Virus record (IMG/VR): IMGVR_UViG_2675903433_000022
From: a virus
Taxonomy: Duplodnaviria; Heunggongvirae; Uroviricota; Caudoviricetes
DNA length: 64,000 bases
Strand: one strand, 5' to 3'
Both the position numbers and the translations under genes were made by a program. This document shows positions 1 through 64,000 of this stretch, piece by piece. A model generated the notes under the pieces. The model had not been told where the DNA came from. It saw nothing but the letters and a program-made list of their open reading frames with translations, and made no database searches. Within the stretch, counting starts at the first letter, position 1. Every line of letters begins with the position of its first letter.

Positions 1-746
1 TATTTTTAGTCATCCTGTTTACCTCTTTCTCAGGGAGTTTAGTCTCCAGGATTTCCGGGGCGGTTCAATACATCCTCAAAATGATGACCGCGCTTGGAGT
101 TACCCAACTCATTGCAAAAGATGCAGAAGCGGATGATCTGGCCGGGCTGCTGGTAGCCAGCATTGCACCGCAGCCAATCGTTGAACACATCTATCTGTTA
201 ACAGGCGATAGCGACTGGCTTCAGTTAGTTCGCGAAAACGTAAGCTGGGTAAGCCTGCGCGAAGACGCCAAAAACAAGCAGGTTAATTTTGAGCAATTTG
301 CGGAGCTGACAGGATTCGCTACTCCTCGCGCATTTTTGGAAGCAAAAGCATTACAAGGCGATAAATCGGACAACATTAGCGGTGTTGGTGGCATTGGTGC
401 TGGCGGTGCGAAAGAGCTGCTGCATGAATGGGGAAGTGTCGCAACGATGGTACGCGGCATCAACGACGGCTCAATCGTGGTTGACAAAGGACGCCATAAG
501 ACCGCCTTCAACAAACTAGCGAAGAATGCCTTCAACGAGAAAACAGGCTGTCGAATGCTCGAAGCGTTCAAGAGAAACATCACGCTAATGAACCTGATTG
601 AGACGAAGTTTCCGCCTACCGAAATCGAAACAATCAAAGGCAATCGTGACGTGAAAGCATTCGAGCAACTGTGCTACGAGCTGAATTTCCGTTCGTTCCT
701 TGAAGACCTTGAAGTGTTTGTTCTTCCATTCGAAAGGTATTGCTAA
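1..746 (+). CDS. 5'-3' exonuclease / flap endonuclease, C-terminal part (N-terminus probably upstream of window)
   Basis: Track ORF 81..746; frame appears open back to window start; acidic motifs EADD and LLTGDSD plus glycine-rich H3TH-like ISGVGGIGAGGAKEL typical of FEN/T5 D15-type nucleases. Confidence 0.7.
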   Translation, partial: FLVILFTSFSGSLVSRISGAVQYILKMMTALGVTQLIAKDAEADDLAGLLVASIAPQPIVEHIYLLTGDSDWLQLVRENVSWVSLREDAKNKQVNFEQFAELTGFATPRAFLEAKALQGDKSDNISGVGGIGAGGAKELLHEWGSVATMVRGINDGSIVVDKGRHKTAFNKLAKNAFNEKTGCRMLEAFKRNITLMNLIETKFPPTEIETIKGNRDVKAFEQLCYELNFRSFLEDLEVFVLPFERYC

Positions 747-1012
747 TGCTTAAATCGATTATTAATGGCGCTACAACCACCCCTACCCAACTGGCAAAAG
801 AGATTGTCTTTTATCACGGTGAGTACGCTGTCATCGCACTGCCGTCAATTCTAGGCGCTGCCGGAATGAAAGCGACAGATCGCGAGTTTGGATTAGTCAG
901 CGAGCAGGTCGTAAAAATCCTCGCTCGTGTATCCAGACTCCTTAACCACGATGCGATTGTATTCGACGAATCCGCCGCTTTAAAACGAATCAACGAAACA
1001 AAAGGAGCCTGA
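746..1012 (+). CDS. hypothetical protein
   Basis: Track ORF 740..1012 with ATG at 746 overlapping the upstream stop (TAATG); no recognizable motif. Confidence 0.45.
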   Translation: MLKSIINGATTTPTQLAKEIVFYHGEYAVIALPSILGAAGMKATDREFGLVSEQVVKILARVSRLLNHDAIVFDESAALKRINETKGA

Positions 1013-1014
1013 TC

Positions 1015-2088
1015 ATGGCAAAAGGAAAATCCGCACTGGCACTTGCTCTGAAAAAGAAAATCGGTAGCAACGACGAAATTCAGAAAGTAACTCATTGGAT
1101 TGACACAGGCTTTCCTCCGTTAAACAAAGCGATTTCCGGTCGTTACGATGGCGGTTTCCCATGTGGTCGTATCGTAGAAGTATTCGGGCCACCAAGCGCG
1201 GGGAAAACCTTTTTGGCAACGGCAGCAATGATCTCCGCACAGAAACAAGATGGTCTGGCGGTATTCCTCGATCATGAGAACAGTTTTGACGTTGGCCTGG
1301 CTGTAGCCAATGGCCTGAACGCAGATGAGGATGACGGTCAGTGGGTATACAAGCAGCCTGACACCTTCGAAGACTCTGTAGAGTTGATCGGCACAATACT
1401 TAAATTGGTACGTGATGAAGAGCTTATCCCTGAATCAGCACCTATCTGTATCGTGGCTGACTCACTTGCGTCTATGGTTCCGAACTCCAAAGCCGAGAAG
1501 TTCGAAAAGATGGCTGAAGGCACTGCCAAAGACAAAGATCAGCTAAACATGAACGACAATACGGCACTGGCTCGTGCGACAAGTGCGAACTTCCCTACTC
1601 TGGCTTTGTGGGCACGCAAATACAACGCCTGCATCATCTTCTTGAATCAGGTTCGCACAAAAATCGGTGTAATGTTTGGCGACCCTACTACGTCGCCAGG
1701 TGGAGATTCACCGAAGTTCTACGCTTCTGTACGTATCCGTCTTGGTGCATCGGTGATGAAGGATGGTAAAGAGAAGATCGGCCAGGACGTAGGCGCAGAA
1801 TGCATCAAAAACAAAGTTGCACCACCGTATGGCAAATGCACCTGGAAATTCTACTTCGATCCTACTCGTGGCCTCGACGTTATCGAATCGCTCGTCGAGT
1901 ACATGCTGGAAGAAGGATACCTGCCAAAGAACGCCAGCGGGCGAGTTGAAATTGGTGACAAGAAATACACCAAATCGCAGATCGTCGAGATGTATCGGGA
2001 GAAGCCACTGGCTGAAATCATTGCGGCTTTGCAGGCAATCGACGACCGAAGAGCAAAAGACAACCCCACCGAGTCAGTAGAAGAGTAA
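1015..2088 (+). CDS. RecA-family recombinase (phage RecA/UvsX-like)
   Basis: Walker A GPPSAGKTF; block IIFLNQVRTKIGVMFGDPTTSPGG..KFYASVRIRL closely parallels RecA [41 protein letters not shown] RBS before the ATG. Confidence 0.85.
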   Translation: MAKGKSALALALKKKIGSNDEIQKVTHWIDTGFPPLNKAISGRYDGGFPCGRIVEVFGPPSAGKTFLATAAMISAQKQDGLAVFLDHENSFDVGLAVANGLNADEDDGQWVYKQPDTFEDSVELIGTILKLVRDEELIPESAPICIVADSLASMVPNSKAEKFEKMAEGTAKDKDQLNMNDNTALARATSANFPTLALWARKYNACIIFLNQVRTKIGVMFGDPTTSPGGDSPKFYASVRIRLGASVMKDGKEKIGQDVGAECIKNKVAPPYGKCTWKFYFDPTRGLDVIESLVEYMLEEGYLPKNASGRVEIGDKKYTKSQIVEMYREKPLAEIIAALQAIDDRRAKDNPTESVEE

Positions 2089-2095
2089 ACACAAG

Positions 2096-2119
2096 GCGTC
2101 CACAGGACGCCTTTTTTAT
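2096..2119 (+). terminator. rho-independent terminator (GGCGTCC-aca-GGACGCC + T run)
   Basis: GC stem-loop immediately after the recombinase stop followed by TTTTTTA. Confidence 0.6.
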
Positions 2120-2180
2120 CTCTTGAAAATATATAAGTACTTACTTATTATTTTCGCATAACAACCACATAGGAAAACAC

Positions 2181-2381
2181 ATGATCAAAATCTATCTATT
2201 GGCAGTAGCCACAGGCGTTTCAGTGGCTCTCATCTACGGTTTACTGGTTCCGTCGCTGATTTCTACCAAGAGTGATTTAGCCGTCATGTTTGGAGTTATC
2301 GTTGGTTTTGGTGCTCCTGTAATCGGTCTTATTGCTGGTCGTAAGTTTATCAACTCATTAATCAAAGCAAAGGGGAAATAA
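2181..2381 (+). CDS. small membrane protein (two predicted TM helices)
   Basis: 66 aa, two hydrophobic stretches; conserved GGAAAACACATG initiation context; 3 bp before the next gene. Confidence 0.55.
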   Translation: MIKIYLLAVATGVSVALIYGLLVPSLISTKSDLAVMFGVIVGFGAPVIGLIAGRKFINSLIKAKGK

Positions 2382-2384
2382 GTA

Positions 2385-3215
2385 ATGAAGAAAGGTTTAC
2401 TTGCAGTTGCTCTGGCGGCTATTTGCACAATGGGTCTTACTGGCTGTGATCGCGTGGAGCCTGGATACGTTGGCATCAAAGTAAACAAATTAGGTGAAGA
2501 CAAAGGGATCGGTGAAGTGGTTGGCGTTGGTCGCCAATGGACAGGTCTTAACACCGAACTTTACGTATTCCCGACCTTCAAACAAATGAAGACCTACGAC
2601 GAGCCGTTCACATTCCAGATGAGTGACGGTACTGCTATTGGTCACAAAATTGGCGTTGCGTATCTGGTTAATCGTGACAAGGTAACGACGGTGTTCCAGA
2701 CCTATCGCAAAGGCGTAGACGATATCACCGAATCAGATCTGCGTCAGAAAATTGCCGACTCTCTAAACCGTTTGGCCAGCCGTATGACCACTGACTCATT
2801 TATCGACGGTGGTAAGGCACAATTGCTGGACAACGCACTGAAAGATATTCAGAAAGAGATGTCTCCGGTTGGTATTGAGGTACTGAGCCTGTCATGGGTT
2901 GGAAAGCCTGATTACCCAAAAACCGTCATTGAATCTATCAACGCCAAAGTAACGGCTAACCAGCGTACTCTGCAACGTCAGCAGGAAGTTGAACAACGTA
3001 AAGCTGAGGCGAATATGCTACGTGAACAGGCTAATGGTGAAGCTGATGCTATCCGTGCTCGTGCGCAAGCAGAAGCAGACGCCATTCGTCTGCGCGGTGA
3101 AGCTCTGCGTCAAAACCCGAACGTTATGGAGCTGGAAGCCATCAATAAATGGAATGGCCAGTTACCGCAGTACATGACTCAAGGGGCTAACACTCCTTTC
3201 ATTACAGTGAAATAA
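2385..3215 (+). CDS. SPFH/band-7 (stomatin/prohibitin-like) domain lipoprotein
   Basis: Signal peptide with lipobox LTGC; central region and Ala/Glu/Arg-rich coiled coil consistent with SPFH domain proteins. Confidence 0.7.
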   Translation: MKKGLLAVALAAICTMGLTGCDRVEPGYVGIKVNKLGEDKGIGEVVGVGRQWTGLNTELYVFPTFKQMKTYDEPFTFQMSDGTAIGHKIGVAYLVNRDKVTTVFQTYRKGVDDITESDLRQKIADSLNRLASRMTTDSFIDGGKAQLLDNALKDIQKEMSPVGIEVLSLSWVGKPDYPKTVIESINAKVTANQRTLQRQQEVEQRKAEANMLREQANGEADAIRARAQAEADAIRLRGEALRQNPNVMELEAINKWNGQLPQYMTQGANTPFITVK

Positions 3216-3233
3216 CTCTCTTTAAGAAGATCA

Positions 3234-3259
3234 GGCGTCCAGTTGGACGCCGTTTTATT
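3234..3259 (+). terminator. rho-independent terminator (GGCGTCC-agtt-GGACGCC + T run)
   Basis: Same stem sequence as the terminator at 2096; follows the SPFH gene stop. Confidence 0.6.
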
Positions 3260-3310
3260 CTCGTTATTAACACATACAAGAAAACAATTTGTTAAAAGGT
3301 AAAGTTAATT

Positions 3311-4135
3311 ATGCCCAACCACATTACAAACGAAATCCGAGTCATAGGTGGTACAAATAAACAACGCTTAGATTTCATACGTGCCATAACTAACAAAAAA
3401 GGTCTAATTGACTTTAATACCATTTGCAGACGTCCGAAAAGTATAGAAATGGAAGAAAACAATCATATCAGGCGCATGGCCTCTGCAATGGCGGGCGAAA
3501 CAGTTTACGACTACATGTTCGGTGAATTAAAGACTCCAGAACAGGTCGAATTAGCTATGCGTGAATCAGGAATGACACGCAAGGAAATTCGCAAAATCAA
3601 AGAGCAGGCTCTTATGCGGCTTGAGAATTATCGTCGCTATGGCTATTACTCATGGTTTGACTGGTCGCGAGCTAATTGGGGAACAAAATGGAATGCCTAC
3701 AACATCGAAATGCCCGTAAAACGTATCCCTACACGTATTAAGTACGGCCATAATTTCCGCCATACACACGTTCGAGCATATGCAAAACGAATCTATAAAA
3801 AACGTCTTGCAAGACATGCCGCAACTGGTGGTGAGTTGGTGATTCGCTTTGAAACAGCCTGGTCTATGCCAAAACCAATTTATCAAGCGATGGCTAGAAA
3901 GTTCCCGCACCTTGAGTTTGTAATACGTTATGCAGACGAAGACTTCGGCAATAACTGCGGACTCGTTTTACTTCGCAACGGCAAATGGGAATATGACTAC
4001 ATTGCACCGGCGAATAACGAACAATCGTCAGAAGAAAAAATCAAATGGCGCAAGTTCGCCTTTGAGTTATGTTGTCCTGGTATCACTCCACAAGAATACG
4101 GTCTAAATGAAGAATACGAATACGCCGGATATTAA
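3311..4135 (+). CDS. hypothetical protein
   Basis: Track ORF 274 aa; preceded by an AAACAAtTTGTT palindrome; Trp-rich segment YSWFDWSRANWGTKW; no assignable function. Confidence 0.6.
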   Translation: MPNHITNEIRVIGGTNKQRLDFIRAITNKKGLIDFNTICRRPKSIEMEENNHIRRMASAMAGETVYDYMFGELKTPEQVELAMRESGMTRKEIRKIKEQALMRLENYRRYGYYSWFDWSRANWGTKWNAYNIEMPVKRIPTRIKYGHNFRHTHVRAYAKRIYKKRLARHAATGGELVIRFETAWSMPKPIYQAMARKFPHLEFVIRYADEDFGNNCGLVLLRNGKWEYDYIAPANNEQSSEEKIKWRKFAFELCCPGITPQEYGLNEEYEYAGY

Positions 4136-4168
4136 AGAATTGTCATTTGGCTTTACGCTCGAAGCATA

Positions 4169-4921
4169 GTGGTTAAGAAGATGAAAAGAAAAATTGAAGA
4201 ACCAAAAACGACACTTAATAAACATGGGGAAAAAATTCAAACACACCCAGCGTTCGGTCTTGTGAAAACAAGCCGTGTTAGCACGACTGGCATTCGTCTA
4301 TTTGATTCAGAACTGGAACATAGAGACTATATTGAAATAGGCGTTTACGAGGCTGAACTATCCTTGGATAATGAACGAACCCGGCCACAAAGGAGTAGCA
4401 ATAGACGGCCTTTAGTTGAAATTAGACTTAGCCAGGCACAATGGGCTGCTATGGTTAGCAGTTTTGGTGTGGGCGAAGGTGTGCCATGCACTATTTCATA
4501 TAAAACCATTGGCGACTCAATTAGAGTTCATGATATTGCCGAGCAAAAAAGTATTCGACAAAAATTCAACGATCAAATAAAGGCAGCTACGAATAGTGAG
4601 ATTGATCGACTTAATCAGCAAGTATCAGAGCTAGGTGAGCTTGTGAAAAAAGGAAGAGCTGGAAAACGTGACCTTGAAGAACTATATAGAAAACTTGCAT
4701 CTGCTGTAGCTAACCTTCCTGAAAATCTGTGCTTTGCTACCGAATTAATGCAGGAGCAAATGGATGAAATTGTCTCATCTGGAAAGGCGGAGATTGAGGC
4801 GTATGTTGCAGGCACTGTTATGCGTAAAGGGTTAGCAGCATTAGGCACAGAATCATGCATTAACGATGCTCCTACTGTCTCTATCACCAAAATGGAAAGC
4901 GGTAAAGAATTACTACCATAA
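4169..4921 (+). CDS. hypothetical protein (alternative ATG start at 4181)
   Basis: Track ORF 250 aa with coiled-coil-like C-terminal half. Confidence 0.55.
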   Translation: MVKKMKRKIEEPKTTLNKHGEKIQTHPAFGLVKTSRVSTTGIRLFDSELEHRDYIEIGVYEAELSLDNERTRPQRSSNRRPLVEIRLSQAQWAAMVSSFGVGEGVPCTISYKTIGDSIRVHDIAEQKSIRQKFNDQIKAATNSEIDRLNQQVSELGELVKKGRAGKRDLEELYRKLASAVANLPENLCFATELMQEQMDEIVSSGKAEIEAYVAGTVMRKGLAALGTESCINDAPTVSITKMESGKELLP

Positions 4922-4941
4922 ATGTATCTGAGGTACTGACA

Positions 4942-5331
4942 ATGCTTTTAATTCAACCTGGGTTCGGTTTAAAGATAAAAAAAGGACATATGTTCGGTTT
5001 CAAAGAATCGAAACGAAAAATTCTGTCCATTAGATTGCCATTTATCACCATTCATTGGTTAAACAGAGAGTCAACCGATTATTGGTATAAATGTGCTCTG
5101 GCCGCATTTAACGACCCTGACTGGTTTATAGAAAACCACCATGCTGTTCGTCAGGCAAAGAGAAAAGCTAATACGACATACATGAAGGCGTATCGGAAGG
5201 CATGGAAAGAACACCGCGATCGATACCAAAAAGACATGGAGAAACTTGAATTGGAAAATATGGATCTAAGAAGGAAGCTCGGTGAAGCACGGCGAGATAT
5301 TGAAGCATATAAACGTCTTGTATCGGAGTGA
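4942..5331 (+). CDS. hypothetical protein
   Basis: Track ORF 129 aa, basic, coiled-coil C-terminus. Confidence 0.5.
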   Translation: MLLIQPGFGLKIKKGHMFGFKESKRKILSIRLPFITIHWLNRESTDYWYKCALAAFNDPDWFIENHHAVRQAKRKANTTYMKAYRKAWKEHRDRYQKDMEKLELENMDLRRKLGEARRDIEAYKRLVSE

Positions 5332-5333
5332 AT

Positions 5334-5468
5334 ATGACTTTACATTGTTTTTTCAAAGGGCATTGCTTTTCACTATACAGAAACAGAAATAATAATGGGG
5401 CATTCTACATATGTAGTAAATGTGGGAGGACAAAATATCTTCCAGATGTCAAATTTGAAGGTCCTTGA
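5334..5468 (+). CDS. possible small Cys-rich (zinc-ribbon-like) peptide, 44 aa
   Basis: ATG 3 bp after the upstream stop; CxxxxxC...CxxC spacing; below the 60-aa track cutoff, read by eye. Confidence 0.3.
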   Translation: MTLHCFFKGHCFSLYRNRNNNGAFYICSKCGRTKYLPDVKFEGP

Positions 5469-5911
5469 ATGTTTGCATTAAATGGGCAATACAGATGATC
5501 ACAACAGACTTTTCTAAATTAAGTGATTTTGAAATTAACAGACGAGTATGTGAGGCTTTAGATATGGAGGAGTATTTCTTCATACCTGATGACGAAGCAG
5601 ATTTCGATTCGGAGATCCCCACTGACGAAAGAGGTCCTGTTTGGCAGACGTCAAAAAGGGATATTAATGGCTTCCGTGCTTCAAACGGAAATTGCTTCAA
5701 TCCTTGCAACAACCCGGCGGACGCAAAGCCCATTATCGTAGAGAACAGAATTGGCATTATTCCTGCGCCAGAAAATGGATTATGGAAGGCAGCGCATAGA
5801 AAGATTGGTAACGATAATACTCCATACCATATGACTCAAAATGTAAATCCACTCCGCGCCGCCATGATTGTCTTTCTGATGATGAAAGAAAGTGAGAGTT
5901 GTACCGATTAA
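5465..5911 (+). CDS. hypothetical protein (start uncertain; alternative ATG at 5495)
   Basis: Track ORF 148 aa, same strand as neighbours. Confidence 0.45.
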   Translation: MNVCIKWAIQMITTDFSKLSDFEINRRVCEALDMEEYFFIPDDEADFDSEIPTDERGPVWQTSKRDINGFRASNGNCFNPCNNPADAKPIIVENRIGIIPAPENGLWKAAHRKIGNDNTPYHMTQNVNPLRAAMIVFLMMKESESCTD

Positions 5912-6210
5912 TGAATATATACGATTTTTTTAAAAAACCTAACACATGTGTCAGAAAAGGGTATAAACCGTCAGTCATCGATTGCTGGTCGCTATCAGCA
6001 AATAATCTCAACAATGTATTCAAAATGCATTGGGAGTTTCTTTGTGAAGCGCGCGGCGTTCTCGACATGACAGTCAGAGAAGCAATTATCTGGATTCTTT
6101 GGTTTCCGGTAAGAACATTTATGACTCTGACGTACCCATTTACCTTCTGGATTTGGGGAACCGTCCTTTATTTCATATTAAAAGGAGAAGTAAAACATGG
6201 CAGCAATTAA
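5899..6210 (+). CDS. hypothetical protein with C-terminal hydrophobic segment
   Basis: Track ORF 103 aa; Trp/Phe-rich hydrophobic stretch IIWILWFPV..FWIWGTVLYFIL. Confidence 0.4.
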   Translation: MYRLMNIYDFFKKPNTCVRKGYKPSVIDCWSLSANNLNNVFKMHWEFLCEARGVLDMTVREAIIWILWFPVRTFMTLTYPFTFWIWGTVLYFILKGEVKHGSN

Positions 6211-6622
6211 GAAACTCTACGATGCCGCAAACGCGGCTCTGGATGTTATTGATGATGAAGTATCAAAAGGCTTTCCTGAACCTGATTGGGCGCATCAGCT
6301 ACGAAACGCTATCGCCGAAATGAATCCACCAGATCCGACCACCGACGAGACAGACTGGCAGCGATTTATCCGTATGTACGCTCAGGAAATAGGTCCAACG
6401 CCAACGGCAGAGCAAGCAATGCTGCTGAAATACTTCAAAGAGGCGGGAGAGGATTTACCAATTGATGACTCAGCATATTGGTTCCACTGCGCATGGCGTA
6501 AGTATGACGTGATATTCACACAAGGCATGGGGAGCAAAGATATGGTTGTGTGGCATCTACTCCATATAGACACAGCCGTTGACAGAGTTATTGAACAGTT
6601 TTTCCCTAACCAAGAAGATTGA
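6197..6622 (+). CDS. hypothetical protein
   Basis: Track ORF 141 aa; AAGGAG RBS upstream. Confidence 0.55.
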   Translation: MAAIKKLYDAANAALDVIDDEVSKGFPEPDWAHQLRNAIAEMNPPDPTTDETDWQRFIRMYAQEIGPTPTAEQAMLLKYFKEAGEDLPIDDSAYWFHCAWRKYDVIFTQGMGSKDMVVWHLLHIDTAVDRVIEQFFPNQED

Positions 6623-6677
6623 TCGCCTATTCATAACTAACAAAATAAGTAAACACTAACCACAAAAGGAAAAACAC

Positions 6678-6953
6678 ATGAGAGTTTTAGTTCGAATCGT
6701 TACCAGCACTGTCTATGACGTGTTTCCGCTTTTTATGGTCAAAGTCGATGGCCTTAACGACGAAGAAACTGACGCGCTGATCCAGCGTACTCTTGTTGAA
6801 TATACAGGTCATGACGCTGATTCAGTGATGGTTGATGATGATGGTGTTTGTTGGCATAACGGCAACTGTTGGTACGTAGAAGAGACTCAACAAATCAGTG
6901 ATGAAGATGCCGCACATCTTGAGCGTATTTTAAGCATTGGCACTTTTGAGTGA
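6678..6953 (+). CDS. hypothetical protein
   Basis: Track ORF 91 aa; conserved AAAAGGAAAAACACATG initiation context. Confidence 0.55.
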   Translation: MRVLVRIVTSTVYDVFPLFMVKVDGLNDEETDALIQRTLVEYTGHDADSVMVDDDGVCWHNGNCWYVEETQQISDEDAAHLERILSIGTFE

Positions 6954-6992
6954 GTTTACAGTAAAATTTATATAAGTTAGTATCTACCTATC

Positions 6993-7172
6993 ATGAAGAT
7001 TTTTATTGAATACTTGTTACTCATCGCTTCAATAGCTTTTGTCATCGACTGCATTTTCACTGGTGTCATTCGTAAAGTCTTTTCCCCGGTGAACGACGTA
7101 GTCATAAACGCTTTGGCTATCGTGCTCGTATTTAATTCAGCATTTGATGTAATCAAAGAGGTGGCAGCATGA
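6993..7172 (+). CDS. possible small hydrophobic membrane peptide, 59 aa
   Basis: Below track cutoff; stop overlaps the next start (ATGA); two hydrophobic segments. Confidence 0.3.
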   Translation: MKIFIEYLLLIASIAFVIDCIFTGVIRKVFSPVNDVVINALAIVLVFNSAFDVIKEVAA

Positions 7173-7504
7173 AGGCCATCCCATTTGCGCTGTTGTTCCT
7201 TTCTTCGATCGTTGTGGCCGACACCACTGTTTATCAGTGTGAAATGTCTGTAGCCGACGTTAAGAATGGCGCTCTTACCGACGTCATAAAAGCACCATAT
7301 GGAGCGATGGTCGTAGACAGCGGCGACCAGTTCTATGTTGTGCGTGACGATCGAGTGTTGTCATCCCCATATCTCACAAACCGTAATGGCAAATTAACCG
7401 GCGTCGGAGAAGACCACTTCGTATACAACAAATACAAGGGCTTCTATGGCGTTCACGCTTCTCAGCAAAGCTACCTTTTCGATGACTGCAAGGAGGTTGG
7501 ATAA
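7169..7504 (+). CDS. hypothetical secreted protein (N-terminal signal peptide)
   Basis: Track ORF 111 aa; hydrophobic N-terminus MKAIPFALLFLSSIVVA. Confidence 0.55.
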   Translation: MKAIPFALLFLSSIVVADTTVYQCEMSVADVKNGALTDVIKAPYGAMVVDSGDQFYVVRDDRVLSSPYLTNRNGKLTGVGEDHFVYNKYKGFYGVHASQQSYLFDDCKEVG

Positions 7505-7716
7505 TGGCATTAACACTGGCAGGTCTGGAAATCGAGAAAACAAGCGGCTACTGGCGTGCTAAGGGTTTCAAGCAGCCTGGCATTCTTGAGCGTCTGGAAC
7601 GTGAAGATGGGTATATCGTCCACCAGCGGCGTGAATGGCGTATGTACGATCCAGAAACAGGAAAACTGACTACAAAAGCCGGAACACTTTGGGGTCTGTT
7701 AAAGAAAATACACTAA
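7504..7716 (+). CDS. hypothetical protein
   Basis: Track ORF 70 aa; start overlaps the upstream stop. Confidence 0.45.
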   Translation: MALTLAGLEIEKTSGYWRAKGFKQPGILERLEREDGYIVHQRREWRMYDPETGKLTTKAGTLWGLLKKIH

Positions 7717-7763
7717 ATGCAAACTGACTGCGGCACGTTCCGCAGTCATATTTCATAGTCGTC

Positions 7764-8296
7764 ACCGCTGACAGCATACACAATCAACTACCGCTGATAG
7801 CATATCGAGAGTCTATCTCACCGCTCACAGCATACTTTACTCGATTTTTTACCGCTGACAGCATACTTAAGACATTGCATGAATAATGTGTACCGGTATG
7901 GGTATAACCAGAACAAAATTACCGCTGGCAGCATACGAATGTCTGACATATGCCATTAATTACCGCTGATAGCATATCCAAACAAAAATTCCTCAATAAC
8001 ACACCGCTGACAGCATACGTTATATCAGGGAACAGCAGGCAATAAATGCCTTTCACTACAAGCAATCAGCGCAATAGCAATAGAATGTTAGTGAGCGCAA
8101 ACCTATATGGAATGCACTCTTCGAGGTTAGTAACCACTGGGGAGGTATGACAGAGCATTGAGTGGTGATAGATGATTTACCGCTCACAGCATACGTTCAT
8201 CTCACTATACCGCTGGTAGCATATCTTTAACCGTTCACAGCATACTTTTCAGAAAAATAGCCGCTGATAGCATACATTTCACCGCTGACAGCATAT
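7764..8296. repeat. iteron array, 12 copies of ~16 bp ACCGCTGACAGCATAC-like repeat (incA-like)
   Basis: Copies near 7764, 7790, 7820, 7851, 7921, 7962, 8003, 8179, 8209, 8230, 8260, 8281 with minor variants; abuts the 3' end of the RepA-like gene. Confidence 0.85.
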
Positions 8297-9390
8297 CAAA
8301 GCAGTTTGAGACTATTGGAAAGGATCTCAATCATCTTGATATTTTCAGGCGTCAAATTCTGCGAAAGTTCGGTTATCTTATTGATAATGTTCTGTTTGGC
8401 ATCAATTTCCCCGGCTTTCTCATCTGGTTTTTTGGGTTCGATGTCTTCAGGTTTTGGCGGTGCGACTTTGAGTTTTGGATTGCGGCTGTGAATCTGGATA
8501 TAGATCGACCGCCCACGCTTAATCTCGCTGTATTCGAGATAGCCCAAATCTTGGAGAGCTTTTAAGCCGTTGCGTATAGTCTGATTCTGCGAGCTGACAT
8601 TCCTGCTACTCAAATTGAGTCGCGCACGCAATCGAGCAAGCGATACCGGCGCAGGCTTGGTTGGAAGACTTTCGATGAAGGTGTACAGAGCCTGTGCTGT
8701 TTCTTTGCGTGGTAGCTTATTGATAACCTTTAACTGCAAAAGAACCTTATGGTCAAAGCGATATAGTTCGGCCAGCTTCGGTTCTGCATAGAACACCACC
8801 GTATCTTTCTGCTCGTTGTAGTCCACGCTATTGATGAGGTGCACCATCAGAAGCGAGATCTTGTTAGAGCCGTCGACGTTCTTTTCTTCATACGTTCTCT
8901 GGAAAGACAGAGTTGTACGCATGATCTTCAAAAGACTGTTTGTAAGCCGGTCGCGGAGTGTTTTGCGGATCTGTGACGATGGATAGCCACAAAACTTCGC
9001 AAATTTCGTGATGCTTAACTCGACACGACCGTTAGGTTCGCCGTATTCTGCCAGCGAACGCACAACGCCCACCCACGTTTTGAAATCATGATCCATGTCG
9101 AGACGAGGACCGGTTATCTTGATATCGGAATAGCCTTCAGAACGGGCTACTTCGAGCTGAACAAGCTCCTTTGAAGCATCGATCTCATTTGGCTTGTTAC
9201 GCTTGCTGTATTTTGTCCCCTTGAGCGTGGGCACGAACAACCCCAGCCGCATCAACGCAATTGGTTGGACTGTATTGTTGCTATTAGGGACAAGTTCCCC
9301 TGTGTACAATTCAAGGGAACCTTCTTCAAAGTTGTCGAGATTATCTTCTACTTCTTTGTTATTTTTACCTTTTTTATTTTTTGTGGACAT
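8296..9390 (-). CDS. iteron-flanked replication initiator (RepA-like)
   Basis: Track ORF 8296..9510; likely true start is the ATG at 9390 (MSTKNKK...) because the longer ORF runs into the upstream iterons; call rests on context, not motifs. Confidence 0.7.
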   Translation of the reverse strand: MSTKNKKGKNNKEVEDNLDNFEEGSLELYTGELVPNSNNTVQPIALMRLGLFVPTLKGTKYSKRNKPNEIDASKELVQLEVARSEGYSDIKITGPRLDMDHDFKTWVGVVRSLAEYGEPNGRVELSITKFAKFCGYPSSQIRKTLRDRLTNSLLKIMRTTLSFQRTYEEKNVDGSNKISLLMVHLINSVDYNEQKDTVVFYAEPKLAELYRFDHKVLLQLKVINKLPRKETAQALYTFIESLPTKPAPVSLARLRARLNLSSRNVSSQNQTIRNGLKALQDLGYLEYSEIKRGRSIYIQIHSRNPKLKVAPPKPEDIEPKKPDEKAGEIDAKQNIINKITELSQNLTPENIKMIEILSNSLKLL

Positions 9391-9410
9391 GTGGACACCT
9401 TTGTCATTCA

Positions 9411-9512
9411 ACCGCTGACAGCATACTTGATTTGCCGCTGGCAGCATACCAAAAACAGTTGGTAGCATACGGCGAACCGTTGACAGACTATCAATTACCG
9501 CTGGCAGCATAC
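9411..9512. repeat. iteron array, 5 copies (incC/origin-proximal set)
   Basis: Same ACCGCTGACAGCATAC family (two degenerate) immediately upstream of the RepA start. Confidence 0.8.
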
Positions 9513-9552
9513 ATGAACATGGCTTCAGGCCAGTCGTGGCGCGGCTTACAGC

Positions 9553-9625
9553 GATCGGGGATCTTATTTGATCTATACAAGGATCTATCTATGGATCTCT
9601 TTATTAGGATCTATCCTGTGGATAT
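9553..9625. other. candidate plasmid replication origin core: six GATC sites in heptamer-like repeats plus DnaA-box-like TGTGGATAT
   Basis: GATC at ~9553, 9560, 9570, 9582, 9594, 9608 followed by TGTGGATAT (8/9 match to TGTGGATAA) at ~9617; adjacent to the upstream iterons as in P1 oriR. Confidence 0.6.
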
Positions 9626-9711
9626 GTGAATAATTAAAACAGGCATTTACTACCTTCGGCGCACCTGGTGGGTTATCGTTGCCTCGGCTAACAATCACAG
9701 AAAAATGACAT

Positions 9712-10356
9712 ATGGATCTAAAACGCACGCGCTGGGTTCGTCGTCTTGAAGACGGCTCCTACACTATCGAATCAAATTCCAACCTGAATAAGCAGAAGTT
9801 GCTTTGTGACATCTGCGGTATAGCGGCGAAGTGCCCGATCTACGAAACCAGAATTAAACTTGATAAGGCTGGTGTGAATTTTCATTTAAACAGTTGCATC
9901 AGGTACGTTCCATTGCTCGCATTTCGTAAACCGATCATCGGATTAGATGCACCCTACTTCAACACACTCCGTTCAGGTGTGACGTGGCGAGATCGTTTAT
10001 CACCAGACAAGCTGATTTGCCTTGTATCCGCAGACACAGGGAAAATCATCCGTTTTGGGAAAGTAGACAAGGTTTACTCAGGTCCAGTAGACGAAATGTT
10101 GCGGAAACACAGCCGGTTTAATCATCTCTGTATGGGTGGTGAGAAAATCGAGAAGGTAGAAGAAGTGATCCGCAAATCCTACGGACACTTCCTGAACAAA
10201 GATAGCCTGCTCACCGCAATCTACATCAGACATGTAAAACGTGAGTTCGACCTCGAATACCACAGTGAAGAAGAACTTAACCTTGTTGACCCACGTCCAA
10301 AAGCTGGCGTCATAAGCATAAACGCAGCGCGTAAAAAGCCCACTGACGCGCTGTAA
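9712..10356 (+). CDS. hypothetical protein
   Basis: Track ORF 214 aa. Confidence 0.55.
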   Translation: MDLKRTRWVRRLEDGSYTIESNSNLNKQKLLCDICGIAAKCPIYETRIKLDKAGVNFHLNSCIRYVPLLAFRKPIIGLDAPYFNTLRSGVTWRDRLSPDKLICLVSADTGKIIRFGKVDKVYSGPVDEMLRKHSRFNHLCMGGEKIEKVEEVIRKSYGHFLNKDSLLTAIYIRHVKREFDLEYHSEEELNLVDPRPKAGVISINAARKKPTDAL

Positions 10357-10611
10357 CCCTCCAGATCGCATATTGGCGTAGATAGAATCTACGCCTCCTC
10401 AAAATAGCTCTCATAGCGTTTTACAGTGATCCTGTCTTATTTTTAGTCATACAGACAAGCAAAGTTGCGCCACAATAAATAGGTATATACTTACTTATAA
10501 ATTTTGTATATTAAGGCGCTCGTTTTCATTCCTAACATACCGTTATGCATAGTTGTTTACCTTCTCATTGCTCTTAGAATTTGTATCAAAATAACCACAA
10601 AGGAAAAACAC

Positions 10612-11697
10612 ATGACTTTGCCTTACGGCGTCATTTCTGACTGCCACTACCACAAATGGGATGCGTTCTCCACGACGAACGCTGAGGGGCTTAACTCCAG
10701 ACTTGAAATACAGTTGGAGGCAACGAAAGAAGCAGCCATCGCCATGAAGAAGGCCGGTTGTAAGTACATGTTGGTTGCCGGTGATACATTTCACGTCCGA
10801 GGAACTGTGTCCCCTTCTGTTTTGCATTACGTAACTGAAACGTACAAGTGGATTATCAACGAGCTTGATCTGACAGTAGTAATGCTGGCCGGTAATCACG
10901 ATCTTGAAACCAACGATTCAGTATATAGCGCCAACGCAGCAGCATCGCTGAGTTCTATCGGCGTGGTAATCGTATGTGGCAAGCGCCCACACTCAATAAA
11001 AATTGGTGATGTGACTGTCCACCTGATTAGCTGGCGTAACAATCATGCGGAGCTTATCAGCGATCTGAAAGCATTACGTAAGAGCGTAGAAGGTGATAAT
11101 CATGACGTTGTTATCCATACATCCATTAACAAAGCCATTCCAACAATGCCTGACGTCGGTATCGATGCGCAGGAGTTAAAGGATATCGGCTTTCGTCTCG
11201 TGCTTAGTGGGCATTACCACAACCACAAAGAGGTCATTCCTGGAGTTATCAGTGTCGGTGCGCTGACCCATCAAAATTGGGGAGATGTTGGATCTCTGGC
11301 TGGTTACATGATCGTAAACCCGGACGGCAGTTTCAGTCACTACGAAACCAGTGCGCCTAAATTCATTAACCTGGAAGATGATGTTGCTGATGACCAAATT
11401 CGCGGCAACTACGTGCGTTTCCGTGCCGTAATTGAGAACGATGAAGAAGGCATTAAGTACCAGAACATCCTCAAAACAATGGGTGCAAAAGGTGTCGTGT
11501 GCAACTTCATCCGTAAGTCATCAATGATGGAAGGGACAGCCAGCACAACTGAAACCAGCAAAATCGATAGCCTGGGAGAGTCGGTATCTGCTTATTGCAA
11601 GATTGTCCACGATACTGACGGCGGATTTGATCTGAGCAAGTTGGATATTTTGTGTCAGGAAATCCTCACCGAAGCGGAGAGTTCGGAGGCTGTGTGA
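10612..11697 (+). CDS. SbcD/Mre11-like metallophosphoesterase nuclease
   Basis: Track ORF 10504..11697, start moved to ATG 10612 after AAAGGAAAAACACATG; calcineurin-like motifs DCHYH, GDTFH, GNHD, GHYHNH. Confidence 0.8.
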   Translation: MTLPYGVISDCHYHKWDAFSTTNAEGLNSRLEIQLEATKEAAIAMKKAGCKYMLVAGDTFHVRGTVSPSVLHYVTETYKWIINELDLTVVMLAGNHDLETNDSVYSANAAASLSSIGVVIVCGKRPHSIKIGDVTVHLISWRNNHAELISDLKALRKSVEGDNHDVVIHTSINKAIPTMPDVGIDAQELKDIGFRLVLSGHYHNHKEVIPGVISVGALTHQNWGDVGSLAGYMIVNPDGSFSHYETSAPKFINLEDDVADDQIRGNYVRFRAVIENDEEGIKYQNILKTMGAKGVVCNFIRKSSMMEGTASTTETSKIDSLGESVSAYCKIVHDTDGGFDLSKLDILCQEILTEAESSEAV

Positions 11698-11926
11698 AGC
11701 AAAGTCGTTATGGGAGCTTTCGAGACTTTGCCATCACGATGAAAAGACTTGAACGAGGCCAGACGGTGATGTTTCACAAGCCCTACCCGCCACAAGGAAA
11801 TCCCGTAGCGTTTTATCTTGGAAGGTTAACCAGAAAAGGCGTATTGAGGCGCAGATCCTTCCCGGCGCATACGGAGTTCAGATTGAAAGAAGGCCAAAAA
11901 CTAACACACGGTATCAGAGGTGTTAT

Positions 11927-13843
11927 ATGAAGTTTTTAAAACTCCAGGTTGAGAATTTTATGGCTATCGCCAGCGCGGAGGTCGAGTTAGATCAGCGTGG
12001 TTTAGTGCTCATTCAGGGTGTTAATAGTGATGATAGTTCCGCATCAAGCAATGGCTCTGGAAAGTCAACGCTAATGAATAGCCTGATGTGGTGTCTTTAT
12101 GGCGAAACAGCTCATGGTGTGAAGGGTGACGATGTGTTGTCTACCGACCATGAAAAGAACTGTCGTGTTGCAGTAACCATCGAGGATGAAGGCAAGAGAT
12201 ACGCAATCATTCGTCACCGTAAACACAAAGAGTTCAAAAATCGTCTTATCGTTCGTGGTGAAGATGGCGATATGACGAAAGGCAAAGATGCGCTGACGCA
12301 GGAGTTCGTTGAGCGTCTGATCGGTGCATCTAAAGAGGTTTTCATGGCTTCCATCTATGCGAGCCAAGAAGCTATGCCAGATTTACCTGGAATGTCCGAC
12401 AAAAACCTCAAAACCATCGTAGAAGAAGCCGCTGGCGTTGACAGACTGACACGCGCCTACGCTATTGCTCGTGAGCGAGCTAATGCAGCTGCCGCACGTA
12501 TGGATGTGGTTAAAACCAAATTGGAGTCGACAATCTCGACCATTGAGGCAACACAGTCAGAAATTGAGTCAGCGAAAGCCTCCTCTGAATCATGGGAACA
12601 AGAGCGTTCTAAACGTTATGACGATGCCCTGGCTGGGCTGGCCAGTGCCGAAGTTGAGTTAACGGAAGTTGAACTTGAGATCCGCACTCTTCCCGAACAG
12701 ATCCGTGATACCGAGAAGGCAATCGAAAGTGAGCGCAAAAAGTTAGCCTCAAAAGAAGAACATGACGCCAAGTTGCTCAAAGTTCGTGGTGCGATAACTG
12801 ATATTCGGGCAAGCATCAAAGCTACAGAAAATAGTCAGGCTGATGCAATGAACCGCGCGCGTAATTTTAAGACCAAAGCAGAAGAGGTTGGTACTAAAGT
12901 GGGATCACCATGCCCTACTTGTGGCAAAGCCTACTGCGAAGAAGATCTATCAACGGTGAAGGAGAATTTCATTGAACAAGCACGTCAGGAAATTGGTCAG
13001 GCGAAGACACTTGCAGAGGCAATGGCTAAACACAAAACGAATCTTGAGAAAGCGTTAAGCATTGAGTCTGCCCTTGTTAAAACGACACCTGATGTAACGG
13101 CTATCATTGCCCGGATTGAAGAGCTTACGAAACAACTCTCATCTTTGCGTCATCGTGAGAAGGAGGTTGTTGCTATTGAGTCTCTTGTGACTCGTGCTCG
13201 TACTGAGGTCGATCGTATATCAAAAGAGATTAATCCGTTTATTGCTCTTATCGCCAGACACGAAGATAACCTGGTATCCAGTAAGTCTACCTTCAAGTCC
13301 TTAAAAGATGAGTTGAAGGCTATTCAGGAACAAACGTTGCTATTGGAAAAAGCTCGTCAGGTCTACTCTCCTGCCGGGGTGCGTTCTCATATTTTGACGT
13401 CTGTTACGCCTTTCCTGAATACACGCACTGCCGAGTATCTCAATACGTTGTCTGACGGGAATATTACTGCTGAGTGGTCGACGATGGATGTCACTAAAAA
13501 AGGTGAGTATCGCGACAAATTCAACATTAGTGTGCAGAAGAAAGGTTCAAGTAAGTCGTTCCAGACCCTCTCTGGTGGTGAGAAGCGGAAGGTTCGCATT
13601 GCGTGTTCTTTGGCATTGCAGGATCTGGTTAGTAACCGGGCGAGTAAAAACATCGATTTGTTTATCGGCGACGAAATTGACGATGCACTCGATACAGCCG
13701 GTCTTGAACGCCTCATGGGTATTCTGGAGTCCAAAGCTCGCGAGCGAGGTACTGTGCTGATTATCTCCCATAAAGAGATGAAGTCATGGTTCCGGGAAAC
13801 TATTACGCTGGAAGTTAAAGAGGGGCGCAGCTATGTCGTTTAA
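11927..13843 (+). CDS. SbcC/Rad50-like ATPase
   Basis: Walker A GSGKST, central coiled coil with zinc hook CPTCGK, signature LSGGEKRK, Walker B DEIDDALD. Confidence 0.85.
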   Translation: MKFLKLQVENFMAIASAEVELDQRGLVLIQGVNSDDSSASSNGSGKSTLMNSLMWCLYGETAHGVKGDDVLSTDHEKNCRVAVTIEDEGKRYAIIRHRKHKEFKNRLIVRGEDGDMTKGKDALTQEFVERLIGASKEVFMASIYASQEAMPDLPGMSDKNLKTIVEEAAGVDRLTRAYAIARERANAAAARMDVVKTKLESTISTIEATQSEIESAKASSESWEQERSKRYDDALAGLASAEVELTEVELEIRTLPEQIRDTEKAIESERKKLASKEEHDAKLLKVRGAITDIRASIKATENSQADAMNRARNFKTKAEEVGTKVGSPCPTCGKAYCEEDLSTVKENFIEQARQEIGQAKTLAEAMAKHKTNLEKALSIESALVKTTPDVTAIIARIEELTKQLSSLRHREKEVVAIESLVTRARTEVDRISKEINPFIALIARHEDNLVSSKSTFKSLKDELKAIQEQTLLLEKARQVYSPAGVRSHILTSVTPFLNTRTAEYLNTLSDGNITAEWSTMDVTKKGEYRDKFNISVQKKGSSKSFQTLSGGEKRKVRIACSLALQDLVSNRASKNIDLFIGDEIDDALDTAGLERLMGILESKARERGTVLIISHKEMKSWFRETITLEVKEGRSYVV

Positions 13844-14576
13844 ATTAAGCCGCTCGCAGTTTTTGCAGGTATTTGCAGTGATGCAGTCGATAAAACTGAT
13901 CAATGGGCATACTTCCAATGGTGCGGCTCCACGTATTCTGTGGGGCAGCAACAATATTGACGGAGTACAATTCGCCGCGTTGCTTGGTCTAATATCCGAG
14001 ACGCCATTGATGCAAAGTTTGAAATCACTACCACCTGGATGTATTGCGCCGATCCTGATTAATCCTTTTGTTGAGGGGGGATATCTTCCCAGCGTCGGGC
14101 CTGGGTTTATTGCATCCCATGAAACTGAAGATCTTAACATTAATAGCGAAGGGTTCTTTGGGGGAATGGGTGCGCATCACTGTATGGCTTTCACGAACCT
14201 TATTCGACTTGCCAATAAGCGGGTGGATAGTTTGGCATCGCCAGGTGATGCTTTTACTGGTTTCCTTATCCAAAGGAGGGATAAAAAGTACAGTGCGGAC
14301 AAACTACAGTTTGTTGGTAAGTATGGAGAAATGGTAGAAATCGAACTTCAGCTCCCTCATGTTTTAGCAAACGATAGTGCAGACAGTCGGAGGCTGTTGG
14401 GCATCATGCGTCATTTCATAGCAAGTGGTGTTAAACATGCCGCAGATAAACGTGTCACGCAGGAAAATGAGTATTCAGACTTTGCAAACTATCCCCAACC
14501 AACGTTGCAAACGGCAATAGTAGCCAATTCGTTGGAGGCGAGATTATTGGAAAACCCTATATGGGGAACATGGTAA
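13833..14576 (+). CDS. hypothetical protein
   Basis: Track ORF 247 aa; start overlaps the SbcC-like stop. Confidence 0.5.
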   Translation: MSFKLSRSQFLQVFAVMQSIKLINGHTSNGAAPRILWGSNNIDGVQFAALLGLISETPLMQSLKSLPPGCIAPILINPFVEGGYLPSVGPGFIASHETEDLNINSEGFFGGMGAHHCMAFTNLIRLANKRVDSLASPGDAFTGFLIQRRDKKYSADKLQFVGKYGEMVEIELQLPHVLANDSADSRRLLGIMRHFIASGVKHAADKRVTQENEYSDFANYPQPTLQTAIVANSLEARLLENPIWGTW

Positions 14577-14585
14577 GGAGACTAT

Positions 14586-15155
14586 ATGAGTAAAAAAATC
14601 AGCGTAGTTGGTGTTGATCCCTCAATGAGCAACTTTGGGCTTGCTGTGGGCACTTTAGACCTTGAGACGGACGAACTTGAGATTCACGGCCTTACTCTTG
14701 TTGAGACTAAAGCGGGGAGTAACAAAAAGACCGTTCGTGTGAACAGTGACGATCTGCGCCGAGCCAGTGAAATATGGCGTGTTGCGAAGCCAATCATTGA
14801 TAAGGCAAATATGGTTTTTTGTGAGCTACCGGTTGGGAGCCAAAACTCTCGTTCGCAGACGTCTTACGGTATTTGTATCGGTGTACTTGCGTGTGTGGAT
14901 AAGCCATTGATCCAGGTTACTCCAAACGAAATCAAGCATTTTGTCGGCAATAAACTTACTACATCGAAAGAAGAGATTATCCAGTGGGCTACGAAAAAAC
15001 ACCCTAAAGCACCGTGGCTGCGTCGTAAGCAATCTGGACAGGATGTTCTCGTGAACAAAAACGAACATTTGGCTGATGCGGTGGCTGCCATCCATACCGG
15101 TATGCAAACAGATCAGTTCCGCCAGGTGCGCGATGTTCTTAAGTCTCTCATTTGA
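14586..15155 (+). CDS. RuvC-like Holliday junction resolvase
   Basis: N-terminal VVGVDPSMSNFGLAV and C-terminal EHLADAVAAIHTG parallel RuvC GIDPGS..GYGV and ADALAIAITH. Confidence 0.65.
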   Translation: MSKKISVVGVDPSMSNFGLAVGTLDLETDELEIHGLTLVETKAGSNKKTVRVNSDDLRRASEIWRVAKPIIDKANMVFCELPVGSQNSRSQTSYGICIGVLACVDKPLIQVTPNEIKHFVGNKLTTSKEEIIQWATKKHPKAPWLRRKQSGQDVLVNKNEHLADAVAAIHTGMQTDQFRQVRDVLKSLI

Positions 15156-15228
15156 TTTCATTGATAGGTAAGTGCTTATCTATTAACATGGGCCACTATA
15201 TTTAGTGGCCCTCTTTATTTGGTGATAC

Positions 15229-17544
15229 ATGATAAGCATCGTAAAACGTAACGGCCAAACAGAGCCGTTATCCGAAGAAAAATACAACCGCGTCGTAATG
15301 TATGGCGTAGAAGGCATTCGTGGTGTAAGCGCATCCGCTGTAGCAATGGGAGCTGCGGCCAGCATTTTTGATGGGATTACCACCAGCCAGTTGCATGAGG
15401 CTTTGGTTAAATCTGCCGCTGATTTGATCTCACCAGAAGCACCAAATTACTCACAGGTGGCTGCCCGCCTGAACATTTTTAAAATCCGCAAAGATGCCTT
15501 CGGTCGTTACGACTATCCGAACTTCTACCAACACATTGTCAAGAACGTTAACAAGGGCGTTTATGACAAGGATTTGCTGACACATTATTCGTTTGAAGAG
15601 ATCGAAGAACTCGGCAATTACATTAAGCCGAAACGTGACGATCTTTTTGGCTATGCAGCTACGGTGCAGTTGCAAAGCAAATACCTCGTTCAAAACCGTG
15701 TTACTGGTGAGATTCATGAGGGGCCGCAACATATCTATATGCTGGTAGGCATGTGTCTGTTCCAGAATTGGGAAGACGACTGCGCTGGCAAAACACGTAT
15801 GGAGATGGTCAAAGGTTTCTATGACGTTACAAGTACGTTCAAACTGTCTCTGCCCACACCAATCATGGCCGGCGTCCGTACTCCAACCCGTCAGTTCTCC
15901 AGTTGTGTGCTGATTGAGTCTGGCGATAGTCTGAAAGGGATTAGTGCAGCTTCAGCCGCAATTATCGACTACGTTTCACGTCGTGCTGGAATTGGTATTG
16001 GTTTTGGCCGTATCCGTGCGCTGGGCAGCGAGATCCGCAATGGTGAAGCCACCCATACCGGAGTTATTCCATTCCTGAAGCATTTCCAGACGGCTGTTAA
16101 ATCTTGTTCGCAAGGTGGTGTTCGTGGTGGCGCAGCAACAGCGTTTTACCCGATCTGGCATCTTGAAGTTGAAAGTCTGCTGGTGGTGAAAAATAACCGT
16201 GGTATTGATGAAAACCGCGTTCGCCATCTTGATTACGGCGTCATGAGTAACCGTCTAATGTACCGTCGACTCGTCAGAAGCGAGAACATCACTCTGTTCA
16301 GCCCGCATGATGTGCCTGATATGTACGAAGCCTTCTTCACAGACCAGGAGCTGTTTGAAAAGCTGTACCATAAATACGAAGCCGATGATTCAATTCGCAA
16401 GAAGTCAGTACCTGCCATTGAGCTGTTCTCATCTCTGATGCAGGAACGAGCGTCCACGGGCCGAATTTATATTGCGAACGTCGATCATATTAATGAGCAT
16501 GGCGCTTTCATTCCTGCTCTTGCACCTGTCCGCCAGTCAAACCTGTGTATGGAGATCACCCTACCCACCCGTCCACTGGCATTTACCGACGACCCGAACG
16601 GTGAGATCGCGCTATGCACTTTATCCGCTTTTAACCTCGGAGCCATCCGTTCACTGGAGTCTCTTAAAGAGGTGGCGTTCTATGCCGTTGCTGCACTGGA
16701 TTCGTTACTGGATTATCAAGACTATCCGATGGAGGCAGCCGAAGTGCCTGCCAAAGCTCGTCGTAGCTTGGGAATTGGTGTAACCAACTTTGCTTATTAC
16801 CTGGCAAAGAATGGCGTTCGTTATTCTGATACCGCTGGCAATAAACTGGTGCATGAAACATTCGAAGCTATCCAGTATTACCTTCTTGATGCCAGCTGCC
16901 GACTTGCTGAAGCAAAAGGTGAGTGTGACTGGTTTGAGCAGACCAAGTACGCAATTGGTCAGTTGCCGATCGACCATTACCGTTCTTCATTAGACGAAAG
17001 TGGCGAAACCAACTTTGAGTTAAAAATGCCGTGGGAAGAACTGCGTGAACGTATTGCAAAATACGGCCTTCGCAACTCCACACTGACGGCACAAATGCCA
17101 TGCGAGACTTCCAGCCAGATCACTAATTCCACCAACGGCATCGAACCGCCTCGTGGCCCGGTGTCGGTGAAATCTTCTAAGGACGGCATCGTTAAGATGG
17201 TCGTGCCTGAGTTTGAAAAACTGAAGGAACAGTATGAATACCTGTGGGACATGCCGGACAACCGCGGCTATCTGACAAAGGTGGCGATCATCCAGAAGTT
17301 CTTTGACCAGGCTATTTCAGCTAATACCAACTATGACCCTTCTCGCTTTGAAGGCGATAAAGTCCCAATGATGACGCTACTGTCAGATTTGCTTCTTGCC
17401 TACAAGATGGGAGTTAAAACGCTTTACTACCACAACACCAGAGATGGTGCAGGAAAGCGTGATGACGACGAACCGCAGAATCCGCTTACGCAAGCTGTTG
17501 CCGTCGAGCCAGAAGATGAGTGCGACGGAGCCTGCAAAATCTGA
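15229..17544 (+). CDS. nrdA: ribonucleotide reductase class Ia large subunit
   Basis: 771 aa; ATP-cone-like N-terminus, NLCMEITLPT active-site region, C-terminal CDGACKI tail as in NrdA. Confidence 0.9.
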   Translation: MISIVKRNGQTEPLSEEKYNRVVMYGVEGIRGVSASAVAMGAAASIFDGITTSQLHEALVKSAADLISPEAPNYSQVAARLNIFKIRKDAFGRYDYPNFYQHIVKNVNKGVYDKDLLTHYSFEEIEELGNYIKPKRDDLFGYAATVQLQSKYLVQNRVTGEIHEGPQHIYMLVGMCLFQNWEDDCAGKTRMEMVKGFYDVTSTFKLSLPTPIMAGVRTPTRQFSSCVLIESGDSLKGISAASAAIIDYVSRRAGIGIGFGRIRALGSEIRNGEATHTGVIPFLKHFQTAVKSCSQGGVRGGAATAFYPIWHLEVESLLVVKNNRGIDENRVRHLDYGVMSNRLMYRRLVRSENITLFSPHDVPDMYEAFFTDQELFEKLYHKYEADDSIRKKSVPAIELFSSLMQERASTGRIYIANVDHINEHGAFIPALAPVRQSNLCMEITLPTRPLAFTDDPNGEIALCTLSAFNLGAIRSLESLKEVAFYAVAALDSLLDYQDYPMEAAEVPAKARRSLGIGVTNFAYYLAKNGVRYSDTAGNKLVHETFEAIQYYLLDASCRLAEAKGECDWFEQTKYAIGQLPIDHYRSSLDESGETNFELKMPWEELRERIAKYGLRNSTLTAQMPCETSSQITNSTNGIEPPRGPVSVKSSKDGIVKMVVPEFEKLKEQYEYLWDMPDNRGYLTKVAIIQKFFDQAISANTNYDPSRFEGDKVPMMTLLSDLLLAYKMGVKTLYYHNTRDGAGKRDDDEPQNPLTQAVAVEPEDECDGACKI

Positions 17545-17650
17545 CATATGGTGGGGGATATCCCCACCTTCTCTTTGATTTGTAAGCCTTGTTTAAACAC
17601 ATAAGATAACAACTTGTTTAAACGCACCAAAAAAGAAAAAGGAAAAACAC

Positions 17651-18793
17651 ATGTCATATTCAACGTTCCGTTTGGGTGCTAATGATGCAACCAAAGAGCC
17701 TATGTTCCTCGGACAATCTGTCAACGTGGCACGTTACGATCAGCAAAAATACCGTGATTTTGAAAAGTTGATTGAACGTCAATTGTCTTTCTTCTGGCGG
17801 CCGGAAGAAGTTGATATTTCGAGCGATCGTATCGACTTCAACACGAAGCTGCGGGACCACGAACGTCACATTTTTCTGAGCAATCTCCGTTATCAAACGT
17901 TACTCGATTCAGTTCAGGGACGTAGCCCAAATGCAACGCTGCTGCCGCTTATCTCTATTCCTGAACTGGAAACGTGGGTTGAAACATGGTCTTTCTCTGA
18001 GACTATCCATAGCCGCAGCTACACCCACATTATTCGTGGCATGGTGGACGATCCGAGCATTGTTTTTGACGGTATTGTTACGGATGAAGAAATCATCAAC
18101 CGAGCGATCAGTATCTCTGCTGAATATGACAGGCTTTATGGGATGACCTGCGAGCGCCAGTCGTTAGGTGAGAAGGAGTTTGAACGTCTGTACGTAAATG
18201 AATATGGCTGGGAGCCATACCCTTTGCACCGTCAGCTTTTCCGCACGTTGGTGTCCATTAATGCGCTTGAGGCGATCCGTTTCTATGTAAGTTTTGCATG
18301 TACGTTTGCCTTTGGCGAACGGAAGTTGCTTGAGGGTAACACCAAAATTATGCGCTTTATTGCCCGTGATGAAGCTCTGCATTGCGAAGGAACTGAACGC
18401 ATGATCCGCTTCATGCGTACCGGTCGCGAAGGTTTATTGTGGAAAGAGATTGCTGCTGATGAAGAAAACGTCATTTACGACACCATGAAATCAGTCGCCG
18501 AACAAGAAATGAACTGGGCAGACTATCTCTTCAAAGACGGTTCGATGATTGGTTTAAACGCGGATATTCTGAAGACCTATGTAAAATACCGAACCAATCT
18601 GGCTATGAATCGTCTTGGCCTGAAGGCTTTATTTCCAGAGGTTACCACCGATCCGCTGGTCTGGATGAACAAGTGGTTGTTAACCGACACACTGCAAATT
18701 GCACCACAAGAGGCAGAGCAAAGCACATATCTGGTAGGTCAGATCGATTCTACCGTGGATAAGGCTTCTCTAAGCCAGTTTGCTGACCTGTAA
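17651..18793 (+). CDS. nrdB: ribonucleotide reductase class Ia small subunit
   Basis: 380 aa; length and iron-ligand region [11 protein letters not shown] consistent with NrdB; directly after nrdA. Confidence 0.9.
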
Positions 18794-18870
18794 ACCGATA
18801 CAAAGCATTATGTGGCCTGGCAACGCTGGGCCACAATGGATCACAAGAATTAAGAAGGAACAAAACTAGC

Positions 18871-19740
18871 ATGAACTTTACCAAACTGACTGACCACCTG
18901 AAACTTGCCACCGATCGACTCATTGGATTTAAGCCAGAACCATATGAGTTGCATGAAGGTCATGGTGTAGCTACTGAAAGTATTTACAAGATGGTCGATC
19001 AGTTTCATGAACTCTTCCAGCATCCGAGACGCGTTATGCCGACACCAGAGCTGCTTCGTCTCCGTGCAAGCCTGATTCATGAAGAAGCTGTAGTGGAAGG
19101 TATTCCAGCTGCAATGAATGGGGATATTGAGCAACTGCTGGATGCAATGGCCGACTTTTTATACGTTGGTGTTGGTACGATGGTCGCCATCAAAGGTGGT
19201 ATATCTACCGGCATGACCTATTACACGCAGGAACAGAGCATTGATCGCTTTATGCAGACAATTTTTGTGCCCGGTAACACTGTTTTCGATGATATGGCAA
19301 TGCCATTTCAGGAAGCTCGTGAGGCGTCATGTATGCTCGAAGAGCTGGCAGATAAACTTGAGAACAAGACTGTTAAGGATTCTGAGCTGATTCAGGAACT
19401 GCGCCGTGTCATGAACAAAATCTATGTGGCGTGCATGATGACCTATCGACTGGCTGATTTCCTCGGTATCAATGTAGTCGAGCTGGTTGGCGAAATTCAT
19501 CGGTCTAACATGACAAAATTATGGCCTGCTGATGTAGAGGAACGTCGCCAGGCTGTGGCCAACTGCAAATACGACTCTTCAGACCTGGGATTTCGCCATG
19601 CTGATGGTACCGATAAGATGATCGGTTTTCGAATTTCCGATGGAAAGATTCTGAAGTCTCCAACCTATAGTGATGTCGATTTATCCTCCTTTGTTGAGCA
19701 AGCTAAAGCCTCAGCAATGTACGGAATGATCAAAAAATAA
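18871..19740 (+). CDS. putative all-alpha NTP pyrophosphohydrolase (MazG/dimeric dUTPase-like); tentative
   Basis: Acidic motif pattern IHEEAVVEG...DIEQLLDAMADFLYV resembles the EExxE...ExxD metal-binding motifs; sits between nrdB and the thymidylate synthase. Confidence 0.4.
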   Translation: MNFTKLTDHLKLATDRLIGFKPEPYELHEGHGVATESIYKMVDQFHELFQHPRRVMPTPELLRLRASLIHEEAVVEGIPAAMNGDIEQLLDAMADFLYVGVGTMVAIKGGISTGMTYYTQEQSIDRFMQTIFVPGNTVFDDMAMPFQEAREASCMLEELADKLENKTVKDSELIQELRRVMNKIYVACMMTYRLADFLGINVVELVGEIHRSNMTKLWPADVEERRQAVANCKYDSSDLGFRHADGTDKMIGFRISDGKILKSPTYSDVDLSSFVEQAKASAMYGMIKK

Positions 19741-19884
19741 TTGTAGGTAGTTATCTATCTATGTATATTGTGTTGGCGCGTTAAATTCCTGAAACAACTA
19801 TTCGTTTTTGGTGGCCTATGGCCACCATTTTTTTATCTATCTGGCCTTGTTCCCTCAATAAATGTAAACTCACTTAATGAATAA

Positions 19885-21015
19885 GTGGTTACTTATCTTT
19901 GTGAGGTTTTTGTGTCACTCCTTTTGAATCGTGAGCATACGAACGGTCAGGTAACAAACGCATCGTATGCAAAAGTTATTGAGACGGTGCTTAAAAGCGG
20001 CGTGCAGGCTGATGATCGCACAGGCACTGGTACTTTAAGCACCTGCTACGTTCCCTCTTACTACATGCTTACTGGTGGGACTGTGCCGCTTATTTCTGGA
20101 AAGGCGGTAAATCTTAAGCCACTGCTTGTCGAACTTGAGTGGTATCTGAAAGGCACGGGCAACATCCAATTTCTCAAGGATAACGGCGTTAAGATTTGGG
20201 ATGCATGGGCCGATGAGAATGGCGATTTGGGGCCGGTTTACGGTAAGCAGTGGCGTCGATGGGAAGATACCCGCATCGTGAGCCATAGTGAATATCTGAG
20301 CAAGATCGATACTTTCCGTGAACGCGGGTACAAAGTCGAAGGATACCTGGGTATCAGTGAAGATCGCGTAGTGCTGTCCCGTGAAATCGATCAGCTACAG
20401 CGTATTGTCGATACACTGCGCACGAACCCTACCGATCGTCGCATCATGCTTAACGCATGGAACGTAGGCGATCTTGAGGATATGAAATTGGCACCTTGCC
20501 ACTTTGCCTTCTCTTTGTGGAGTCGTGAGCTTGATTTTGAAACTCGTTTAACGATGGCAACTGACATTGGTCTTCAACACAGTCGCCTCGGTTACGAGTC
20601 TATCTACACCAAGATGCTATACGATCTGGAGATGGACGGCAGTGTTACTGAAACTGAACTGGATGAACTTGGAATCCCCAAACGCATCCTCAACTCCTGC
20701 CTCGTACAGCGTAGCGTAGACACTTTTGTTGGTATGCCATTCAATATTGCTGGCTATGGCATTCTCACTCATTTTCTCGCGAAGATTACGGGTCACATGG
20801 CCGGTGCATTTGTGCATTTTGGCTTTGATGTGCATTTGTACAATAACCACATGGAAAGTGTGTGTGAGCTAATGAAACGACAGGCTCCAGAGCATTCAGA
20901 TCCGGTCGTTATTTTCCCTCATGAATGGTCTGAGCTGGATGATTTCAAATGGGACGATATTCTGATTCTTGGCTATGACCCTCTACCGTGGATCAAGGTT
21001 CCAGTGGCGGTGTGA
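19885..21015 (+). CDS. thyA: thymidylate synthase (start codon uncertain)
   Basis: DRTGTGTLS N-terminal motif, active-site LAPCHFAF (PCH), PFNIAGYGILTH; track start is a GTG. Confidence 0.85.
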   Translation: MVTYLCEVFVSLLLNREHTNGQVTNASYAKVIETVLKSGVQADDRTGTGTLSTCYVPSYYMLTGGTVPLISGKAVNLKPLLVELEWYLKGTGNIQFLKDNGVKIWDAWADENGDLGPVYGKQWRRWEDTRIVSHSEYLSKIDTFRERGYKVEGYLGISEDRVVLSREIDQLQRIVDTLRTNPTDRRIMLNAWNVGDLEDMKLAPCHFAFSLWSRELDFETRLTMATDIGLQHSRLGYESIYTKMLYDLEMDGSVTETELDELGIPKRILNSCLVQRSVDTFVGMPFNIAGYGILTHFLAKITGHMAGAFVHFGFDVHLYNNHMESVCELMKRQAPEHSDPVVIFPHEWSELDDFKWDDILILGYDPLPWIKVPVAV

Positions 21016-21016
21016 T

Positions 21017-21430
21017 ATGGCAAGAGGAATGTATGTCTTATGCGAAATTGAAGGTGTGCTGGCAAATACCAGCCATCGTAAATCTGTATCTGACGCGGAT
21101 GCAGGCCAGCTCATTGCCGGTGATGAACTCATTTTCCCCACCAGCCGTATGTTGCGTGGTTTTGCTCGCTCAGGGGCTGAAGTGGTGCTTATCAGTAGCC
21201 GCTCTGAAACTCTTGAAGCGCCCACTAAACGATGGCTGAAAGATTTTGGCGTTGATTACGACTGGCTTCATCTTGTACCGAATGGCACCAGTTATGAGAA
21301 GCATATTAAGCGCACATTAGCGGAGCATAAAGGCGATCTGCTTATCGCTGCGCTGGTGCACGATCCTCGACTCCGTGCCGCTTTAGCTGACTCTCATCAT
21401 AGACCGGTTATCTATGAGGTGAGCAAATGA
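21017..21430 (+). CDS. hypothetical protein
   Basis: Track ORF 20969..21430; likely start ATG 21017 just after the thyA stop. Confidence 0.5.
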   Translation: MARGMYVLCEIEGVLANTSHRKSVSDADAGQLIAGDELIFPTSRMLRGFARSGAEVVLISSRSETLEAPTKRWLKDFGVDYDWLHLVPNGTSYEKHIKRTLAEHKGDLLIAALVHDPRLRAALADSHHRPVIYEVSK

Positions 21431-21903
21431 AGATGATAGCTGCTGTTGGCCGTAGCTATGAGATCGGCATAGCGAACGAACTGCCCTGGCGTTGTTCTAC
21501 CGATCTGAAGCTATTTAAGAGACTCACCAAAAACGCCACTGTCGTTATGGGGCGTAAAACGATGGAAAGTCTCAAACGCCCTCTTCCAGAGCGTCATAAC
21601 CTCGTTTTGACGCGCTCTCATGGCTTTGTACCAAATGGATTCTACCCTGCTGGTGTGGATGATGTGTTGCGATTACCAGAGCCTGTGTGGGTGATTGGCG
21701 GGGAACAAATTTACTCGCTATTCATGCCGCATGTTGAAGAGATTTGGCTCTCCCACATCGGCGTTGATGTACCAAACGCCGATGCATTCTTCCCGGCAAG
21801 CATGATGCGTAACTTAGGCTTTGTGCCTGTTGAAACAGCTTATACCCAACGAGCCAGCGAGGAAGAGCCTGGCTTTTCGCAGATCGTATACAGAAGGTCG
21901 TAA
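21427..21903 (+). CDS. folA: dihydrofolate reductase
   Basis: 158 aa; MIAAVG..LPW..DL..FK..T....VVMGRKT.ES..RPLP.R.N.VL.R and VIGG..IY pattern of DHFR. Confidence 0.85.
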   Translation: MKMIAAVGRSYEIGIANELPWRCSTDLKLFKRLTKNATVVMGRKTMESLKRPLPERHNLVLTRSHGFVPNGFYPAGVDDVLRLPEPVWVIGGEQIYSLFMPHVEEIWLSHIGVDVPNADAFFPASMMRNLGFVPVETAYTQRASEEEPGFSQIVYRRS

Positions 21904-22547
21904 TGGATTACCGGATTGGGATCACTGGTGCTCAGGGCAGTGGGAAAACAACCCTGGCTAAATATATCGACAAACATTACGGAATCCCTTACGTGGATGC
22001 TGGTGTCGGAAGTTTGATGAGCCGCCTCGGTGTTCGAGTAGGTGAGTCTATGCCTCTATATGAGCGGCTTCAGATTCAAATGGAAATAGCAAAGCATATA
22101 GAGCTACTTACGCGTGGTGTTGAAGGCTTTGTTATCGATCGCACACCTGCTGATGTTATGGCCTACACGTTGGATTTGGTCGGCCATACCAATGAAGATC
22201 GGTGTATTGAGTTAGCCCTCGATATCGAAAAGTTTTGCCACAAAACTGCTATTTCAAACTTTAACGCCATTGCTGGCTTACGCCCGGGAGTCGCTCTCTC
22301 CGAGCGAGATTACTTGCGTTCACAACGAGCATCATTAGACCGTCTGTATGTCGCTCGTATTGATGCGTTGATGTGCGGGGAACTGACAAAAATTCACCTA
22401 CATCCGCAAAGGGGAGATCTGCAAACCTTCGTCGTTTCCAACCGATATCGCACAGTTGAAGCAAGAGCCAGATCAGTAATGAGAATGCTAGATAACGCAG
22501 TAGAAAAGATAGAAAACCGCTTCTGTGGCCGAGTGACCGTTCATTAG
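21903..22547 (+). CDS. P-loop nucleotide kinase-like protein
   Basis: Walker A GITGAQGSGKTT at the N-terminus; size and position next to DHFR suggest an (d)NMP kinase-like enzyme. Confidence 0.5.
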   Translation: MDYRIGITGAQGSGKTTLAKYIDKHYGIPYVDAGVGSLMSRLGVRVGESMPLYERLQIQMEIAKHIELLTRGVEGFVIDRTPADVMAYTLDLVGHTNEDRCIELALDIEKFCHKTAISNFNAIAGLRPGVALSERDYLRSQRASLDRLYVARIDALMCGELTKIHLHPQRGDLQTFVVSNRYRTVEARARSVMRMLDNAVEKIENRFCGRVTVH

Positions 22548-22608
22548 AAATTGTTCGCCTCTTCGACATTGCGACAATAAAACTCTCAAAATGGGTTAAG
22601 GATAAAAA

Positions 22609-23028
22609 ATGTTTAGTGAAATGTTGCTTGAAGATGAACTGGATCGGAAAACAACAGAGGCTTTGATTCGTGTAGCGGACGAACATTCCCGGTCGCTTAT
22701 GAGCGATCGAGAGGCTCGTCTGGCTATTCGTGCCATATTCGAAACTGCGCAGGGGCTTGTTGGCGCACAAGTAGGTGAAGCCATTAGCATCGCCATGTCT
22801 CAGTTCGGTGAAGGCAGTAAAAAGCCTCTGTTTCCTATGCATTTGATGCTGGCTGGTGGCACGGTGCTTTATATCTCTGTTTGTCTGGATAGCAACCAAA
22901 TCAATATTCTCAACACTGCGTCAGGTAAGTGGAAAGATCCGATTTTCTGTGAAACCAGTGAAGAAACTTTGAAAAAAGCGGCTCAATTTGTACGTAGCGC
23001 ACTACTTAAGGGCGCTAAGAAGTTGTAA
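22609..23028 (+). CDS. hypothetical protein
   Basis: Track ORF 139 aa. Confidence 0.5.
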   Translation: MFSEMLLEDELDRKTTEALIRVADEHSRSLMSDREARLAIRAIFETAQGLVGAQVGEAISIAMSQFGEGSKKPLFPMHLMLAGGTVLYISVCLDSNQINILNTASGKWKDPIFCETSEETLKKAAQFVRSALLKGAKKL

Positions 23029-23037
23029 GGAGTTCTG

Positions 23038-23595
23038 ATGACAACGATTGTTGCAGGCATCGATATCGAGTCTACGGGACTGGATTTTCTTGCTGGTCAT
23101 AAAATTATTGAAATCGCAATTACCCGCTATGAACTGGAGACACAGAGACATATTGATAGTCTGGAGATGCGTTTTAACCCTCGCAGAAACATAGATCCGA
23201 AAGCTCAAGCCGTTCATGGCATTTCATTGGAACAGCTCGCAGCTGAACCTTTGTTGTCAAATCATGCCAGCGAAATTGGCGCTTATATGGGGGCATGTAG
23301 TGCGTGGATTGCTCATAACGGCGAAGCGTTTGATATACCATTTATTCGACACGAGTTTTCAGGGTATGGAGTAAGACTGCCAGAAGTTCCTGTTATAGAT
23401 ACTATGTTATCGGGATTGTGGGCCACAGAAGACGGTAAACGTCCCCGCCTTGAAGAGTTGGCCTTCTCTCTTGGCTTTATATACGATCATGCCAAAGCAC
23501 ATAGTGCCTTATATGACACAAACTTAATGATGCAATGCTTCTTTAAGGCACGTAATAAGTACGGATTTTTTAAATTACCCTCTGAAATTGTGTAA
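23038..23595 (+). CDS. DnaQ-like 3'-5' exonuclease (DEDDh family)
   Basis: Exo motifs GIDIESTGL, HNGEAFDIPF, HSALYDT. Confidence 0.8.
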   Translation: MTTIVAGIDIESTGLDFLAGHKIIEIAITRYELETQRHIDSLEMRFNPRRNIDPKAQAVHGISLEQLAAEPLLSNHASEIGAYMGACSAWIAHNGEAFDIPFIRHEFSGYGVRLPEVPVIDTMLSGLWATEDGKRPRLEELAFSLGFIYDHAKAHSALYDTNLMMQCFFKARNKYGFFKLPSEIV

Positions 23596-23601
23596 AACAA
23601 A

Positions 23602-23636
23602 AGCCTACTTTAAAAAGTTTAAAGTAGGCTTTCTTT
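23602..23636 (+). terminator. AT-rich stem-loop terminator
   Basis: AGCCTACTTTAAA-aag-TTTAAAGTAGGCT then T-rich tract after the exonuclease stop. Confidence 0.45.
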
Positions 23637-23753
23637 TAAACAACAGTCGCCTTTCAATCATTTCCTGCCTGTATTTAATACTTTTCCGCCTGATAGGTTT
23701 AGTCAAAATGTAGCCATCGAAACGCAAATGTAACCAAACAGAAGGAGACTTAC

Positions 23754-24563
23754 ATGAGTTCGGTTGAAAATGTAATGACAAATGATGATCTGGACGAGCT
23801 GACAGCCATGTTGCAATCACTTGATGAACCAGTAAAAAAAGCTGCACAGGTTGAAAATACTGATGATATTGACGATCTGCTGCTCGGCCTCGATGCTGGC
23901 GTAGCCATGAGTTCTGATGATGTTGCCGAAGAACTGTTCAATGAAGAAAAAGCAGGTGATTTCAGCTCTGCTTTAAATGAGTTGGAGTTAGCGCATGAGC
24001 CTATAAACGTAATTAACGCTGAAAGTGTTGAAGCTGCCGAAAACGAGCCAGAACAATTGGGATTTATTGAGGTTGAAGAGTGTGTTGAGATTAATGATGA
24101 ATTAAAAGTTCAACAGTCAAATGATAGCAATACAAATAAAAAAGCTCGTGCTGCAAGAGGTCCTCGTTTTACTTTAAGTGATAAAGATAATTCGTTTTTC
24201 AATAAAGCAGGCTTAGAAAAAGATATTTTCTTAGACGCTTACGAAAACGCGCCTGTCAAAGCGAAGGATAAGATATTAAACCTTCTTAATTGGTTTAGCG
24301 GAGGTCCAGATATTAGTGTTTACACGGTAATTTCCATGAGACACCTTCTCACAGAAAAGAAGGCTACAAGTAATAGTATTAAGATTGCTTTAATGAGCAA
24401 TCCAGAAAAACCGTATCCGCTTAACACTGCGTCAACTCAGGCTGGGCAAATGATGGCTGTATTTCCAGCTACAGGAATTGCCGTTAGAGACGGTGGAAAT
24501 CTAACATTGAACGAAGAATCACCGATCGTTAAGAAGTTTGTCGCGGAGTACACTATTGGATGA
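23754..24563 (+). CDS. hypothetical acidic protein
   Basis: Track ORF 269 aa, Asp/Glu-rich N-terminal half. Confidence 0.5.
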   Translation: MSSVENVMTNDDLDELTAMLQSLDEPVKKAAQVENTDDIDDLLLGLDAGVAMSSDDVAEELFNEEKAGDFSSALNELELAHEPINVINAESVEAAENEPEQLGFIEVEECVEINDELKVQQSNDSNTNKKARAARGPRFTLSDKDNSFFNKAGLEKDIFLDAYENAPVKAKDKILNLLNWFSGGPDISVYTVISMRHLLTEKKATSNSIKIALMSNPEKPYPLNTASTQAGQMMAVFPATGIAVRDGGNLTLNEESPIVKKFVAEYTIG

Positions 24564-24640
24564 CGTTCCCCTACTGAAAATAAAGCCCATAGAGAGCTTT
24601 ATAGTGCTGGGTAAGCTAACCCATACCCAGCACCACAAAA

Positions 24641-24686
24641 ACGCGCCAGAGAGCTTCTTGTTCGCATTTCTGGCGCGTTTTATTTG
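24641..24686 (+). terminator. stem-loop terminator (ACGCGCCAGA...TCTGGCGCGT + TTTTATTT)
   Basis: One of several hairpins in the 24564-24745 intergenic region. Confidence 0.5.
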
Positions 24687-24745
24687 ATTGCCATACATGA
24701 AATCAAATGCAAAAATAGGTAATCACTTACCTATCGAGAAAGAAG

Positions 24746-25339
24746 ATGATTGCAGCCGAAAAAATCAAACAGCGAAAGCGCGACAACTCTCTTCGTGACC
24801 TCTGGAGAACACCTGATTGGCTGTTTTCTGCCATTCAACGTTATCTTGGAGTGACATTTGATGTTGACGTTGCCTGCAACAAGGACAATGCAAAGCTGCC
24901 TAATTTCATAGGCGTTGAGCGCGATGCTTTGAAATCTGAATGGGGGCAGCCAGGTACAATTGCCTTCCTCAATCCACCCTACTCCAAAATCTCCCCCTGG
25001 ATTGATGCTGCTATACGTGAGCAGGCTCGCGGAGTTACAACAGTGATGCTAATTCCTCAATCCCTCGATACAAAGTGGTATGAGCGTGCAACAGAGTATG
25101 CGAATGAGACGATTATTCTGTCTGGTGGCCGCGTAGCGTTTGTCGAGCCTGACGTCAATTTGGGTCAGGTAGAAGTAAACATCAACCCCGGTGGCAGTAT
25201 GCTCGTTGTTTTTCGAGGATTCTGTCAGGACGCCGGGCACTCTATAAGCAAGATCCCTTTGGACGTCATGAAAAGTCTGGGAGGGTATGATCCTGCGAAT
25301 GTGATCAGGAAAAAAAGACCATCAAAGAAGGCTGCTTAG
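24746..25339 (+). CDS. DNA N6-adenine methyltransferase (phage Dam-like)
   Basis: FLNPPYS catalytic motif and DLWRTPDW region typical of the small phage Dam-type methyltransferases. Confidence 0.75.
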   Translation: MIAAEKIKQRKRDNSLRDLWRTPDWLFSAIQRYLGVTFDVDVACNKDNAKLPNFIGVERDALKSEWGQPGTIAFLNPPYSKISPWIDAAIREQARGVTTVMLIPQSLDTKWYERATEYANETIILSGGRVAFVEPDVNLGQVEVNINPGGSMLVVFRGFCQDAGHSISKIPLDVMKSLGGYDPANVIRKKRPSKKAA

Positions 25340-25360
25340 TTTGTTCTGGCGTCTGTAATT

Positions 25361-25419
25361 AGCCTGCTTCTGTATATATAAATAACTACATATTAATTAT
25401 TAATATACGGAAGCAGGCT
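25361..25419. repeat. long inverted repeat (17-bp arms around an AT-rich loop), copy 1 of 2
   Basis: AGCCTGCTTCTGTATAT ... ATATACGGAAGCAGGCT with a T/G wobble position; near-identical element at ~55760-55816. Confidence 0.6.
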
Positions 25420-25524
25420 GTTTTGTATCAGAGACTCCAGACCTGAACATCACTACAGAATCCACTAGAACCCCTTCCCAGACGCTTTAAAATCGATTTT
25501 ATGAACCACTTTAAGGAAACTAAC

Positions 25525-25755
25525 ATGTCATACCCGACTAATGTCGTTGCGCTCGTAGAGAGCGATTTTCTGGCCCAGGCTCGTGAAATGATGAAAGATC
25601 GCGAGCAGGCTTTCAACTTGTACGAATGGGCAATTAAGTGCTTGCATCTTGGGGAGCATCGCGAACTTGTTGAACAGCTTTTAGGTGAGTTGATCAACGA
25701 GGTGTTTGCCTTGAATGTTCAACTACATGGTCGAGAAAATAATCAATCGAAATGA
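25525..25755 (+). CDS. hypothetical protein
   Basis: Track ORF 25501..25755; ATG 25525 preceded by AAGGAAA. Confidence 0.4.
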   Translation: MSYPTNVVALVESDFLAQAREMMKDREQAFNLYEWAIKCLHLGEHRELVEQLLGELINEVFALNVQLHGRENNQSK

Positions 25756-26339
25756 TAGATAAGTACAAACTATTCATAAGGTGAATTGTAAGTGCTAAGA
25801 TCTGATAGTTTCCAGTCGTAGACTGGAGACTCGACCTGATGGGTGGGGGTAAGCGTCACTGGCGTCAGGTTTAAAAAAGCTCACTACCAGCGTAGAACCG
25901 GTGCCGTTTAGGTGTCGGGGAAGGGGGAACCAAAGTGAGCGGAGACAAGGGTCACTTTATGATTGTCGAGTCTGGGGTGTTTCGAGAGGTTGAATCCAGT
26001 ACTCCCCTTCATAAAGTGTGGGAAGATCTCGGTTCTGGGGTGCTGTCATCCATAACTTCCCAAGTCTAAGCTGGCAGTAGACTTAGACCATAACTTTTCA
26101 GGTTATGAAACGACCAGGTTGGTGAGGGATTTTTATACTCACCTCCCTGGGAGAGTATTACCTGAAAAGACAACCTCTCACTTCGTTCGAGGTGAACTTC
26201 ACTCACTTCGTTCGTTCAGTTCAGGTTTATAAAAACCTGTTCTGGGAAGTAATTTGTTTATTTTAATAATTATTAACACGCACGCGTGTGCGCACGCGCG
26301 AGGAAAAAAATCGGCGCGGCGCTTGATTCAGGAGTTTAT

Positions 26340-26930
26340 ATGACGACGAAGACACCAGCCCGATCGCAAGCAAAAACTCGCAAAAAAGCCAAAAACAAAA
26401 ATTCTCCCCGCACCAATCCTACAACGCCTGTCGTAGAGTTCAATCCCCAGCTTAAAACCGTGAAAATCTTCAGTGATGGCTCTTGCCTTAAAAATCCGGG
26501 TGGCCCGGGCGGTTACGGTATCGTTCTTCAGTATCGTGGAGAGGAACGCGAGTTCTCAGATGGTTTTCATAGCACCACCAATAACCGCATGGAGATGATG
26601 GGGGCACTTATCGGGCTGGAGCGTTTGAAATATCCATGCAACGTTATTTTGCACTCTGATAGTCAGTATCTGAAAAACGGCATGACACAGTGGATGAAAT
26701 GGTGGAAACGCAATGGATGGATGACTTCTGACAAAAAACCGGTAAAGAATGTTGATCTGTGGAAGCGTCTGGATGAGGCCGCAAGTCGACATAATGTTCG
26801 CTGGAAGTGGGTTAAAGGTCACGCCGGGCATCGTGAAAATGAAATATGTGATCGACTCGCGAAGATCGCAGCTTTTTCAGCAGCAGATATGCCTCACAAG
26901 AAAGATATTGGTTTTGTTTATAATAAGTAG
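26340..26930 (+). CDS. rnhA: ribonuclease HI with basic N-terminal extension
   Basis: Track ORF 26286..26930, start moved to ATG 26340 after CAGGAG; [47 protein letters not shown] match the RNase HI core. Confidence 0.85.
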
Positions 26931-27031
26931 TAAGTAAGTGTTTACCTATCATTTTAAATCATGTATCTTATCGGCGTCAGGATGACAATGTGTCGGTGAG
27001 ACACAGTTCCAGGATGGAACGAGAAAGGCGG

Positions 27032-27077
27032 NNNNNNNNNNNNNNNNNNNNNNNNNNNNNNNNNNNNNNNNNNNNNN
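27032..27077. other. assembly gap (run of 46 N)
   Basis: Literal N run in the sequence. Confidence 0.99.
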
Positions 27078-27110
27078 CCGCAACTCTTTCTGACACTGGA
27101 TGGGGTCCAC

Positions 27111-27605
27111 ATGGCACGTCAAACCTATTTCACTTCTGCAACTAAACGTCCTCGTTCTTTACGTCAAATTTTGGCCGAATTATTTAGCGGTCGTGTTATG
27201 TCACGTCTTGATGAACTAGAGACTACCGTTCGGTTGCTGAATGAACGTTTAGATAATCAAGCGTCAGTTGTTGCGAACGTGGGGGCGATTGTTGCCTCTG
27301 GTTCTTCACGCGAAGCGAAAAGTACACGGCCTTTAGTGAAGGAGAAAAACAACAAGGACAGTTCGAATGGAAAATTTTCAAAGAAAGAGGCTGAAACCAA
27401 TGGCCTACGTTCTCATTATAGTTTCACTGGCGACGGTAGCCGTTCCAGCCGGCCAGAGCCTTTTGATGCCGGATTCATCCATCACCACACCTTCGTCGAC
27501 GACAATTACCACCACTCCAGTGGAGCGTCCTGTCACTCTGGATGGGATGGCGGTGGATGCGATACCTCAAGTTCATCCAGTTACTCAGGATCATGCTGTG
27601 ACTAA
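27111..27605 (+). CDS. hypothetical protein (low-complexity C-terminus; frame ambiguous with 27367..27618)
   Basis: Track ORF starting just after the gap. Confidence 0.3.
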   Translation: MARQTYFTSATKRPRSLRQILAELFSGRVMSRLDELETTVRLLNERLDNQASVVANVGAIVASGSSREAKSTRPLVKEKNNKDSSNGKFSKKEAETNGLRSHYSFTGDGSRSSRPEPFDAGFIHHHTFVDDNYHHSSGASCHSGWDGGGCDTSSSSSYSGSCCD

Positions 27606-27618
27606 GGCGGTTGTATGA
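27367..27618 (+). CDS. hypothetical membrane-anchored or secreted protein, Thr/Ser-rich
   Basis: Hydrophobic segment MAYVLIIVSLATVAVPA; stop overlaps the next start (ATGA). Confidence 0.35.
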   Translation: MENFQRKRLKPMAYVLIIVSLATVAVPAGQSLLMPDSSITTPSSTTITTTPVERPVTLDGMAVDAIPQVHPVTQDHAVTKAVV

Positions 27619-27803
27619 ACTGGTTTTCAAATCACTTTGGAAAAATTTGGCTGGCAATTCTTGCCCTCATGGCCGCCGGTTGGGTATCGAACATTATAAA
27701 ACTTGTTTGCTCTGGCGATCTCCAGTTTCAGGCTGGCATGACCTTGGCTCGTGTAGTTGGGATTTTTGTTTTTCCAGTCGGTTCGGTACTTGGTTATTTC
27801 TGA
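27615..27803 (+). CDS. small membrane protein
   Basis: 62 aa with two hydrophobic segments. Confidence 0.4.
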   Translation: MNWFSNHFGKIWLAILALMAAGWVSNIIKLVCSGDLQFQAGMTLARVVGIFVFPVGSVLGYF

Positions 27804-27896
27804 CGGCTGTTAGTGCATATGCATTGACCATCTTTGCGTAAGCAATTTATGTAATTAGAAAACAACTTGTTTTGACAAATAATAAAAGGAAAACAC

Positions 27897-28322
27897 ATGT
27901 TAGGTTTCTTCAAAAAGAAAACTCGTAAAGCTGTTATCGAAGTCAAAAAAATGGAGAACCGTGATGCGGTTGAGGCCACCGTGTGTGGCGCGTACATGAT
28001 CTCCTATGCCGACGGCACATGTGACGCAAAAGAAATTGCCATTCTTGAGAAGACAATTGCAGCTCTGCCTGCGTTTTCTCCGTTTGCTGGTGAAATTGCC
28101 CAAATGAGCGCCAATATCCGTGCTCGTTACGAAGCGTCCCCTCGTTCTGCTAATGCACAGGCTATTCGTGAGCTGTCTGATATTGCGGGTACTCCAGAGG
28201 CGGTCGATGTTCTGTGTCTGTGCCTTGATATTGCCGATCAGGACGGCATTGGTGAACAAGAAGAGCAGGCACTGAAAAAGATCGCCCAGGCGCTTCAGTT
28301 GTCACTGGATGCTTATCTCTAA
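27897..28322 (+). CDS. TerB-like domain protein (tentative)
   Basis: 141 aa; Asp/Glu pattern YADGTCDAKEIAILEK ... DIADQDGIGEQEEQALKKIA resembles TerB-family modules; palindrome and conserved RBS upstream. Confidence 0.45.
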   Translation: MLGFFKKKTRKAVIEVKKMENRDAVEATVCGAYMISYADGTCDAKEIAILEKTIAALPAFSPFAGEIAQMSANIRARYEASPRSANAQAIRELSDIAGTPEAVDVLCLCLDIADQDGIGEQEEQALKKIAQALQLSLDAYL

Positions 28323-28480
28323 TGCTTGAGAGATTCCGGCTTGTGATCGTCATTGCTCTTCTGGTGATGGCGGTGTTGGTGGATTTTACGGGAAAGATGA
28401 TGTCTGTCATTTCTGATGGCGTTCTCATTGGTTTGGCGATCTACTTCGCTTATCCGTTAGTTCGTAAAGCAAAGTGTTAA
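28322..28480 (+). CDS. possible small membrane protein, 52 aa
   Basis: Below track cutoff; ATG overlaps the TerB-like stop (TAATG); two hydrophobic segments; hairpin terminator follows. Confidence 0.35.
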   Translation: MLERFRLVIVIALLVMAVLVDFTGKMMSVISDGVLIGLAIYFAYPLVRKAKC

Positions 28481-28482
28481 TG

Positions 28483-28508
28483 ACAAGGGCCAAATGGCCC
28501 TTGTGTTT
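28483..28508 (+). terminator. rho-independent terminator (ACAAGGGCC-aaat-GGCCCTTGT)
   Basis: GC stem-loop followed by a T-rich tract. Confidence 0.5.
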
Positions 28509-28619
28509 CGTTGACCGAAATAGAGAGTTTGCACCTTTACGTTTAGCTTGCTCCCCTTTTATGCCACATCACAATAAAGCCAATAAGAAAACAACTTGTT
28601 TAAGCATTAGGAAAAACAC

Positions 28620-29186
28620 ATGTGCAAGAAATGCAAAGCGATAGCTGATGAACAAAACGCCTTATTCGAAGAAATGGATGCTAATGAACTGGTCAAAATG
28701 TTAGCCATTCTTCGAGGAATAGAAGACGTTTCCATATTTGAGAGAGTGGTTACAGCACTTAATTTTGAGTCCACCTTTGAAGAGCCTACTCAGGTTGTAG
28801 CTTTAGCACATCATTTCGGTGTTCATTATCTTGCTGAAAAAGAGAGAGCTGATAAGTTGCAAGCGACTTTGGATATGGTGAGCGAGACTCAAGGATCTCA
28901 TGACGGTAACAAAAGTGAGACGATTATTGCCAGCAAAGATCGTGAAATTGCCGGGCTTAAATCCTCTCTAACGATGTTGATGTCTGCAATTAACCTTATG
29001 TCTTCTAAAGCAGGTTATAAAATGCCATCACTAAACAGCGACGATCCGATGGCCGTTCGCCAGCTTTTAGGTGCAATGGCCGACCAGCTCGACGACACAA
29101 AGAGTCGCCTTGAAGACATGATGCGGGAGCTCACGCATCGCCATGACTTGAATAAGCAGCCGCACAAAACGCAATACGCACTCTAA
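28620..29186 (+). CDS. hypothetical protein
   Basis: Track ORF 188 aa; conserved GGAAAAACACATG context. Confidence 0.5.
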   Translation: MCKKCKAIADEQNALFEEMDANELVKMLAILRGIEDVSIFERVVTALNFESTFEEPTQVVALAHHFGVHYLAEKERADKLQATLDMVSETQGSHDGNKSETIIASKDREIAGLKSSLTMLMSAINLMSSKAGYKMPSLNSDDPMAVRQLLGAMADQLDDTKSRLEDMMRELTHRHDLNKQPHKTQYAL

Positions 29187-29203
29187 TACTGCACCAGTCG
29201 ACA

Positions 29204-29226
29204 GGGGGCGAAAGCCCCCATTTTTA
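29204..29226 (+). terminator. rho-independent terminator (GGGGGC-gaaa-GCCCCC + T run)
   Basis: Stem with GNRA-like loop then ATTTTTA. Confidence 0.6.
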
Positions 29227-29327
29227 CGCCTTAAATCTGCTGTAACGCCTATGAATGCAGCTTTTATGCCTTTTCAATTTTGTAATAATTACACCAATAA
29301 GAAAACAATTTGTTTAATGGTGTAATT

Positions 29328-31013
29328 ATGAATACAGCCCTTTCCATCATCGACGATGCCAGCTCAAACACGGCTATCGACTATCGTCAGGAAATGAATG
29401 TCATCCACGAAATCGTGGCCGAGTGCGAGAAAGAGATCGCCTTCATGTATCAGGTACACGACTTCGTTTATGGCGACGAACGCCACAACATGATTAATCG
29501 CCTGCTGAGACTAAACCATCGACCAGATGAAGATCGCTCGCGTTTAAATCGAGGTTGGTTGGATAAAGTCGATCTGGAATGGGTGAAACAGAATATTTGG
29601 GCCGAGTACTGGAGGAAGGTCACGGACATGACTAACGTTTTGCTGATCATGCCAGCTTCCCGTCGAGATGAGTGGCGCGAGCAGTTTATAGAGGGCAAAC
29701 AGGAAGTCATCAAAACTGACAGAACCGGCTACCAGATGAAGGTTAAAGAGTTCGTTGGTGTACCGGAGTTCAAAGCAGAAACGGTCATACCCACGATGCT
29801 TAATTTGCTGAATGACAGGCACAAATATCTCTCTGAGCGCGTGTATGGCTTGTTTAAGGCGCTGAGTCCTGCGCACAAGACAAATAAGACAAACGGTTTC
29901 AGCGAGCGGCTGATAATCGCTGACTGCATTTCTGATTTCTGGCGGGACAGCGTTAGCGTGAACTATCGCAAAGAGGACTACATCGACGATCTGCGTGTCT
30001 TGCTTCATTTCTTCGCGCACAAAGAATTTATTACCATCAACCGTACTGCTGAGGTGCTATCAGCTGCGTATCGGGCAAACGACTGCCAGACCGGTGACTG
30101 GATGAACGTCGATGGAAATCTGATGCGCGTGAAGATGTTCAAGAACGGCAACGTTCACTTTGAAATACATCCTGACGTGGCCTGGAAGTTGAATGAGGTG
30201 CTGGCTTACAGTATGCCTGCTGCAATTCCCGCGCCATGCCGAACTGCGCCAAAAACACGGGCACCAAAGCAGTTCGGGTTAATCCAGAAGACGATCTCCG
30301 TGCCGGTTCGCACTGCGCTTCGTGACGGGCGATTGAGCAAAGACAAAGGCGTATGGTACTTCTCTGATTCAGCTCTCCAGAAGTCGCAGGTGGAAGAGCT
30401 TGAGCGCACACTGAGCTTCATTGGCGGCGTGCAGGAGAAAAAGCACTGGCAGTTCCCGTATGAGATCGGCCATACGCTAAATACGATTGTGGCTACCGGT
30501 TTAATACCGGATACAAAATCACACCAGTTCTACCCTACCCCACGCTTGATTGCTGAGTACGTTGCCAGAGCCACTGAATTGAAGCCTGGTGAGAAGCTGC
30601 TGGAGCCTCAAGCCGGACGTGGGGATCTTCTGGCCTATATTAACGCCGATCTGGAAGATGTTACCTGCATAGAAATCGCACCTCTCTTCGCTGATATCCT
30701 GCGTGGAAAAGGGTATACGAACACGATTTGCTGCGACTTCATAAAGTGGTCTGAGGACAACGCAGGTTATCAGTTCGACAAAATCGTTATGAACCCGCCG
30801 TACTCGCTTGGTCGTCATAGAGAGCACACGCTGGCTGCGCTGGGGCATCTGAAAGTCGGCGGGCGTCTTGTAGCAGTATTGCCGGGCACTGCGCCAATAC
30901 TGGACTGGATGACGATGGATAATTACGTTTATGCCAGAGGGAAGTCGTTTACCAACGAGTTTGAAGATACCGGGATCACAGTCAGCGTATACGTTTTCAA
31001 ACGCGTTAAATGA
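29328..31013 (+). CDS. two-domain DNA methyltransferase (amino-methyltransferase, NPPY type) with N-terminal domain of unknown function
   Basis: Track ORF 29310..31013, ATG 29328; C-terminal SAM-binding LEPQAGRGDL and catalytic VMNPPYS. Confidence 0.7.
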   Translation: MNTALSIIDDASSNTAIDYRQEMNVIHEIVAECEKEIAFMYQVHDFVYGDERHNMINRLLRLNHRPDEDRSRLNRGWLDKVDLEWVKQNIWAEYWRKVTDMTNVLLIMPASRRDEWREQFIEGKQEVIKTDRTGYQMKVKEFVGVPEFKAETVIPTMLNLLNDRHKYLSERVYGLFKALSPAHKTNKTNGFSERLIIADCISDFWRDSVSVNYRKEDYIDDLRVLLHFFAHKEFITINRTAEVLSAAYRANDCQTGDWMNVDGNLMRVKMFKNGNVHFEIHPDVAWKLNEVLAYSMPAAIPAPCRTAPKTRAPKQFGLIQKTISVPVRTALRDGRLSKDKGVWYFSDSALQKSQVEELERTLSFIGGVQEKKHWQFPYEIGHTLNTIVATGLIPDTKSHQFYPTPRLIAEYVARATELKPGEKLLEPQAGRGDLLAYINADLEDVTCIEIAPLFADILRGKGYTNTICCDFIKWSEDNAGYQFDKIVMNPPYSLGRHREHTLAALGHLKVGGRLVAVLPGTAPILDWMTMDNYVYARGKSFTNEFEDTGITVSVYVFKRVK

Positions 31014-31074
31014 TAGGTAAATACTTACTTAATTTGTGTAAGAATGTAGTAACTAAACGATAAGAGAAAAACAC

Positions 31075-31779
31075 ATGAACAACCTCCAGTTAGAGCATTT
31101 TAACGTCACAGGCCATTCTGATTTTCCTTTCAAGTTTACATTGAAAGGTTATGCAGAGGATGCGGTAGGCCAGATCATTATTGATAAAGGCATCGTTAAG
31201 TTTGAGGGGAATTTTGATGAATCCGCGAAAACATTCATAGACTTCGTTGCCAAACGTTGGAGCGAGCAATGGAAAGACCTGGAAAAGCGCGCTAGTGAGT
31301 TTGATCGGTTCATGGATGCAATGGATACAGCAAAAGAGGCTCTTGCTGCCGGGACTCCGTTAGATCTGGAGTCACTTTTCAACGGCGAAGTGGCCTCTGC
31401 GATGTTCGCCACCATGTTCGCGGGTGAGTTCGCCCGCAGCGGTGCCAAAAACTACCTTGAGCTGGATTACAACGTCCCGGAAATTGGCGATTTCGTCGTT
31501 ACCATCCAACGCAAAGAAGGTAAGACGCCAGGTGAACGCGTCGCAGAACTTGAGGCCGTTGTGGATCAGCGTAACGGAGAGTGTGACCGTTTGGTCAACG
31601 AGCTTCATGCACTTCGGGAAGAAAGAATATGCGCGGGTAGCAATACACGTAATGCAGCGGATATCTACTTCCAGTTAGTCGAGGAATGCCAAATTCCACC
31701 AGGTGGCTCTCTTGTCGATTACGTCAGACATTTAATGGCGGAAGTTAACTCCAGCCATAAAGATGGTGAGGTGCGCTGA
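31075..31779 (+). CDS. hypothetical protein
   Basis: Track ORF 234 aa; conserved initiation context. Confidence 0.55.
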   Translation: MNNLQLEHFNVTGHSDFPFKFTLKGYAEDAVGQIIIDKGIVKFEGNFDESAKTFIDFVAKRWSEQWKDLEKRASEFDRFMDAMDTAKEALAAGTPLDLESLFNGEVASAMFATMFAGEFARSGAKNYLELDYNVPEIGDFVVTIQRKEGKTPGERVAELEAVVDQRNGECDRLVNELHALREERICAGSNTRNAADIYFQLVEECQIPPGGSLVDYVRHLMAEVNSSHKDGEVR

Positions 31780-32159
31780 TGTTTGGCATTGATACACAGC
31801 GTATAGCAGCTTTTGCAAAAAGCCCTCTTGATAATCCCTTGTCTCGTAGTGAGCAAATGGAGCTGGCAAGGCTTTTTCTTCATATTCAAAAACAGGCAGA
31901 CATTTTCAATAACATGCCTAATCAACCTATTCTGGATGGTCACATCCAGATGGTCATTAACAGTCATGAGAAAGGCTGGGCTGCAATCGTCCCCTGCACA
32001 ATTACATACAAGTTGGCGAAAGAGGTTCAAGAGTTTCGAAAAGTCAGTGTCGAATCAGAGTCTACCAAAGCCGCAATAAACACTCTTATTCGCATGGGGT
32101 TCACATGGGACGGTGGAGCTTACTGGCAAGCACCTCAACCCATTTTATCCGGCAATTAG
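31779..32159 (+). CDS. hypothetical protein
   Basis: Track ORF 126 aa; start overlaps the upstream stop. Confidence 0.5.
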   Translation: MFGIDTQRIAAFAKSPLDNPLSRSEQMELARLFLHIQKQADIFNNMPNQPILDGHIQMVINSHEKGWAAIVPCTITYKLAKEVQEFRKVSVESESTKAAINTLIRMGFTWDGGAYWQAPQPILSGN

Positions 32160-32189
32160 GCGCTACAAATCCTTCTGCATGAATAAATA

Positions 32190-32210
32190 AAGGCCATAAC
32201 TTATGGCCTT
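32190..32210 (+). terminator. stem-loop terminator (AAGGCC..GGCCTT family)
   Basis: AAGGCCATAACTTATGGCCTT; same stem family at ~37432 and ~46573. Confidence 0.5.
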
Positions 32211-32297
32211 AAATAAATTGTTTTCTACCTTTTCTTATTTGTGAAAATAAACCAGCACTTGGTAGTGCTTATGTAACAGCAAAGAAGAGAAAAACAC

Positions 32298-32747
32298 ATG
32301 AGTAACAAAATCGAAAACCCCGTAGTTCTCATTCACAAGCGTGAGAACCACGACTCCTATGCCGTGACGATCACCAATGGGAGTCACGATTTTTACGATG
32401 GTCTGCTAATGGCCTCAGTGTCGCCTGATGAGGCAGACAACTCTTTTGCCGTCTTCGCTATGGTTGGTTACTACATGGCTGCCGAAATTGAGAAGTTGCG
32501 GGCGCAGAGAGAAGCATTAGCGGCGGAGAATGCAGCCCTGAAAGAATCTGAGCGAGCATTCGATGCGATGTGTGCCGAGGAACACGGAGATAATTGGGTT
32601 AGCGAATTAACGGAAGCCCCTGCTACCGACGCTTTTCTGGCTGAGATACGAGCGCAGGGCGTGGAGATGTTTGCTGAGTGCGCATACACACTTGAACATC
32701 ATGATCACGCAGTAGCCTTCGCCGCTGAGCTTCGCAAAGGAGCATGA
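32298..32747 (+). CDS. hypothetical protein
   Basis: Track ORF 149 aa. Confidence 0.55.
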   Translation: MSNKIENPVVLIHKRENHDSYAVTITNGSHDFYDGLLMASVSPDEADNSFAVFAMVGYYMAAEIEKLRAQREALAAENAALKESERAFDAMCAEEHGDNWVSELTEAPATDAFLAEIRAQGVEMFAECAYTLEHHDHAVAFAAELRKGA

Positions 32748-32748
32748 T

Positions 32749-32994
32749 ATGGCAACCAATAAAACGTTAGAAGCCGCCAACTTATGGCAGATTGAGCGTG
32801 CAAGGTTTGAAGCGGAACACCCGGATTTGCGAATAATGCTTAACCGTGTCGAAGAGCAACTGCATTGCAATATTATGGCGTCGGTCATCATGCTTAATGA
32901 CCTTTCTTATACCGTTCGAGAAGTTAAGCGCAAAGCTAACGCGAAAGAAGTAAATAGCTCACCGAATACAAATGGTGATGTGAAATGCAGATAG
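32749..32994 (+). CDS. hypothetical protein
   Basis: Track ORF 81 aa, 1 bp after the upstream stop. Confidence 0.5.
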   Translation: MATNKTLEAANLWQIERARFEAEHPDLRIMLNRVEEQLHCNIMASVIMLNDLSYTVREVKRKANAKEVNSSPNTNGDVKCR

Positions 32995-33336
32995 TGTTCT
33001 TCGGCTTGCTTCCACACCCAATTCGCCTTTGGGCGTCAACATCACTCATAAAGCCGCATGTCTTTTCTGATGGAACCGGTATTCCTGCATCAAAGCGTCG
33101 TACCGGTATCGCGGCGGCACGGCGTGCAGCAAGGAAACGCAGGAGAGCAAAACGATGAAAAACCGTAAAGCAAAGATTCTATTAGTTCGTAGAAACGACC
33201 CTCGAGTCTTGCAATGGACAAGAATCAGCAACAGGAGAACGGGATTGTTCACTCATGTTGGTCAGATTATGCACTCATTTCGGGATGGTGGATTTTGGTT
33301 AAATCATGATCGTGTCGAAAATTAAGGTGAAAGAAG

Positions 33337-33660
33337 ATGACCACATCGCATTCTGCTATTACCCAGGAAAAAGCCTTCCACATACTCGAACGATTAGAGG
33401 CGCTTGCTACGGAGGAAGATATATCACTGGAGAAACTGGTTGAGTTCAGCCGTGTGATATTGCGTCGCAAGAACGATATGGAGCGACTGACATCTGGCGC
33501 TCAATCCTTATCAGTCAGGCGAACACTTTGTTGCAGCTTCTGCAACAAATCCCAGTACGCCGTCAAAAAGTTAATTGCTGGGGACGCCGTTTTCATCTGC
33601 GACGAGTGTGTGGATGTGTGCAACAGAATTATCCGGGGAGAGAAAGAGGGATCAGCATGA
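33337..33660 (+). CDS. protein with C-terminal ClpX-type C4 zinc-binding domain (ZBD) look-alike
   Basis: [34 protein letters not shown] closely parallels the ClpX N-terminal ZBD [34 protein letters not shown]; no AAA+ domain follows. Confidence 0.6.
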
Positions 33661-34178
33661 AATTTTCCAAATTTTCTGAGTTGGTGAATCGTATTTTGTC
33701 CAACAACCACAGCCATCGTCGCGATATGGATGTAACGATCGTTGTTCATTCGCCTGGTCGCATCGGTTCAACACCATCAGTTGAGGTTCAGTCAATTCAG
33801 GCGGGTTTTGATTGGGATGCCGGGAAAGTGATGATTTTTCCAGCACAGCCACTGACCACGCTAACACCGGAGCAGGTTGCTGATATTACTGAAAGTGTGC
33901 ACAAAGGCCAGTCATGGCACGCGTATCAGGAATACAAGAAGCATAAAGAGCAGTTGGAAAAATTGTCGATGGAGTTGGAAGCCGCTAAACAGAGGGAAAA
34001 AGATCTGTTTATGGAAAATGTTCGACTTAAGTCAGGTATAGCCGGTCTGATACACCTCGGTATTCGATATGCGGATGTTGAGGTCATGAAAATTGCTGGA
34101 GATGCCCAGCTTTCTACTCCATGCACTGACAGCATCATAAACAGCATTGCAACAGGCATTCGCATTACAGCAGAGTGA
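33657..34178 (+). CDS. hypothetical protein
   Basis: Track ORF 33528..34178, ATG 33657 overlapping the upstream stop. Confidence 0.5.
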
Positions 34179-34381
34179 GTGATATGGATAAAAATACCCC
34201 TGCTTACTGGAGTTTATCACTTGATACCGAATGCCCAAAATGCGGTCACAATTTCGATCTGCTTTGTGATGCTGATTTTTGGGAGTTTTCTGGAGCGAAA
34301 CAGGCGTGTGAAGAAATAGAAGGTTACGAAACATGCTGTCCAGAATGCAACCATGAATTTAAAACAGATTTTGTGTATTGA
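34175..34381 (+). CDS. small zinc-ribbon protein (CxxC...CxxC)
   Basis: 68 aa with CPKCGH and CCPECNH pairs. Confidence 0.5.
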   Translation: MSDMDKNTPAYWSLSLDTECPKCGHNFDLLCDADFWEFSGAKQACEEIEGYETCCPECNHEFKTDFVY

Positions 34382-34391
34382 AGCATAGCAA

Positions 34392-34913
34392 ATGACCACC
34401 TTTACCAAAGAACAACTAATTGATCATATTAATGATCGCAAAGATGTCCGTCAGAGAATGTTGGATACCGCAACGATTTCTTCTGGATTCCGAGAATATC
34501 TTGAAAGAGAGCTTGCCACCGATCAGATTGCCCTAGCGTCGCTGGAAGCTGAACCTGTTCTGTATCAGTCCTGCACTCGCCCCACTTGGAATAGCGGTGT
34601 TCCGTGGACGGAATGGAAAGAACGTAGTCGTGAGGGCTACGAAAACGATTTGCGCTTTACAGACACGCCTGACCATGCCGGTTGGATAAACAAATGTCGA
34701 AAACTATATACCACTCCGCCAGCGTCACTGCTACCTGACGGACTGGTTAAAGCCGTGCGCTTCTATGAACAGGTTAAGCGTGAAAATCCGCCAGTCGAAA
34801 CCGGAGCATGGAAAGACGCGGTTGACTGGGTGCTTAAAGAGGCTTTCCAGGCTGTATCAGTGTTGGAAAGCAGTAGAGAACACGAAGTTATTAGCCAGCA
34901 GGAGAAGGCATGA
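34392..34913 (+). CDS. hypothetical protein (N-terminus paralogous to 35108 gene)
   Basis: Shares N-terminal MTTFTKEQLI with the gene at 35108. Confidence 0.5.
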   Translation: MTTFTKEQLIDHINDRKDVRQRMLDTATISSGFREYLERELATDQIALASLEAEPVLYQSCTRPTWNSGVPWTEWKERSREGYENDLRFTDTPDHAGWINKCRKLYTTPPASLLPDGLVKAVRFYEQVKRENPPVETGAWKDAVDWVLKEAFQAVSVLESSREHEVISQQEKA

Positions 34914-35098
34914 GACAACTTTACACCATTGTTATCGCATTTGTTTTTGGTTTTGGCGGCATTTGCGTCGGTGAGAGTGCTGGCTATAACCGTGGATTAA
35001 GTGAAGGAGTTGCTATCAGCAAGGGGGATAAGTGGGATTGTGCTTACTCATACGTGACTGGATTCCTTATGTGTGATCGAACCCCAAAATATAAGTAG
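34910..35098 (+). CDS. small membrane protein
   Basis: 62 aa, hydrophobic N-terminal segment. Confidence 0.4.
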   Translation: MRQLYTIVIAFVFGFGGICVGESAGYNRGLSEGVAISKGDKWDCAYSYVTGFLMCDRTPKYK

Positions 35099-35107
35099 AG
35101 GCTATCA

Positions 35108-35812
35108 ATGACCACCTTTACCAAAGAACAGTTAATCTCCCATGCACGCGAAAGCGTTAGTTATCTGGAAAACTTGAAAGGACGTGTTAGCAAAGAAGGT
35201 GCGGACTGCAAAGTTGTTATTGAGATGGTTGCACGAGATCTAAAACTGGCTCGAATTGCACTGACCTCACTTGAGACAAAACCAATAGGTGCATTCCACA
35301 TTGCAGAACAGCAAGTTGACGGTACAAGTGACTACATCAAGGATGGAGAGTGGCCTATTGATAATGGGACAATTGAAGTATACGCCGCCCCTCCAGTGCC
35401 AGTAGTACCGGAAGAAAAACCAATGCCTAATCCTCTTAGCATGTACGCGGTTGATGCTGTTGCCGCTATTGCAGAGGTGAGAGGCTGGAACGCCTGTCGT
35501 GCCGCTATGCTTCAGAGTCAAGATAATTGCATTAAGGATGGTTGGATAAGCTGTAGTGAGCGAATGCCTGTAATCGGCGAGCTAAATTGGAGAACTGGTT
35601 TTCCTTTGCTGATTACGTGTGAGATCGGCGTTATACCAGCTTATTACGGCTTTGTGAGCGTTAATGGGGATAAGCATTATGGTTTTATGGAAAGTTTTAA
35701 ATACGGAGACGATCGCGGCGGCCATCCTAAAACTAATGAATATGGTCTGATTAGCAATGTCACACACTGGATGCCGCTACCAGAACCTCCGCAGGAGTCG
35801 AAGAGTGAATAA
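35108..35812 (+). CDS. hypothetical protein (paralog of 34392 gene at N-terminus)
   Basis: N-terminal MTTFTKEQLI; C-terminal Trp/Pro-rich tail THWMPLPEPP. Confidence 0.5.
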   Translation: MTTFTKEQLISHARESVSYLENLKGRVSKEGADCKVVIEMVARDLKLARIALTSLETKPIGAFHIAEQQVDGTSDYIKDGEWPIDNGTIEVYAAPPVPVVPEEKPMPNPLSMYAVDAVAAIAEVRGWNACRAAMLQSQDNCIKDGWISCSERMPVIGELNWRTGFPLLITCEIGVIPAYYGFVSVNGDKHYGFMESFKYGDDRGGHPKTNEYGLISNVTHWMPLPEPPQESKSE

Positions 35813-36026
35813 AGCAGAGTTATTTCAGAAAATATCGGCTCTCGCGACTGAATGCCACGCTATAGCATCTGAGCTTGATGTTGGCGATGAACGAACCGAG
35901 ATGTTCGAAATATACAGTGTGCTGCGCAATCTCTGTCGGCGTGGCTACGCCACTCAAGTAGGGCGAATGACTAACCCACTACTCTCATCCTGTGATGAGG
36001 ATGACTCGGATGAGGATGACGAATGA
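35757..36026 (+). CDS. hypothetical protein with acidic tail (start uncertain)
   Basis: Track ORF 89 aa overlapping the upstream gene; possible internal GTG start near 35803. Confidence 0.4.
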   Translation: MSHTGCRYQNLRRSRRVNKAELFQKISALATECHAIASELDVGDERTEMFEIYSVLRNLCRRGYATQVGRMTNPLLSSCDEDDSDEDDE

Positions 36027-36877
36027 TGCATAAATCAGTAGCCGGTGAGTTTCAGAAGGAAGTCGATAATACTACCGTTCTATTGGACGATATTTTAAGC
36101 ATTCTCGCGCTGCTTGAGGCTGGCGATTGGTCAGAACATTGCACTAAAACAGAGCTAGGCGGTCGGCTTGAAAGAGAGATTACACGACTTATTGGTGATG
36201 CGCAGGAAGCTACAGTCACTAGTTATGAGTTAATCGCTGAAGCCTGGCGTTTGATGGATGGACAAGATCCTAAAACCAGCGATTGGCATAGCAAGGCTTC
36301 GAAGTATTTAAATTCCAATAGGGTAGAAAAAGTTGATGATGTGAAACCGAAGCCAGTAGATCACGGTTTCCGCGATAACTGCGAATGCTCTAGTTGCCAG
36401 ACCACGGCCCGTATTTGTTCCGAATTGACAGATAAGTCCAGCCTAATCTACGAAGTTAATGTAGGCGGTAATACATGGGTCGAATGCACAAGAGCTGCAT
36501 ACGTAAGAGCAAAAGACAAGGGTGAATTAACCAGAGTTGTTACCCATCACCCAAATAATGAGCTTAAAGATCACCAGATTCGAGAACTAGTGAACGAGTT
36601 GCGGGATATTGCGGTTACGTATCACGGAACGCAGCAATTGCGGGAGAAAATTGCCAGAGCAGTGAACAACTCGCTCAAAGGTGGACAATCCCAACCGAAA
36701 CGTATACGAATTACACATATAGGTGAAAACGGAACAGAAATCCCCCAATTTTCTGTTGGGGACATCTTTGATGTACATGGAGAAGAGTTTGGTGAGCCTC
36801 ACATCACTATGCCTAGTGGCCATGTTTACTGGCTAAGAGCTATGGAGAAATATGGTGATAAATGGGAAGTGTTATGA
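36023..36877 (+). CDS. hypothetical protein
   Basis: Track ORF 284 aa. Confidence 0.55.
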   Translation: MMHKSVAGEFQKEVDNTTVLLDDILSILALLEAGDWSEHCTKTELGGRLEREITRLIGDAQEATVTSYELIAEAWRLMDGQDPKTSDWHSKASKYLNSNRVEKVDDVKPKPVDHGFRDNCECSSCQTTARICSELTDKSSLIYEVNVGGNTWVECTRAAYVRAKDKGELTRVVTHHPNNELKDHQIRELVNELRDIAVTYHGTQQLREKIARAVNNSLKGGQSQPKRIRITHIGENGTEIPQFSVGDIFDVHGEEFGEPHITMPSGHVYWLRAMEKYGDKWEVL

Positions 36878-36890
36878 GGGATGCGAAGTT

Positions 36891-37415
36891 ATGACCAAAT
36901 TTGGAAAGCTGGAAGCTCATTTGCTGACTCGTAACTACCGCCATGATATACACCCATATAGACAGTGGATTGATGAAAGCGAAGGAGTTGTTACATTCCC
37001 TCTATACAGGTTTGATGGGATGTTGGCCGGGTATCAGACATACAGACCAGGCGCTCCTAAGCAGCATAGCAATCCGAAGATGGCCCGGTATTTCACACGA
37101 GCGCACGGCAGACAGCTACTATGGGGTACCTATCTTCCTTTAAAAGATGGACCGATATGGATAACTGAGTCGATTTTTAAAAGTGCAGCAGTGCACAACG
37201 CGGGCGGAAATTCGTGGGCGCTGTTAGGCTCGACTTTCTCAGCAGGATTACGTCGTCAACTGGCAATGCTGCCGTATGACTTTCGTGTAATAGGTGACAA
37301 TGATGCGGCTGGCGAATCACTTGTGAAGTCTTTCGGAAAAGGTTTTGTGGCACCGGATCTTGACGAGCTACAACCACATGAAGTGTCTAATTTGATTTTT
37401 AGCCATAGCCAATAA
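36891..37415 (+). CDS. hypothetical protein
   Basis: Track ORF 36852..37415, ATG 36891 after the upstream stop. Confidence 0.5.
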   Translation: MTKFGKLEAHLLTRNYRHDIHPYRQWIDESEGVVTFPLYRFDGMLAGYQTYRPGAPKQHSNPKMARYFTRAHGRQLLWGTYLPLKDGPIWITESIFKSAAVHNAGGNSWALLGSTFSAGLRRQLAMLPYDFRVIGDNDAAGESLVKSFGKGFVAPDLDELQPHEVSNLIFSHSQ

Positions 37416-37431
37416 GTATCACTTCTCCATT

Positions 37432-37452
37432 AAGGCCACAACTAGTGGCCTT
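37432..37452 (+). terminator. stem-loop terminator (AAGGCC..GGCCTT family)
   Basis: AAGGCCACAACTAGTGGCCTT followed by the TTGTTTTCTAC..GAGAAAAT cassette. Confidence 0.5.
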
Positions 37453-37538
37453 AAACAATTTGTTTTCTACGTTTTCTTATTTGAGAAAATCACGTTGTTG
37501 GCAGCTCATAGGCTTGTTGTTATACATAGCTGTATAGA

Positions 37539-37895
37539 TTATGAGCGTAAATTATTAGCGGATTTTAAGCCATATTCACCGTTATAGTAATTACTCGCGT
37601 TCCATTCATTGGGAAGCTCTTGTCTGTCCAATGTATAGTGGCGCACGATGTAACGACCTGCATCTTCTTCGAGGTACAGGCGGACATAGCCAATGTGAAT
37701 TACCGGTATGGGCGGCGTTCGTATTGCATAGATGTCGCGGAGATATACCGGTAGCTCGACAAATGCATCAGGTGCATCTGTGATGCTCGTTTTTTCACAG
37801 TATTCATATAACGCATCGTTGATATCGTTAAGGGATTCATGATCGTATATTTCCAGGTAATTACCCCGATCGCGATGGTACTCGATTTTAGCCAT
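37539..37895 (-). CDS. hypothetical protein
   Basis: Track ORF 118 aa, minus strand, directly downstream of 37896..38480. Confidence 0.5.
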   Translation of the reverse strand: MAKIEYHRDRGNYLEIYDHESLNDINDALYEYCEKTSITDAPDAFVELPVYLRDIYAIRTPPIPVIHIGYVRLYLEEDAGRYIVRHYTLDRQELPNEWNASNYYNGEYGLKSANNLRS

Positions 37896-38480
37896 TCAAA
37901 ATCCCCTATTATCGTTTTGCATTTCTCTAATCCGGTCCAGAACAACTTCATGTTGGGCTTGGATAGCGGCTTTTTCGTTTTCAAGCCGGGCAATAGACTT
38001 CTCTAATTCTTTGCTGTACCAGGCAAGTTGGGTAAGGTTCATCCGGTTGTGATCGAGAGTTGGCGACACCTCGACGTGATCCCCTTCTTCCTGCCTTAAT
38101 GAGAAGAGATTCATCTCATCCCTTGAGGAAAATTCAGCAACAATTTCTTGTTGATGATCCGGTCGCTGCGGCATCCTTGCCAGTATAAATGGCGGTTCTA
38201 TTGAAAACATGAATGACGGTTTAGACCGTGTTTTGACCCATCTAGCTTGCTGTCTTTCGGCAAGTTCACAGGCTTCATCATAGTTATCTACAAAACCAAG
38301 CACGGATGGACGGTCCCACGCGCCACCATTCAGACAATAAACAACAATTTTCCCGTCAGGTTCTGTAACTCCATAGGGATGGTCCCACCAGGCGTCCAGC
38401 TGGGCTTTGGAGCGTTTCTCGTTAGGAGTGCAGTCAAAATTTTTGGGCAATGCAGGATCGAGAGGAATGCGGGCAGGCAT
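37896..38480 (-). CDS. hypothetical protein
   Basis: Track ORF 194 aa; divergent from the UmuD-like gene across the LexA-box region. Confidence 0.5.
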   Translation of the reverse strand: MPARIPLDPALPKNFDCTPNEKRSKAQLDAWWDHPYGVTEPDGKIVVYCLNGGAWDRPSVLGFVDNYDEACELAERQQARWVKTRSKPSFMFSIEPPFILARMPQRPDHQQEIVAEFSSRDEMNLFSLRQEEGDHVEVSPTLDHNRMNLTQLAWYSKELEKSIARLENEKAAIQAQHEVVLDRIREMQNDNRGF

Positions 38481-38614
38481 GGCTAATTCCTTATTAATTG
38501 ATTAGTAACGAGGTTACGCTGATCCAGCGGTGATGAATAGTAGCAAAGCGCACAAAGTCATCAGAGGGGTTAAGACCCATAACGCGTTTGCACCAAAGGT
38601 GCATCTTTAATGTA

Positions 38615-38634
38615 TACTGTATGGATAAACAGTA
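38615..38634. promoter_or_regulatory. LexA (SOS) box
   Basis: TACTGTATGGATAAACAGTA fits CTGT-N8-ACAG; about 20 bp upstream of the UmuD-like start in a divergent promoter region. Confidence 0.7.
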
Positions 38635-38652
38635 TTTTGAGGTGAAAACGCT

Positions 38653-39042
38653 ATGGGCTTCCCTTCTCCTGCGGCGGATTATGCTGAGAGCCGTATTTCT
38701 CTTGATCAGCAGATAATTAGACATCCTTCAGCGACCTACTTCATGAGGGCAGCTGATAGCCATCATCGTGAGGGAATATTACAGGGTGCATTGCTGGTGG
38801 TCGATTCCTCACTTACCCCGGTTGATGGTTCTCTGCTTGTATGCGCTCTGGATGGGGAATATCGCGTAAAAAGATACCGGAAGTATCCACGTCAGCATCT
38901 GGAGGATTTAAGAACCGGTAAGAAGGAAGCATTGCCAAAGGATGACGATGGATGCACGGGCAGCAATGCCGTGTTTGGTGTGATCACTCACATTATCAAC
39001 GACGCAAGAAGTGGCGAGTTTGATGATTGTCCCGTGATGTAG
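38653..39042 (+). CDS. UmuD'-like (HumD-like) S24 peptidase-family protein
   Basis: Starts MGFPSPAADY, i.e. at the position equivalent to the post-cleavage N-terminus of UmuD (C|GFPSPAADY); HPSATYF and Ser/Lys dyad region conserved. Confidence 0.8.
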   Translation: MGFPSPAADYAESRISLDQQIIRHPSATYFMRAADSHHREGILQGALLVVDSSLTPVDGSLLVCALDGEYRVKRYRKYPRQHLEDLRTGKKEALPKDDDGCTGSNAVFGVITHIINDARSGEFDDCPVM

Positions 39043-39053
39043 GAGAACTGATT

Positions 39054-39078
39054 AGGCGGTGCAATGCACCGCCTTTTT
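39054..39078. terminator. bidirectional terminator hairpin between convergent genes
   Basis: Palindrome AGGCGGTGCAATGCACCGCCT followed by a T run. Confidence 0.55.
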
Positions 39079-39079
39079 A

Positions 39080-40180
39080 TCACACTGCGCGGAATGCGAT
39101 TTCGCCAGGTATTACTTCACCTTGCCAATACATTTGGGCAGCAACGCGATCTGCGAGGTCACGATAAATAGCCGTAAATTCGCTATCTGGACGACTAATA
39201 ACGGTTGGTGTTCCGTTATCCAGATCTTCACGAAGAGAGATATGAAGTGGCATTTGGCCTAACAACTGCGTGTTGTATTTCTCGGCCAGTTTCTGTGCGC
39301 CACCGGTGCCAAAAATTGGCTCGTGATGACCGCAGTTACTGCAAATATGCATACTCATGTTCTCGACAATACCGAGCACCGGAACCTCGACTTTCTCGAA
39401 CATCACAATGCCTTTTTTCGCATCGATCAACGCGATGTCCTGCGGCGTAGTTACCACAACCGCACCAGTTACAGGAATGTTCTGCGCCAGCGTCAATTGA
39501 ATATCACCAGTGCCCGGCGGCATATCGAGAACGAGATAGTCCAGATCAGGCCATAGAGTTTCCTGCAACATCTGCATTAACGCCTTGCTCGCCATCGGAC
39601 CACGCCACACCATCGCATTGTCGTCAGTTACCAGATAACCAATTGAATTGGTTGCCAGTCCATGAGACATAATCGGTGCCATGTGAGTACCGTCCGGTGA
39701 GGTTGGACGTTGGTTTTCCGCGCCAAGCATGGTTGGAATTGATGGCCCGTAGATATCGGCATCCAAAATACCAACTTTCGCACCTTCAGCAGCCAACGCC
39801 AGTGCCAGGTTTACCGCCGTGGAGGATTTACCAACGCCGCCCTTGCCTGAGCTGACGGCGATAATGTTCTTAACGCCATTAATGCCTGGTTGGTTTTTGA
39901 CGCGCTTAAGCGTGGCAATGTTGTACGACAGCTTCCAGTCGATAGCCTTTGCGCCAGTGATACGGAGCAGATCACCACTACATTGCTCTTTCAGGTCTTC
40001 AAAAGGCTTATTCCACACGAAAGGCATGATTAGTTCGACATGCAGTGTGTCATCCATCAACGCAACATGGTGTAACGCTTTAAGCGTAGTCAGGTTGTGT
40101 TTCAGGGTTGGGTGCTGAAAATTAGCCAGCGTACCGGCTACCATTGCTCTCAGGGCATCCGGCGATTTGGACTCGCTCAT
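39080..40180 (-). CDS. apbC: Fe-S cluster carrier ATPase Mrp/ApbC
   Basis: 366 aa; deviant Walker A SGKGGVGKS; reads as near full-length enterobacterial Mrp by recall. Confidence 0.9.
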   Translation of the reverse strand: MSESKSPDALRAMVAGTLANFQHPTLKHNLTTLKALHHVALMDDTLHVELIMPFVWNKPFEDLKEQCSGDLLRITGAKAIDWKLSYNIATLKRVKNQPGINGVKNIIAVSSGKGGVGKSSTAVNLALALAAEGAKVGILDADIYGPSIPTMLGAENQRPTSPDGTHMAPIMSHGLATNSIGYLVTDDNAMVWRGPMASKALMQMLQETLWPDLDYLVLDMPPGTGDIQLTLAQNIPVTGAVVVTTPQDIALIDAKKGIVMFEKVEVPVLGIVENMSMHICSNCGHHEPIFGTGGAQKLAEKYNTQLLGQMPLHISLREDLDNGTPTVISRPDSEFTAIYRDLADRVAAQMYWQGEVIPGEIAFRAV

Positions 40181-40337
40181 CCCGTCTCCTTTATTTTAAT
40201 TTGCGCAATTGTCGCCTTGTAGTGTACTCCAGCTACGGCATTTAATCATTTATGAGAAATGCTGTTATCACATGGCAGACATAAGGCCATTTTGTTACTA
40301 TCAAGCCCCTTTTCACTACAAAGAAGTAATGCCTACT

Positions 40338-42371
40338 ATGACCCAAGTCGCGAAGAAAATTCTGGTGACGTGCGCGCTGCCGTACGCTAACGGCTCAATC
40401 CACCTCGGCCATATGCTGGAGCACATCCAGGCTGATGTCTGGGTTCGTTACCAGCGAATGCGCGGCCACGAGGTTAATTTCATCTGTGCCGACGATGCCC
40501 ACGGTACGCCGATCATGCTGAAAGCACAGCAGCTTGGTATCACACCGGAGCAGATGATTGGCGAAATGAGTCAGGAACACCAGACTGATTTCGCAGGCTT
40601 TAACATCAGCTATGACAACTATCACTCGACGCACAGCGAAGAGAACCGTCAGTTGTCTGAGCTTATCTATACTCGCCTGAAAGAGAACGGTTTTATTAAA
40701 AATCGTACCATCTCTCAGCTGTACGACCCGGAAAAAGGCATGTTCCTGCCGGACCGTTTTGTAAAAGGCACCTGCCCTAAATGTAAAGCGCCAGATCAAT
40801 ACGGCGATAACTGTGAAGTCTGCGGCGCGACTTACAGCCCGACTGAACTGATCGAGCCGAAATCGGTAGTTTCTGGTGCTACGCCGGTAATGCGTGATTC
40901 CGAACACTTCTTCTTTGATCTGCCTTCTTTCAGCGAAATGTTGCAGGCATGGACCCGCAGCGGTGCGTTGCAGGAGCAGGTGGCAAACAAAATGCAGGAG
41001 TGGTTTGAATCTGGCCTGCAACAGTGGGATATCTCCCGTGACGCACCTTACTTCGGTTTTGAAATTCCGAACGCGCCGGGCAAATATTTCTACGTCTGGC
41101 TGGACGCGCCGATTGGCTACATGGGTTCCTTCAAGAATCTGTGCGACAAGCGCGGTGATACCACCAGCTTCGATGAATACTGGAAGAAAGACTCCACCGC
41201 CGAGCTGTACCACTTCATCGGTAAAGATATTGTTTACTTCCACAGCCTGTTCTGGCCTGCCATGCTGGAAGGCAGCAACTTCCGCAAGCCGACCAACCTG
41301 TTTGTTCATGGCTATGTGACGGTGAACGGCGCAAAGATGTCCAAGTCTCGCGGCACCTTTATTAAAGCCAGCACCTGGCTGAATCATTTTGACGCTGACA
41401 GCCTGCGTTACTACTACACTGCGAAACTCTCTTCGCGCATTGATGATATCGATCTCAACCTGGAGGATTTCGTTCAGCGCGTGAATGCCGATATCGTGAA
41501 CAAAGTGGTTAACCTGGCCTCCCGTAATGCAGGCTTTATCAACAAGCGTTTTGACGGCGTGCTGGCAAGCGAACTGGCTGACCCGCAACTGTACAAAACC
41601 TTTACTGATGCCGCTGAAGTGATTGGTGAAGCATGGGAAAGCCGCGAATTTGGTAAAGCGATTCGTGAAATCATGGCGCTGGCTGATCTGGCTAACCGCT
41701 ATGTCGATGAACAGGCTCCGTGGGTGGTGGCGAAGCAGGAAGGACGCGATGCCGATCTGCAGGCGATTTGCTCTATGGGCATTAACCTGTTCCGCGTGCT
41801 GATGACGTACCTGAAACCGGTACTGCCGAAACTGACTGAACGTGCAGAAGCATTCCTGAATACAGAACTGACCTGGGATGGTATCCAGCAACCGCTGCTG
41901 GGCCATAAAGTGAATCCGTTCAAGGCACTGTATAACCGTATCGATATGAAACAGGTGGAAGCACTGGTGGAAGCATCCAAAGAAGAAGTGAAAGCCACAG
42001 CTGCACCGGTAACTGGCCCACTGGCTGACGACCCGATTCAGGAAACCATCACCTTTGACGACTTCGCCAAAGTTGACCTGCGTGTGGCGCTGATTGAAAA
42101 CGCGGAGTTTGTCGAAGGTTCTGACAAACTGCTTCGCCTGACGCTGGATCTCGGTGGTGAAAAGCGTAATGTCTTCTCAGGCATCCGTTCCGCTTATCCA
42201 GATCCACAGGCACTGATTGGTCGTCACACCATTATGGTGGCTAACCTGGCTCCGCGTAAAATGCGCTTCGGTATCTCTGAAGGCATGGTGATGGCTGCTG
42301 GCCCCGGCGGGAAAGATATCTTCCTGTTAAGCCCGGATGCTGGTGCTAAACCTGGCCACCAGGTTAAGTAA
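40338..42371 (+). CDS. metG: methionyl-tRNA synthetase
   Basis: Track ORF 40209..42371, true start ATG 40338 (MTQVAKKIL); HIGH-type motif [14 protein letters not shown], zinc knuckles CPKC/CEVC and C-terminal tRNA-binding domain. Confidence 0.95.
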
Positions 42372-42393
42372 TTAAACAACCTCTCTTCGCAAT

Positions 42394-42418
42394 GCCCGGC
42401 AACACGCCGGGCATTTTT
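42394..42418 (+). terminator. rho-independent terminator after metG
   Basis: GCCCGGC-aacac-GCCGGGC then ATTTTT. Confidence 0.6.
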
Positions 42419-42533
42419 CATATAGACACAATCCCTTCTGATTTACACAGTACCTAAAACAATTTGTTTTCTGCCTTTTGTTGATGGAGATAATAAACCA
42501 CATAAGAAAACAACTTGTTTTGGAGTGGTTGAA

Positions 42534-42833
42534 ATGTTGAACATTACCCAAGCCTACCAGGTGGCATTGATCAGCTCATCTCATACATCAGAGGAAGATG
42601 CTCGCCGATTCATGATCGCAAGCAATGAGCTGGATTGGGTTTCACAAATTGAGTACGGTTGCATTGTCCACGCCGGGTTACAGGACGATGACTGGAAAGA
42701 TGAGTTGCGTCGATATGGTATATCCGAGGGCGCGATTGCGAACATTCAGAAAGTACTTGATGTAGGCTTTGACTCTGTACATTTTGATTGTGGCGCACCG
42801 GTCGTTGAAGGGCTTGAGTGCTGGCAATGGTAA
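42534..42833 (+). CDS. hypothetical protein
   Basis: Track ORF 42525..42833, ATG 42534 after an AAACAAcTTGTTT palindrome. Confidence 0.45.
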   Translation: MLNITQAYQVALISSSHTSEEDARRFMIASNELDWVSQIEYGCIVHAGLQDDDWKDELRRYGISEGAIANIQKVLDVGFDSVHFDCGAPVVEGLECWQW

Positions 42834-42869
42834 TCCGGCAATCGCTTCATACTAGATAACGGAGAATTT

Positions 42870-43055
42870 ATGCTTAAAGAAGACTCATATCTACTAAAGG
42901 CGCTTGAAATGCGTGGCGTTGAACCTACAGTGAAAAACGCTCACGATATCTACCTTCAGTTTTCGCCAGAGCTGAAACAGCTCATAAATAAATATGGAGT
43001 GAATGACTCCAGCGTCAAAGCCATGATAGATGATGAATTAGACCATCTCATCTAA
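42870..43055 (+). CDS. hypothetical protein
   Basis: Track ORF 61 aa. Confidence 0.35.
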   Translation: MLKEDSYLLKALEMRGVEPTVKNAHDIYLQFSPELKQLINKYGVNDSSVKAMIDDELDHLI

Positions 43056-43189
43056 CCAAACCGTTGATAATGGCGGTCACAATTTGATTCTTTTCTATAA
43101 GAATCCGTTGATCGCCACTACTCCCCTTCCATACCTGCAATCATATCCTTAAATATCAATAGGTTATAGTTGTTTGCACAAACAAGAAA

Positions 43190-43930
43190 ACAACTGAATA
43201 ACAGATCAACGAAACGTCAACGCTTTCTCCCGATTTGGTCTAAAAAATTGACGTTTTCACACATCACTTCTTATACCCGTAATTCTACGCAGCAGATAGC
43301 GCCACAGCGTTCAATTTTCACCACAGACGACTCAACACACTACCAACAAAAACACACGCTCAAAATCGCTCCCGTTGCGTTACACAACCATATAAACAAC
43401 TTATTTTCAGGTATAACAAAACAACTAAATAACACATACGCCATTACCAAAAACAACCAACCTCTTTATGGCAGGCTACCGAAAAGACCCACCTCTTCTT
43501 CCCAGGCTACCGGACAGCCAACCTAACTTTCACAGGCAATCCGAAAACATTCATACGCGCGATACCCACGACACGCCATTACCCAAACATCGAAGAAACA
43601 CCAGAATCACTGAAACCCCAACGAAGTCTGTAACCGCAAGGCTTCTCTCAATCCCAAAAGACACGAAACATAACAATCACGGGAAACGCCATTACCCAAT
43701 ACACGAATAACTACAAAAGCCCTTCACACACTCCAGACAAACAACTCAAACACAATAACGAAAGGAATAGCCCACCTGCCATTACTCCATATACGGAGAA
43801 GAACAATAACCATAACGACGAGAACACCCCATAGAAGAACCACCGCAAAACGAACGAAACCACATACACCGACAGAGAAAACAACACACCCAATCCACCA
43901 ACAGAAATAGTCGCCCTATAGAACGTTCTG
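43190..43930. repeat. strand-asymmetric A/C-rich, G-poor noncoding tract with internal repeated modules
   Basis: About 740 bp with almost no G runs on the plus strand; recurring ACGCCATTACC(C)AA and CAGGCTACCG..CCACCT units; track ORFs here are low-complexity artefacts. Confidence 0.5.
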
Positions 43931-44119
43931 GTAGGAGTGAGCATTAACGCCTATAGAGAGGTTGAGACAGATAAAACACGAAGAAAACACAACATGTATA
44001 GCGAAGAAGCCAGGTATGTATAAGTGGGGAGGGAAGGAGGGGTGTCGCCTCCTTTTTCGTATTTATTCAACTCCTGATTTTATCCCCCGTAACACCCCTA
44101 CGGTCAGCCTTCGGTCCAT

Positions 44120-44265
44120 ACAGGGAAAAGGTTGCATCCCGCTACAGAAACGGCTGGATTGCCTTCGGGGAACGGCTGGAGGTTTTCAGGGAAACGGTCG
44201 AGCTGCCTTTGTGGATTTCGGGAAAAGGCTCGATGCCGGTTCAGGAACGGTGGCGTACCGGTATA
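44120..44265. repeat. tandem ~22-bp repeats with GGGAAACGGC core (about 6 units)
   Basis: Units CAGGGAAAAGG.., CAGAAACGGCTGG.., GGGGAACGGCTGG.., GGGAAACGGTCG.., GGGAAAAGGCTCG.., GGAACGGTGG.. Confidence 0.6.
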
Positions 44266-44612
44266 GCGAGAGAGAGTTGCGGCTACCCACCTGTAATGTG
44301 CGGTAAGAAGAGAGGCGCTCACGTGCAGGCGAACTTACTTACCGCTGGATTCCCTCTGAATGCCCAGCTACAGCGTAATTGTGCCAGACAGTCAGCGGGT
44401 CACAATCGATTTCAGTAGGTTTTCGGGGAGGGGATTATTCTGCCCACCAGCCATCTTCGGCCATTAAATCAGAATAATGTAAAAAGTGTACTCGGTACTG
44501 AACCTGAAAACTCACTGCCAAAACCACATTCACCGGAATAAAATCCTTTTTAGCCTTTGCGTTATTGCGATAATAACACCATCAAGAAAACATGTTGTTT
44601 AAGGATTGCTTT

Positions 44613-44942
44613 ATGTTTGCAAATATCGACATCAACCAAATCAAGAAAATGACTCAAAAAGAGTTTGACCAGTTTTATGAGCTGGAAGGTTGGTCTTCCA
44701 CTCTGATTAATTCAAGATGGGTGCTGGAACTGATGACTCGTGATGACGCACCTGCTTTGATGATCAGCGACCTGGGTGAAGATGCTGACTTTATGGATAT
44801 GAGCGAATTTTGTGTGGACACATACAACCGCAGCCAGAAGTACTACTTCACATGCGATAGCGAAAATGACGTGATTTCTAAGGTCTATCTTCACCTCGTC
44901 CAGCATTGGGACGTTCAGGAGTTTCTTGAAGTATTCGAGTAA
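44613..44942 (+). CDS. hypothetical protein
   Basis: Track ORF 44592..44942; the first ATG lies inside the palindrome, so ATG 44613 is preferred. Confidence 0.5.
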   Translation: MFANIDINQIKKMTQKEFDQFYELEGWSSTLINSRWVLELMTRDDAPALMISDLGEDADFMDMSEFCVDTYNRSQKYYFTCDSENDVISKVYLHLVQHWDVQEFLEVFE

Positions 44943-45096
44943 ACCCAACCAAAGCCAGCAATGCTGGCTTAACTTCATCTGTAGCCGCAGGGAAGAACCT
45001 GCATATCGCTCATGCGCCTGATCAATATGCTTTGTAGCCGTTTTCTTACTGGTATTATTTACGCCATTGAGAAAACAAGTTGTTTACGGAGTTGTG

Positions 45097-45408
45097 ATGA
45101 AAAAATCATTGGTTCTTGGTCTGGACAAAGACCAGAAGAGAAAAGAGAAGCCTGCACTGGTTGCTCAATTAACTTTGCTGGACATCGTTGCCAATGGGAC
45201 CTCTATTCGTCTGTTCCGTGAAACAGCGGTGTCTTTCGATAAAAACACCTTTACTCGTTATGTAATGAATGTTCGTCGCCAGCGTGGAAAAGGCTGGGTG
45301 GCATTTCAAAGAATGTGGCCGGAACATCAGCTCGAACTGGCTTTGATGGAAGTAAACCGCGTGGCCCAGCAAGAGATTCAGAGAGCATCAGTGATGGCAA
45401 TAGCCTGA
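45097..45408 (+). CDS. hypothetical protein
   Basis: Track ORF 45067..45408, ATG 45097 after the palindrome. Confidence 0.5.
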   Translation: MKKSLVLGLDKDQKRKEKPALVAQLTLLDIVANGTSIRLFRETAVSFDKNTFTRYVMNVRRQRGKGWVAFQRMWPEHQLELALMEVNRVAQQEIQRASVMAIA

Positions 45409-45534
45409 TAATGTGCAAGTGGTAATTAGTCGACCGTACGACAGCCCCGCCATCCTTACGGGGCTTTTTTGTATTGTAAGTACATACTTACGATCATAGA
45501 ATATAAAAATAACCAAGACACTACGGAGAGTGAA

Positions 45535-45930
45535 ATGACCGTTAAACGCGAAAAACTGACAGTTGATGTTTACTATGCCTCTGAAACCGCCGAAGGTAAG
45601 AATGTGGCAAAAATCACCGTTGTTACGTACAACACCGAAACTGGTGCCGAAGTACAGGCCAGTACGATCGTGCGTAAAGGTGATGCCTCCGGCGGCGAGT
45701 ACGCGACTCAATACCAGTCCATTCTCGATGCAACTGACCCGCTGCTGCTGAAAATCGAGAACTACTTCCGCCAGGTTGATGAAGAGGTGTTTGAAACCAT
45801 GATGAATATGGTTAACACAGTATTCGCCTCCAGCCTGAATACCAACACTACCTGGATTGGTCAGTACGGCCTGCGCATTACCTCCGGCATTCCTGCTGAC
45901 ACCTTAATCCCTGAAAGCGTATTCGCTTAA
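45535..45930 (+). CDS. hypothetical protein
   Basis: Track ORF 45469..45930, ATG 45535 after GGAGAG. Confidence 0.5.
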   Translation: MTVKREKLTVDVYYASETAEGKNVAKITVVTYNTETGAEVQASTIVRKGDASGGEYATQYQSILDATDPLLLKIENYFRQVDEEVFETMMNMVNTVFASSLNTNTTWIGQYGLRITSGIPADTLIPESVFA

Positions 45931-45942
45931 TCTTCTTTGAAT

Positions 45943-45968
45943 GGCGCGTAAACCGCGCCATTTTTTAT
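45943..45968 (+). terminator. rho-independent terminator (GGCGCG-taaac-CGCGCC + T run)
   Basis: GC stem followed by ATTTTTTAT, then the TTGTTTTCTACC..GTGAAAAT cassette. Confidence 0.6.
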
Positions 45969-46046
45969 GCCCGATAACAATTTGTTTTCTACCTTATCTG
46001 ATTTGTGAAAATGATTTCACTGAAGCAACTTAATAAGGAAACCATC

Positions 46047-46421
46047 ATGGGACTTGATATCTATATCGAGACACAGCCTAAAAACGATCTGAATAACGAG
46101 GCATCCAGAAAGCAGGTTGCTTACTTCCGTAAGTTCAATGCGCTCGTTGGGTGGATGGAGCGCAACGTAGGTGAAGTCGAAAATTGTGAGCTTTTAGAAT
46201 TAACGATGAATGACATTTGTTTTCTGAAGGCTCATTTGATGCACATAAACGAAAGTAATTGCGAAGAGTACTTGCCTACCCGGGAAGGCTTTTTCTTCGG
46301 CAGTCAGGAGTACGATGAAGGTTACTGGCATGACGTGGACAAGCTGAAAAAACTTGTGGAAGACCTGATCAGGAACCACGACTTTCACAATAACAGACTG
46401 ACGTTCTGCGCCTGGTGGTAA
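46047..46421 (+). CDS. hypothetical protein
   Basis: Track ORF 46005..46421, ATG 46047 after AAGGAAA. Confidence 0.5.
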   Translation: MGLDIYIETQPKNDLNNEASRKQVAYFRKFNALVGWMERNVGEVENCELLELTMNDICFLKAHLMHINESNCEEYLPTREGFFFGSQEYDEGYWHDVDKLKKLVEDLIRNHDFHNNRLTFCAWW

Positions 46422-46771
46422 ATATGGGCGATTTCAAGAAACGCCTGAAGGAAAGAGCCGAGATGGTCAGAAAGCAAAACGCCTCTTCTGTCATCAGATA
46501 TGCAAGGCAGTTTAGTCGCAACAACAAATCAGTTGAGGAAAAGATCCTTAGCGTAATCGGGCGATAATTATTAAGGCCATCAGCATTGGTGGCCTTAAAT
46601 GACCATCCTGTTTCCCGCAGGCTAAAAACACCAACCTCTTACCTCCAGGCAACCGACAAACCCACCTGTTCCCGTCCGGCTACCGCAACTTTCCACTTTG
46701 ACGCCTTATTCGTACAACGATAATTAACACCAACAAGAAAACAATTTGTTATTTACGATAAGGAATTAATC

Positions 46772-47254
46772 ATGAATTTTATCGCTACTGTAAACGCACC
46801 CGCACATGGCAATATCGTTGTAACGTTCTCTGACATTGAAAAACGAGTACTTGGTGCCTGGCGTCACAATGAGACGGTAGAACTGTCAGAACAAGAAAAA
46901 TGCATTATTTCACGCGACATCATTGGCAATCGTCGTTACTCGCGGGTATTTGAGAAAGCGTATGTGGTAAATTCTGGATTCGGAACGTTCGTCTTTCCGG
47001 TGCGCTCCGGGCGATTCTGCCAGTCCAAGCTGATTGAGTTCGCTACGCAGATTTCTGTCTGGATTAAAACTCAATCGTCGTTCAAATTTTCCGACGATGA
47101 AGCAGTATCGCAGGGGATGCGGATCGCCAACAATGCGATTAAATGCAAAAACATTACGTATACCGCTGGCGTTGATACATGGAAACTGTTTTGCGCTAAC
47201 TTTATGCTGAATGTATACGCAAGCAACCGCATCCACATCCTTGATGGCGTGTAA
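46772..47254 (+). CDS. hypothetical protein
   Basis: Track ORF 160 aa after an AAACAAtTTGTT palindrome. Confidence 0.5.
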   Translation: MNFIATVNAPAHGNIVVTFSDIEKRVLGAWRHNETVELSEQEKCIISRDIIGNRRYSRVFEKAYVVNSGFGTFVFPVRSGRFCQSKLIEFATQISVWIKTQSSFKFSDDEAVSQGMRIANNAIKCKNITYTAGVDTWKLFCANFMLNVYASNRIHILDGV

Positions 47255-47289
47255 CTGAGAAGAGGGCCAGAAACGGCCCTTTCTCTATA

Positions 47290-47395
47290 GCCACCAGCTG
47301 CCGCAGGGAAATTTTCAGAAACGGCGAGGAACGCATTCATGAGCCGACGGGAAACGGCCAGGATTTTTTCGGGAAACGGCTGCATTCGCCTTTGT
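47290..47395. repeat. second tandem GGGAAACGGC-core repeat cluster (3-4 units)
   Basis: CAGAAACGGCGAGG.., GGGAAACGGCCAGG.., GGGAAACGGCTGCATTCGCCTTTGTG; same family as 44120-44265. Confidence 0.5.
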
Positions 47396-47870
47396 GTAGA
47401 AAAAAACATCGGGAAGCTGGTGGAATCCAACCAGCGGTTGTCGGACAGGTGAGCGGGGAAAATTATGATGACTTTCGTCGCCTGAGACATCCAGATTTCT
47501 TTCGTAGCGTAATCACATACGTGATTAAGTGGTGTGATTATGTGAAAAATCACGCGCACATAATACGCGAGCGGATACGGAACAAAACAAAATGCCGATC
47601 CGCGCCGACAATTAAACGCGGACACATAGCAAGAATAAAAGCCAATGATTAACCATACACCATAACGCAATATAACGCGATTTAAGCGCGTTAATGCGCT
47701 AAGTAATGGGTATGTACTGGTAAGGATATAAAAGCGCGTCTATGGCGTTATTTTGGCGCTTATTTTTATGTTGTTGGCTTGAGTCAAAGACAATAAAAAA
47801 AGCGCCATCATTGGCGCGTTATGGTGGAAGTATTGGAAACGAAAAAAGCGCCCATAGTGGGCGCTCGATT

Positions 47871-48101
47871 TTATTTGTGTAAACTGATTTTAAATCCCAT
47901 TTCTACAAACGCTTTTAACATTAAAAATATATCAGCGTCGTTCACGTCTGCTTTTTTTCGCTCCTGGTCGCTCAATAAGTCAATTTTGCGCGTCGTTTCA
48001 TCTATAAGCTCGACTGCGCGCCCAGCGTAACCAGCGATCCCAGCGATGCGATTAACATAATATTCATTATGGACGTTAACGCCAGCGATAAGAACAAACA
48101 T
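47871..48101 (-). CDS. hypothetical protein
   Basis: Track ORF 76 aa in an AT-rich minus-strand block; flanked by inverted copies of an AGCGCCCATAGTGGGCGCT hairpin. Confidence 0.4.
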   Translation of the reverse strand: MFVLIAGVNVHNEYYVNRIAGIAGYAGRAVELIDETTRKIDLLSDQERKKADVNDADIFLMLKAFVEMGFKISLHK

Positions 48102-48120
48102 GATTAAGCTCCTTAAAAAA

Positions 48121-48324
48121 TTAAATAGAATTTTGAAGTTTTCCGATTAATGCGCTTAAACGTAAGTATTCACGTTTACGCTTGCAATCTCGCTTGTTGT
48201 TAAGCAAATCAGAAAACGTAAAATTTAATTGGTCGCGTTGCGCGATCAAATCATCGATTAATTCCAGTTTATAAGCGCGATACTTTGCGCGATATTCCGC
48301 GCGGATCTTGTCATAGCTGACCAT
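48121..48324 (-). CDS. hypothetical basic protein
   Basis: Track ORF 48121..48369; probable start at the internal ATG (48324) because the longer ORF overlaps a hairpin. Confidence 0.4.
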   Translation of the reverse strand: MVSYDKIRAEYRAKYRAYKLELIDDLIAQRDQLNFTFSDLLNNKRDCKRKREYLRLSALIGKLQNSI

Positions 48325-48372
48325 CTTTAAAGCTCCTTTAAAGCGCCCACTATGGGCGCTTGATTCCATTAA

Positions 48373-49023
48373 TTACGCTTTGAAAGCATCAGCTAAATAA
48401 TTGTAGAAATCATTTTTAATGAAGCGATATTGCTGAGTACCAGCTTTCGCACTCCCAGCTCCTTTGACTTTTTCAACAAGTCCAAGACGTTCGCAAAGAT
48501 TGATCAACTGGTTGGCTTGAGTATAGCCAGCGTCCAATTTAATTTCACACGCTTTTTTAGCTTCATTCATTAAATCGAAAACAGCGCCATTGGTGAACGT
48601 GTCGATCTCGTCGTTAATCATATCGATTAAAGCGAATACACGAGATCCAGACATATCAGCGATGGAATAAACGCATTTACCAGATTTAATTGATTTAACC
48701 AGATAAACCAGTTTTTCCAGAGAATAACTATTAGTCATTGCATCACGGAAAAATACTTCTGGCGCTTGTTTGCTTGCTTTAATCGCATAGTAGAAAACAG
48801 AGCATAATTTTTCGTCTTCAACAGCGTTTACAACGTTGTTGATGAAGTAAGCAAGTTTAGTGGTCGCAGCTTGCATATTTGCTTTGTCTGCTTTAGTGTG
48901 CGTACCATTTTTATAATGTTCGTTATATGTTTGAGTTGCCAGATCTGCTTTTTCGCGCAGTTCATCGGATACAATGGAAGCAGCTTCAATGATGGATTTT
49001 TTAGAAATGATAATGTTAGCCAT
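48373..49023 (-). CDS. hypothetical protein
   Basis: Track ORF 216 aa; AT-rich codon usage distinct from neighbours. Confidence 0.55.
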   Translation of the reverse strand: MANIIISKKSIIEAASIVSDELREKADLATQTYNEHYKNGTHTKADKANMQAATTKLAYFINNVVNAVEDEKLCSVFYYAIKASKQAPEVFFRDAMTNSYSLEKLVYLVKSIKSGKCVYSIADMSGSRVFALIDMINDEIDTFTNGAVFDLMNEAKKACEIKLDAGYTQANQLINLCERLGLVEKVKGAGSAKAGTQQYRFIKNDFYNYLADAFKA

Positions 49024-49306
49024 GATAATTTTTCCTTATGTAAATTTAAAATTTATTGTCGTTAGCGTCTTCGCTTTCGACGAGTTCAATTATCGATACA
49101 CGAAAAAAGATTGCAAGTGTTTTTTTAAAATTTTTTGCAGGGATGAAAGTCCTAGAAATAAAAGCGAGATCGTCGAAGGTGTTCCCTAAATAAATAATCG
49201 ATTCCGACTTTCGACCTTATATATATTTAGATTATTTGATTTATAGATATAAAGAAGTGATGTGAAAAATAATAACCGGACTTAGCCGGTTATTAACCTT
49301 ATAGAT

Positions 49307-49615
49307 TTATTGAACAGACTCTACAGCCTTACGATTGGTGTCAAATAGCGCATCAACGAACTGTGCCGATGACTCGCTAGATTCGCAATCCAACATTGCC
49401 CGTTCTTCATTTGCCACTTTCTTACACAGTTCCACATTCTCACCTATCGCTTTTCCTGCTTTTACGGCTGCCGAAAATTGATACATGCAAACTGATACAT
49501 TCTGAGACGTTGAGCACACGTCATTCATCAGCGACTGAATGACAGGCTTATAGTCCATTGCATTTGCCGCAACTGAGCAAAGTAAAAATAATGGTGGTAA
49601 CAATATCGATTTCAT
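49307..49615 (-). CDS. hypothetical secreted protein, Cys-containing
   Basis: Signal peptide MKSILLPPLFLLCSVAANA. Confidence 0.5.
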   Translation of the reverse strand: MKSILLPPLFLLCSVAANAMDYKPVIQSLMNDVCSTSQNVSVCMYQFSAAVKAGKAIGENVELCKKVANEERAMLDCESSESSAQFVDALFDTNRKAVESVQ

Positions 49616-49618
49616 AAC

Positions 49619-50143
49619 TCAAAAAGGCAAAATTCGCTCAACCCAATCGAACAAAACAACTATTTTTCTACCGTTCTCGACACGTAGTGTAACCTGACAA
49701 GCATCTGCGCCTGCTGACACTCCCTCAATTTCACGGCCATCCGCCATGTACACCCTTATAGATTTGTTTGCTTTGTAGGCTTGGTTGCAAATTGCAAAAA
49801 AATCGCGGCGTGATGGCCGATTATCGACATAATCAGGGTGAACTGTTAGTCGACCTTTGAAATCGTGAGCGATACTGTCAACCACACCTGATTCAATTGT
49901 ACTAATGCGTTCAAGTGGGAGCCTTATACGATTTTCTTTATCAAAAGGGGCTGGGCAAAGGTCAACTTTGTTACGAGATGGCATGAGGCCATAAACGTAC
50001 ATGCAAAACGCCTGGCCATCTTCGAGAGTGACCCTTACAGGAATTTGTTCTCTGCGCCAGAACATCAGTAGTTTTTCAACGTTAGTGTAATCTCGCGGCC
50101 AGAGTTCAGCTTGGATACCGTAGGTAATATCTTTGGTTGTCAT
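49619..50143 (-). CDS. hypothetical protein
   Basis: Track ORF 49619..50221; start moved to the ATG at 50143 (MTTKDITYG), 4 bp after the upstream stop. Confidence 0.45.
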   Translation of the reverse strand: MTTKDITYGIQAELWPRDYTNVEKLLMFWRREQIPVRVTLEDGQAFCMYVYGLMPSRNKVDLCPAPFDKENRIRLPLERISTIESGVVDSIAHDFKGRLTVHPDYVDNRPSRRDFFAICNQAYKANKSIRVYMADGREIEGVSAGADACQVTLRVENGRKIVVLFDWVERILPF

Positions 50144-50147
50144 GTCA

Positions 50148-50612
50148 TCACAGAGTTGTTGGCAGAATGTCGATGTCACCAGAATTGCTGGTGAACACCC
50201 TGAACGCTTTTGTGTCTCCATTCTTCAGAGTCGTTTCTCGCTCTTGACGAGCGGGGTTTAGAGCACATAAACCTGCACCTTCAAGAGATGCACCCACAAT
50301 TAATTCTCCGGCATTTAAATGGAAAGTCGCTTTTTCGCCTGTAGCCAGTTTTGCGACAGTTTCGCCGTTGATGAAAATGGAAGCATCACATCCAGCTCCT
50401 ACAAAACCTGTGTCTCTCATTACCACCAACGTAGCTGGCGCTGCGCTTTGATACTTGAACACTTTGGCCTGCGGTGCTGGTTTGGCGTCATGGATTGATA
50501 TTGGGCGTGATTGGCACGCGGTAAGCATCAACACTGGTAACGTTAGTAGAGGGAGAAGCGAGTATTTCATGATAGTTTTAGAACAGAAAGTGAACAGTAT
50601 GGGAGACTTCAT
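50148..50612 (-). CDS. putative lipoprotein
   Basis: Lipobox LTAC after a hydrophobic segment; AGGGAG RBS before the ATG at 50612 (alternative start at 50570). Confidence 0.55.
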   Translation of the reverse strand: MKSPILFTFCSKTIMKYSLLPLLTLPVLMLTACQSRPISIHDAKPAPQAKVFKYQSAAPATLVVMRDTGFVGAGCDASIFINGETVAKLATGEKATFHLNAGELIVGASLEGAGLCALNPARQERETTLKNGDTKAFRVFTSNSGDIDILPTTL

Positions 50613-50638
50613 CTTTGTCTCCCTAATTGATAGCGTGA

Positions 50639-50917
50639 TTATTTTAATCTGCTTAATAGCGTTTCGAGATCTTCCTTTGTCATATTAGAGTTCTCATAGA
50701 TACGCATGATTTTCTCACGAGTCTTAGCGGAAGCCCCGACAGAAGATATAACCTTGTCAAAGTCGGCCATTGTCAATTGTTCCAGAATGGTATTTATGAC
50801 TTCAGCCTTAGACATTTTGATATTTTTTTCTTTTAGTTTCACTTGAAACTTTCCAAGTTTGTCATTGGCCTTATCAGACAATGCTACCTGACAATAAGTT
50901 GTTTTCTTTTCACTCAT
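50639..50917 (-). CDS. hypothetical protein
   Basis: Track ORF 92 aa immediately downstream of the helicase gene. Confidence 0.5.
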   Translation of the reverse strand: MSEKKTTYCQVALSDKANDKLGKFQVKLKEKNIKMSKAEVINTILEQLTMADFDKVISSVGASAKTREKIMRIYENSNMTKEDLETLLSRLK

Positions 50918-50919
50918 AA

Positions 50920-52479
50920 CTAATCTCGTTTCAGAACTCCAAAATCGAATGCTCCATCAATAGGCAATACACCTTCTGCAAAGCCAGGTGTGGTGTCGAT
51001 GATGTGTTTTCGCTCATAAGAGTGAGACAACAGGTATTTGTTGCTAATGTCAATGAAATCAGTGATAAAACACACGTTTGCCTGATTTTTTTTGGCTCGT
51101 AAGCCACGACCGACACGCTGCCTCATTTCAACTTCTGCTTTCCCACCACCAGCAAGAATGACCGCACCAACGCTTGGCACATCAACACCGACATCCAGAA
51201 TAGTCGAGCCTATTAAAACATCTATTTCTCCAGACGCTAAACTGTTCAGCTTTGCTTGCCTTGTCGCCTGGTTAGATTCCCCATAGATGAAGTCAACTCT
51301 AAGGCCGGACTCTTTCATCATTTCCATCAGGATTTGCCCGTGGCGTTTAAGACGAACCAGAGTCATACAATTGAGAGAATGTTGCTTATAGAGCAATGCT
51401 TCGCGAACAATGGCCTCGTTACGTCCCAAATTATACACGATCCCCAACTGATAAGCCTTTTGGTAGGCGGTGCTCATACCAACTCTAAAATTGAGGTGTT
51501 TGTTGGCAAGTTCGGCCTTGATTCTGGCCTCGTCTGGCTTGTAGGCAACTTTATGATAAAGGAAGTACGGCTTTGCCAGAATGCCTCGATCAATCAGGTA
51601 CTTTTCTGTGACTTTAATTTCAATTCGCCCGGCCACCGCCATCAGGCGCATGTTGGCTTCCGTCGAATCCTTCATGAACGGCGTGGCTGTAAGCGCCAGA
51701 CGATAGTCTGCGTTCACACATAATCTGGCGATGTCATAGAAATTTGAGCCTGAAGACTCATGCGCCTCTTCCAGAATAAGAAGAGAGACACTTGAAAGGA
51801 AGCGTTTCACCAACTCCCGACGTTTGAGGTGGTAGCTTTTCTTATCTGGTGTTGCATCGCGTGGTGGTTCTTCGAGGAAACTTGCAAGAGTTTGAACTGT
51901 AGCGACGTTGATATGTCGTGATACCTGGAACTCACCCGAGCCAATGACTCCAACCTTTTGGTCTTTTAACCACGGTTCGCCATTTTCGGCGCGGTAGTCG
52001 ATGGATCTCTGGAAGTTTTCGGCCATTTGAAACATCAGAACAGAGCGGGTTGTTAAAAATAATGTCATTCGACCGATACGTGCAGCTGCTTTGCAGGCAA
52101 CGTTAGATTTCCCGCCACCAGTAGCGATCTGCGCAATCATCATTCCCTCTCGAACCAGTGTTTCCACAGTCTGATCCTGATACGCATAATCAGGATTGTA
52201 TGGGAATGGGTTAACCGCCGGATTTGGTTTACCAAGCGCCGGGGCTTTGTCTTTGCGGATATGAACACATTTGATGCCCGCCTTGTTCAAGTTCGCCGCT
52301 ACAGGCTTGGCAAAGCCAGCAGGGAACGAGTTTTTACTCCAGTTGAACATCGTGCTTGTGCCCTTCCAGTCGCCAGTCTCGACTTCGTAGCTCAACATTT
52401 GCTGCACCAGTTGCTTTACCTTGTCATCTGCGCCAGAAATAAGCGCATTTACTGCGTTAGATACAATCCGAACAGTCAT
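50920..52479 (-). CDS. superfamily 2 helicase (DExH-like)
   Basis: Motif I ATGGGKS, motif II LILEEAH, motif III TATP, motif VI QRVGRGLR. Confidence 0.8.
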   Translation of the reverse strand: MTVRIVSNAVNALISGADDKVKQLVQQMLSYEVETGDWKGTSTMFNWSKNSFPAGFAKPVAANLNKAGIKCVHIRKDKAPALGKPNPAVNPFPYNPDYAYQDQTVETLVREGMMIAQIATGGGKSNVACKAAARIGRMTLFLTTRSVLMFQMAENFQRSIDYRAENGEPWLKDQKVGVIGSGEFQVSRHINVATVQTLASFLEEPPRDATPDKKSYHLKRRELVKRFLSSVSLLILEEAHESSGSNFYDIARLCVNADYRLALTATPFMKDSTEANMRLMAVAGRIEIKVTEKYLIDRGILAKPYFLYHKVAYKPDEARIKAELANKHLNFRVGMSTAYQKAYQLGIVYNLGRNEAIVREALLYKQHSLNCMTLVRLKRHGQILMEMMKESGLRVDFIYGESNQATRQAKLNSLASGEIDVLIGSTILDVGVDVPSVGAVILAGGGKAEVEMRQRVGRGLRAKKNQANVCFITDFIDISNKYLLSHSYERKHIIDTTPGFAEGVLPIDGAFDFGVLKRD

Positions 52480-52543
52480 AAACCTCTTTCCTTAGTGCCT
52501 TTTGTATGTTATTTGGCTATTATAATAAGTAAGTGATTACTTA

Positions 52544-53242
52544 GTGGATTGTAGCAATAAAATGGATGTAAAAATCACGATTTTGCAGGTTGATGTTGCC
52601 AACCTTCGCCCGAATACCTGGAACACCAATTCGGTTGGTGCGCAGAATTTTGAAAAACTGAAAGGTTCTATCGAAAAATTGGGCTTTTTTAAGCCAATTT
52701 TGGCTCGTGAACTTGAAGATGGATTTTTTGAAATCCTCGGCGGCGAACATCGCTGGCGTGCTGCTATTGAGCAAGGAATTTCAACGGTTCCGGTGCTTTC
52801 TGTGGGCAAAATTAGCGATGTCGTAGCTAAACAGATGTCACTGGTGGACAACGAGCGATACGGTGAAGACGACCAAATCGCATTGCAACGCTTCATTGAA
52901 GAAATTCAGTCAGAACTTGACTATCAACTGTCTGAAATCGCCCCGTATGACGACGAAATCTCGATGGTTTTAGCAAAAGAGGCGGCAATCGACCTTGAAG
53001 CACTGGAGGCGTTGTCTCGTGGTAGTGATGAGCCTGTCGATACCGACAAACGAGAGAAAACCGAACGTGTGGGGGCGGAACATCAGACCATGCGCTTCAA
53101 AGTAACTTTCGATGCGTCAGATCGTGTTGCAGAAACCATAAAAAACATCATCAAAGAGCAGGCTATTAACACCGGTAATGAAATGGAGAACGCTGGTGAG
53201 GCTCTGGTGTGGCTGGTCGACTACTACAAGGAGCGTATGTAA
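52544..53242 (+). CDS. ParB-like nuclease domain protein 1 (start may be ATG 52562)
   Basis: ParB N-terminal domain signature ILGGEHRWRAA. Confidence 0.7.
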   Translation: MDCSNKMDVKITILQVDVANLRPNTWNTNSVGAQNFEKLKGSIEKLGFFKPILARELEDGFFEILGGEHRWRAAIEQGISTVPVLSVGKISDVVAKQMSLVDNERYGEDDQIALQRFIEEIQSELDYQLSEIAPYDDEISMVLAKEAAIDLEALEALSRGSDEPVDTDKREKTERVGAEHQTMRFKVTFDASDRVAETIKNIIKEQAINTGNEMENAGEALVWLVDYYKERM

Positions 53243-53910
53243 TGACCAAAAAGTTTGAAATCGTATATCGCGACCCGGCAGATCTTATTCCCTATGAGAT
53301 GAATGCCAAAAAGCATGATGAACAGCAGATCCGAGATCTGGCCGCAGCCATTAAAAAGCGCGGATTTGACCAGCCAATTACGGTCGATAAGAACGACGTA
53401 ATTATTACTGGCCACGGCCGCCGTGAGGCTGCAATTTTTGCTGGACTTGAGCGCGTGCCGGTTATTGTTCGCGATGATCTCAGTGATGACGAGGTTCGTG
53501 CGAAGCGCCTTGAAGATAACCGACTTGCCAGCATTGATTACGATGCAATTAAGCTACAGAAAGAGCTTGAGTCGCTTGTTCTGGACGATATCGAGGTTTT
53601 CGGCTTTGAAGAGCGTGAGTTGAATGTTCTCGTTGGCAGTATGACAGAAGAAATGGACACCGACTCGCTAGTTATCGATCTTGGCGAAGAAACTAAACGA
53701 CAGAAGGATGAACACACCGAGATCAGTCGCGAAGTTGCAGCGGAAGAAGTACGTGTTGTCGACGTATTGGGCTTTAAAACGCTTCCTGCTGGCTCTGCCA
53801 TTGTTGTTGGTGATTTGCTTGCCCACATGGAAGAAATGACGGGAGAGAGCGGGGTAGACGCATTTGTGGCATATGCGGAGAAGATCTCTTCCGGGGAGAT
53901 GGCTGCATGA
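53242..53910 (+). CDS. ParB-like nuclease domain protein 2
   Basis: Track ORF 53209..53910, ATG 53242; signature ITGHGRREAA. Confidence 0.7.
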   Translation: MTKKFEIVYRDPADLIPYEMNAKKHDEQQIRDLAAAIKKRGFDQPITVDKNDVIITGHGRREAAIFAGLERVPVIVRDDLSDDEVRAKRLEDNRLASIDYDAIKLQKELESLVLDDIEVFGFEERELNVLVGSMTEEMDTDSLVIDLGEETKRQKDEHTEISREVAAEEVRVVDVLGFKTLPAGSAIVVGDLLAHMEEMTGESGVDAFVAYAEKISSGEMAA

Positions 53911-54572
53911 GCAAATACATCATCAACGTATCGTTTCAGACTCGCGTAAATAAAACCACGCGCACATTGGAAATCGCTGAGTCGTTCGGGCTTGGCCTGG
54001 ACGAAAAAGAGTGGACGCTTTACGACAATCTGGAGCTGGAAGTGAAGCAGGGCGATGTGGTGTACATCACCGGCCAATCCGGTTCCGGCAAATCCGTTGT
54101 GCTGCGCGAGTTGCAACGACAGATGAAGGATGAAGGGCTGTCTGTAGCCTCCATCGATGATTTTACCTTCGATAATGAGGTTAACGTCATCGATCAGTTG
54201 GGCAAAACGACCAGTGATGCGCTTGGGTTGTTATCTATGGCTGGTCTGAACGATGCATATCTGTTTGTTCGCAAGCCTTCTGAAATGTCAGACGGCCAGA
54301 AATATCGTCTCAAGATTGCCAAACTGATTGAGTCAGGCGCTAAAGTGTGGGCTGCTGACGAGTTCGGCGCTGTTCTCGACCGTGTAACCGCTCAGGTTGT
54401 GGCGTCTAACCTCCAGCGTGCCGCTCGAAAGGTTGGTGCGACGGTAATGGTGGCGACGACTCACGAAGACCTGAAGAACGCGCTGCGCCCGGATATGCAG
54501 ATCACCAAGCACTACAAAGAACGCGTGAAGGTGGAATATCACAATGGTAGTCATGATGAGGTCCATTCATGA
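53907..54572 (+). CDS. ABC-type ATPase domain protein (no transmembrane domain)
   Basis: Walker A GQSGSGKS, signature-like SDGQKYR, Walker B VWAADEFG, H-loop TTHE. Confidence 0.65.
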   Translation: MSKYIINVSFQTRVNKTTRTLEIAESFGLGLDEKEWTLYDNLELEVKQGDVVYITGQSGSGKSVVLRELQRQMKDEGLSVASIDDFTFDNEVNVIDQLGKTTSDALGLLSMAGLNDAYLFVRKPSEMSDGQKYRLKIAKLIESGAKVWAADEFGAVLDRVTAQVVASNLQRAARKVGATVMVATTHEDLKNALRPDMQITKHYKERVKVEYHNGSHDEVHS

Positions 54573-55459
54573 CGGACATCATCATTAAACGCTACCGCCC
54601 TGAAGAGTTTCCGCGTCATCTGGACTTTCTGGAGCGAATGACTGTTACAAAGGGAACTGTAGAGGACTGGCACGCTCTTAAGTCGCTTCACTACAAAACA
54701 GACGGCAAACCTTTCGCGCCAACTTACTATCGCTGCGAACTTGATGACCGTCTGGTGGGCGTCGTGGTTATGGCTTACCCGAAACTACTGTTGGCACCTC
54801 GCCACCGCATGTTTCCTAAGTTGAAACCAACCACTAATACCACCGTGGCTAACCAGTACTGGGGTCGGTACGTGAATAACAACTTTGCGGTGATCAGTCG
54901 CTCAGTTGTGGATACTCAGTATCGTGGCGTAGGCGTCTCTTATCGAATGATTAACCTGGTTAGCAGGATGCATGACCGGCCAATCATTGAGATCCAGTCC
55001 TCGATGAGCAAATACAATCCCTTCGCCATGAAAGCAGGGTTTAAGTTCATCCGCCCTGAGCGACCGAAGAGCTATGAAAGTGCACTGCGTGTATTCCAGC
55101 GCCATTTCCGTTCCGACCCGGGTGATAACGAGGCGATCGTCAAAGAGTTGTTCGCAATGAGCGAGTCTCGTCGTCGCCGTGCACTGCGTGATCTGGTGGC
55201 GGACTACCACAAGAACAGTTCCCTGGCAAAAGCTGGGCGGAATCGTGGCACTACGATTCAGGACATTGCCGACAGTCTGGTGGACGAGGCCAGCATTGTG
55301 AAGCTGCTCAAGGACATTCACAACCTGAGCTTTACGTCTCCGTTGTATGGTGTGTACCGAAACCCTGACTTTGGCCGTCGACTGCCTGACACGCTGCCAC
55401 TGCTGGCATTCGACAAACAACCTTTGGATAAACCGTTAGAAATTGCTTTACCGGCATAA
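54569..55459 (+). CDS. GNAT-like acyltransferase domain protein with C-terminal extension (tentative)
   Basis: Motif A-like VVDTQYRGVGVSYRMINLV and motif B-like NPFAMKAGFKFI. Confidence 0.45.
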   Translation: MTDIIIKRYRPEEFPRHLDFLERMTVTKGTVEDWHALKSLHYKTDGKPFAPTYYRCELDDRLVGVVVMAYPKLLLAPRHRMFPKLKPTTNTTVANQYWGRYVNNNFAVISRSVVDTQYRGVGVSYRMINLVSRMHDRPIIEIQSSMSKYNPFAMKAGFKFIRPERPKSYESALRVFQRHFRSDPGDNEAIVKELFAMSESRRRRALRDLVADYHKNSSLAKAGRNRGTTIQDIADSLVDEASIVKLLKDIHNLSFTSPLYGVYRNPDFGRRLPDTLPLLAFDKQPLDKPLEIALPA

Positions 55460-55468
55460 GGATTTGCC

Positions 55469-55735
55469 ATGACGTTAACCGACAAACAAAAGGACATCAT
55501 CAAAACGCTCAATCTCGGTTATGAGCGAGGTCATCTACTTGATCTGGACGAATTGCTTGAAGTTTTGCCGTACAAGACAACCAAGCAAAGTATCCAGTTC
55601 TCAATTCGCGCTCTGATAAAAAAGGGGCTGGTGGAGAAAGGGCATACGCGCCAACGCAGTGACAATCGCTATCACCGCCGGACTCTTGGGTTAACCACTT
55701 TAGGTCGAGCCAAAGCGAAGTTACTGGTGATGTAA
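55469..55735 (+). CDS. small winged-helix DNA-binding protein (tentative)
   Basis: 88 aa; helix-turn-helix-like segment and basic C-terminus. Confidence 0.4.
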   Translation: MTLTDKQKDIIKTLNLGYERGHLLDLDELLEVLPYKTTKQSIQFSIRALIKKGLVEKGHTRQRSDNRYHRRTLGLTTLGRAKAKLLVM

Positions 55736-55759
55736 TCGGTCTGGGAGCTTATTTAAAGA

Positions 55760-55816
55760 CCTGCTTCTGTATATATAAATAATAAGTAACTTATTAAATA
55801 TATACGGAAGCAGGCT
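55760..55816. repeat. long inverted repeat, copy 2 of 2
   Basis: CCTGCTTCTGTATATAT ... ATATATACGGAAGCAGG, near-identical arms to the element at 25361-25419. Confidence 0.6.
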
Positions 55817-55930
55817 TCGTAAGACATGCCAGACCTAATTAAACACCCCAGAAAACAAGTTGGTTAGCAGATGCAGTAAACAAGTTGTTTTAGAGCGCAT
55901 GGACGCGCTCTGTGTGTTTTAGAGGGATCT

Positions 55931-56563
55931 ATGACGGTCGAAAAAGACGAGGTAAAAACTCGCCTGACACCAGCGGAGTGGGCCGAAGCTGAAGCCAAAT
56001 GGACGTCAGGCGAATATACACTCTCAAAGCTGGAGGAAGAGTACGGCATTCGTCGTGAAACACTCTCCAGACATTTCAAAAAGCGAGGATTAGAGAAAGG
56101 CGCGGACTCTGTTGGGAAGATGGTTCGTGAGTCTCTTAAATCTGACGCAGAGCTTCGCGCTAAAGCCCGTGCGGAAAAGATAGAAGAACGTCGTACACGT
56201 TATGACGGCTGGGCGTATGCGTTGGGGCAGATGGTGATGGTCGAAGTCACTACGGCCAAACGTGAGGGTAAGCCTTTAGGGGCGATTGAGGATTCTCTCA
56301 AGAGCTTACAGAGAGCCAGTAATACCCTTGCAAAATGCTTTGAAGTTTCGTCCAAAGCATTGGGCATGGATCATGCGGAAAATGACGAGGAAGAAATTCC
56401 GAACCTGGTATTTGGTGAGCTTACGCCTTCCCAGGTGGCGAAATTACGTCAGGAAGACGACGAGCCTGAAATCATCGATGACGAATTGCTTGAGACGTTG
56501 GAAGAAGAAGCTCTAAGCGAATTTGATGCGACAGATGATGGAATTGAAGGGGAGGACGAATAA
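55931..56563 (+). CDS. terminase small subunit (putative)
   Basis: 210 aa immediately upstream of and overlapping the large terminase start; acidic C-terminus; call by position. Confidence 0.5.
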   Translation: MTVEKDEVKTRLTPAEWAEAEAKWTSGEYTLSKLEEEYGIRRETLSRHFKKRGLEKGADSVGKMVRESLKSDAELRAKARAEKIEERRTRYDGWAYALGQMVMVEVTTAKREGKPLGAIEDSLKSLQRASNTLAKCFEVSSKALGMDHAENDEEEIPNLVFGELTPSQVAKLRQEDDEPEIIDDELLETLEEEALSEFDATDDGIEGEDE

Positions 56564-57819
56564 TGGCAATCCCGTCCTCGCTCAGTCTTGTGCAACTGCA
56601 TTCTGGACAGATGAAAGTCTTCCAGTCTCCGCATCGATTTAAAGTTGTTTGTGCTGGTCGACGCTGGGGAAAATCCCGGTTGTCGATCTCCACTATTATT
56701 CGTGCGGCGGCAAAGGAAAAAAAGCAAAGAGTCTGGTATGTCGCTCCTACTTACCAGATGGCTCGCCAGATTTTGTGGGACGATCTACAGGAAGTTCTGC
56801 CTCGTAAGTGGGTTAGGAAAAAGAACGACACCACGATGACAATCGTGTTGAAGAACGGTTCGGAGATCGCCCTCAAAGGTGCTGATAAGCCTGACACTCT
56901 GCGCGGCGTAGCGTTGCATTTTGTAGTGCTTGATGAATTTCAGGATATGAAGGCTGACACCTGGTACAAGGTGTTACGACCTACTCTTTCATCGACACGC
57001 GGCGGTGCACTGATCATTGGTACGCCAAAAGGCTTCTCGGAATTTCACAAACTGTGGACTATAGGCCAGAACGTAGAGCTGCAAAGAAAGGGACAGTGGA
57101 AGAGCTGGCAGTTTGTAACTGCCGATTCTCCGTTTGTACCTACGGCGGAAATTGAAGCTGCTAAGAATGATATGGACCCGAAATCGTTCGCTCAGGAGTA
57201 CCTGGCGAGCTTTGAGAACATGTCCGGGCGCGTTTACTACCCGTTCGATCGTAACGTGCATGTAAAACCGCTTCAGTTCAACCCTCGGTTGCCTATATGG
57301 GTAGGGCAGGACTTCAACATTGACCCGATGTCTTCAGTAATTTTGCAACCTCAGCCAAATGGTGAGCTATGGGCAATTGATGAATTGGTGCTCTTTTCCT
57401 CTAACACGGCAGAGGTTTGTGATGAGCTTGAGAGACGCTTCTGGCGCTGGAAATCACAGATAACGGTATTTCCAGATCCGGCAGGTGCTTATCGCCAACA
57501 TGCTCGCGGGGAGTCTGACGTCGACATATTCAAAGAGAAGGGATTCTTACGTGTCGATTATTCGAAAAAGCACCCGCCAATTGCGGATCGTGTTAATGCT
57601 GTTAACCGAATGCTGATGACCGCATCTGGAGATATCCGGTTGTATATCGATCCGAAGTGCAAGCATTTGATTGATTCACTGGAAAAAGTCATCTACAAGC
57701 CTGGAACACGAGATATGGATAAGACAGGTGGCATTGAGCATAGTGCAGACGCATTGGGCTATCCAGTACATCGTAGGTATCCAGTCAAAAACCGTGTTAT
57801 TCTTGGTGGTTCTCGATAG
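56563..57819 (+). CDS. terminase large subunit
   Basis: Terminase-type Walker A VCAGRRWGKS and Walker B VVLDEFQD; C-terminal nuclease-sized domain. Confidence 0.85.
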   Translation: MAIPSSLSLVQLHSGQMKVFQSPHRFKVVCAGRRWGKSRLSISTIIRAAAKEKKQRVWYVAPTYQMARQILWDDLQEVLPRKWVRKKNDTTMTIVLKNGSEIALKGADKPDTLRGVALHFVVLDEFQDMKADTWYKVLRPTLSSTRGGALIIGTPKGFSEFHKLWTIGQNVELQRKGQWKSWQFVTADSPFVPTAEIEAAKNDMDPKSFAQEYLASFENMSGRVYYPFDRNVHVKPLQFNPRLPIWVGQDFNIDPMSSVILQPQPNGELWAIDELVLFSSNTAEVCDELERRFWRWKSQITVFPDPAGAYRQHARGESDVDIFKEKGFLRVDYSKKHPPIADRVNAVNRMLMTASGDIRLYIDPKCKHLIDSLEKVIYKPGTRDMDKTGGIEHSADALGYPVHRRYPVKNRVILGGSR

Positions 57820-57845
57820 GTAAGTAATTATCTAAGGTTATTCAA

Positions 57846-59420
57846 ATGGAATTGAACGACAAACAAATTAAGGATCTGGTGGCGCGACGCCACCCGGAAT
57901 ACGAAAAGAAAAAAGAACATTGGGACTTCCTCGCCAGCACTTACGCTGGCGGGCGTGGTTGGTTTACAGACAATATCTTTCGTTACTTTAAAGAGGGAGA
58001 TCAGGAGTTTAAGGAGCGAGTTGAGCGTGCTTATCGCTTCAACCACACTCGTGAGGTGGTAAACCTCATCAACAAATATCTCTTTAAAGAAGACATTCAT
58101 AGAAATATCGAAGAGGCACCAGAGCAGATCCGCAATTTCTGGAAACGTGCGACTCGCCAGAATGCCTCTATTGACTCATTTATGGCCGCTATTGATTTGC
58201 AGTCGTCTATTTACGGTCGCATATGGGTTGTTGTCGATAGCACGATGAGTGGTGATGTTGAGTCAGTAGCTGACGAGAAAAAGAAAGATGCTCGCGCCTA
58301 CGCCTACTGGATTTCACCTCAGCAAATGCTGGATGTGGCATGGGACGACGACGGGAATATGTTGTGGGCGTTAATTGTGGAAGTCGCTCGTGATGACGCA
58401 GATCCTTTTACTTCTACAGGTCAGGAATACCAACGTTATCGTCTGTGGACACAAAACGAGTGGTATCTGTTCCGTGAGGAAGTGAAGAAGGGCGCTGGTG
58501 GAGCAGGTCGCCGTCAGGCAAAAGTTATTTTAGAGGATAGCGGTGAGCATAATCTCGGCGTAGTTCCTGTGTTTCCTGTTGATTGTATTGGAGAAAGTGA
58601 ATCACCGTATTTCAGCCCATCGTTGATCGATGATATCGCTTATCTTGATCGTGCGGTTGCAAACTATCTGTCAAACCTTGATGCCATTATTCAGGATCAG
58701 ACATTTAGCCAGTTGGCTATACCGGTACAGTCGCTTTTACCTGGTGATGAAAACCACACTAAAGTGCTTGAAATGGGCACAAAGCGAGTCTTCACCTACG
58801 ATTCTGAAGGTGGAAACCAGCCGTTTTATCTGTCACCAGACCCGAAACAAGCTCAGATGATCATCACTACGATTAAGACGGTGATTAACGAAATCTACCA
58901 TTCAGTTGGTGTAGCTGGTGAGCGAACGAAGCAGGACAACGCACAGGGAATCGATAACTCATCTGGTGCCGCAAAAATGTATGACTTCCAGCGTGTAAAT
59001 AGCTTGCTTGTCACAAAAGCAGAGCGTCTGGAAAGGGCTGAACGCCAAATCATGCTACTGGTTGCGAAATGGATGGGGGTAGATCTGGACGAAGACCACT
59101 CTTTAATTGCGTATCCAGAAAGTTTCGATATTCGTGGCCTTACAGATGAATTTTCTGTTGCCGAGAAACTGTCATTACTTCAGGCACCGGACTCTGTACG
59201 TCGTCACCAGATGGAAATGCTTATTGAGAAGATTTTCCCGAACATTACTGAGGCGATGAAAAAGGAATTTGATAAAGATCTCTTGAATTTTCCGCCAAAA
59301 AATGATCTAAATACCCTTGAAAATAAGTCAGTACTTACTTATGATCGTGGTACAGCCCAAGAAAGCGGGCAAGATCAACCCCGAGGGAATGGGGACTCAT
59401 CTACTCAAGAGAACGAGTGA
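57846..59420 (+). CDS. portal protein (putative)
   Basis: 524 aa directly after the large terminase; call by size and synteny. Confidence 0.55.
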   Translation: MELNDKQIKDLVARRHPEYEKKKEHWDFLASTYAGGRGWFTDNIFRYFKEGDQEFKERVERAYRFNHTREVVNLINKYLFKEDIHRNIEEAPEQIRNFWKRATRQNASIDSFMAAIDLQSSIYGRIWVVVDSTMSGDVESVADEKKKDARAYAYWISPQQMLDVAWDDDGNMLWALIVEVARDDADPFTSTGQEYQRYRLWTQNEWYLFREEVKKGAGGAGRRQAKVILEDSGEHNLGVVPVFPVDCIGESESPYFSPSLIDDIAYLDRAVANYLSNLDAIIQDQTFSQLAIPVQSLLPGDENHTKVLEMGTKRVFTYDSEGGNQPFYLSPDPKQAQMIITTIKTVINEIYHSVGVAGERTKQDNAQGIDNSSGAAKMYDFQRVNSLLVTKAERLERAERQIMLLVAKWMGVDLDEDHSLIAYPESFDIRGLTDEFSVAEKLSLLQAPDSVRRHQMEMLIEKIFPNITEAMKKEFDKDLLNFPPKNDLNTLENKSVLTYDRGTAQESGQDQPRGNGDSSTQENE

Positions 59421-59441
59421 TAAGTAACAAAGGGAATTTTT

Positions 59442-60329
59442 ATGAAACTGTGGCAAATGCTTTTGGCCCGTCGTGGTCTGATGGATGTTGCTGAAGCGCA
59501 TGAGCGTGGGGGCGCTGGCGGTGTAGCTGCTGATAATGAGCAGAGTACACAAGATCCTGACAAGCAGGGTGAACAAAAAGAGCAGCCGAAGGGTGATGAC
59601 GAATACGCTGGCATGACTCATGAAGAGTTACTGGTCGAACTTCGCAAAACCAAGAAAGCTGGTGCTGAACTGCTGAAAGAGAACATGAAGCGCAAAGAGA
59701 AAGAGCGCACATTGGCCGATCAGCTTGCTCAGTACGGTGATATCGACCCGGCGCGTGCTCGCCAGCTTTTAGAAGCTGAACAGGCCGCAGAAAACGCACG
59801 TCGTGAGGCGGAGCAAGCTGAACTGGAGCGTCGTGGTGAGTTCGATGCTGTTAAAAAACAGATGATCGAAGCACACCAGGCAGAGCTGGCACAGCGTGAC
59901 GAACGTTATGCAGCACTGGAAAGTGAAAACGCATCACTGAAATCTCAATTAGTCGAGATGACCGTGGGCGCTTCCTTCAGTAACTCTCTCTTCCTACGTG
60001 ACAAAGTTCTGATGACTCCGGCAAAAGCCCGCGTGATCTACGGTTCTCATTTTGAAGTGGGTGAAGACGGTAGCGTAGTGGGTTATGACAAACCGGCAGG
60101 TCATAAAGAACGAGCTGTTCTGGTTGACGGTGAAGGTAAGCCGTTGCCGTTTGAATCCGCGATTGAACGCATTGTGCGGGCAGATCCGGAAGCTGACGCA
60201 TTGATGCGTAGCGAAGCCAAGCAGGGTGTAGGCTCACATTCCAAATCGACCTACACAATATCCCAACCGAAGAACAAGTCGACTATGGATAAGTTGGCCT
60301 CCGGTCTGGGGAAAATTGGACTTAAGTAA
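59442..60329 (+). CDS. scaffolding-like coiled-coil protein (putative)
   Basis: Ala/Glu/Arg-rich predicted coiled coil between the portal and capsid genes. Confidence 0.45.
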   Translation: MKLWQMLLARRGLMDVAEAHERGGAGGVAADNEQSTQDPDKQGEQKEQPKGDDEYAGMTHEELLVELRKTKKAGAELLKENMKRKEKERTLADQLAQYGDIDPARARQLLEAEQAAENARREAEQAELERRGEFDAVKKQMIEAHQAELAQRDERYAALESENASLKSQLVEMTVGASFSNSLFLRDKVLMTPAKARVIYGSHFEVGEDGSVVGYDKPAGHKERAVLVDGEGKPLPFESAIERIVRADPEADALMRSEAKQGVGSHSKSTYTISQPKNKSTMDKLASGLGKIGLK

Positions 60330-60354
60330 CATCTAAATCAAAGGGAATTGATAG

Positions 60355-61230
60355 ATGCCATTACTGCGTGAAGAAGCTGAAAAGCTGTCTAACAACGAAC
60401 TTGAACAGGGTGTGATCGAAACTATCATCGATCGCGATGACCTGTTTGCCATCCTGCCTTTTATGAAAATTAATTCAAAGGCATATCTGTACAACCGTGA
60501 AAAAACGCTGAGTGAAGCTACCTTCATCGACGTTAACGACACCATCCCGGAAGGTGCAGCAACCTTCGAAGAATGCGTTGCGAAACTGCGTATTCTGGCT
60601 GGTGACGTAGACGTTGATAAATTCCTGGCAACCACTATGGCCGACACCAATAACCAGTTGGCTATTCAGGTTCGTCAGAAAGTTAAAGGTCTGGCTCGTG
60701 CGTTCCGTCGCAATCTGATTTTGGGTGACTCCAGCACCAACAACAAAGCGTTTGACGGCATTCCACGCCTGATGCACGCAGATCAGAAGATCGATATCGC
60801 CGGTGCATCTATGACTTTCTCTATGTTCGACGAACTGGTCGATGCGGTGAAAGATCTTGGTGCTGACTGCATCATGATGCGTTCAGAGCACCTTCGTGCT
60901 TACCGTGCGCTGCTGCGTACAGTAAACGTAGGTCCGTCTGAAATCATGATGGAGAACTTCGGTCGTCCGATGCTGTGTCATAACGGCGTTCCGTTCATCA
61001 TCAACGACTTCATCCCGACCGATGCTGGCAAAGCAAGCATCTACTGCCTGCATCTGTCAGAAGAGAACGGCGTTACTGGTCTGTATGGCGGCGACAACGC
61101 AGGTATCGTTGTTGAAAACATTGGTACTGTACAGAACAAAGACGCAGTACGTACCCGTGTGAAGTGGTACTGCTCTCTGGCGAATAAGCACGATAAGGCT
61201 ATCGCTGCACTGACCAATGTAAAAATTTAA
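60355..61230 (+). CDS. major capsid protein (putative)
   Basis: 291 aa after the scaffold-like gene, strong terminator downstream; call by synteny. Confidence 0.5.
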   Translation: MPLLREEAEKLSNNELEQGVIETIIDRDDLFAILPFMKINSKAYLYNREKTLSEATFIDVNDTIPEGAATFEECVAKLRILAGDVDVDKFLATTMADTNNQLAIQVRQKVKGLARAFRRNLILGDSSTNNKAFDGIPRLMHADQKIDIAGASMTFSMFDELVDAVKDLGADCIMMRSEHLRAYRALLRTVNVGPSEIMMENFGRPMLCHNGVPFIINDFIPTDAGKASIYCLHLSEENGVTGLYGGDNAGIVVENIGTVQNKDAVRTRVKWYCSLANKHDKAIAALTNVKI

Positions 61231-61264
61231 TCAGTGTAGTAGATAGGTAGTTATCTATGTTAAA

Positions 61265-61291
61265 GGGTGGGCTATACGCCCACCCTTTTTG
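61265..61291 (+). terminator. rho-independent terminator (GGGTGGGC-tatac-GCCCACCC + T run)
   Basis: Strong GC stem and TTTTT after the capsid gene. Confidence 0.65.
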
Positions 61292-61303
61292 TAGGAGCGA
61301 GAA

Positions 61304-62224
61304 ATGCCAGAACAAAAGATGAAGATTACGGAAGAGGCATTTTCGGATTTTACGGGGCATATGTGCCGTGCCGGATTTACCAATTCTATCTCCGATGAAC
61401 CTTTAACCGAGCGGCAACAAAGTCAGCTATCTGCTTGTTTGCAGGCGGTTCCCCTCTCCCAATCCGTAAACATAACCCCGGCTTCACCGTCAGTTTTGGT
61501 TGGGAAAACTGTTCAACTTAGTGCAGGTATTAGTATGGGTAAGAGTGCCAGTTCATTCACCTGGAAGTCAGCCAATGACCAAATTGCAACCGTTAACGGC
61601 ACTGGATTAGTAACTGGCGTAGCACCAGGCAAAGTAAAAATTACTGCAACTGATCAGGAAACCCAGCTTTCCGCTTCAGTGGAAGTCACCGTAAATCCGG
61701 TAGCCGTTCAATCCGTAACGGTAACGCCAGAATCAACGTCTGTTGAGAAAGGGAAATCAGTCAGTCTGAAAGCGAATGTTCAGCCGTCAAATGCGACGAA
61801 TAAGGCTGTTACCTGGTCTTCCAAAAATGAAGATAAGGCAACGGTAGACCAGAGCGGGAACGTAACTGGTGTAGAAGTTGGCACTGCGACGATTGAGATC
61901 GTTTCCCAAGATGGTAGCAAAAAGGCAACTGCAACGGTGGAAGTAACTGCGCCTGTTGTGGCTGTTACCGGCGTCGAAATCGACCCAAATAGCACAACCG
62001 TTGAGGCAAACAAAACTGTTCAGCTGACCGCAAATGTCGAGCCGGCAGGAGCCACAAATAAAACCGTTACTTGGGAATCCAAAAATACCGAGTTTGCAAC
62101 GGTTGACAGCGAAACCGGTGTTGTAACTGGTGTTGCGGCTGGTACTGCCACAATCGAGGTTACTACCCAAGATGGTAGCCACAAAGCGACAGCAACTGTA
62201 GAAGTTACTGCCGCACAGGAATAA
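61304..62224 (+). CDS. Ig-like (Big_2-type) repeat protein, probable capsid decoration protein
   Basis: Three tandem ~85-aa repeats with the pattern VTVTP.ST.V..GK.V.L.A.V.P..ATNK.VTW.S.....ATVD..G.VTGV..GTATI. Confidence 0.7.
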   Translation: MPEQKMKITEEAFSDFTGHMCRAGFTNSISDEPLTERQQSQLSACLQAVPLSQSVNITPASPSVLVGKTVQLSAGISMGKSASSFTWKSANDQIATVNGTGLVTGVAPGKVKITATDQETQLSASVEVTVNPVAVQSVTVTPESTSVEKGKSVSLKANVQPSNATNKAVTWSSKNEDKATVDQSGNVTGVEVGTATIEIVSQDGSKKATATVEVTAPVVAVTGVEIDPNSTTVEANKTVQLTANVEPAGATNKTVTWESKNTEFATVDSETGVVTGVAAGTATIEVTTQDGSHKATATVEVTAAQE

Positions 62225-62268
62225 CCGATATTGGGCGGCGAAAGCCGCCCAAGTGGAGAGAAAGCGTT

Positions 62269-62703
62269 ATGAAACCAGCAAAAATTGTTTTATTAGAACC
62301 GCAATTTTCCGGTTATTCGGGAATGCTGTGTGGCGTTCAGTTCGAGAACGGGGTATCCGTAGCAGAGTTGCCTTTTATCGACCAGCAGAGGATTTGTGCT
62401 TCAATGCGAGCGTCAACAGTAGAGGGCAAAAATGTTTCTCCGTCTGCCGCATACAGTGATCGTGGTGAATTGACAGCAGACCTGATTACCGAGCCAGCAG
62501 CGCCTGACATTGTGCCAATGAAACGTGGGACACCAGATGAACCGGCCAAACAGATCCAGACTTTCACACGAGAAGAGCTGGAGTCAATTGCAGACAACGA
62601 AGGTATTGCCGGTCTACGAGTTATTGGTAATCAGGTTGGTGTCAAAGCGAAAGGAATTGTCGAAATGATTGAAGGCATCCTGAAAGCACAAGGCGGTGAG
62701 TAA
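62269..62703 (+). CDS. hypothetical structural-region protein
   Basis: Track ORF 144 aa after a hairpin terminator. Confidence 0.45.
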   Translation: MKPAKIVLLEPQFSGYSGMLCGVQFENGVSVAELPFIDQQRICASMRASTVEGKNVSPSAAYSDRGELTADLITEPAAPDIVPMKRGTPDEPAKQIQTFTREELESIADNEGIAGLRVIGNQVGVKAKGIVEMIEGILKAQGGE

Positions 62704-63536
62704 TGGCGCAGATCGACTCGTATCGTAGCGGTGAAGCTGTTTCTCTTTCATTTGCCTTCAACGTGCTGGATATCGAATCTGCCACCTACACAGTAAAGGA
62801 CAGCACCGGGGCTATTCTCGTTGATGGCGAGCCGCTAGAAATTACCAGCGGTCAAATGTCGATTCCGGTTGTCGTGTCGGCTGAATATAACCAGCTCTCT
62901 GAGAAAGAGCGAGATCTGCGGTACGTCATTGTGAAGGCTGTTGCATCGGGCCTGACGCATGAAGAGCGTCAAATGTATGTTCTGCTGAATAGTTTTGAAC
63001 TGTCGATACCAGAACAGTCGTTTGCAACTGTCGCTGATGCTCAAATGCAGGCGATCGATATGCTGAATGGGGACACTTTGCTGTCGGATGGTGAAGGCTT
63101 AATGCGCAAGCGTCTCATTGAGGCTACCAGACGAATTAAAACTTTACCGTTCTCAATCCGCAAAATTCTACGTATCGACTTTGACCGATACGATCGCCCT
63201 CAAAATATGCTGAATGTGTATGACATTCCGTGGGGAGCAGATGGAGCGTACCGGCATGATTTAGTCGATTGGGAAAAGATGACGCAGGAGAAGTTTGAAG
63301 AGTTCCCTGACTACTTCAAAGAAGCGTTGATGCTTGCCGTTGTCAACGAAGCGTGTGAGATCGCAAATGGCAATGATGTTGCCGCAGCACGAGAAGATGG
63401 CATTTTGTCAGAGTCCATCGGTGAAACAACCAACATGTACCGTACCGGCAAAGCTGCAAACGTGCATGTGGCTCGCAGTACCTGGCGCTTGCTGGTCAGT
63501 TACATCAACAACCGTATGATTGTTCGCCGTGCGTAA
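62703..63536 (+). CDS. hypothetical structural-region protein
   Basis: Track ORF 277 aa; start overlaps the upstream stop. Confidence 0.45.
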   Translation: MAQIDSYRSGEAVSLSFAFNVLDIESATYTVKDSTGAILVDGEPLEITSGQMSIPVVVSAEYNQLSEKERDLRYVIVKAVASGLTHEERQMYVLLNSFELSIPEQSFATVADAQMQAIDMLNGDTLLSDGEGLMRKRLIEATRRIKTLPFSIRKILRIDFDRYDRPQNMLNVYDIPWGADGAYRHDLVDWEKMTQEKFEEFPDYFKEALMLAVVNEACEIANGNDVAAAREDGILSESIGETTNMYRTGKAANVHVARSTWRLLVSYINNRMIVRRA

Positions 63537-63615
63537 CGCCAGTCGCATTATTTACTTTTGGTCGAAAGGTTTTTTGGCCAGTAATGAGAGCGACCGACAA
63601 CAACAGGGAGAGAGC

Positions 63616-63960
63616 ATGAATATTTCATGGCAAACAGAAATTGCGATCTACCGCTTTGGCGCAAAGAACGTTTACGGTGAGGCGCAATTACAATTCGTCA
63701 GGAAGACGAATGTCGGCGTGGTTAAGTTCGAACAGAGTAATGAGAAATCGTCAGTTCGTGCTGATAGCTCTGGTAGTCGTGGTAAGGCGAGTCTGGAGCT
63801 GTTTGATGCTGTGTTAGTTGTCCCTTTAGAAGCGGCTGTACAACTTGATGATGTGCTGATCCTTGAAGGTCAAAAATTAAAGGTGTCCAGTGTTCATCGT
63901 CGCTGGGGGCTACGAGGAAGACCAGGGCATCTTGAAGTGGGGGCGAATATATGGGTCTGA
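63616..63960 (+). CDS. hypothetical structural-region protein
   Basis: Track ORF 63520..63960, ATG 63616 after GGGAGAGAG. Confidence 0.4.
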   Translation: MNISWQTEIAIYRFGAKNVYGEAQLQFVRKTNVGVVKFEQSNEKSSVRADSSGSRGKASLELFDAVLVVPLEAAVQLDDVLILEGQKLKVSSVHRRWGLRGRPGHLEVGANIWV

Positions 63961-64000
63961 AATACGATGCGCATCAGTTCAAACGTGCGGGGAATAGACT

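Follow-up and report, generated by a model that had tools for sequence, protein, structure and literature searches.

The question raised by this locus is how the element that carries it is maintained in its host and to which known replicon it corresponds. Within the window analyzed here, a 64-kb stretch of Caudoviricetes DNA, an earlier sequence-only reading had recognized the incA-repA-incC-oriR architecture of P1-type plasmid replicons and proposed that the element replicates as a low-copy plasmid. Our data indicate that the region 7764-9633 is very probably the plasmid-prophage replicon of a phage-plasmid of the SSU5 supergroup, an iteron-controlled theta replicon of the P1 RepA/RepFIB family that would work by the mechanism of its homologs in P1 and RepFIB. 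The window is collinear with p09EL50, a 109-kb plasmid of E. coli O104:H4 on which this repA is the only annotated plasmid-type initiator. In PLSDB, 143 plasmid records of about 105-115 kb carry the replicon, which is present in 120 of 5426 complete E. coli genomes with no chromosomal copy among them, in agreement with the proposed plasmid lifestyle. A near-identical replicon is carried by phage PhiR41_1, whose record gives E. coli MG1655 as host. The features that we identified are collected in Table 1; the window contained no RNA families in Rfam at gathering thresholds and no tRNAs according to ARAGORN.

Table 1. Features of the replicon and the methyltransferase gene, in coordinates of the window.
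Feature	Coordinates	Strand	Details
Terminator-like hairpin, bidirectional	7725..7748		9 pairs (6 G-C); separates the control iterons from the convergent upstream gene (7504-7716, +)
Control (incA-like) array, 12 copies of the 16-bp iteron ACCGCTGACAGCATAC	7764..8296	+	Starts 7764, 7790, 7820, 7851, 7921, 7962, 8003, 8179, 8209, 8230, 8260, 8281; same orientation as origin iterons
repA, iteron-binding replication initiator, 364 aa	8296..9390	-	Homology to P1/RepFIB initiators
Inverted iteron-like sequence TTCGCTGGCAGAATAC inside repA	9043..9058	-	12/16 match; not counted as a functional part
Tandem TGTGGACA TGTGGACA straddling the repA ATG	9383..9398	+	Two 7/9 DnaA-box-like sites, GTGTCCACA and ATGTCCACA on the repA strand
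Origin (incC-like) set, 5 iterons	9411..9512	+	Starts 9411, 9434, 9455, 9476, 9497; mismatches 0, 2, 4, 4, 1; spacing 23/21/21/21 bp
Candidate repA promoter within origin iterons 1-2	9423..9452	-	-35 TTGGTA (9452-9447), 18-bp spacer, -10 AAGTAT (9428-9423)
Conserved GC-rich block GCCAGTCGTGGCGCGGC...	9529..9552		Between iterons and GATC repeats
AT-rich GATC-repeat region, six GATC	9553..9615		Sites 9553, 9560, 9570, 9582, 9594, 9608
Two tandem DnaA boxes	9617..9633	-	ATATCCACA (9617-9625), TTATTCACA (9625-9633); each 8/9 to TTATCCACA
Phage-type N6-adenine DNA methyltransferase, Dam family, 197 aa	24746..25339	+	Profile matches; NPPY at residue 76

The minus-strand RepA-like gene of the sequence-only reading is indeed a homolog of P1 repA. 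Its product shares 46% identity with P1 RepA over 278 aa (BLASTP, E 4e-86), which settles its family membership, and a core of residues about 30-309 is homologous to the RepA proteins of both P1 and RepFIB. The Rep-family similarity on which that reading depended was also found with Pfam, where residues 118-239 of the protein passed Rep3_N (WH1) with a score of 37.5 bits (cut-off 22.4, E 3.9e-9). No match to Rep3_C (WH2) was obtained at E<=0.01, and the homologous proteins of P1 and SSU5 score 20.5 and 21.0, just under the cut-off of 21.1. NCBIfam gave no match, and PDB sequence searches with RepA alone or with a seven-member family profile retrieved no solved structure; a single-sequence AlphaFold2 model had a mean pLDDT of 39 and was unusable. 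The Pfam match thus points to a predicted two-winged-helix fold.

The open reading frame of repA spans 8296-9510 and its true start is probably the ATG at 9390, as supported by the annotation of PhiR41_1, by assemblies rotated to open on the same ATG and by an AAGGTG Shine-Dalgarno-like motif. A PGAP model of 404 aa starting at 9510 was rejected, its first 40 codons being translated iterons. The candidate promoter in Table 1 lies at a position homologous to the annotated PrepA of P1 (TTGCTA-18-TAGGAT), and this positional homology suggests that it may drive repA. Its agreement with the sigma-70 consensus is weak (7/12), and a generic scan for sigma-70 promoters reported none on the minus strand within the origin iterons.

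A search of the 64-kb window for ACCGCTGACAGCATAC with up to three mismatches returned 15 matches, all of them on the plus strand and between 7764 and 9512, as compared to a mean of 0.44 and a maximum of 3 in shuffled controls. Allowing four mismatches adds the iterons at 9455-9470 and 9476-9491, which brings the total to 17, 12 downstream of repA and five upstream, the very numbers given by the earlier reading. The two added upstream copies are degenerate, and we counted these four mismatches each, in two of the five origin iterons, against our best explanation. The last control iteron overlaps the repA stop codon by 1 nt. The control array is interrupted by an iteron-free spacer of 160 bp (8019-8178) for which neither strand gave a significant RNA fold (z -1.4 and -0.8); it is taken as filler because it is largely absent from the Klebsiella relative. 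In PhiR41_1 the array is without copies 1-3 and has 9 iterons instead of 12. The hairpin that precedes the array could be the boundary of the replicon, and the single inverted iteron-like sequence inside repA possibly occurs by chance, with an estimated chance expectation of about 0.16 per region.

Beyond the origin iterons, the six clustered GATC sites noticed before lie at 9553-9608 and, occupying 59 bp, form the densest GATC cluster of the window: when its 283 sites were placed randomly, only 6 of 5000 placements reached six sites in 60 bp. The GC content of 9550-9649 is 34%, and the GATC-repeat region is presumed to be both a DNA-unwinding element and a Dam/SeqA control site. It aligns with the annotated Dam sites of P1 oriR, with spacings of 7, 10, 12, 12 and 14 bp here and of 7, 10, 11 and 23 bp between the five sites of P1. 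The DnaA-box-like sequence previously reported, TGTGGATAT on the plus strand at 9617-9625, proved to be one of two: a second 8/9 box, sharing one base with the first, had been missed. Both boxes align with the annotated DnaA-binding site of P1 oriR, TTATCCACATTATCCACT.

The alignment with P1 at the DNA level takes in the GC-rich block, the GATC repeats and the DnaA boxes, and this origin core aligns base-for-base with P1 oriR (GCCAG.CGTGGCGCGGC, GATC.GGGATCT and GGATCTATCC.GTGGATA.TGTG.ATAA). The GC-rich block is nearly identical in P1 oriR and in the Klebsiella relative pJN2-26 and recognizable in IncFIB origins; the same core recurs in pJN2-26 and in IncFIB plasmids, where the iterons differ. 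On the repA side of the iterons, the tandem repeat at the repA start is a candidate second DnaA array. The same place is occupied by GTATCCACA (8/9) in pJN2-26, and P1, which has two DnaA-box arrays (PMC4980987), carries CTATCCACA between incC and repA. No IHF consensus site (WATCAANNNNTTR) was found near the replicon. The architecture proposed from the sequence therefore holds, every element being matched in the annotated P1 record.

There is about an even chance that the replicon is better described as a RepFIB (IncFIB-type) plasmid replicon acquired by a phage backbone, with P1 only as a cousin and the same way of working. RepA shares 50-53% identity with the initiators of plasmids typed as IncFIB (RepFIB) by MOB-suite, as opposed to 46% with that of P1, and more than 5000 plasmid records carry homologs of about 50% identity. 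Moreover, residues 310-364 form a Pro/Glu/Lys-rich linker followed by a predicted helix, a tail common to RepFIB, SSU5 and pHCM2 that P1 RepA lacks. In sequence and in domain layout, the nearest relatives of the present RepA are the RepFIB/IncFIB initiators, among which P1 RepA is a tail-less member. The homologous replicon of pHCM2 is typed IncFIB. Likewise, according to a recent preprint, the replication genes of SSU5 are listed as IncFIB by typing tools (10.1101/2025.09.12.675607). However, MOB-suite assigns this replicon to rep_cluster_488 and not to IncFIB, and its origin core resembles that of P1 more than those of the IncFIB plasmids sampled, in the GCCGCGCCACG block and in tandem DnaA boxes that lie directly against the GATC repeats. 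Since the RepA proteins of P1 and RepFIB form one family and their replicons have the origin core in common, the choice between RepFIB and P1 is a matter of naming and not of mechanism. The PlasmidFinder name of the present replicon is possibly IncFIB(H89-PhagePlasmid).

Under either name, the locus would work as a maintenance origin. RepA monomers would bind the five phased origin iterons, and host DnaA the tandem boxes at 9617-9633 and possibly also the two weaker sites around the repA ATG. Both proteins together are predicted to open the AT-rich GATC region, where the host helicase would be loaded. RepA may repress its own promoter, located inside the origin iterons. The 12 downstream iterons would keep the copy number low in two ways, through titration of RepA and through "handcuffing", in which RepA pairs them with the origin; they would also define the incompatibility specificity of the element. 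The six GATC sites suggest that initiation depends on adenine methylation and that SeqA could sequester the hemimethylated origin once it has fired. Judging from its family, the fragment is predicted to replicate autonomously, to depend on RepA, DnaA and Dam and to show iteron incompatibility, and the element itself probably has a low copy number.

The same features bear on whether the locus is the lytic (vegetative) origin, either instead of a maintenance origin or in addition to it. The element encodes DnaE, a DnaB-like helicase, a toprim protein, a ligase, RNase H and NrdAB; replisome genes of its own imply a need for some origin, and no second one was identified in this analysis. However, runaway lytic replication would require the opposite of 12 titrating iterons and a SeqA-type control through GATC sites. 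To our knowledge, in all characterized relatives (P1 oriR, RepFIB, mini-F) an iteron replicon that has a large control array serves for maintenance and limits copy number, and the lytic replication of P1 uses a separate replicon. In addition, the related SSU5-like phage-plasmid Cyrano, which has a different RepA allele, is kept at about 5.5 copies per cell (PMC9928086). A lytic role of the locus is thus improbable.

That the 16-bp repeats are phage attachment (att) or recombination sites and not initiator-binding iterons, as the labels attL and attR on two homologous repeats in the Klebsiella phage record pJN2-26 would have it, was rejected as having next to no likelihood: there are 17 copies and not two, their placement around a Rep3-family initiator is exactly that of the P1 repeats annotated as RepA-binding, the five origin copies are phased at two helical turns, the element was never seen integrated in the 5426 complete E. 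coli genomes, and the labels look like automatic prophage-finder output.

The earlier suggestion of a phage Dam-like methylase at 24746-25339 is borne out by profile matches to Pfam PF05869 Dam (2.2e-38, 132 bits, cut-off 28.1) and TIGR01712, phage N6-adenine methyltransferase (114 bits, cut-off 97.05), and by a catalytic (D/N)PP(Y/F) motif, here NPPY. The collinear gene of p09EL50 is annotated as phage N-6-adenine-methyltransferase. The enzyme has a putative GATC specificity. That this Dam acts at the origin of its own element is a speculative idea, because enterobacterial hosts already methylate GATC; in Dam+ hosts such an action would not be needed. It is conceivable, although unlikely, that its action on the six origin GATC sites is a life-cycle switch that shortens SeqA sequestration and raises copy number, for instance on induction or after infection, and that variation of the control array (12 iterons versus 9 in PhiR41_1) and swapping of RepA/iteron "alleles" in one backbone locus tune copy number and allow related phage-plasmids to co-reside. 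Such a switch could operate through rapid methylation, or in hosts or conditions where Dam is limiting.

This locus sets the maintenance, the copy number and the incompatibility partners of an SSU5-like phage-plasmid. Such elements are present in about 2% of complete E. coli genomes, sometimes with resistance genes aboard, and the 12-iteron array, as the likely determinant of incompatibility and copy control, gives a direct handle for curing or typing them. The locus adds no new principle: the replicon family is already known, and its architecture and mechanism are those set out for P1 and RepFIB decades ago.

The origin is built almost part for part like the classic plasmid origin of phage P1, a resemblance that is real but ordinary. 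In P1 the annotated order is nine incA iterons, repA, five incC iterons with PrepA inside, five Dam sites and the DnaA site; the parts follow the same order here and match in orientation relative to repA and in spacing. In both replicons the control iterons abut the repA stop codon (copy 9 of P1 incA overlaps it likewise), five iterons lie at the origin (phased at 21-22 bp in P1 incC) and a DnaA-like box lies between the iterons and repA. The carriers are also alike, since each is a phage that lysogenizes as a plasmid and has its own adenine methyltransferase, Dmt in the case of P1. Unlike P1, the iteron is GTATGCTGTCAGCGGT and not GATGTGTGCTGGAGGGAAA, with only a ...TGCTG... core in common, so a different incompatibility specificity is expected. 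The 12 control iterons are all direct and have the 160-bp gap, whereas P1 has 9 (3 direct and 6 inverted), which may make for a different geometry of pairing. The GATC sites number six and not five, RepA has a 55-aa C-terminal tail and an N-terminus longer by 12 aa, and no par operon (parAB-parS) adjoins the control iterons; on p09EL50 a ParA-like ATPase is encoded at a distance of about 32 kb, beyond the window. Like the weak promoter match, the all-direct control array and the missing par operon were counted against our best explanation. Although it works like that of P1, the replicon is not a member of IncY (P1/P7), as its iteron consensus differs at most positions and its RepA is only 46% identical.

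With RepFIB (P307, F, pO157, pColV REPI) the replicon shares, besides the close initiators and their C-terminal tail, GATC repeats of the form AGATCC...GATCCCCG(G)ATCGC upstream of the iterons. In RepFIB, as here, origin-associated iterons lie upstream of rep and a controlling set of iterons lies downstream, and a DnaA site is present (PMC11983097). The differences are in the iteron sequences, in the MOB-suite cluster and in the backbone, which here is that of a non-conjugative siphovirus-type phage-plasmid and not of an F-like conjugative plasmid.

The same backbone locus is used in SSU5, pHCM2 and Cyrano (pLF82), with the same RepA family and overall layout, and the genes flanking the replicon show 86% and 94% protein identity to those of SSU5. 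However, RepA is only 49-50% identical (49% to SSU5 and 50% to pHCM2) and the iterons show no sequence relationship (AACCACTGTAGAGAGTAG). SSU5 and pHCM2 differ further in that iterons of either orientation follow repA and that the origin core carries a tandem duplication of roughly 375 bp. The two types of replicon are therefore alternative "alleles" within one conserved backbone.

The feature is a textbook iteron replicon of the P1/RepFIB family, and the sequence-only reading, which had proposed a P1-type plasmid origin, was correct in both its observation and its interpretation. The replicon is already known: it occurs, with annotation, in more than 100 public records of plasmids and phages that belong to a well-described group of phage-plasmids, and its interest is mainly practical (typing, curing and copy-number variation). 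At up to three mismatches, 15 copies of the iteron ACCGCTGACAGCATAC were found in the 64-kb window, all on the + strand and within 7764-9512, against a mean of 0.44 and a maximum of 3 in dinucleotide-preserving shuffles. Allowing four mismatches added 9455-9470 and 9476-9491, so the original count of 12 copies downstream (control, incA-like) and 5 upstream (origin, incC-like) of repA is correct, two of the five upstream copies being degenerate. The GATC cluster reported beside the origin iterons was confirmed: the window has no denser one, when its 283 GATC sites were placed at random, six fell within 60 bp in only 6 of 5000 trials, and the surrounding 100 bp have 34% GC. The single DnaA-box-like site listed at 9617-9625 stands, but the list was incomplete, as a second box adjoins it.

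Features of the replicon and related loci (window positions)
Feature	Position	Strand	Sequence	Remarks
70-aa protein gene	7504-7716			SSU5 counterpart labelled 'putative Cre-associated protein'
Control iterons	7764 onward	+		n=12, irregular spacing 21-176 bp
Iteron-free gap	8019-8178			160 bp, inside control array
repA open reading frame	9510-8296	-		
Inverted iteron-like sequence	9043-9058	-	TTCGCTGGCAGAATAC	12/16, core 13/14; within repA
DnaA-like sites	9383-9398		TGTGGACA TGTGGACA	tandem, two at 7/9, over repA ATG
Origin iterons	starts 9411, 9434, 9455, 9476, 9497	+		n=5, spacing ~2 helical turns
Candidate repA promoter	9452-9423	-	TTGGTA-18-AAGTAT	
GATC cluster	9553-9611		GATC	n=6
DnaA box 1	9617-9625		TGTGGATAT = ATATCCACA	8/9
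DnaA box 2	9625-9633		TTATTCACA	8/9, overlaps box 1 by one base
Hypothetical protein gene	9712-10356			214 aa; no Pfam or NCBIfam match
Dam-like methylase	24746-25339			NPPY motif

The supposed RepA-like gene indeed encodes a Rep-family protein, which matches Pfam Rep3_N (WH1) with 37.5 bits (threshold 22.4) and is 46% identical to P1 RepA over 278 aa (E 4e-86), 49% to SSU5 RepA, 50% to pHCM2 RepA and 50-53% to the initiators of plasmids assigned to IncFIB by MOB-suite; more than 5000 PLSDB records contain a homologue of about 50% identity. The first 40 codons of the open reading frame are translated iterons (MLPA...MLPT...MLPA), and we rejected the RefSeq/PGAP model of a 404-aa initiator (ATG 9510), whose 40 additional residues come from translation of the origin iterons. 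The ATG at 9390, giving 364 aa, is the better supported start, since the annotation of phage PhiR41_1 begins repA there, many public assemblies are rotated so that they open with it, AAGGTG is found 5 nt before it, and the alignment with P1 RepA begins at residue 32.

What the sequence holds are the parts and their homologies, and by homology with P1 and RepFIB the replicon would most likely work as follows. RepA monomers would load onto the five phased origin iterons, DnaA would bind the tandem boxes, and the AT-rich GATC repeats would melt. RepA would repress its own promoter by binding, and the 12 downstream iterons would both titrate RepA and, by handcuffing, pair with the origin, thus limiting copy number and setting incompatibility. 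For FIB replicons it has been shown that the downstream block of iterons suffices to displace the plasmid, which the upstream block does not do (PMC11983097). Compared with window 7764-7850, PhiR41_1 has lost control iterons 1-3 through an 87-bp deletion from iteron 1 to iteron 4; judged from these sequences the number of control iterons varies naturally (9 or 12 copies), and copy number could change between such variants. The inverted iteron-like sequence within repA may be meaningless, with an estimated chance expectation of about 0.16. The attR/attL labels on two repA-flanking iterons of Klebsiella phage pJN2-26 (MZ779062; L006 1378-1397, 2648-2667) were rejected, as they almost certainly stem from an automatic prophage finder that caught direct repeats.

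The gene suggested to encode a Dam-like methylase matches PF05869 at 2.2e-38 and TIGR01712 above cut-off, placing its product in the phage Dam family of N6-adenine methyltransferases, with putative GATC recognition. Since the Escherichia, Klebsiella and Salmonella hosts possess their own Dam, a specific role of this enzyme at the origin is possible, not required. SeqA would also take part in the methylation control of the origin. As cited in PMC2865523, P1 oriR function requires GATC methylation, and hemimethylation serves post-initiation control there (Abeles & Austin 1987; Abeles et al. 1993).

The 2-kb replicon region matches 121 plasmid records at 98-99.5% identity; most of these are E. 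coli plasmids of about 105-115 kb, predicted to be non-mobilizable. Phage records match it at 98-99%, among them PhiR41_1, whose recorded host is E. coli MG1655. The replicon is assigned to rep_cluster_488 by MOB-suite. Of 5426 complete E. coli genomes, 120 contain it, in every case on a plasmid record and in none on a chromosome, as expected from the proposal that the element is a plasmid. Apart from a few indels, the window runs collinear with p09EL50 of E. coli O104:H4. On that plasmid lie genes for capsid, portal, terminase and tail, for DnaE, a DnaB-like helicase, ligase and NrdAB, and for a single plasmid-type initiator. The element belongs to the SSU5 supergroup of phage-plasmids (PMC7969092, PMC8085198, 10.1101/2025.09.12.675607).

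Directly beyond the origin, window 10504-13700 and onward (collinear with p09EL50 58380-52533) encodes what resembles an SbcCD pair, namely a metallophosphoesterase and an AAA ATPase with a double-strand-break repair annotation. Then come nrdA/nrdB and the genes for thymidylate synthase and dihydrofolate reductase, so that the element has its own large nucleotide-metabolism and replication module. At 39080-42371, apbC (39080-40180, minus) and metG (~40338-42371, plus) are divergent as on the E. coli chromosome. The identity of this segment to the chromosomal locus is about 90.5% in all 5426 complete E. coli genomes, and 215 records match it at 95-99%, 223 of the matching places being on plasmids. 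By its sequence it looks like a housekeeping locus taken from a related species or captured long ago.

When the annotated RefSeq P1 record was put in the window's orientation, the incA-repA-incC-oriR architecture ascribed to the window was found in the same order: nine incA iterons, repA, five incC iterons (spacing 21-22 bp, PrepA inside), five Dam sites and a DnaA-binding site. In both, the last control iteron overlaps the repA stop codon by one base; the last origin iteron lies 41 bp from the first GATC (40 bp in P1), and GATC spacings are 7/10/12/12/14 bp against 7/10/11/23 bp. In pairwise DNA alignment with P1 oriR, near-identity extends from a GC-rich block (GCCAG.CGTGGCGCGGC) across the GATC repeats and as far as the tandem DnaA boxes (GGATCTATCC.GTGGATA.TGTG.ATAA). 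The promoter-like sequence lies at the site homologous to P1 PrepA (TTGCTA-18-TAGGAT), and is ranked only as a candidate, because it matches the consensus weakly and was unreported by a generic promoter scan. The DnaA-like sites over the repA ATG correspond in place to an 8/9 box in pJN2-26, and may be compared with CTATCCACA between incC and repA in P1, whose origin is flanked by two DnaA-box arrays (PMC4980987). However, the iterons do not align (GTATGCTGTCAGCGGT against GATGTGTGCTGGAGGGAAA in P1), so the replicon is not IncY. Moreover, all 12 control iterons are oriented like the origin set, whereas 6 of 9 are inverted in P1, and unlike P1 the window has no par operon beside them; a ParA-like ATPase lies on p09EL50 about 32 kb from the replicon, outside the window.

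RepA residues 310-364, a Pro/Glu/Lys-rich linker and predicted helix, form a RepFIB-type tail common to RepFIB, SSU5 and pHCM2 initiators and absent in P1 RepA. The origin core, notably AGATCCCCG(G)ATCGC, also lies upstream of the iterons in pJN2-26 and IncFIB plasmids; the iteron sequence is particular to each lineage. In SSU5 and pHCM2, whose iterons (AACCACTGTAGAGAGTAG) are unrelated in sequence to those of the window, this core (DnaA-like box, GATC repeats, iterons), single in the window, is duplicated in tandem (~375 bp) upstream of repA (SSU5, L004, 780-1000 and 1155-1411; pHCM2, L013, ~1600-1820 and 2084-2232), several GATCs of the repA-proximal copy having decayed to GAACC or GACCC. 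The proteins of the flanking genes 9712-10356 and 7504-7716 share 86% and 94% identity with those of SSU5, RepA only 49%. Conserved flanks around divergent RepA and unrelated iterons point to alternative cassettes at the same backbone locus, the replicon having evidently been exchanged, or having diverged much faster, inside a conserved backbone, which agrees with the published description of these phage-plasmids as conserved in their phage genes and variable in their plasmid genes (PMC7969092).

Follow-up and report, generated by a model that had tools for sequence, protein, structure and literature searches.

P1, a phage-plasmid with the same hosts as the element described here, carries about 20 C1 operators. 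These are asymmetric sites, GC-containing and A+T-rich, dispersed singly or as inverted pairs (monovalent and bivalent Op), and the annotated ones precede lytic operons: the helicase ban, the late activator lpa and the lytic replicon. In the pac sites of P1 and SPP1, binding boxes flank a central cleavage region; that of P1 lies inside pacA and includes Dam-methylated hexamers, an IHF site and annotated cleavage positions. The parS site of P1 has box A and box B arranged around an IHF site. The sopC-type sites of N15 and the KorB OB sites of RK2 are short contiguous palindromes of 13-16 bp, scattered over the genome near operon starts, where the bound partition protein also regulates transcription. 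Several dispersed origins are used by T4 and SPP1, and HSV-1 has three palindromic origins (oriL and two oriS), each with an A+T centre between inverted UL9 boxes.

SSU5-type phage-plasmids are common in clinical Enterobacterales, where they carry resistance and virulence cargo. The stretch of DNA analysed here (64,000 nt, hereafter the window) is an SSU5-like phage-plasmid. Two repeats pointed out in it by a first-pass annotation are members of a hitherto unannotated family of palindromic DNA sites of about 100 bp, usually three per genome, which is specific to SSU5/pHCM2/pMT1-type phage-plasmids. Plasmids bearing the palindrome include relatives of Salmonella Typhi pHCM2 and Yersinia pestis pMT1. 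To judge from sequence comparison, the sites look like protein-recognised control sites rather than plain terminators. Their conservation, the strongest of any non-coding sequence found in this analysis, their position before three operon blocks and their co-evolution as a set provide a testable handle on at least one of three functions of these phage-plasmids: the control of lysis and lysogeny, the lytic origin or the packaging signal.

The palindrome family and its conservation

Each copy comprises a 55-bp near-perfect palindrome with GC-rich arms (CCTGCTTCYGTATATAT) on either side of an almost pure A+T core of 35 bp. It consists of two inverted, asymmetric half-sites of about 25 nt, in which a GC-rich outer part (GCCTGCTTCYG) is followed by TATATATAAATAA. 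Most copies also possess inverted outer boxes (TCTGG/CCAGA) about 20 nt further out. Both repeats are present in the window as annotated (Table 1): the 17-mer CCTGCTTCTGTATATAT occurs exactly at 25363 and 55760, and its reverse complement at 55798-55814 with one mismatch (the T.G position) and at 25401-25417 with three. These four matches on the two strands compare with 0.15 expected, and none of 100 shuffled sequences reached four. The two copies are direct repeats with 82% ungapped identity over 57 nt, and their arms are 21-25 nt apart. The arm length of 17 bp first given for both applies to copy 2; copy 1 has 15-bp arms with an AG/CT extension. Since the 'loop' of copy 2 is itself palindromic (AATAAGT-A-ACTTATT), its whole 55 nt form a near-perfect palindrome.

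Table 1. Palindrome features in the window
Feature	Position	Strand	Sequence and basis
Copy 1 (context A), inner palindrome	25361..25419	no strand	AGCCTGCTTCTGTATAT-(A+T core)-ATATACGGAAGCAGGCT; sequence, repeat and fold analysis
Copy 1, outer left box	25344..25349	no strand	TTCTGG; read from sequence
Copy 1, outer right box	25437..25442	no strand	CCAGAC; inverted partner of TTCTGG, pairs with it in fold
Copy 1, T-rich tail	25418..25426	+	CTGTTTTGT; directly 3' of right arm, terminator-like
Copy 2 (context B), inner 55-bp palindrome	55760..55814	no strand	CCTGCTTCTGTATATAT-AAATAATAAGTAACTTATTAA-ATATATACGGAAGCAGG
Copy 2, outer left box	55738..55747	no strand	GGTCTGGGAG, including GGTCTGG at 55738-55744; outer stem in fold
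Copy 2, outer right box	55829..55835	no strand	CCAGACC; outer stem in fold

The surroundings of both copies agree with the first description. The Dam gene (24746-25339; domain match Pfam PF05869) precedes copy 1, on whose far side lies an ORF of 76/84 aa (25501/25525-25755). Copy 2 is preceded by an 88-aa ORF (55469-55735) and followed by two AAACAAnTTGTTT sites (at 55853 and 55878), a GAGCGC..GCGCTC hairpin (55891-55912) and terS (55931-56563); its right arm ends 117 nt ahead of the terS ATG. In SSU5 the corresponding arm ends 116 nt before the first ATG.

The third copy is located outside the window, in near-identical genomes (about 75115-75170 in PhiR41_1, PV340561), and precedes the ORF246-DnaB-like helicase-primase operon (context C). 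Here the right arm is 116-122 nt from the first ATG in 57 contexts, and again 116 nt in Moellerella. All three copies have the same orientation and lie between co-directional genes, at roughly even distances of about 32, 30 and 46 kb. The third copy is downstream of the parA-ORF119 operon, with a gap of about 0.9 kb in PhiR41_1 and 15 nt in K. michiganensis, and a GIY-YIG gene adjoins it in E. coli-type genomes. Its left edge is an exact junction between conserved and hypervariable DNA, with at least 14 unrelated left flanks, and thereby marks the precise border of a cargo-insertion hot spot. The original description, a conserved element present twice, was right about reality and conservation and understated the rest, as the element is larger and has three syntenic copies per genome.

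A BLAST search found the palindrome in 800 PLSDB plasmids, and it is kept across Escherichia, Salmonella, Klebsiella, Enterobacter, Citrobacter, Cronobacter and Yersinia pMT1; no record of these relatives annotates it. Regions were also collected by their flanking genes, a selection in which the palindrome itself played no part; both arms are present in 48 of 57 distinct regions with Dam synteny (context A), the other nine being distant lineages in which the arms are altered or missing. The palindrome was present in 46 of 47 distinct terS-upstream regions (context B), the 47th locus ending at a contig end, and in all 57 ORF246-upstream regions (context C). In context B, 39 of the 46 palindromes measure 55 nt in all. 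The close relatives obtained through synteny, without exception, have the three copies at fixed syntenic positions, and a TCTGG box about 20 nt ahead of the left arm is found again in contexts A and B and in many cases of context C. The core in the window and that in SSU5 share 94.5% identity, compared with 73-81% for flanks and neighbouring genes, coding and intergenic alike. At the level of sequence comparison this demonstrates purifying selection on the palindrome core, and the 'loop' is conserved as strongly as the stem. The non-phage plasmid pMT1 retains copy 2 intact. Absence from related genomes had been named in advance as an outcome that would speak against the element; the search in relatives gave strong conservation instead.

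Hairpins, half-sites and operon boundaries

If transcribed, the palindrome would yield a long hairpin. RNA folding of 116-nt windows on the + strand gave -41.6 kcal/mol for copy 1 (z -7.4) and -48.4 kcal/mol for copy 2 (z -9.6), DNA folding gave -16 kcal/mol per 59-nt strand (z -7 to -9), and five of the six base pairs at the stem foot are G-C. T-rich tails (at least 5 T in the 9 nt directly after the arm) follow the palindrome on the + strand in 38/48 distinct relatives in context A and in 52/57 at the third copy (TCTTTT); on the minus strand the counts are 0/48 and 14/57. At copy 2, where the window reads CTTCGTAAG, a + strand tail was found in none of 46 relatives. With tails on one strand and at two of the three sites, the copies are at most unidirectional terminators there. 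The initial proposal of strong bidirectional terminators thus keeps its tails at copies 1 and 3 and loses its bidirectionality, the signal being mainly on the + strand and missing at copy 2.

The sites share with intrinsic terminators a stable hairpin with a GC-rich base, a coding-strand T tract at copies 1 and 3, and a location at operon ends. Unlike them, the palindrome forms a hairpin of 55 nt, far longer than usual, and its primary sequence and 'loop' are kept across genera; copy 2 has no T tract, in distant lineages the spacer is 52 to about 105 nt long, and a consensus terminator scan called neither window copy. A terminator defined by structure only was rejected in view of the conserved core and loop and of the solitary arms and long spacers in Moellerella. 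An extended hairpin of 95 nt, to which folds of single sequences had pointed, was likewise discarded as the unit, own-flank complementarity (8.1) being close to that between elements (7.5) across 26 lineages; the flanks of context C do not pair, and the short outer boxes are the only shared part of the flanks. The possibility of a small RNA, also raised at the outset, finds no support: Rfam 15 covariance models gave no match at or above the gathering score in the whole window, copy 2 producing only sub-threshold chance matches to eukaryotic miRNA hairpin models, and a conserved sequence with a variable spacer argues against a structure-only RNA. A phage RNA polymerase with terminators of its own was considered and dismissed, the large ORFs being fimbrial usher, CobT, MetRS and similar. 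No homologue of the sigma factor of an Acinetobacter relative was found in this element.

The variation of the arms bears on whether the palindromes act as RNA. Arm positions 5, 6, 8 and 9 vary independently on either arm, with A.A, G.A, C.A and T.C mismatches, and the independently mismatched arms include the dominant Klebsiella type. Symmetric double changes (C-G to T-A; T-A to G-C) occur in some lineages, L373 and L374 have other co-varied arm pairs, and the outer stem of copy 2 has two changes on both sides in lineage L054/L017; in context B of the close clade, no covariation was found in the inner arms. With uncompensated mismatches and a few symmetric double changes side by side, covariation alone cannot separate a hairpin from a symmetric protein site. 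The first arm catalogue was biased, as the scan demanded one exact arm, and synteny-based sets were used afterwards.

In distant lineages, Moellerella among them, the same three positions bear sites of this architecture; the arms have another, lineage-specific sequence that all copies share. Moellerella pW18-2-b has the arms GCCTAGCTCCCATA(GTATTTATATAA) at all three sites, outer boxes CCGCAG/CTGCGG, A+T spacers of about 52, 105 and 86 nt, and three solitary half-sites. Across lineages the spacer ranges from 21 to about 105 nt and is always A+T-rich. Sequence comparison thus establishes a lineage-specific, concerted change of the three copies. Arms shared within a lineage, together with a variable spacer, point to sequence-specific recognition of paired sites and not to a generic hairpin; the variable spacer and the solitary arms are what protein sites would show and are at odds with a hairpin whose geometry is fixed. 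Decay of the left arm marks the K. oxytoca/K. michiganensis lineage, in which canonical intrinsic terminators are found next to what is left of the palindrome or a short distance away. The Acinetobacter relative lacks the GC-armed palindrome and has at least 17 copies of a different palindrome instead. A 14-mer scan of IMG/VR for the L373-type arm gave chance matches only, and the Moellerella plasmid was taken in its place.

Hairpins acting purely at the RNA level, whether as intrinsic terminators, as RNase III processing sites or as mRNA-stabilising 3' hairpins at operon ends, could account for the very stable folds, the co-directional genes around every copy, the strand-specific U-tracts in contexts A and C and the canonical terminators near degenerate remnants. 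Gene conversion, together with correction of the palindrome by template switching, would then keep the copies similar. Arm pairing is preserved by the symmetric double substitutions of some lineages, and the T.G wobble is tolerated in + strand RNA of this genome. We nevertheless regard this explanation as quite unlikely: the U-tract is absent from copy 2 in all 46 relatives, 'loop' conservation equals that of the stem, transversion mismatches are frequent in the arms, and no Rfam family matches. The long spacers and solitary half-sites of Moellerella form no comparable hairpin, and the outer boxes are conserved although the spacers between are no more self-complementary than across elements.

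We tentatively favour the view that the palindromes may be composite, cis-acting, three-copy control or insulator sites at operon boundaries, an account that is possible rather than probable. A protein encoded by the phage-plasmid would recognise the half-sites sequence-specifically, and the sites would serve as boundary or control elements where three major transcription blocks begin: after Dam, ahead of the terminase/structural operon and ahead of the helicase-primase operon. In the plasmid state they may insulate or repress those lytic operons. At the Dam and helicase copies, a hairpin followed by a U-tract would probably terminate read-through from upstream genes. Consistent with such a role are the non-chance and conserved nature of the sites, their three syntenic and co-oriented copies, the independent change of half-sites and the concerted change of copies, as well as the fixed distance to operon starts, the strand-specific tails in contexts A and C, and the terminators near decayed arms. 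Unrelated cargo DNA has been inserted to the exact left edge of the third copy, a pattern that a site protecting the replication operon from its upstream surroundings would be expected to give.

Several observations may be read otherwise. An A+T core between inverted sites is equally typical of replication origins and pac sites, symmetric double arm changes are also expected under selection for a hairpin or cruciform, and the concerted evolution could stem from gene conversion between copies instead of a shared factor. A scan for sigma-70-type promoters found none within or beside the window copies, so that the link to transcription initiation is one of position.

The closest precedent for operon-boundary control, the P1 C1 operators, differs in sequence and number: the 17-bp consensus ATTGCTCTAATAAATTT stands against arms of GCCTGCTTCYGTATATAT, and the many P1 sites against three paired sites that overlap no recognisable sigma-70 promoter. 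The heptamer TTGCTCT is common to the P1 consensus and the K. michiganensis variant only. The P1 system itself was rejected, with its consensus unmatched and C1, Coi and Lpa not encoded; tblastn searches with P1 C1, Lpa and Coi as binding-protein candidates against the E. coli-type, Moellerella, K. oxytoca and Acinetobacter elements returned nothing better than E = 0.7. Neither the integrase nor ORF246 nor ORF119 matched anything in the PDB, and Pfam and PHROGs assigned no function to the small neighbouring ORFs. A LexA box (CTGT-N8-ACAG) was also rejected, the halves CTGTATAT and ATATACAG being 41 nt apart; most relatives have CCG/CGG in place of CTG/CAG.

Origin and packaging readings

A different role would make the A+T core a DNA-unwinding element between inverted initiator-binding sites formed by the arms and outer boxes. 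The three copies would be lytic origins used after induction, leaving plasmid maintenance to the separate Rep3_N initiator with flanking iterons (window 7775-9513). The architecture, an A+T-rich unwinding element beside repeated inverted arms, matches that of origins, as architecture only: an almost pure A+T core stands between GC clamps, the spacer is always A+T-rich and of free length, and the inverted sites are lineage-specific. One copy is directly upstream of the ORF246-DnaB-like helicase-primase operon, and among the products of the element is a T4-like set for replication and recombination (gp32-like, RecA-like, SbcCD-like, RNase H and Pol III alpha). HSV oriS and oriL, and the archaeal ORB-DUE-ORB arrangement, similarly have a central A+T stretch between inverted boxes, and HSV also has three copies per genome with one beside replication genes; these organisms and proteins are entirely unrelated, and the likeness is an analogy and not a test.

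Lytic origins are nonetheless a rather doubtful explanation. No initiator was found, ORF246 having no recognisable domain; an origin would account neither for the constant 116 nt to the first ATG nor for T tails on a particular strand, two copies lie a long way from any replication genes, and conservation of the core at the nucleotide level exceeds the need of an unwinding element. GC skew is positive throughout, with no switch at the copies, and is uninformative in a genome transcribed nearly one way. By analogy, the sites might be multiple lytic origins of herpesvirus type or cruciform-prone entry points for recombination-dependent replication forks, a speculative idea of similarly low probability. 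In its origin version, recognition would fall to an unrecognised initiator such as ORF246, whose gene is always 116-122 nt from one copy; in its cruciform version, the SbcCD-like, RecA-like and gp32-like machinery of the element would make forks at palindromes. If true, this would be the first defined lytic origin system of the SSU5/pHCM2/pMT1 group, with a symmetric origin architecture unusual in bacteria.

Packaging, which like recombination was among the roles first suggested for the repeats, offers another function for an A+T core between boxes. As pac sites, the palindromes would be bound by TerS at arms and boxes on both sides and cut by TerL in the A+T core, and headful packaging tolerates several co-oriented sites. 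Copy 2 resembles the pac sites of P1 and SPP1 in its position beside the small terminase gene, just upstream of terS, and in its repeats on both sides of a central region; all copies are co-oriented as well. The GenBank records of SSU5 (virion-derived) and Cyrano both open within the core of copy 2, at a distance of 8 nt from the dyad; the SSU5 record ends ...ACTTATTA and starts AATATATACGG. TerL is small (418 aa) and of the phrog_2/phrog_10250 type. Compared with the K. oxytoca type, a lineage with different arms, TerS is 59% identical and TerL 91%, and TerS therefore diverges much faster.

Against packaging, the SSU5 record is equally likely to start at a break in the assembly, at a hairpin or repeated sequence, and the Cyrano record probably just follows the orientation of SSU5. 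There is one pac site in P1 and SPP1 and there are three conserved copies here; copies 1 and 3 are not near terminase genes, and two copies at least 30 kb from these genes have no precedent among characterised pac phages. The palindromes are also without GATC, unlike the P1 site with its methylated hexamers. The T tails and the fixed distances to other operons would be unexplained, and the palindrome is intact in pMT1, which is not a phage. A full-text literature search on SSU5 termini, operators or the palindrome repeat, part of which was too broad, found nothing. On this balance we consider pac sites unlikely.

Possible roles in partition and recombination

The third copy, downstream of parA-ORF119, and copy 2, which follows an operon with two ParB_N-domain proteins, raise the question of partition or genome-organising sites bound by the ParA partner ORF119 (119 aa) or by the ParB_N-domain proteins. 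The roughly even spacing of the copies would suit such a role, and their symmetric two-box layout recalls P1 parS. Yet nothing ties ORF119 or the ParB_N proteins to the arms, and the window copies are not near parA. The dispersed motif AAACAAnTTGTTT, with 16 matches against 0.49 expected and present ahead of parA as well, fits a KorB-like dispersed-operator role better. Sites of the N15 sopC and KorB OB kind are contiguous, whereas the palindromes here have half-sites of about 25 nt and a variable A+T spacer. Finally, pMT1 uses a different partition system and yet keeps copy 2, which we count against partition. This function is very unlikely.

Recombination at the palindromes, as site-specific sites, as cruciform or hairpin targets of the SbcCD-like or GIY-YIG nucleases that seed recombination-dependent replication, or as relics of selfish repeats, appears highly improbable. 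The left arm of the third copy coincides exactly with the junction between conserved DNA and at least 14 unrelated left flanks; in E. coli-type genomes the GIY-YIG gene lies beside this copy, and the element encodes a 5'-3' exonuclease alongside its SbcCD-like and RecA-like proteins. Neither this junction nor the start of the SSU5 and Cyrano records is direct evidence for recombination or packaging. The inner arm CTTC(Y)GTATA also resembles loxP (CTTCGTATA). However, an active site present as three direct repeats would delete 30-kb segments, no copies with hybrid flanks were seen, and the fixed synteny across genera argues against mobility. A core site for a tyrosine recombinase of the lox/dif type (11-13-bp elements, 6-8-bp spacer) was rejected, as the spacer here is at least 21 nt; a search with the integrase found nothing similar, either in Cre or in any other chain of the PDB. 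A protelomerase target like telRL of N15 was also set aside, with three copies per genome, circular related records and no protelomerase in the annotations read.

In practical terms, the palindrome, as a repeat of 55-100 bp that is present three times, will interrupt the assembly of these plasmids from short reads. As a separate observation, CMS-2020a and Klebsiella records have an insertion at window positions 54540-54570, which is near copy 2 and unrelated to the palindrome.

A conserved palindromic element at three syntenic sites

The first-pass annotation had placed two long inverted repeats in the window, one following the Dam gene (copy A) and one preceding terS (copy B), and both are present at those positions. 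Their 17-mer arm is matched four times, against 0.15 expected, a number reached in none of 100 shuffles. Copy B is a near-perfect 55-bp palindrome whose 'loop' is itself palindromic (AATAAGT-A-ACTTATT); copy A, whose core is less symmetric, has 15-bp arms extended by AG/CT. Outer inverted boxes lie about 20 nt further out (GGTCTGG/CCAGACC for B, TTCTGG/CCAGAC for A).

Scanning IMG/VR for the exact pattern gave more than 120 loci, almost all of them SSU5-like, which sort into three flanking contexts: after Dam, before terS and, outside the window, a third (copy C). In PhiR41_1, the parA-ORF119 operon and then a minus-strand GIY-YIG gene lie to the left of copy C, and to its right is an operon on the + strand whose genes are ORF246, a DnaB-like helicase and a primase. 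Polarity relative to the genes is identical for the three copies, which cut the genome into blocks of replication and nucleotide metabolism (C to A), small ORFs with many AAACAAnTTGTTT motifs (A to B), and structural genes plus par (B to C). As a pattern scan favours intact arms, retrieval was redone via the flanking proteins: the element occurs upstream of terS in 46 of 47 distinct regions (the remaining locus is truncated at a contig end), upstream of ORF246 in all 57, and downstream of Dam in every region from a close relative. BLAST with the 99-nt element matched 800 PLSDB plasmids, from Klebsiella, Escherichia, Enterobacter, Yersinia pestis (pMT1), Salmonella, Citrobacter and Cronobacter; among the matches listed, no annotated feature underlies it. 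The element is neither annotated in the plasmid and phage records examined nor mentioned in the searchable literature. Dispersed palindromic cis-sites are already known from phage-plasmids; no earlier description appears to exist of this family, of its synteny at three sites or of its concerted evolution.

The 55-nt core is 94.5% identical between the window and SSU5, compared with 80.7% for the upstream ORF88, 73% from stop codon to left arm, 79.8% from right arm to the terS ATG and 76.8% for terS. Core length is tightly kept, 39 of 46 context-B variants measuring 55 nt; many E. coli-type genomes have the same core sequence in B and C, and pMT1 and SSU5 share an identical copy B. Within the close clade, arm positions 5, 6, 8 and 9 change on a single arm at a time, yielding A.A, G.A, C.A and T.C mismatches; the dominant Klebsiella type, CCTGCGTCTG...CGAAAGCAGG, is among these mismatch-bearing arms. 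Identical changes on both arms occur in a few lineages (CCTGCTTTCG/CGAAAGCAGG and CCTGCGTCTG/CAGACGCAGG).

Coordinates of the element and of other features (window positions unless a genome, record or locus is named; L124 is a PhiR41_1 locus)
Feature	Position	Strand	Remark
Copy A	25361-25419		
Copy B	55760-55814		
Copy C	PhiR41_1 about 75115-75170		
Cargo region left of copy C	L124 21233-22115		
Hairpin TAGAGCGC-ATGGAC-GCGCTCTG, then TGTGTGTTTT	55891-55922		terminator-like
AAACAAnTTGTTT sites	3282, 17607, 27860, 28589, 29303, 32211, 37453, 42457, 42508, 43394, 44588, 45073, 45975, 46739, 55853, 55878		
AAACAAnTTGTTT motif before parA	L124 20100-20117		
TA(A/G)GT-N4-ACTTA	2134, 10480, 19882, 24716, 26935, 31014, 45477, 52530, 59324; L124 22253; Aeromonas locus L127 about 697 and 1047		
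Rep3-type plasmid initiator (Rep3_N)	8296-9510	minus	iterons on both sides
Three 32-nt iterons	7775-7806, 7947-7978, 9482-9513		core ACTACCGCTGATAGCATA
Dam	24746-25339		
Mrp/ApbC-type ParA-family NTPase	39080-40180	minus	PF10609, E = 2e-102
Methionyl-tRNA synthetase, full length	40209-42371	+	E = 5e-166
25-nt sequence with palindrome AGCGCCCACTATGGGCGCT	47841-47865, 48342-48366		inverted, 476 nt apart
Two ParB_N proteins and ABC-type ATPases	52544-55459		
terS and terL	55931-57819		
89-nt direct repeat	61862-61950, 62123-62211		within ORF 61304-62224
Fimbrial usher and chaperone cluster	L124 29076-32269		
Sigma-70-family sigma factor	NZ_CP061522 82337-83002		between MoxR-like ATPase and dnaE

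RNA folding and possible transcription termination

Both window copies form very stable folds, whether as RNA or as single-stranded DNA, which is trivial for any palindrome and uninformative on function. Rfam holds no family matching the element. In the consensus fold of context B, covariation is restricted to the outer stem of one lineage, and the extended 95-nt hairpin of single folds is not general; a left flank is no better a match for the right flank of its own element (8.1) than for that of another (7.5).

A T-rich tail follows the right arm on the + strand in 38 of 48 variants of A, 52 of 57 of C and none of 46 of B; the corresponding minus-strand counts are 0/48, 14/57 and 18/46. Since the tail sequences differ between lineages (CTGTTTTGT, CTTTTTAAG, TCTTTTAAA, TCTTTTTCT), T-richness itself appears to be selected, and copies A and C are therefore plausible intrinsic terminators on the + strand. 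Of the earlier proposal of strong bidirectional terminators, at most a one-strand role at A and C is thus left; by the same tail counts it fails for B, and no copy is bidirectional.

A hairpin or terminator acting through structure only fails to explain the conserved primary sequence and 'loop', the concerted lineage-specific change across copies, the spacers of ~105 nt, the solitary half-sites and the outer boxes. These features also tell against plain RNA hairpins kept uniform by gene conversion, a distinctly improbable account to which the stable folds and the strand-specific U-tracts at A and C would otherwise lend support. The element is no artefact and is more than a mere pair of terminators.

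Deeper relatives and possible functions

Plasmids of K. oxytoca and K. michiganensis (TerS 59-65% identical) retain the right half-site and A+T stretch at all three sites (reverse complements CCTGGCTCTGTATAT, CCTGGCTCCTATAT and CCTGACTCTGTATAT); their left arm is degenerate, or missing at site A, with canonical terminators next to the remnants or close by. Two other lineages (L373, L374) have perfect or near-perfect inverted arms of other sequence (GCCTTGCTCCCATA and GCCGTGYTCCSATA) with spacers of ~50 nt. Moellerella wisconsensis pW18-2-b carries arms GCCTAGCTCCCATA(GTATTTATATAA) at all three syntenic sites, with A+T spacers of about 52, 105 and 86 nt, outer boxes CCGCAG/CTGCGG in place of TCTGG/CCAGA, and three solitary half-sites in further intergenic regions. 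An Acinetobacter relative (TerS 32% identical) lacks a GC-armed element and has a palindrome, TATTAGTAAGCGCTTACTAATA, in at least 17 copies at gene junctions, one copy preceding terS. From this comparison, both the order of parts (outer box, arm, A+T core, arm, outer box) and the three positions they occupy are judged ancient; recognition sequences shift jointly in all copies of a lineage and spacer length is free. The Acinetobacter plasmid also encodes a sigma-70-family sigma factor, for which the E. coli-type, K. oxytoca and Moellerella elements have no homologue.

The most economical reading, which we hold with good confidence, is that of paired, asymmetric sites around an A+T core, recognised sequence-specifically. 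From right arm to first start codon the distance is 116-122 nt at C (116 nt to the ORF246 homologue in Moellerella), 116-117 nt at B and 108-120 nt at A. Our best-supported guess, a tentative one, is that they serve as boundary or control sites ahead of three lytic operons. An element-encoded protein would bind the half-sites, the transcribed palindrome at A and C would contribute an intrinsic terminator, and the two together would shield these operons from plasmid-state and cargo transcription coming from upstream. Functionally, the nearest parallel is the set of dispersed mono- and bivalent C1 operators of P1; membership in that system was rejected, as its consensus is different and no homologue of C1, Coi or Lpa was found.

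Lytic replication origins are a somewhat unlikely alternative, suggested by the A+T core flanked by inverted sites, the copy at the helicase operon, an analogy to the three-origin layout of HSV and the existence of a separate plasmid-maintenance replicon, the Rep3_N gene with its iterons, which is distinct from the palindromes. Centromere-like sites, to which parA-ORF119 near copy C points, are very unlikely. In the loci upstream of ORF246 homologues (L217-L296), at least 14 unrelated left flanks meet conserved sequence exactly at the left arm of copy C, and the right side is conserved and of fixed length. This exact cargo junction, with the nuclease and recombinase genes encoded, would suit recombination-related or selfish palindromes, an idea we find hardly credible. 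The cargo hot spot directly left of copy C holds the GIY-YIG gene in E. coli-type genomes and other ORFs elsewhere.

That the palindromes are pac sites is unlikely: copy B adjoins terS, but there are three copies. Positions 1 and 103299 of the SSU5 record (JQ965645) correspond to window 55797/55796 in the A+T core of copy B, where the Cyrano record (OV696614) also opens, 8 nt right of the dyad centre; a record may open there because the DNA physically ends at this point (pac or cos) or because a hairpin or repeat broke the assembly. Also in favour of pac sites, TerS is far more diverged than the neighbouring TerL where the arms differ (59% versus 91% identity to the K. oxytoca type, NZ_CP138770; the comparison also covered Moellerella NZ_CP093251). 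Alignment is confined to residues 1-174 of TerS (~90% identity) in many relatives from Klebsiella, Enterobacter and Yersinia; the last 36 residues, at the C-terminus, are thus swapped, which suggests a mosaic joint inside or around terS.

Other dispersed motifs and gene content

The 13-bp palindrome AAACAAnTTGTTT, usually inside AAGAAAACAAnTTGTTTAA, has 16 window matches at one mismatch or fewer (0.49 expected), most of them ~20-40 nt upstream of a + strand start codon. It is kept before terS in SSU5, pMT1, K. oxytoca and K. michiganensis and is probably a promoter or operator motif specific to this phage-plasmid group. In one repeat family (D4; 32211, 37453, 45975) the extended motif has the opposite orientation, and a terminator hairpin precedes some copies (families D2 and D4). 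The terminator-like hairpin near terS sits downstream of the two AAACAAnTTGTTT sites and ahead of the ribosome-binding site of terS; this order of promoter-like motif, terminator and late operon resembles antitermination-controlled late operons such as lambda PR'-tR'. A second, 14-bp palindrome, TA(A/G)GT-N4-ACTTA, lies mostly in gene junctions, immediately 5' of start codons; the site at Dam, for instance, is 30 nt ahead of the ATG. Its half-sites also occur in the cores of copies B and C, spaced by 1 nt instead of 4, and a related palindrome, TAGTAAGCGCTTACTA, is present at least 17 times in the Acinetobacter relative.

The window belongs to an SSU5/pHCM2-type phage-plasmid, given its identity to Escherichia phages CMS-2020a, PhiR41_1 and Cyrano (98-99%), Salmonella phage SSU5 (~78%) and Klebsiella phage-plasmids (76-80%). 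Nearly all genes are on the + strand. The gene set includes a 5'-3' exonuclease and a RecA-like protein, with an SbcCD-like pair and NrdAB so named from the annotation of relatives. The ParA-family NTPase and methionyl-tRNA synthetase genes are host-like cargo; PhiR41_1 carries a fimbrial usher and chaperone cluster too. The AGCGCCCACTATGGGCGCT-bearing pair brackets small ORFs of a minus-strand gene cluster and probably represents paired terminators. The 89-nt repeat (76% identity, 261 nt apart) looks like a tandem domain duplication, in an ORF whose K. oxytoca homologue is annotated as an Ig-like domain protein.

Follow-up and report, generated by a model that had tools for sequence, protein, structure and literature searches.

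The window, by which we mean the whole stretch of DNA analysed here (64,000 nt, IMG/VR record IMGVR_UViG_2675903433_000022), derives from an SSU5-like phage-plasmid and is 97–98% identical to the Escherichia phages CMS-2020a, PhiR41_1 and Cyrano, which are themselves SSU5-like. Phage-plasmids of this family, to which pHCM2 of Salmonella Typhi also belongs, are frequent in clinical Enterobacteriaceae and able to carry resistance genes. Within a DNA-metabolism module that includes nrdAB, thyA, folA, an exonuclease and Dam, a small ORF of 76 aa (nt 25525–25755, + strand; PHROG match to phrog_5343, E = 5.8e-53) is followed, after a gap, by rnhA (nt 26340–26930, + strand). The latter encodes an RNase HI of 196 aa (Pfam RNase_H at residues 40–178, E = 9.8e-45), in which about 38 N-terminal residues form a Lys/Arg-rich extension. 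Searches of the neighbouring proteins against Pfam and PHROG assign a function to RNase H alone. The AlphaFold model of the 76-aa protein is a three-helix bundle (pLDDT 81.8), for which Foldseek found no significant fold match in the PDB, Rop included. The plasmid repA lies about 18 kb from the locus on the one relative checked.

The gap between the two genes is occupied by a promoter and a structured RNA, which we call type A. A preliminary description of the sequence had placed a candidate structured noncoding RNA or cis-acting site at nt 25756–26339, upstream of rnhA. This interval contains the unit, but the unit itself comprises the promoter at nt 25773–25801 and an RNA from about nt 25808 to about nt 26252. 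The placement upstream of rnhA holds as a position, but the RNA is kept where rnhA has been replaced.

As stated earlier, no ORF of 60 aa or more lies in the interval, the longest being 30–46 aa; a 214-aa GTG frame from nt 26286 is the rnhA frame read upstream of the rnhA ATG at nt 26340. One 44-aa ORF (nt 25935–26069, + strand) is annotated in Cyrano as CYRAN_81. Its frame is broken by 1–2-nt indels in 4 of 13 representatives, and the coding reading is rejected because the frame is shifted in relatives; CYRAN_81 is used below as an RNA-seq probe for the RNA. The supposed GC richness is marginal with respect to the flanks (0.48 versus 0.43–0.44), and values elsewhere in the window range from 0.39 to 0.50. 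An excess of G on the + strand is the stronger compositional feature, with a GC skew of +0.29 at nt 25750–26049, and no GC-skew switch was found at the RNA locus. No tRNA had been recognised by eye, and ARAGORN likewise reports no tRNA or tmRNA on either strand of the whole 64-kb window.

A sigma-70-like promoter on the + strand (nt 25773–25801) consists of a -35 element TTCATA (nt 25773–25778), a 17-nt spacer and a -10 element TAAGAT (nt 25796–25801), and transcription is predicted to start at about nt 25807–25809, which corresponds to about 78,530 in OV696614.1. The hexamers keep their position and 17-nt spacing in all type A loci and in all loci of a second class, type B, described below; the DNA around them is otherwise variable among relatives. 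The promoter scan calls the homologous site in L254 (9/12) and L165 (10/12), and the promoter of the window, scoring 8/12, falls under the cut-off of the tool. A lone promoter-like site on the - strand near the element, running from nt 25814 to 25785, lies in the region of the promoter and the 5′ hairpin and points away from the body of the RNA. The 5′-terminal hairpin AGTTTCCAGTC gta GACTGGAGACT (nt 25807–25831, + strand) is the TCCAGTC-gta-GACTGGA hairpin seen earlier and has its arms at nt 25807–25817 and 25821–25831. Its sequence is free and its pairing kept, the arms in relatives being CCGGA/TCCGG, GCTGGCAGAT/ATCTGCCAGC, CTTTCG/CGAAAG and GTCTGGC/GCCAGAC.

The conserved body of the type A RNA, supported by identity, nhmmer and covariation, extends from CTCG to TCTGGGAAGTAA (nt 25830–26252), and all of its elements are given for the + strand. 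It opens with the P1 hairpin, GACCTGATGGGTGG ... CCACTGGCGTCAGGTT (nt 25833–25871), of whose 14 pairs 8 are compensatory, with 98% of cells paired. The ACCAGCG at nt 25886–25892 is identical in 12 of 12 sequences. The CCAG within it (nt 25887–25890) can pair with CTGG (nt 26242–26245), a predicted helix that would close the whole RNA; because this pairing is invariant, covariation speaks neither for nor against it. The 5′ strands of a pseudoknot, GGAACC and GAGA, lie at nt 25926–25945. GGAACC (nt 25926–25931) pairs with GGTTCT (nt 26031–26036) in 99% of cells and GAGA (nt 25942–25945) with TCTC (nt 26027–26030) in 96%, each helix with 2 compensatory pairs, and both cross P4. Between the two sides of the pseudoknot is the P3 hairpin, CACTTTATGA ... 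TCATAAAGTG (nt 25953–26018), with 8 of 9 pairs compensatory. P4 itself, TGGGAAG/CTTCCCA (nt 26019–26062), is 100% paired, with compensatory changes in 4 of 7 pairs; its loop contains the 3′ strands of the pseudoknot (nt 26027–26036) and the hairpin P4b (nt 26038–26051; 3 of 5 pairs compensatory).

Downstream of P4, the P5 hairpin GTCTAAGCTG ... CAGTAGACTTAGAC (nt 26064–26088) has 10 pairs, 9 of them compensatory, and 99% of cells paired. The P6 region (nt 26089–26169) starts with the CATAAC-ttttcag-GTTATG hairpin that had been noticed from the sequence (nt 26089–26107) and continues with the hairpin CCAGGTTGGTGAG/CTCACCTCCCTGG at nt 26114–26150; one helix of this region (helix 11) has 8 of 10 pairs compensatory. 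An alternative outer stem of P6, nt 26094–26106 with nt 26157–26169, is possible in close relatives and poorly kept in divergent members. The 3′ domain (nt 26174–26222), invariant among close relatives, is made of two short helices and two exact copies of CTCACTTCGTTCG (nt 26177–26189 and 26202–26214), the duplicated unit reported before. Two other pairings were tried and rejected. A helix of CGGGGA (nt 25916–25921) with TTCCCA, proposed by RNAalifold, is 90% paired and fails in two sequences (L252 and L254), against 100% for P4, which was therefore adopted instead. Similarly, pairing of GAGA with a TCTC at nt 26176 fails in divergent members, and the TCTC at nt 26027 is preferred. Both strands fold better than shuffled sequence, the + strand at a minimum free energy of -201.5 kcal/mol (z-score -5.85) and the - strand at -168.4 kcal/mol (z-score -5.5), so that the + strand is lower by 33 kcal/mol.

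An AT-rich spacer (nt 26253–26276, + strand), variable and with indels in relatives, is the likely region of the RNA 3′ end. No canonical terminator was found after the RNA in the window; in the relative L260 a hairpin followed by T6 occupies the homologous spot. In Cyrano the RNA level drops between nt 26069 and 26340 in window coordinates. The rnhA 5′ UTR (nt 26277–26325, + strand) combines a CA/CG alternating tract of variable length with a GC hairpin that has an A-rich loop. The tract, CACGCGTGTGCGCACGCGCG at about nt 26277–26299, is the alternating one recorded earlier, and its length varies in L040, L068 and L069. Within the same UTR GCGCGAGG (nt 26296–26303) is widely conserved, and GCGCGAG is retained in L250, L258, L260 and L254. 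The GC hairpin sits immediately 5′ of the ribosome-binding site of rnhA.

The core of the RNA is 92–96% identical among relatives, whereas the small ORF, rnhA and Dam reach 75–80%; the DNA of the RNA locus is thus more conserved than the adjacent coding DNA. Conservation peaks inside the RNA, not at its 3′ end, and the body is found by nhmmer even in very divergent copies. An alignment of 12 sequences, including very divergent ones, yields 85 consensus pairs with 95.9% of cells paired. Compensatory changes occur in 51 of these pairs, versus 20.4 +/- 2.9 expected from shuffles, none of 500 of which reaches 51, and 5–17 in slid controls. With 13 close relatives alone, pairing is kept in 98.4% of cells and compensatory changes are seen in 8 pairs, versus 4.1 +/- 1.3 in shuffles. 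Conservation and covariation are both far outside their controls. G-U pairs account for 11.9% of pair cells, which fits the + strand only, and the one-sided changes that keep a pair are changes to or from a G-U wobble, tolerated on the + strand only.

None of the 4,227 models of Rfam 15 matched the window at the gathering threshold, nor did any match the type B RNA. At E ≤ 10 both gave chance matches of eukaryotic miRNA type and similar, each at no more than half of the gathering score. A degenerate motif, GGTGGNGG...CNYTGG...ACCAGCG, was also tried in IMG/VR and discarded, as it gave at least 120 chance matches; neither the type A profile nor that of type B recognises any of the matches listed. 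No published description of the type A RNA was found in a literature search.

Expression of the RNA in lysogens can be read from the RNA-seq data of Cyrano, a phage-plasmid of E. coli LF82 that is 97% identical. In Table 1 and S1 Table of that study, where reads are counted per annotated gene, CYRAN_81 has 117 normalised reads versus 9.5 for CYRAN_80 and 8.4 for rnhA, that is, 8–10 for both neighbours (PMC9928086). It lies about 12-fold over its neighbours and the prophage median in LB and about 6- to 40-fold over rnhA across five conditions, is elevated in 10 of 10 samples (log2 6.8–10.35), and peaks in bacteria inside macrophages at 6 h (PMC9928086). The copy number reported for Cyrano is 5.5 per cell (PMC9928086). 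The RNA is therefore made in the plasmid state of the phage; its strand and ends we infer. The per-gene read counts and the conserved promoter show transcription as a discrete unit, whose ends are predicted. The structured-RNA reading in the preliminary description is thus supported by transcription, covariation and conservation. We are highly confident that the stretch is a real gene for a structured noncoding RNA. It is an unannotated gene with its own promoter, whose product, a folded and pseudoknotted RNA of about 445 nt, has no match among described RNA families.

The type A element is present in 687 PLSDB plasmids, 677 of which are typed as non-mobilizable, and in 232 of 5,426 complete E. 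coli genomes (4.3%), where it carries no annotation. Among the matches listed, almost all of the plasmids bearing it are about 100–120 kb, the shortest being 49 and 66 kb. The SSU5-type phage-plasmids in which the RNA is conserved thus number in the hundreds and come from E. coli, Klebsiella, Salmonella and their relatives.

The association of the RNA with the small ORF is constant. In all 80 of the 80 IMG/VR loci that encode the 76-aa ORF, a type A or a type B RNA lies just downstream. Type B is a structured RNA of other Klebsiella phage-plasmids, with the same position, size and promoter as type A; it folds with a z-score of -6.8 and shows its own covariation. Beyond the promoter block, blastn and nhmmer detected no similarity of type B to type A, nor was a shared architecture established. 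At one locus, L261, the small ORF is type-A-like and the RNA type-B-like. Type B loci have a canonical terminator hairpin between the promoter and the RNA body, a feature for which the proposed gene anatomy accounts only in part. Size and fold complexity of such order are seen elsewhere mainly in ribozymes and RNP scaffolds. A tentative extension is that a fixed slot behind the small conserved ORF accommodates at least two unrelated large RNA classes (about 430–450 nt, type A being pseudoknotted), both made in the plasmid state. Together these might make up a hitherto unrecognised class of large functional RNAs, which would work as a machine of RNA alone or of RNP, or else determine the specificity of immunity or incompatibility.

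The association with rnhA, on the other hand, is positional only, since replacement of rnhA leaves the RNA in place. Of the 80 loci, 11 have an intact RNA gene beside which rnhA is missing or has given way to other genes. An intact type A RNA adjoins a truncated rnhA and foreign genes in L210 and an IS3-type transposase in L208. Downstream of divergent type A RNAs the genes are unrelated, with a Tad2-like gene placed either next to the RNA or behind a gene of 200 aa. Three type B loci (L165, L168 and L169) continue with a gene in the opposite orientation. Conversely, distant phage rnhA loci (L074–L081) have no comparable gap upstream of rnhA, and the RNA is therefore not a general companion of phage RNase H. 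A scan of genome contigs seeded with RNase HI was swamped by chromosomal rnhA and recovered no phage-plasmid. The constant same-strand gene association of a riboswitch or an rnhA-specific 5′ leader was not found, and rnhA is a neighbour of the RNA and not a part of it.

What is documented here or in published data is the gene-like anatomy, the fold and its strand, the expression of the RNA in the plasmid state and its independence of rnhA. The explanation that we favour as a whole, at a probability of about 0.55, is an independent gene for a stable type A RNA of about 445 nt that is expressed in lysogens and controls the lifestyle of the phage-plasmid. A stable regulatory RNA of lysogeny is our best guess for its nature. 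The specific role, whether immunity, maintenance or silencing of the following early or accessory operon, and exerted by the RNA alone or with a protein, is inferred and possible rather than probable.

In outline, host RNA polymerase would start at about nt 25808 from the sigma-70-type promoter, and the 5′-terminal hairpin may protect the end of the transcript. The RNA would fold into P1–P6 and the 3′ domain, with the pseudoknot locking the G-rich 5′ strand (nt 25926–25945) into the loop of P4, and would end or be trimmed in the AT-rich spacer before rnhA. By virtue of its own promoter, its fold and its end before rnhA, it would accumulate in lysogens with the genes on both sides near background. 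Type A would then correspond, on a much larger scale, to the processed leader RNAs c4 of P1, CI of P4 and CA of N15, and type B may be its allelic specificity variant at the same locus. A search of the other 63 kb of the window, beyond which the replicon extends for about 45 kb, gave no stretch of more than 12 nt complementary to the RNA, which leaves an antisense mechanism like that of c4 or CI without an identified target. The best complementary matches in the window are of 11–12 nt and at chance level (E ≥ 1.6), none of them near the locus; functional matches of such short length are possible. SSU5 and some relatives have an antirepressor gene (Ant or Rha) a few genes further on, but no such gene was seen in the ORFs that immediately follow in the window.

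Alternatively, the RNA could be a long 5′ leader of the following operon of rnhA, accessory or early genes, with transcription in lysogens stopping, or the message being cleaved, after the leader and a phage factor permitting read-through on induction. Such a leader would account for the common + strand of promoter, RNA and downstream genes in the window, for an RNA level 6- to 40-fold lower at rnhA than at the element and for the GC hairpin right before the rnhA ribosome-binding site, and leader-encoded RNAs are likewise employed by P1, P4 and N15. We nevertheless consider it rather unlikely. The downstream gene varies among RNase HI, a 200-aa protein, a Tad2-like protein, a 222/315-aa pair and an IS element. 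In L165, L168 and L169 the type B RNA is intact although the gene beyond it is oppositely oriented and cannot be led into. Furthermore, about 445 nt with a pseudoknot far exceeds the needs of known attenuators, and a terminator was not detected in the window.

The RNA could also be a "moron", made in lysogens to act on the host or on competing elements, for instance by sequestering a host protein or a defence system as a decoy or sponge, and would then not regulate the phage-plasmid itself. Its peak of expression inside macrophages and the counter-defence-type genes nearby (Dam upstream, Tad2-like in the variable downstream slot) are consistent with this, and two unrelated RNA classes at one locus are typical of arms-race loci. 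The presence of type A or type B in 80 of 80 loci and in all divergent relatives is, however, the behaviour of a core gene rather than of an accessory one. With no similarity to a host RNA family or known decoy in Rfam and no fixed partner gene alongside except the small ORF, we regard a host-directed function as distinctly unlikely.

A replication primer has to be considered because a structured sigma-70 transcript of about 450–500 nt lies beside an RNase HI gene within a DNA-metabolism module. At such an R-loop origin, a persistent RNA-DNA hybrid near the RNA 3′ end would be trimmed by RNase HI. The G-rich non-template strand (GC skew +0.29), the AT-rich stretch directly 3′ of the RNA, the expression in the plasmid state and the Cyrano copy number of 5.5 per cell all suit an origin. 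Yet a RepA-type replicon exists about 18 kb away, and no small replicon built on the element occurs among the plasmid matches listed. Inside the element no promoter for an antisense transcript like RNA I was found, and the skew does not switch at the locus. The RNA is retained where rnhA is lost, and its 3′ flank, the expected site of the RNA-to-DNA transition, is also replaced in the rnhA-less type B loci and in L208. Conservation, moreover, is highest inside the RNA and not at the 3′ end. These observations make priming at this locus very doubtful.

The weakest alternative is that the stretch acts without a folded RNA, as a DNA-level site (pac, partition, recombination or ssi/Frpo-like hairpins) or as a small-protein gene: hairpin covariation alone would be expected of single-stranded DNA as well as of RNA, each strand folds better than its shuffles and a 44-aa protein is annotated here in one genome, but the G-U wobbles at 11.9% of pair cells on the + strand only, the conserved double-strand promoter just upstream, the abundant RNA (PMC9928086), the long-range pseudoknot, the breakage of the 44-aa frame in 4 of 13 representatives and the 677 of 687 plasmids typed non-mobilizable, to which a conjugative leading-region role is not applicable, make it highly improbable.

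The lysogen-expressed type A RNA, conserved and rising inside macrophages, is a concrete candidate regulator for SSU5-type phage-plasmids. Bacterial RNAs of more than 400 nt with covariation-supported pseudoknots are rare and have repeatedly proved to be ribozymes or unusual assemblies. The presence of two unrelated RNAs at one locus offers a natural swap experiment for specificity. Genome pipelines leave the locus blank or place a spurious 44-aa protein there, and a covariance model would correct hundreds of records.

The RNA can be compared with several known systems. The Frpo and ssi elements of plasmid leading regions are likewise highly structured and non-coding, measure a few hundred bases and precede early or counter-defence genes, and they work as folded single-stranded DNA during conjugation. 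In contrast to them, the present element has an ordinary double-strand promoter, many G-U pairs and expression in established lysogens, and it resides on plasmids that are non-mobilizable in 677 of 687 cases.

RNA II of ColE1 is a plasmid-borne, sigma-70-driven and folded transcript of about 500 nt that primes replication in an RNase H-dependent manner, in a system to which RNA I and Rop also belong, and transcripts also prime DNA synthesis at the origins of T4 and T7. The type A RNA resembles RNA II as a folded plasmid transcript of sigma-70 type and here has an RNase HI gene adjacent. It differs in that a promoter for an antisense RNA I is not found in its 5′ part, that a self-sufficient small replicon without Rep is not seen among the listed plasmids, the RepA replicon being elsewhere, and that loss of rnhA and, at some loci, of the original 3′ flank leaves the element in place. 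For the neighbouring 76-aa helical protein Foldseek gave no significant match to a solved structure, Rop included.

With GOLLD, ROOL and OLE the type A RNA shares a length of several hundred nucleotides, many covarying helices including a pseudoknot and a link to mobile elements. It is found, however, in phage-plasmids of Enterobacteriaceae and not in Firmicutes and other groups, it is similar to no Rfam model even at E ≤ 10, and it always comes after one small ORF without adjacent tRNA genes.

The immunity or anti-immunity leader RNAs c4 of P1 and P7, CI of P4 and CA of N15 are stable folded RNAs of about 70–80 nt that act by short complementarity within the same transcript. They are encoded by plasmid prophages, transcribed from a promoter active in lysogeny at the 5′ end of a gene block that is silent in lysogens, and occur as allelic specificity types (P1 versus P7). 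With about 445 nt and a pseudoknot, the type A RNA is five to six times larger; it has no complementary target found in the window, and its E. coli version is without a recognisable antirepressor gene directly downstream. Nevertheless, like these RNAs, it is expressed in lysogens with the downstream genes at background, and in SSU5 and some of its relatives a gene of Ant/Rha antirepressor type lies a few genes beyond it. The two non-homologous classes, A and B, at one locus are likewise reminiscent of the allelic types of c4, CI and CA.

The preliminary description had singled out nt 25756–26339, upstream of rnhA, as free of sizeable ORFs and as a candidate structured noncoding RNA. The longest ORF in this gap is 46 aa, and covariation, conservation and published RNA-seq are all in favor of the RNA. 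The two hairpins named there (TCCAGTC-gta-GACTGGA and CATAAC-ttttcag-GTTATG) were found in the sequence, and the duplicated unit is an exact 13-nt repeat (nt 26177–26189 and 26202–26214). The higher GC content stood only marginally, at 0.48 versus 0.43–0.44 in the flanks; the G excess of the + strand is clearer, with a GC skew of +0.29. As no tRNA had been recognized by eye, so ARAGORN finds neither tRNA nor tmRNA in the window, and Rfam 15 yields no match at gathering thresholds and chance matches only at E ≤ 10. Compared with shuffled sequences, the gap folds with z = −5.85 on the + strand (MFE −201.5 kcal/mol) and z = −5.5 on the − strand (−168.4 kcal/mol). The alternating tract was confirmed as CA/CG (nt 26277–26299). 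It lies in the 5′ UTR of rnhA, is Z-DNA-prone and differs in length among relatives; locus L040 lacks about 10 nt of it, and the tract of L069 is shorter than that of the near-identical L068. In its length variation the tract behaves like a microsatellite.

The stretch is found in 687 PLSDB plasmids of Klebsiella, Escherichia, Enterobacter, Salmonella (including Typhi pHCM2), Citrobacter and Cronobacter, 677 of which are typed non-mobilizable; almost all are about 100–120 kb among the matches listed. It is also present in 232 of 5,426 complete E. coli genomes, and RefSeq annotates nothing there. Alignment delimits a sharply bounded conserved block, approximately nt 25830–26252, between a variable 5′ flank (nt 25760–25829) and an AT-rich, indel-bearing 3′ spacer (nt 26253–26276). 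The block is 92–96% identical to three Klebsiella/Enterobacter-type relatives, whereas the small ORF directly 5′ of the RNA locus (76 aa, nt 25525–25755, + strand), rnhA and the methyltransferase gene are each only 75–80% identical in the same genomes. Since a non-coding block outdoes its coding neighbors in conservation, and at every position, the pattern speaks for a function in which the sequence itself is read. Within the block, a 44-aa protein, CYRAN_81 (nt 25935–26069 of the window), is annotated in one genome, that of phage Cyrano; this frame was rejected as a coding gene, because indels of 1 or 2 nt disrupt it in 4 of 13 representatives.

The limited variation among close relatives says little about pairing: 98.4% of cells are paired, and 8 pairs are compensatory versus 4.1 ± 1.3 in shuffles. 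Divergent copies were sought via the small upstream ORF by a profile search of 5.8 billion proteins, which returned 57 clusters, all the species-named ones from Enterobacteriaceae; each genomic context fetched has a 520–800-bp gene-free gap after the small ORF. Divergent copies of the RNA, here called type A, score 397 bits (L256) and 166–181 bits (L250, L257, L258 and L260) with nhmmer, and the most divergent 70 bits (L254) and 11 bits (L252). RNAalifold on 12 sequences spanning the divergence range gives 84 pairs, 49 of them compensatory; shuffles give 20.2 ± 2.8 (0/500 reach 49) and slid controls 5–17. The local helix P4 (nt 26019–26025/26056–26062) is 100% paired with most positions covarying. 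Two long-range helices, nt 25926–25931/26031–26036 (99% paired) and nt 25942–25945/26027–26030 (96% paired), also carry compensatory changes, and because both cross P4 the fold contains a pseudoknot. The revised model of the 12 sequences has 85 pairs, 51 compensatory, with 95.9% of cells paired (shuffles 20.4 ± 2.9; 0/500 reach 51). Near the 5′ end lies an invariant ACCAGCG able to pair with an invariant 3′ CTGG, a candidate pairing that would close the molecule; it does not vary among the sequences and hence gives no covariation signal either way. G-U pairs, equivalent to A-C mismatches on the opposite strand, account for 11.9% of pair cells, changes on one side that leave the pairing intact go via G-U wobble, and the MFE of the + strand is 33 kcal/mol below that of the − strand. 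The functional strand is therefore the + strand, which matches the strand of the promoter.

Although the 70 bp 5′ of the block are free to vary, −35/−10-like hexamers with 17-nt spacing occur at a fixed distance in every sequence. In the window these are TTCATA (nt 25773–25778) and TAAGAT (nt 25796–25801) on the + strand; relatives have TTTAAA/TAAAAT, TTCAAA/TACAAT, TTTACG/TAGAAT, TTTACC/TAACAT or TTTACT/TATGAT. A promoter scan calls the homologous site unprompted in L254 (9/12) and L165 (10/12), and the window site scores 8/12, just below the cut-off. Directly 3′ of the predicted start (about nt 25808) is a hairpin whose sequence is lineage-specific and whose pairing is retained, as would be expected of a protective 5′-terminal stem-loop. 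No canonical terminator was found 3′ of the RNA in the window scan. In L260 the homologous spot carries a hairpin with T6 after it, and GCGCGAG(G/A), 30–50 nt 3′ of the RNA, is conserved irrespective of the next gene. In L252 (about nt 3320–3500) and also L253, the promoter block occurs again (GGTAAGTGTTTACTTATT...) 3′ of a very divergent type A RNA, followed by another GC-rich, hairpin-rich stretch (GGTTGGTTTTCAACC, GCGGCTGGCTTTTGCCAGCCGC), a possible leader or second small RNA.

Transcription can be read from the RNA-seq of E. coli LF82 carrying the phage-plasmid Cyrano (Misson et al., PLoS Pathog 2023, PMC9928086), which is 97% identical to the window at the RNA locus, with one annotated gene, CYRAN_81, as the probe. 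Its normalized reads are 117, versus 9.5 for the small ORF, 8.4 for RNase H and 6.0 for the methyltransferase (S1 Table, PMC9928086). Across ten samples its log2 values are 6.8–10.35 and those of the two flanking genes 2.6–5.8, with the peak in bacteria inside macrophages at 6 h (PMC9928086). By these values, lysogens contain an abundant, discrete RNA that spans at least the central part of the element and falls in level before rnhA. In the same table, CYRAN_43 (OV696614.1), a 'hypothetical protein', is 723-fold over the prophage background, far exceeding all else on the phage-plasmid (PMC9928086); a further mis-annotated RNA, or a small gene with very strong expression, could account for it.

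The gap and its surroundings (12 kb) share 97–98% identity with Escherichia phages CMS-2020a, PhiR41_1 and Cyrano, and about 80% with Salmonella phage SSU5, so that the window is part of an SSU5-type phage-plasmid. The local genes, all on the + strand, encode dihydrofolate reductase, an ATPase, a 3′–5′ exonuclease, a 269-aa protein, a Dam-type methyltransferase and the 76-aa ORF; after the gap come RNase HI, small ORFs and TerB-like/DUF3927. About 18 kb separate the RNA locus from repA, the plasmid replication gene. A near-perfect, long, AT-rich inverted repeat (TAGCCTGCTTCTGTATAT ... ATATACGGAAGCAGGCT, nt 25340–25446) separates the methyltransferase gene from the small ORF; it is the source of spurious miRNA-type Rfam matches and may act as a terminator or regulatory hairpin. 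Masked or unresolved bases (a run of N) at about nt 27030–27080, between rnhA and the next gene, appear as X runs in ORF translations. RNase HI begins with a Lys/Arg-rich extension of about 38 aa (codons 1–38, nt 26340–26455) before the Pfam RNase_H domain (residues 40–178); this basic tail may bind nucleic acid.

The adjacency of the RNA and rnhA is without functional coupling in cis. The RNA is present in 80/80 IMG/VR loci encoding the small ORF, 11 of which have no rnhA within the locus, and more distant RNase HI-encoding phages show no comparable gap 5′ of the RNase HI gene. In L210, rnhA is reduced to its start codon and a few further codons, followed by unrelated 222- and 315-aa genes (nt 3495–5107), and L208 has an IS3-type transposase in the rnhA position (nt 3558–4678). 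In divergent copies (L250, L251, L257 and L258) a 200-aa unknown protein followed by a Tad2-like gene of the anti-Thoeris family, or the latter directly, comes next. These replacements make the position after the RNA a variable gene slot, occupied by any of these or by RNase HI, next to a constant RNA and small ORF.

The RNA itself has two classes. Thirty Klebsiella phage-plasmids share the synteny (exonuclease, methyltransferase, small ORF, gap, rnhA) with a wholly different gap sequence of the same size, type B. It has no Rfam match, folds with z = −6.8 and has 12/131 compensatory pairs among 7 sequences, or 23/134 with a divergent member added; neither profile detects the other type. The promoter block, TTTAC(T/A)-17-TAT(C/G)AT, is the same as in type A. 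Type B occurs with rnhA, whose product has a similar basic tail (MAKKPTKQKGIKYNRQK...), or with an opposite-strand gene in its place. Since the small ORF of L261 is type-A-like (70% identity) and its RNA type-B-like, the RNA module has been exchanged by recombination. In type B loci, a canonical intrinsic terminator (GGGCTACCAATGGTAGCCC then a T-run; nt 3390–3420 in L163, 644–662 in L165) lies 3′ of the conserved −10 hexamer and 5′ of the RNA body and shows compensatory changes in relatives, whereas the type A hairpin at the equivalent place is without a T-run. This terminator may shield the RNA gene from transcription entering from upstream, and would be truncated in transcripts that start at the promoter of the RNA gene.

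We conclude with high confidence that the locus is an autonomous structured noncoding RNA gene expressed in the plasmid state. Its role is tentatively read, with a probability of about 0.3, as regulation of the phage-plasmid's own lifestyle. A 'moron' RNA directed at the host is a possible alternative, yet the RNA behaves like a core gene. A ColE1-like replication primer is suggested by the RNase H neighbor, the G-rich strand and the AT-rich 3′ flank, but is weakened by the separate RepA replicon, by the lack of an antisense promoter or a GC skew switch at the locus, by the absence of any small replicon with the element among the matches listed, and by some loci in which rnhA and the 3′ flank are both gone. 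A pure leader or attenuator is contradicted by loci whose next gene lies on the opposite strand.

The RNA has neither an Rfam family nor a RefSeq annotation, and no description was found in the literature searched, where it surfaces solely as a moron listed under 'hypothetical protein'. Large orphan structured RNAs are a known kind of object on mobile elements; what appears undescribed is this family, together with its pseudoknotted fold and the slot for two RNA classes. Regulation of lifestyle by such an RNA would have precedents in c4 of P1, CI of P4 and CA of N15, which among known RNAs the pattern here seems to resemble most. Counting against the analogy, no complementary target was found within the window and the E. 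coli version has no recognizable antirepressor gene nearby; the RNA is also five to six times larger. SSU5 and some relatives fit it, with an Ant or Rha-type gene a few genes 3′ of the RNA, and the likeness extends to a constitutive, lysogeny-active promoter, residence as a plasmid-prophage, a stable folded RNA heading an otherwise silent gene block, and the existence of allelic types.
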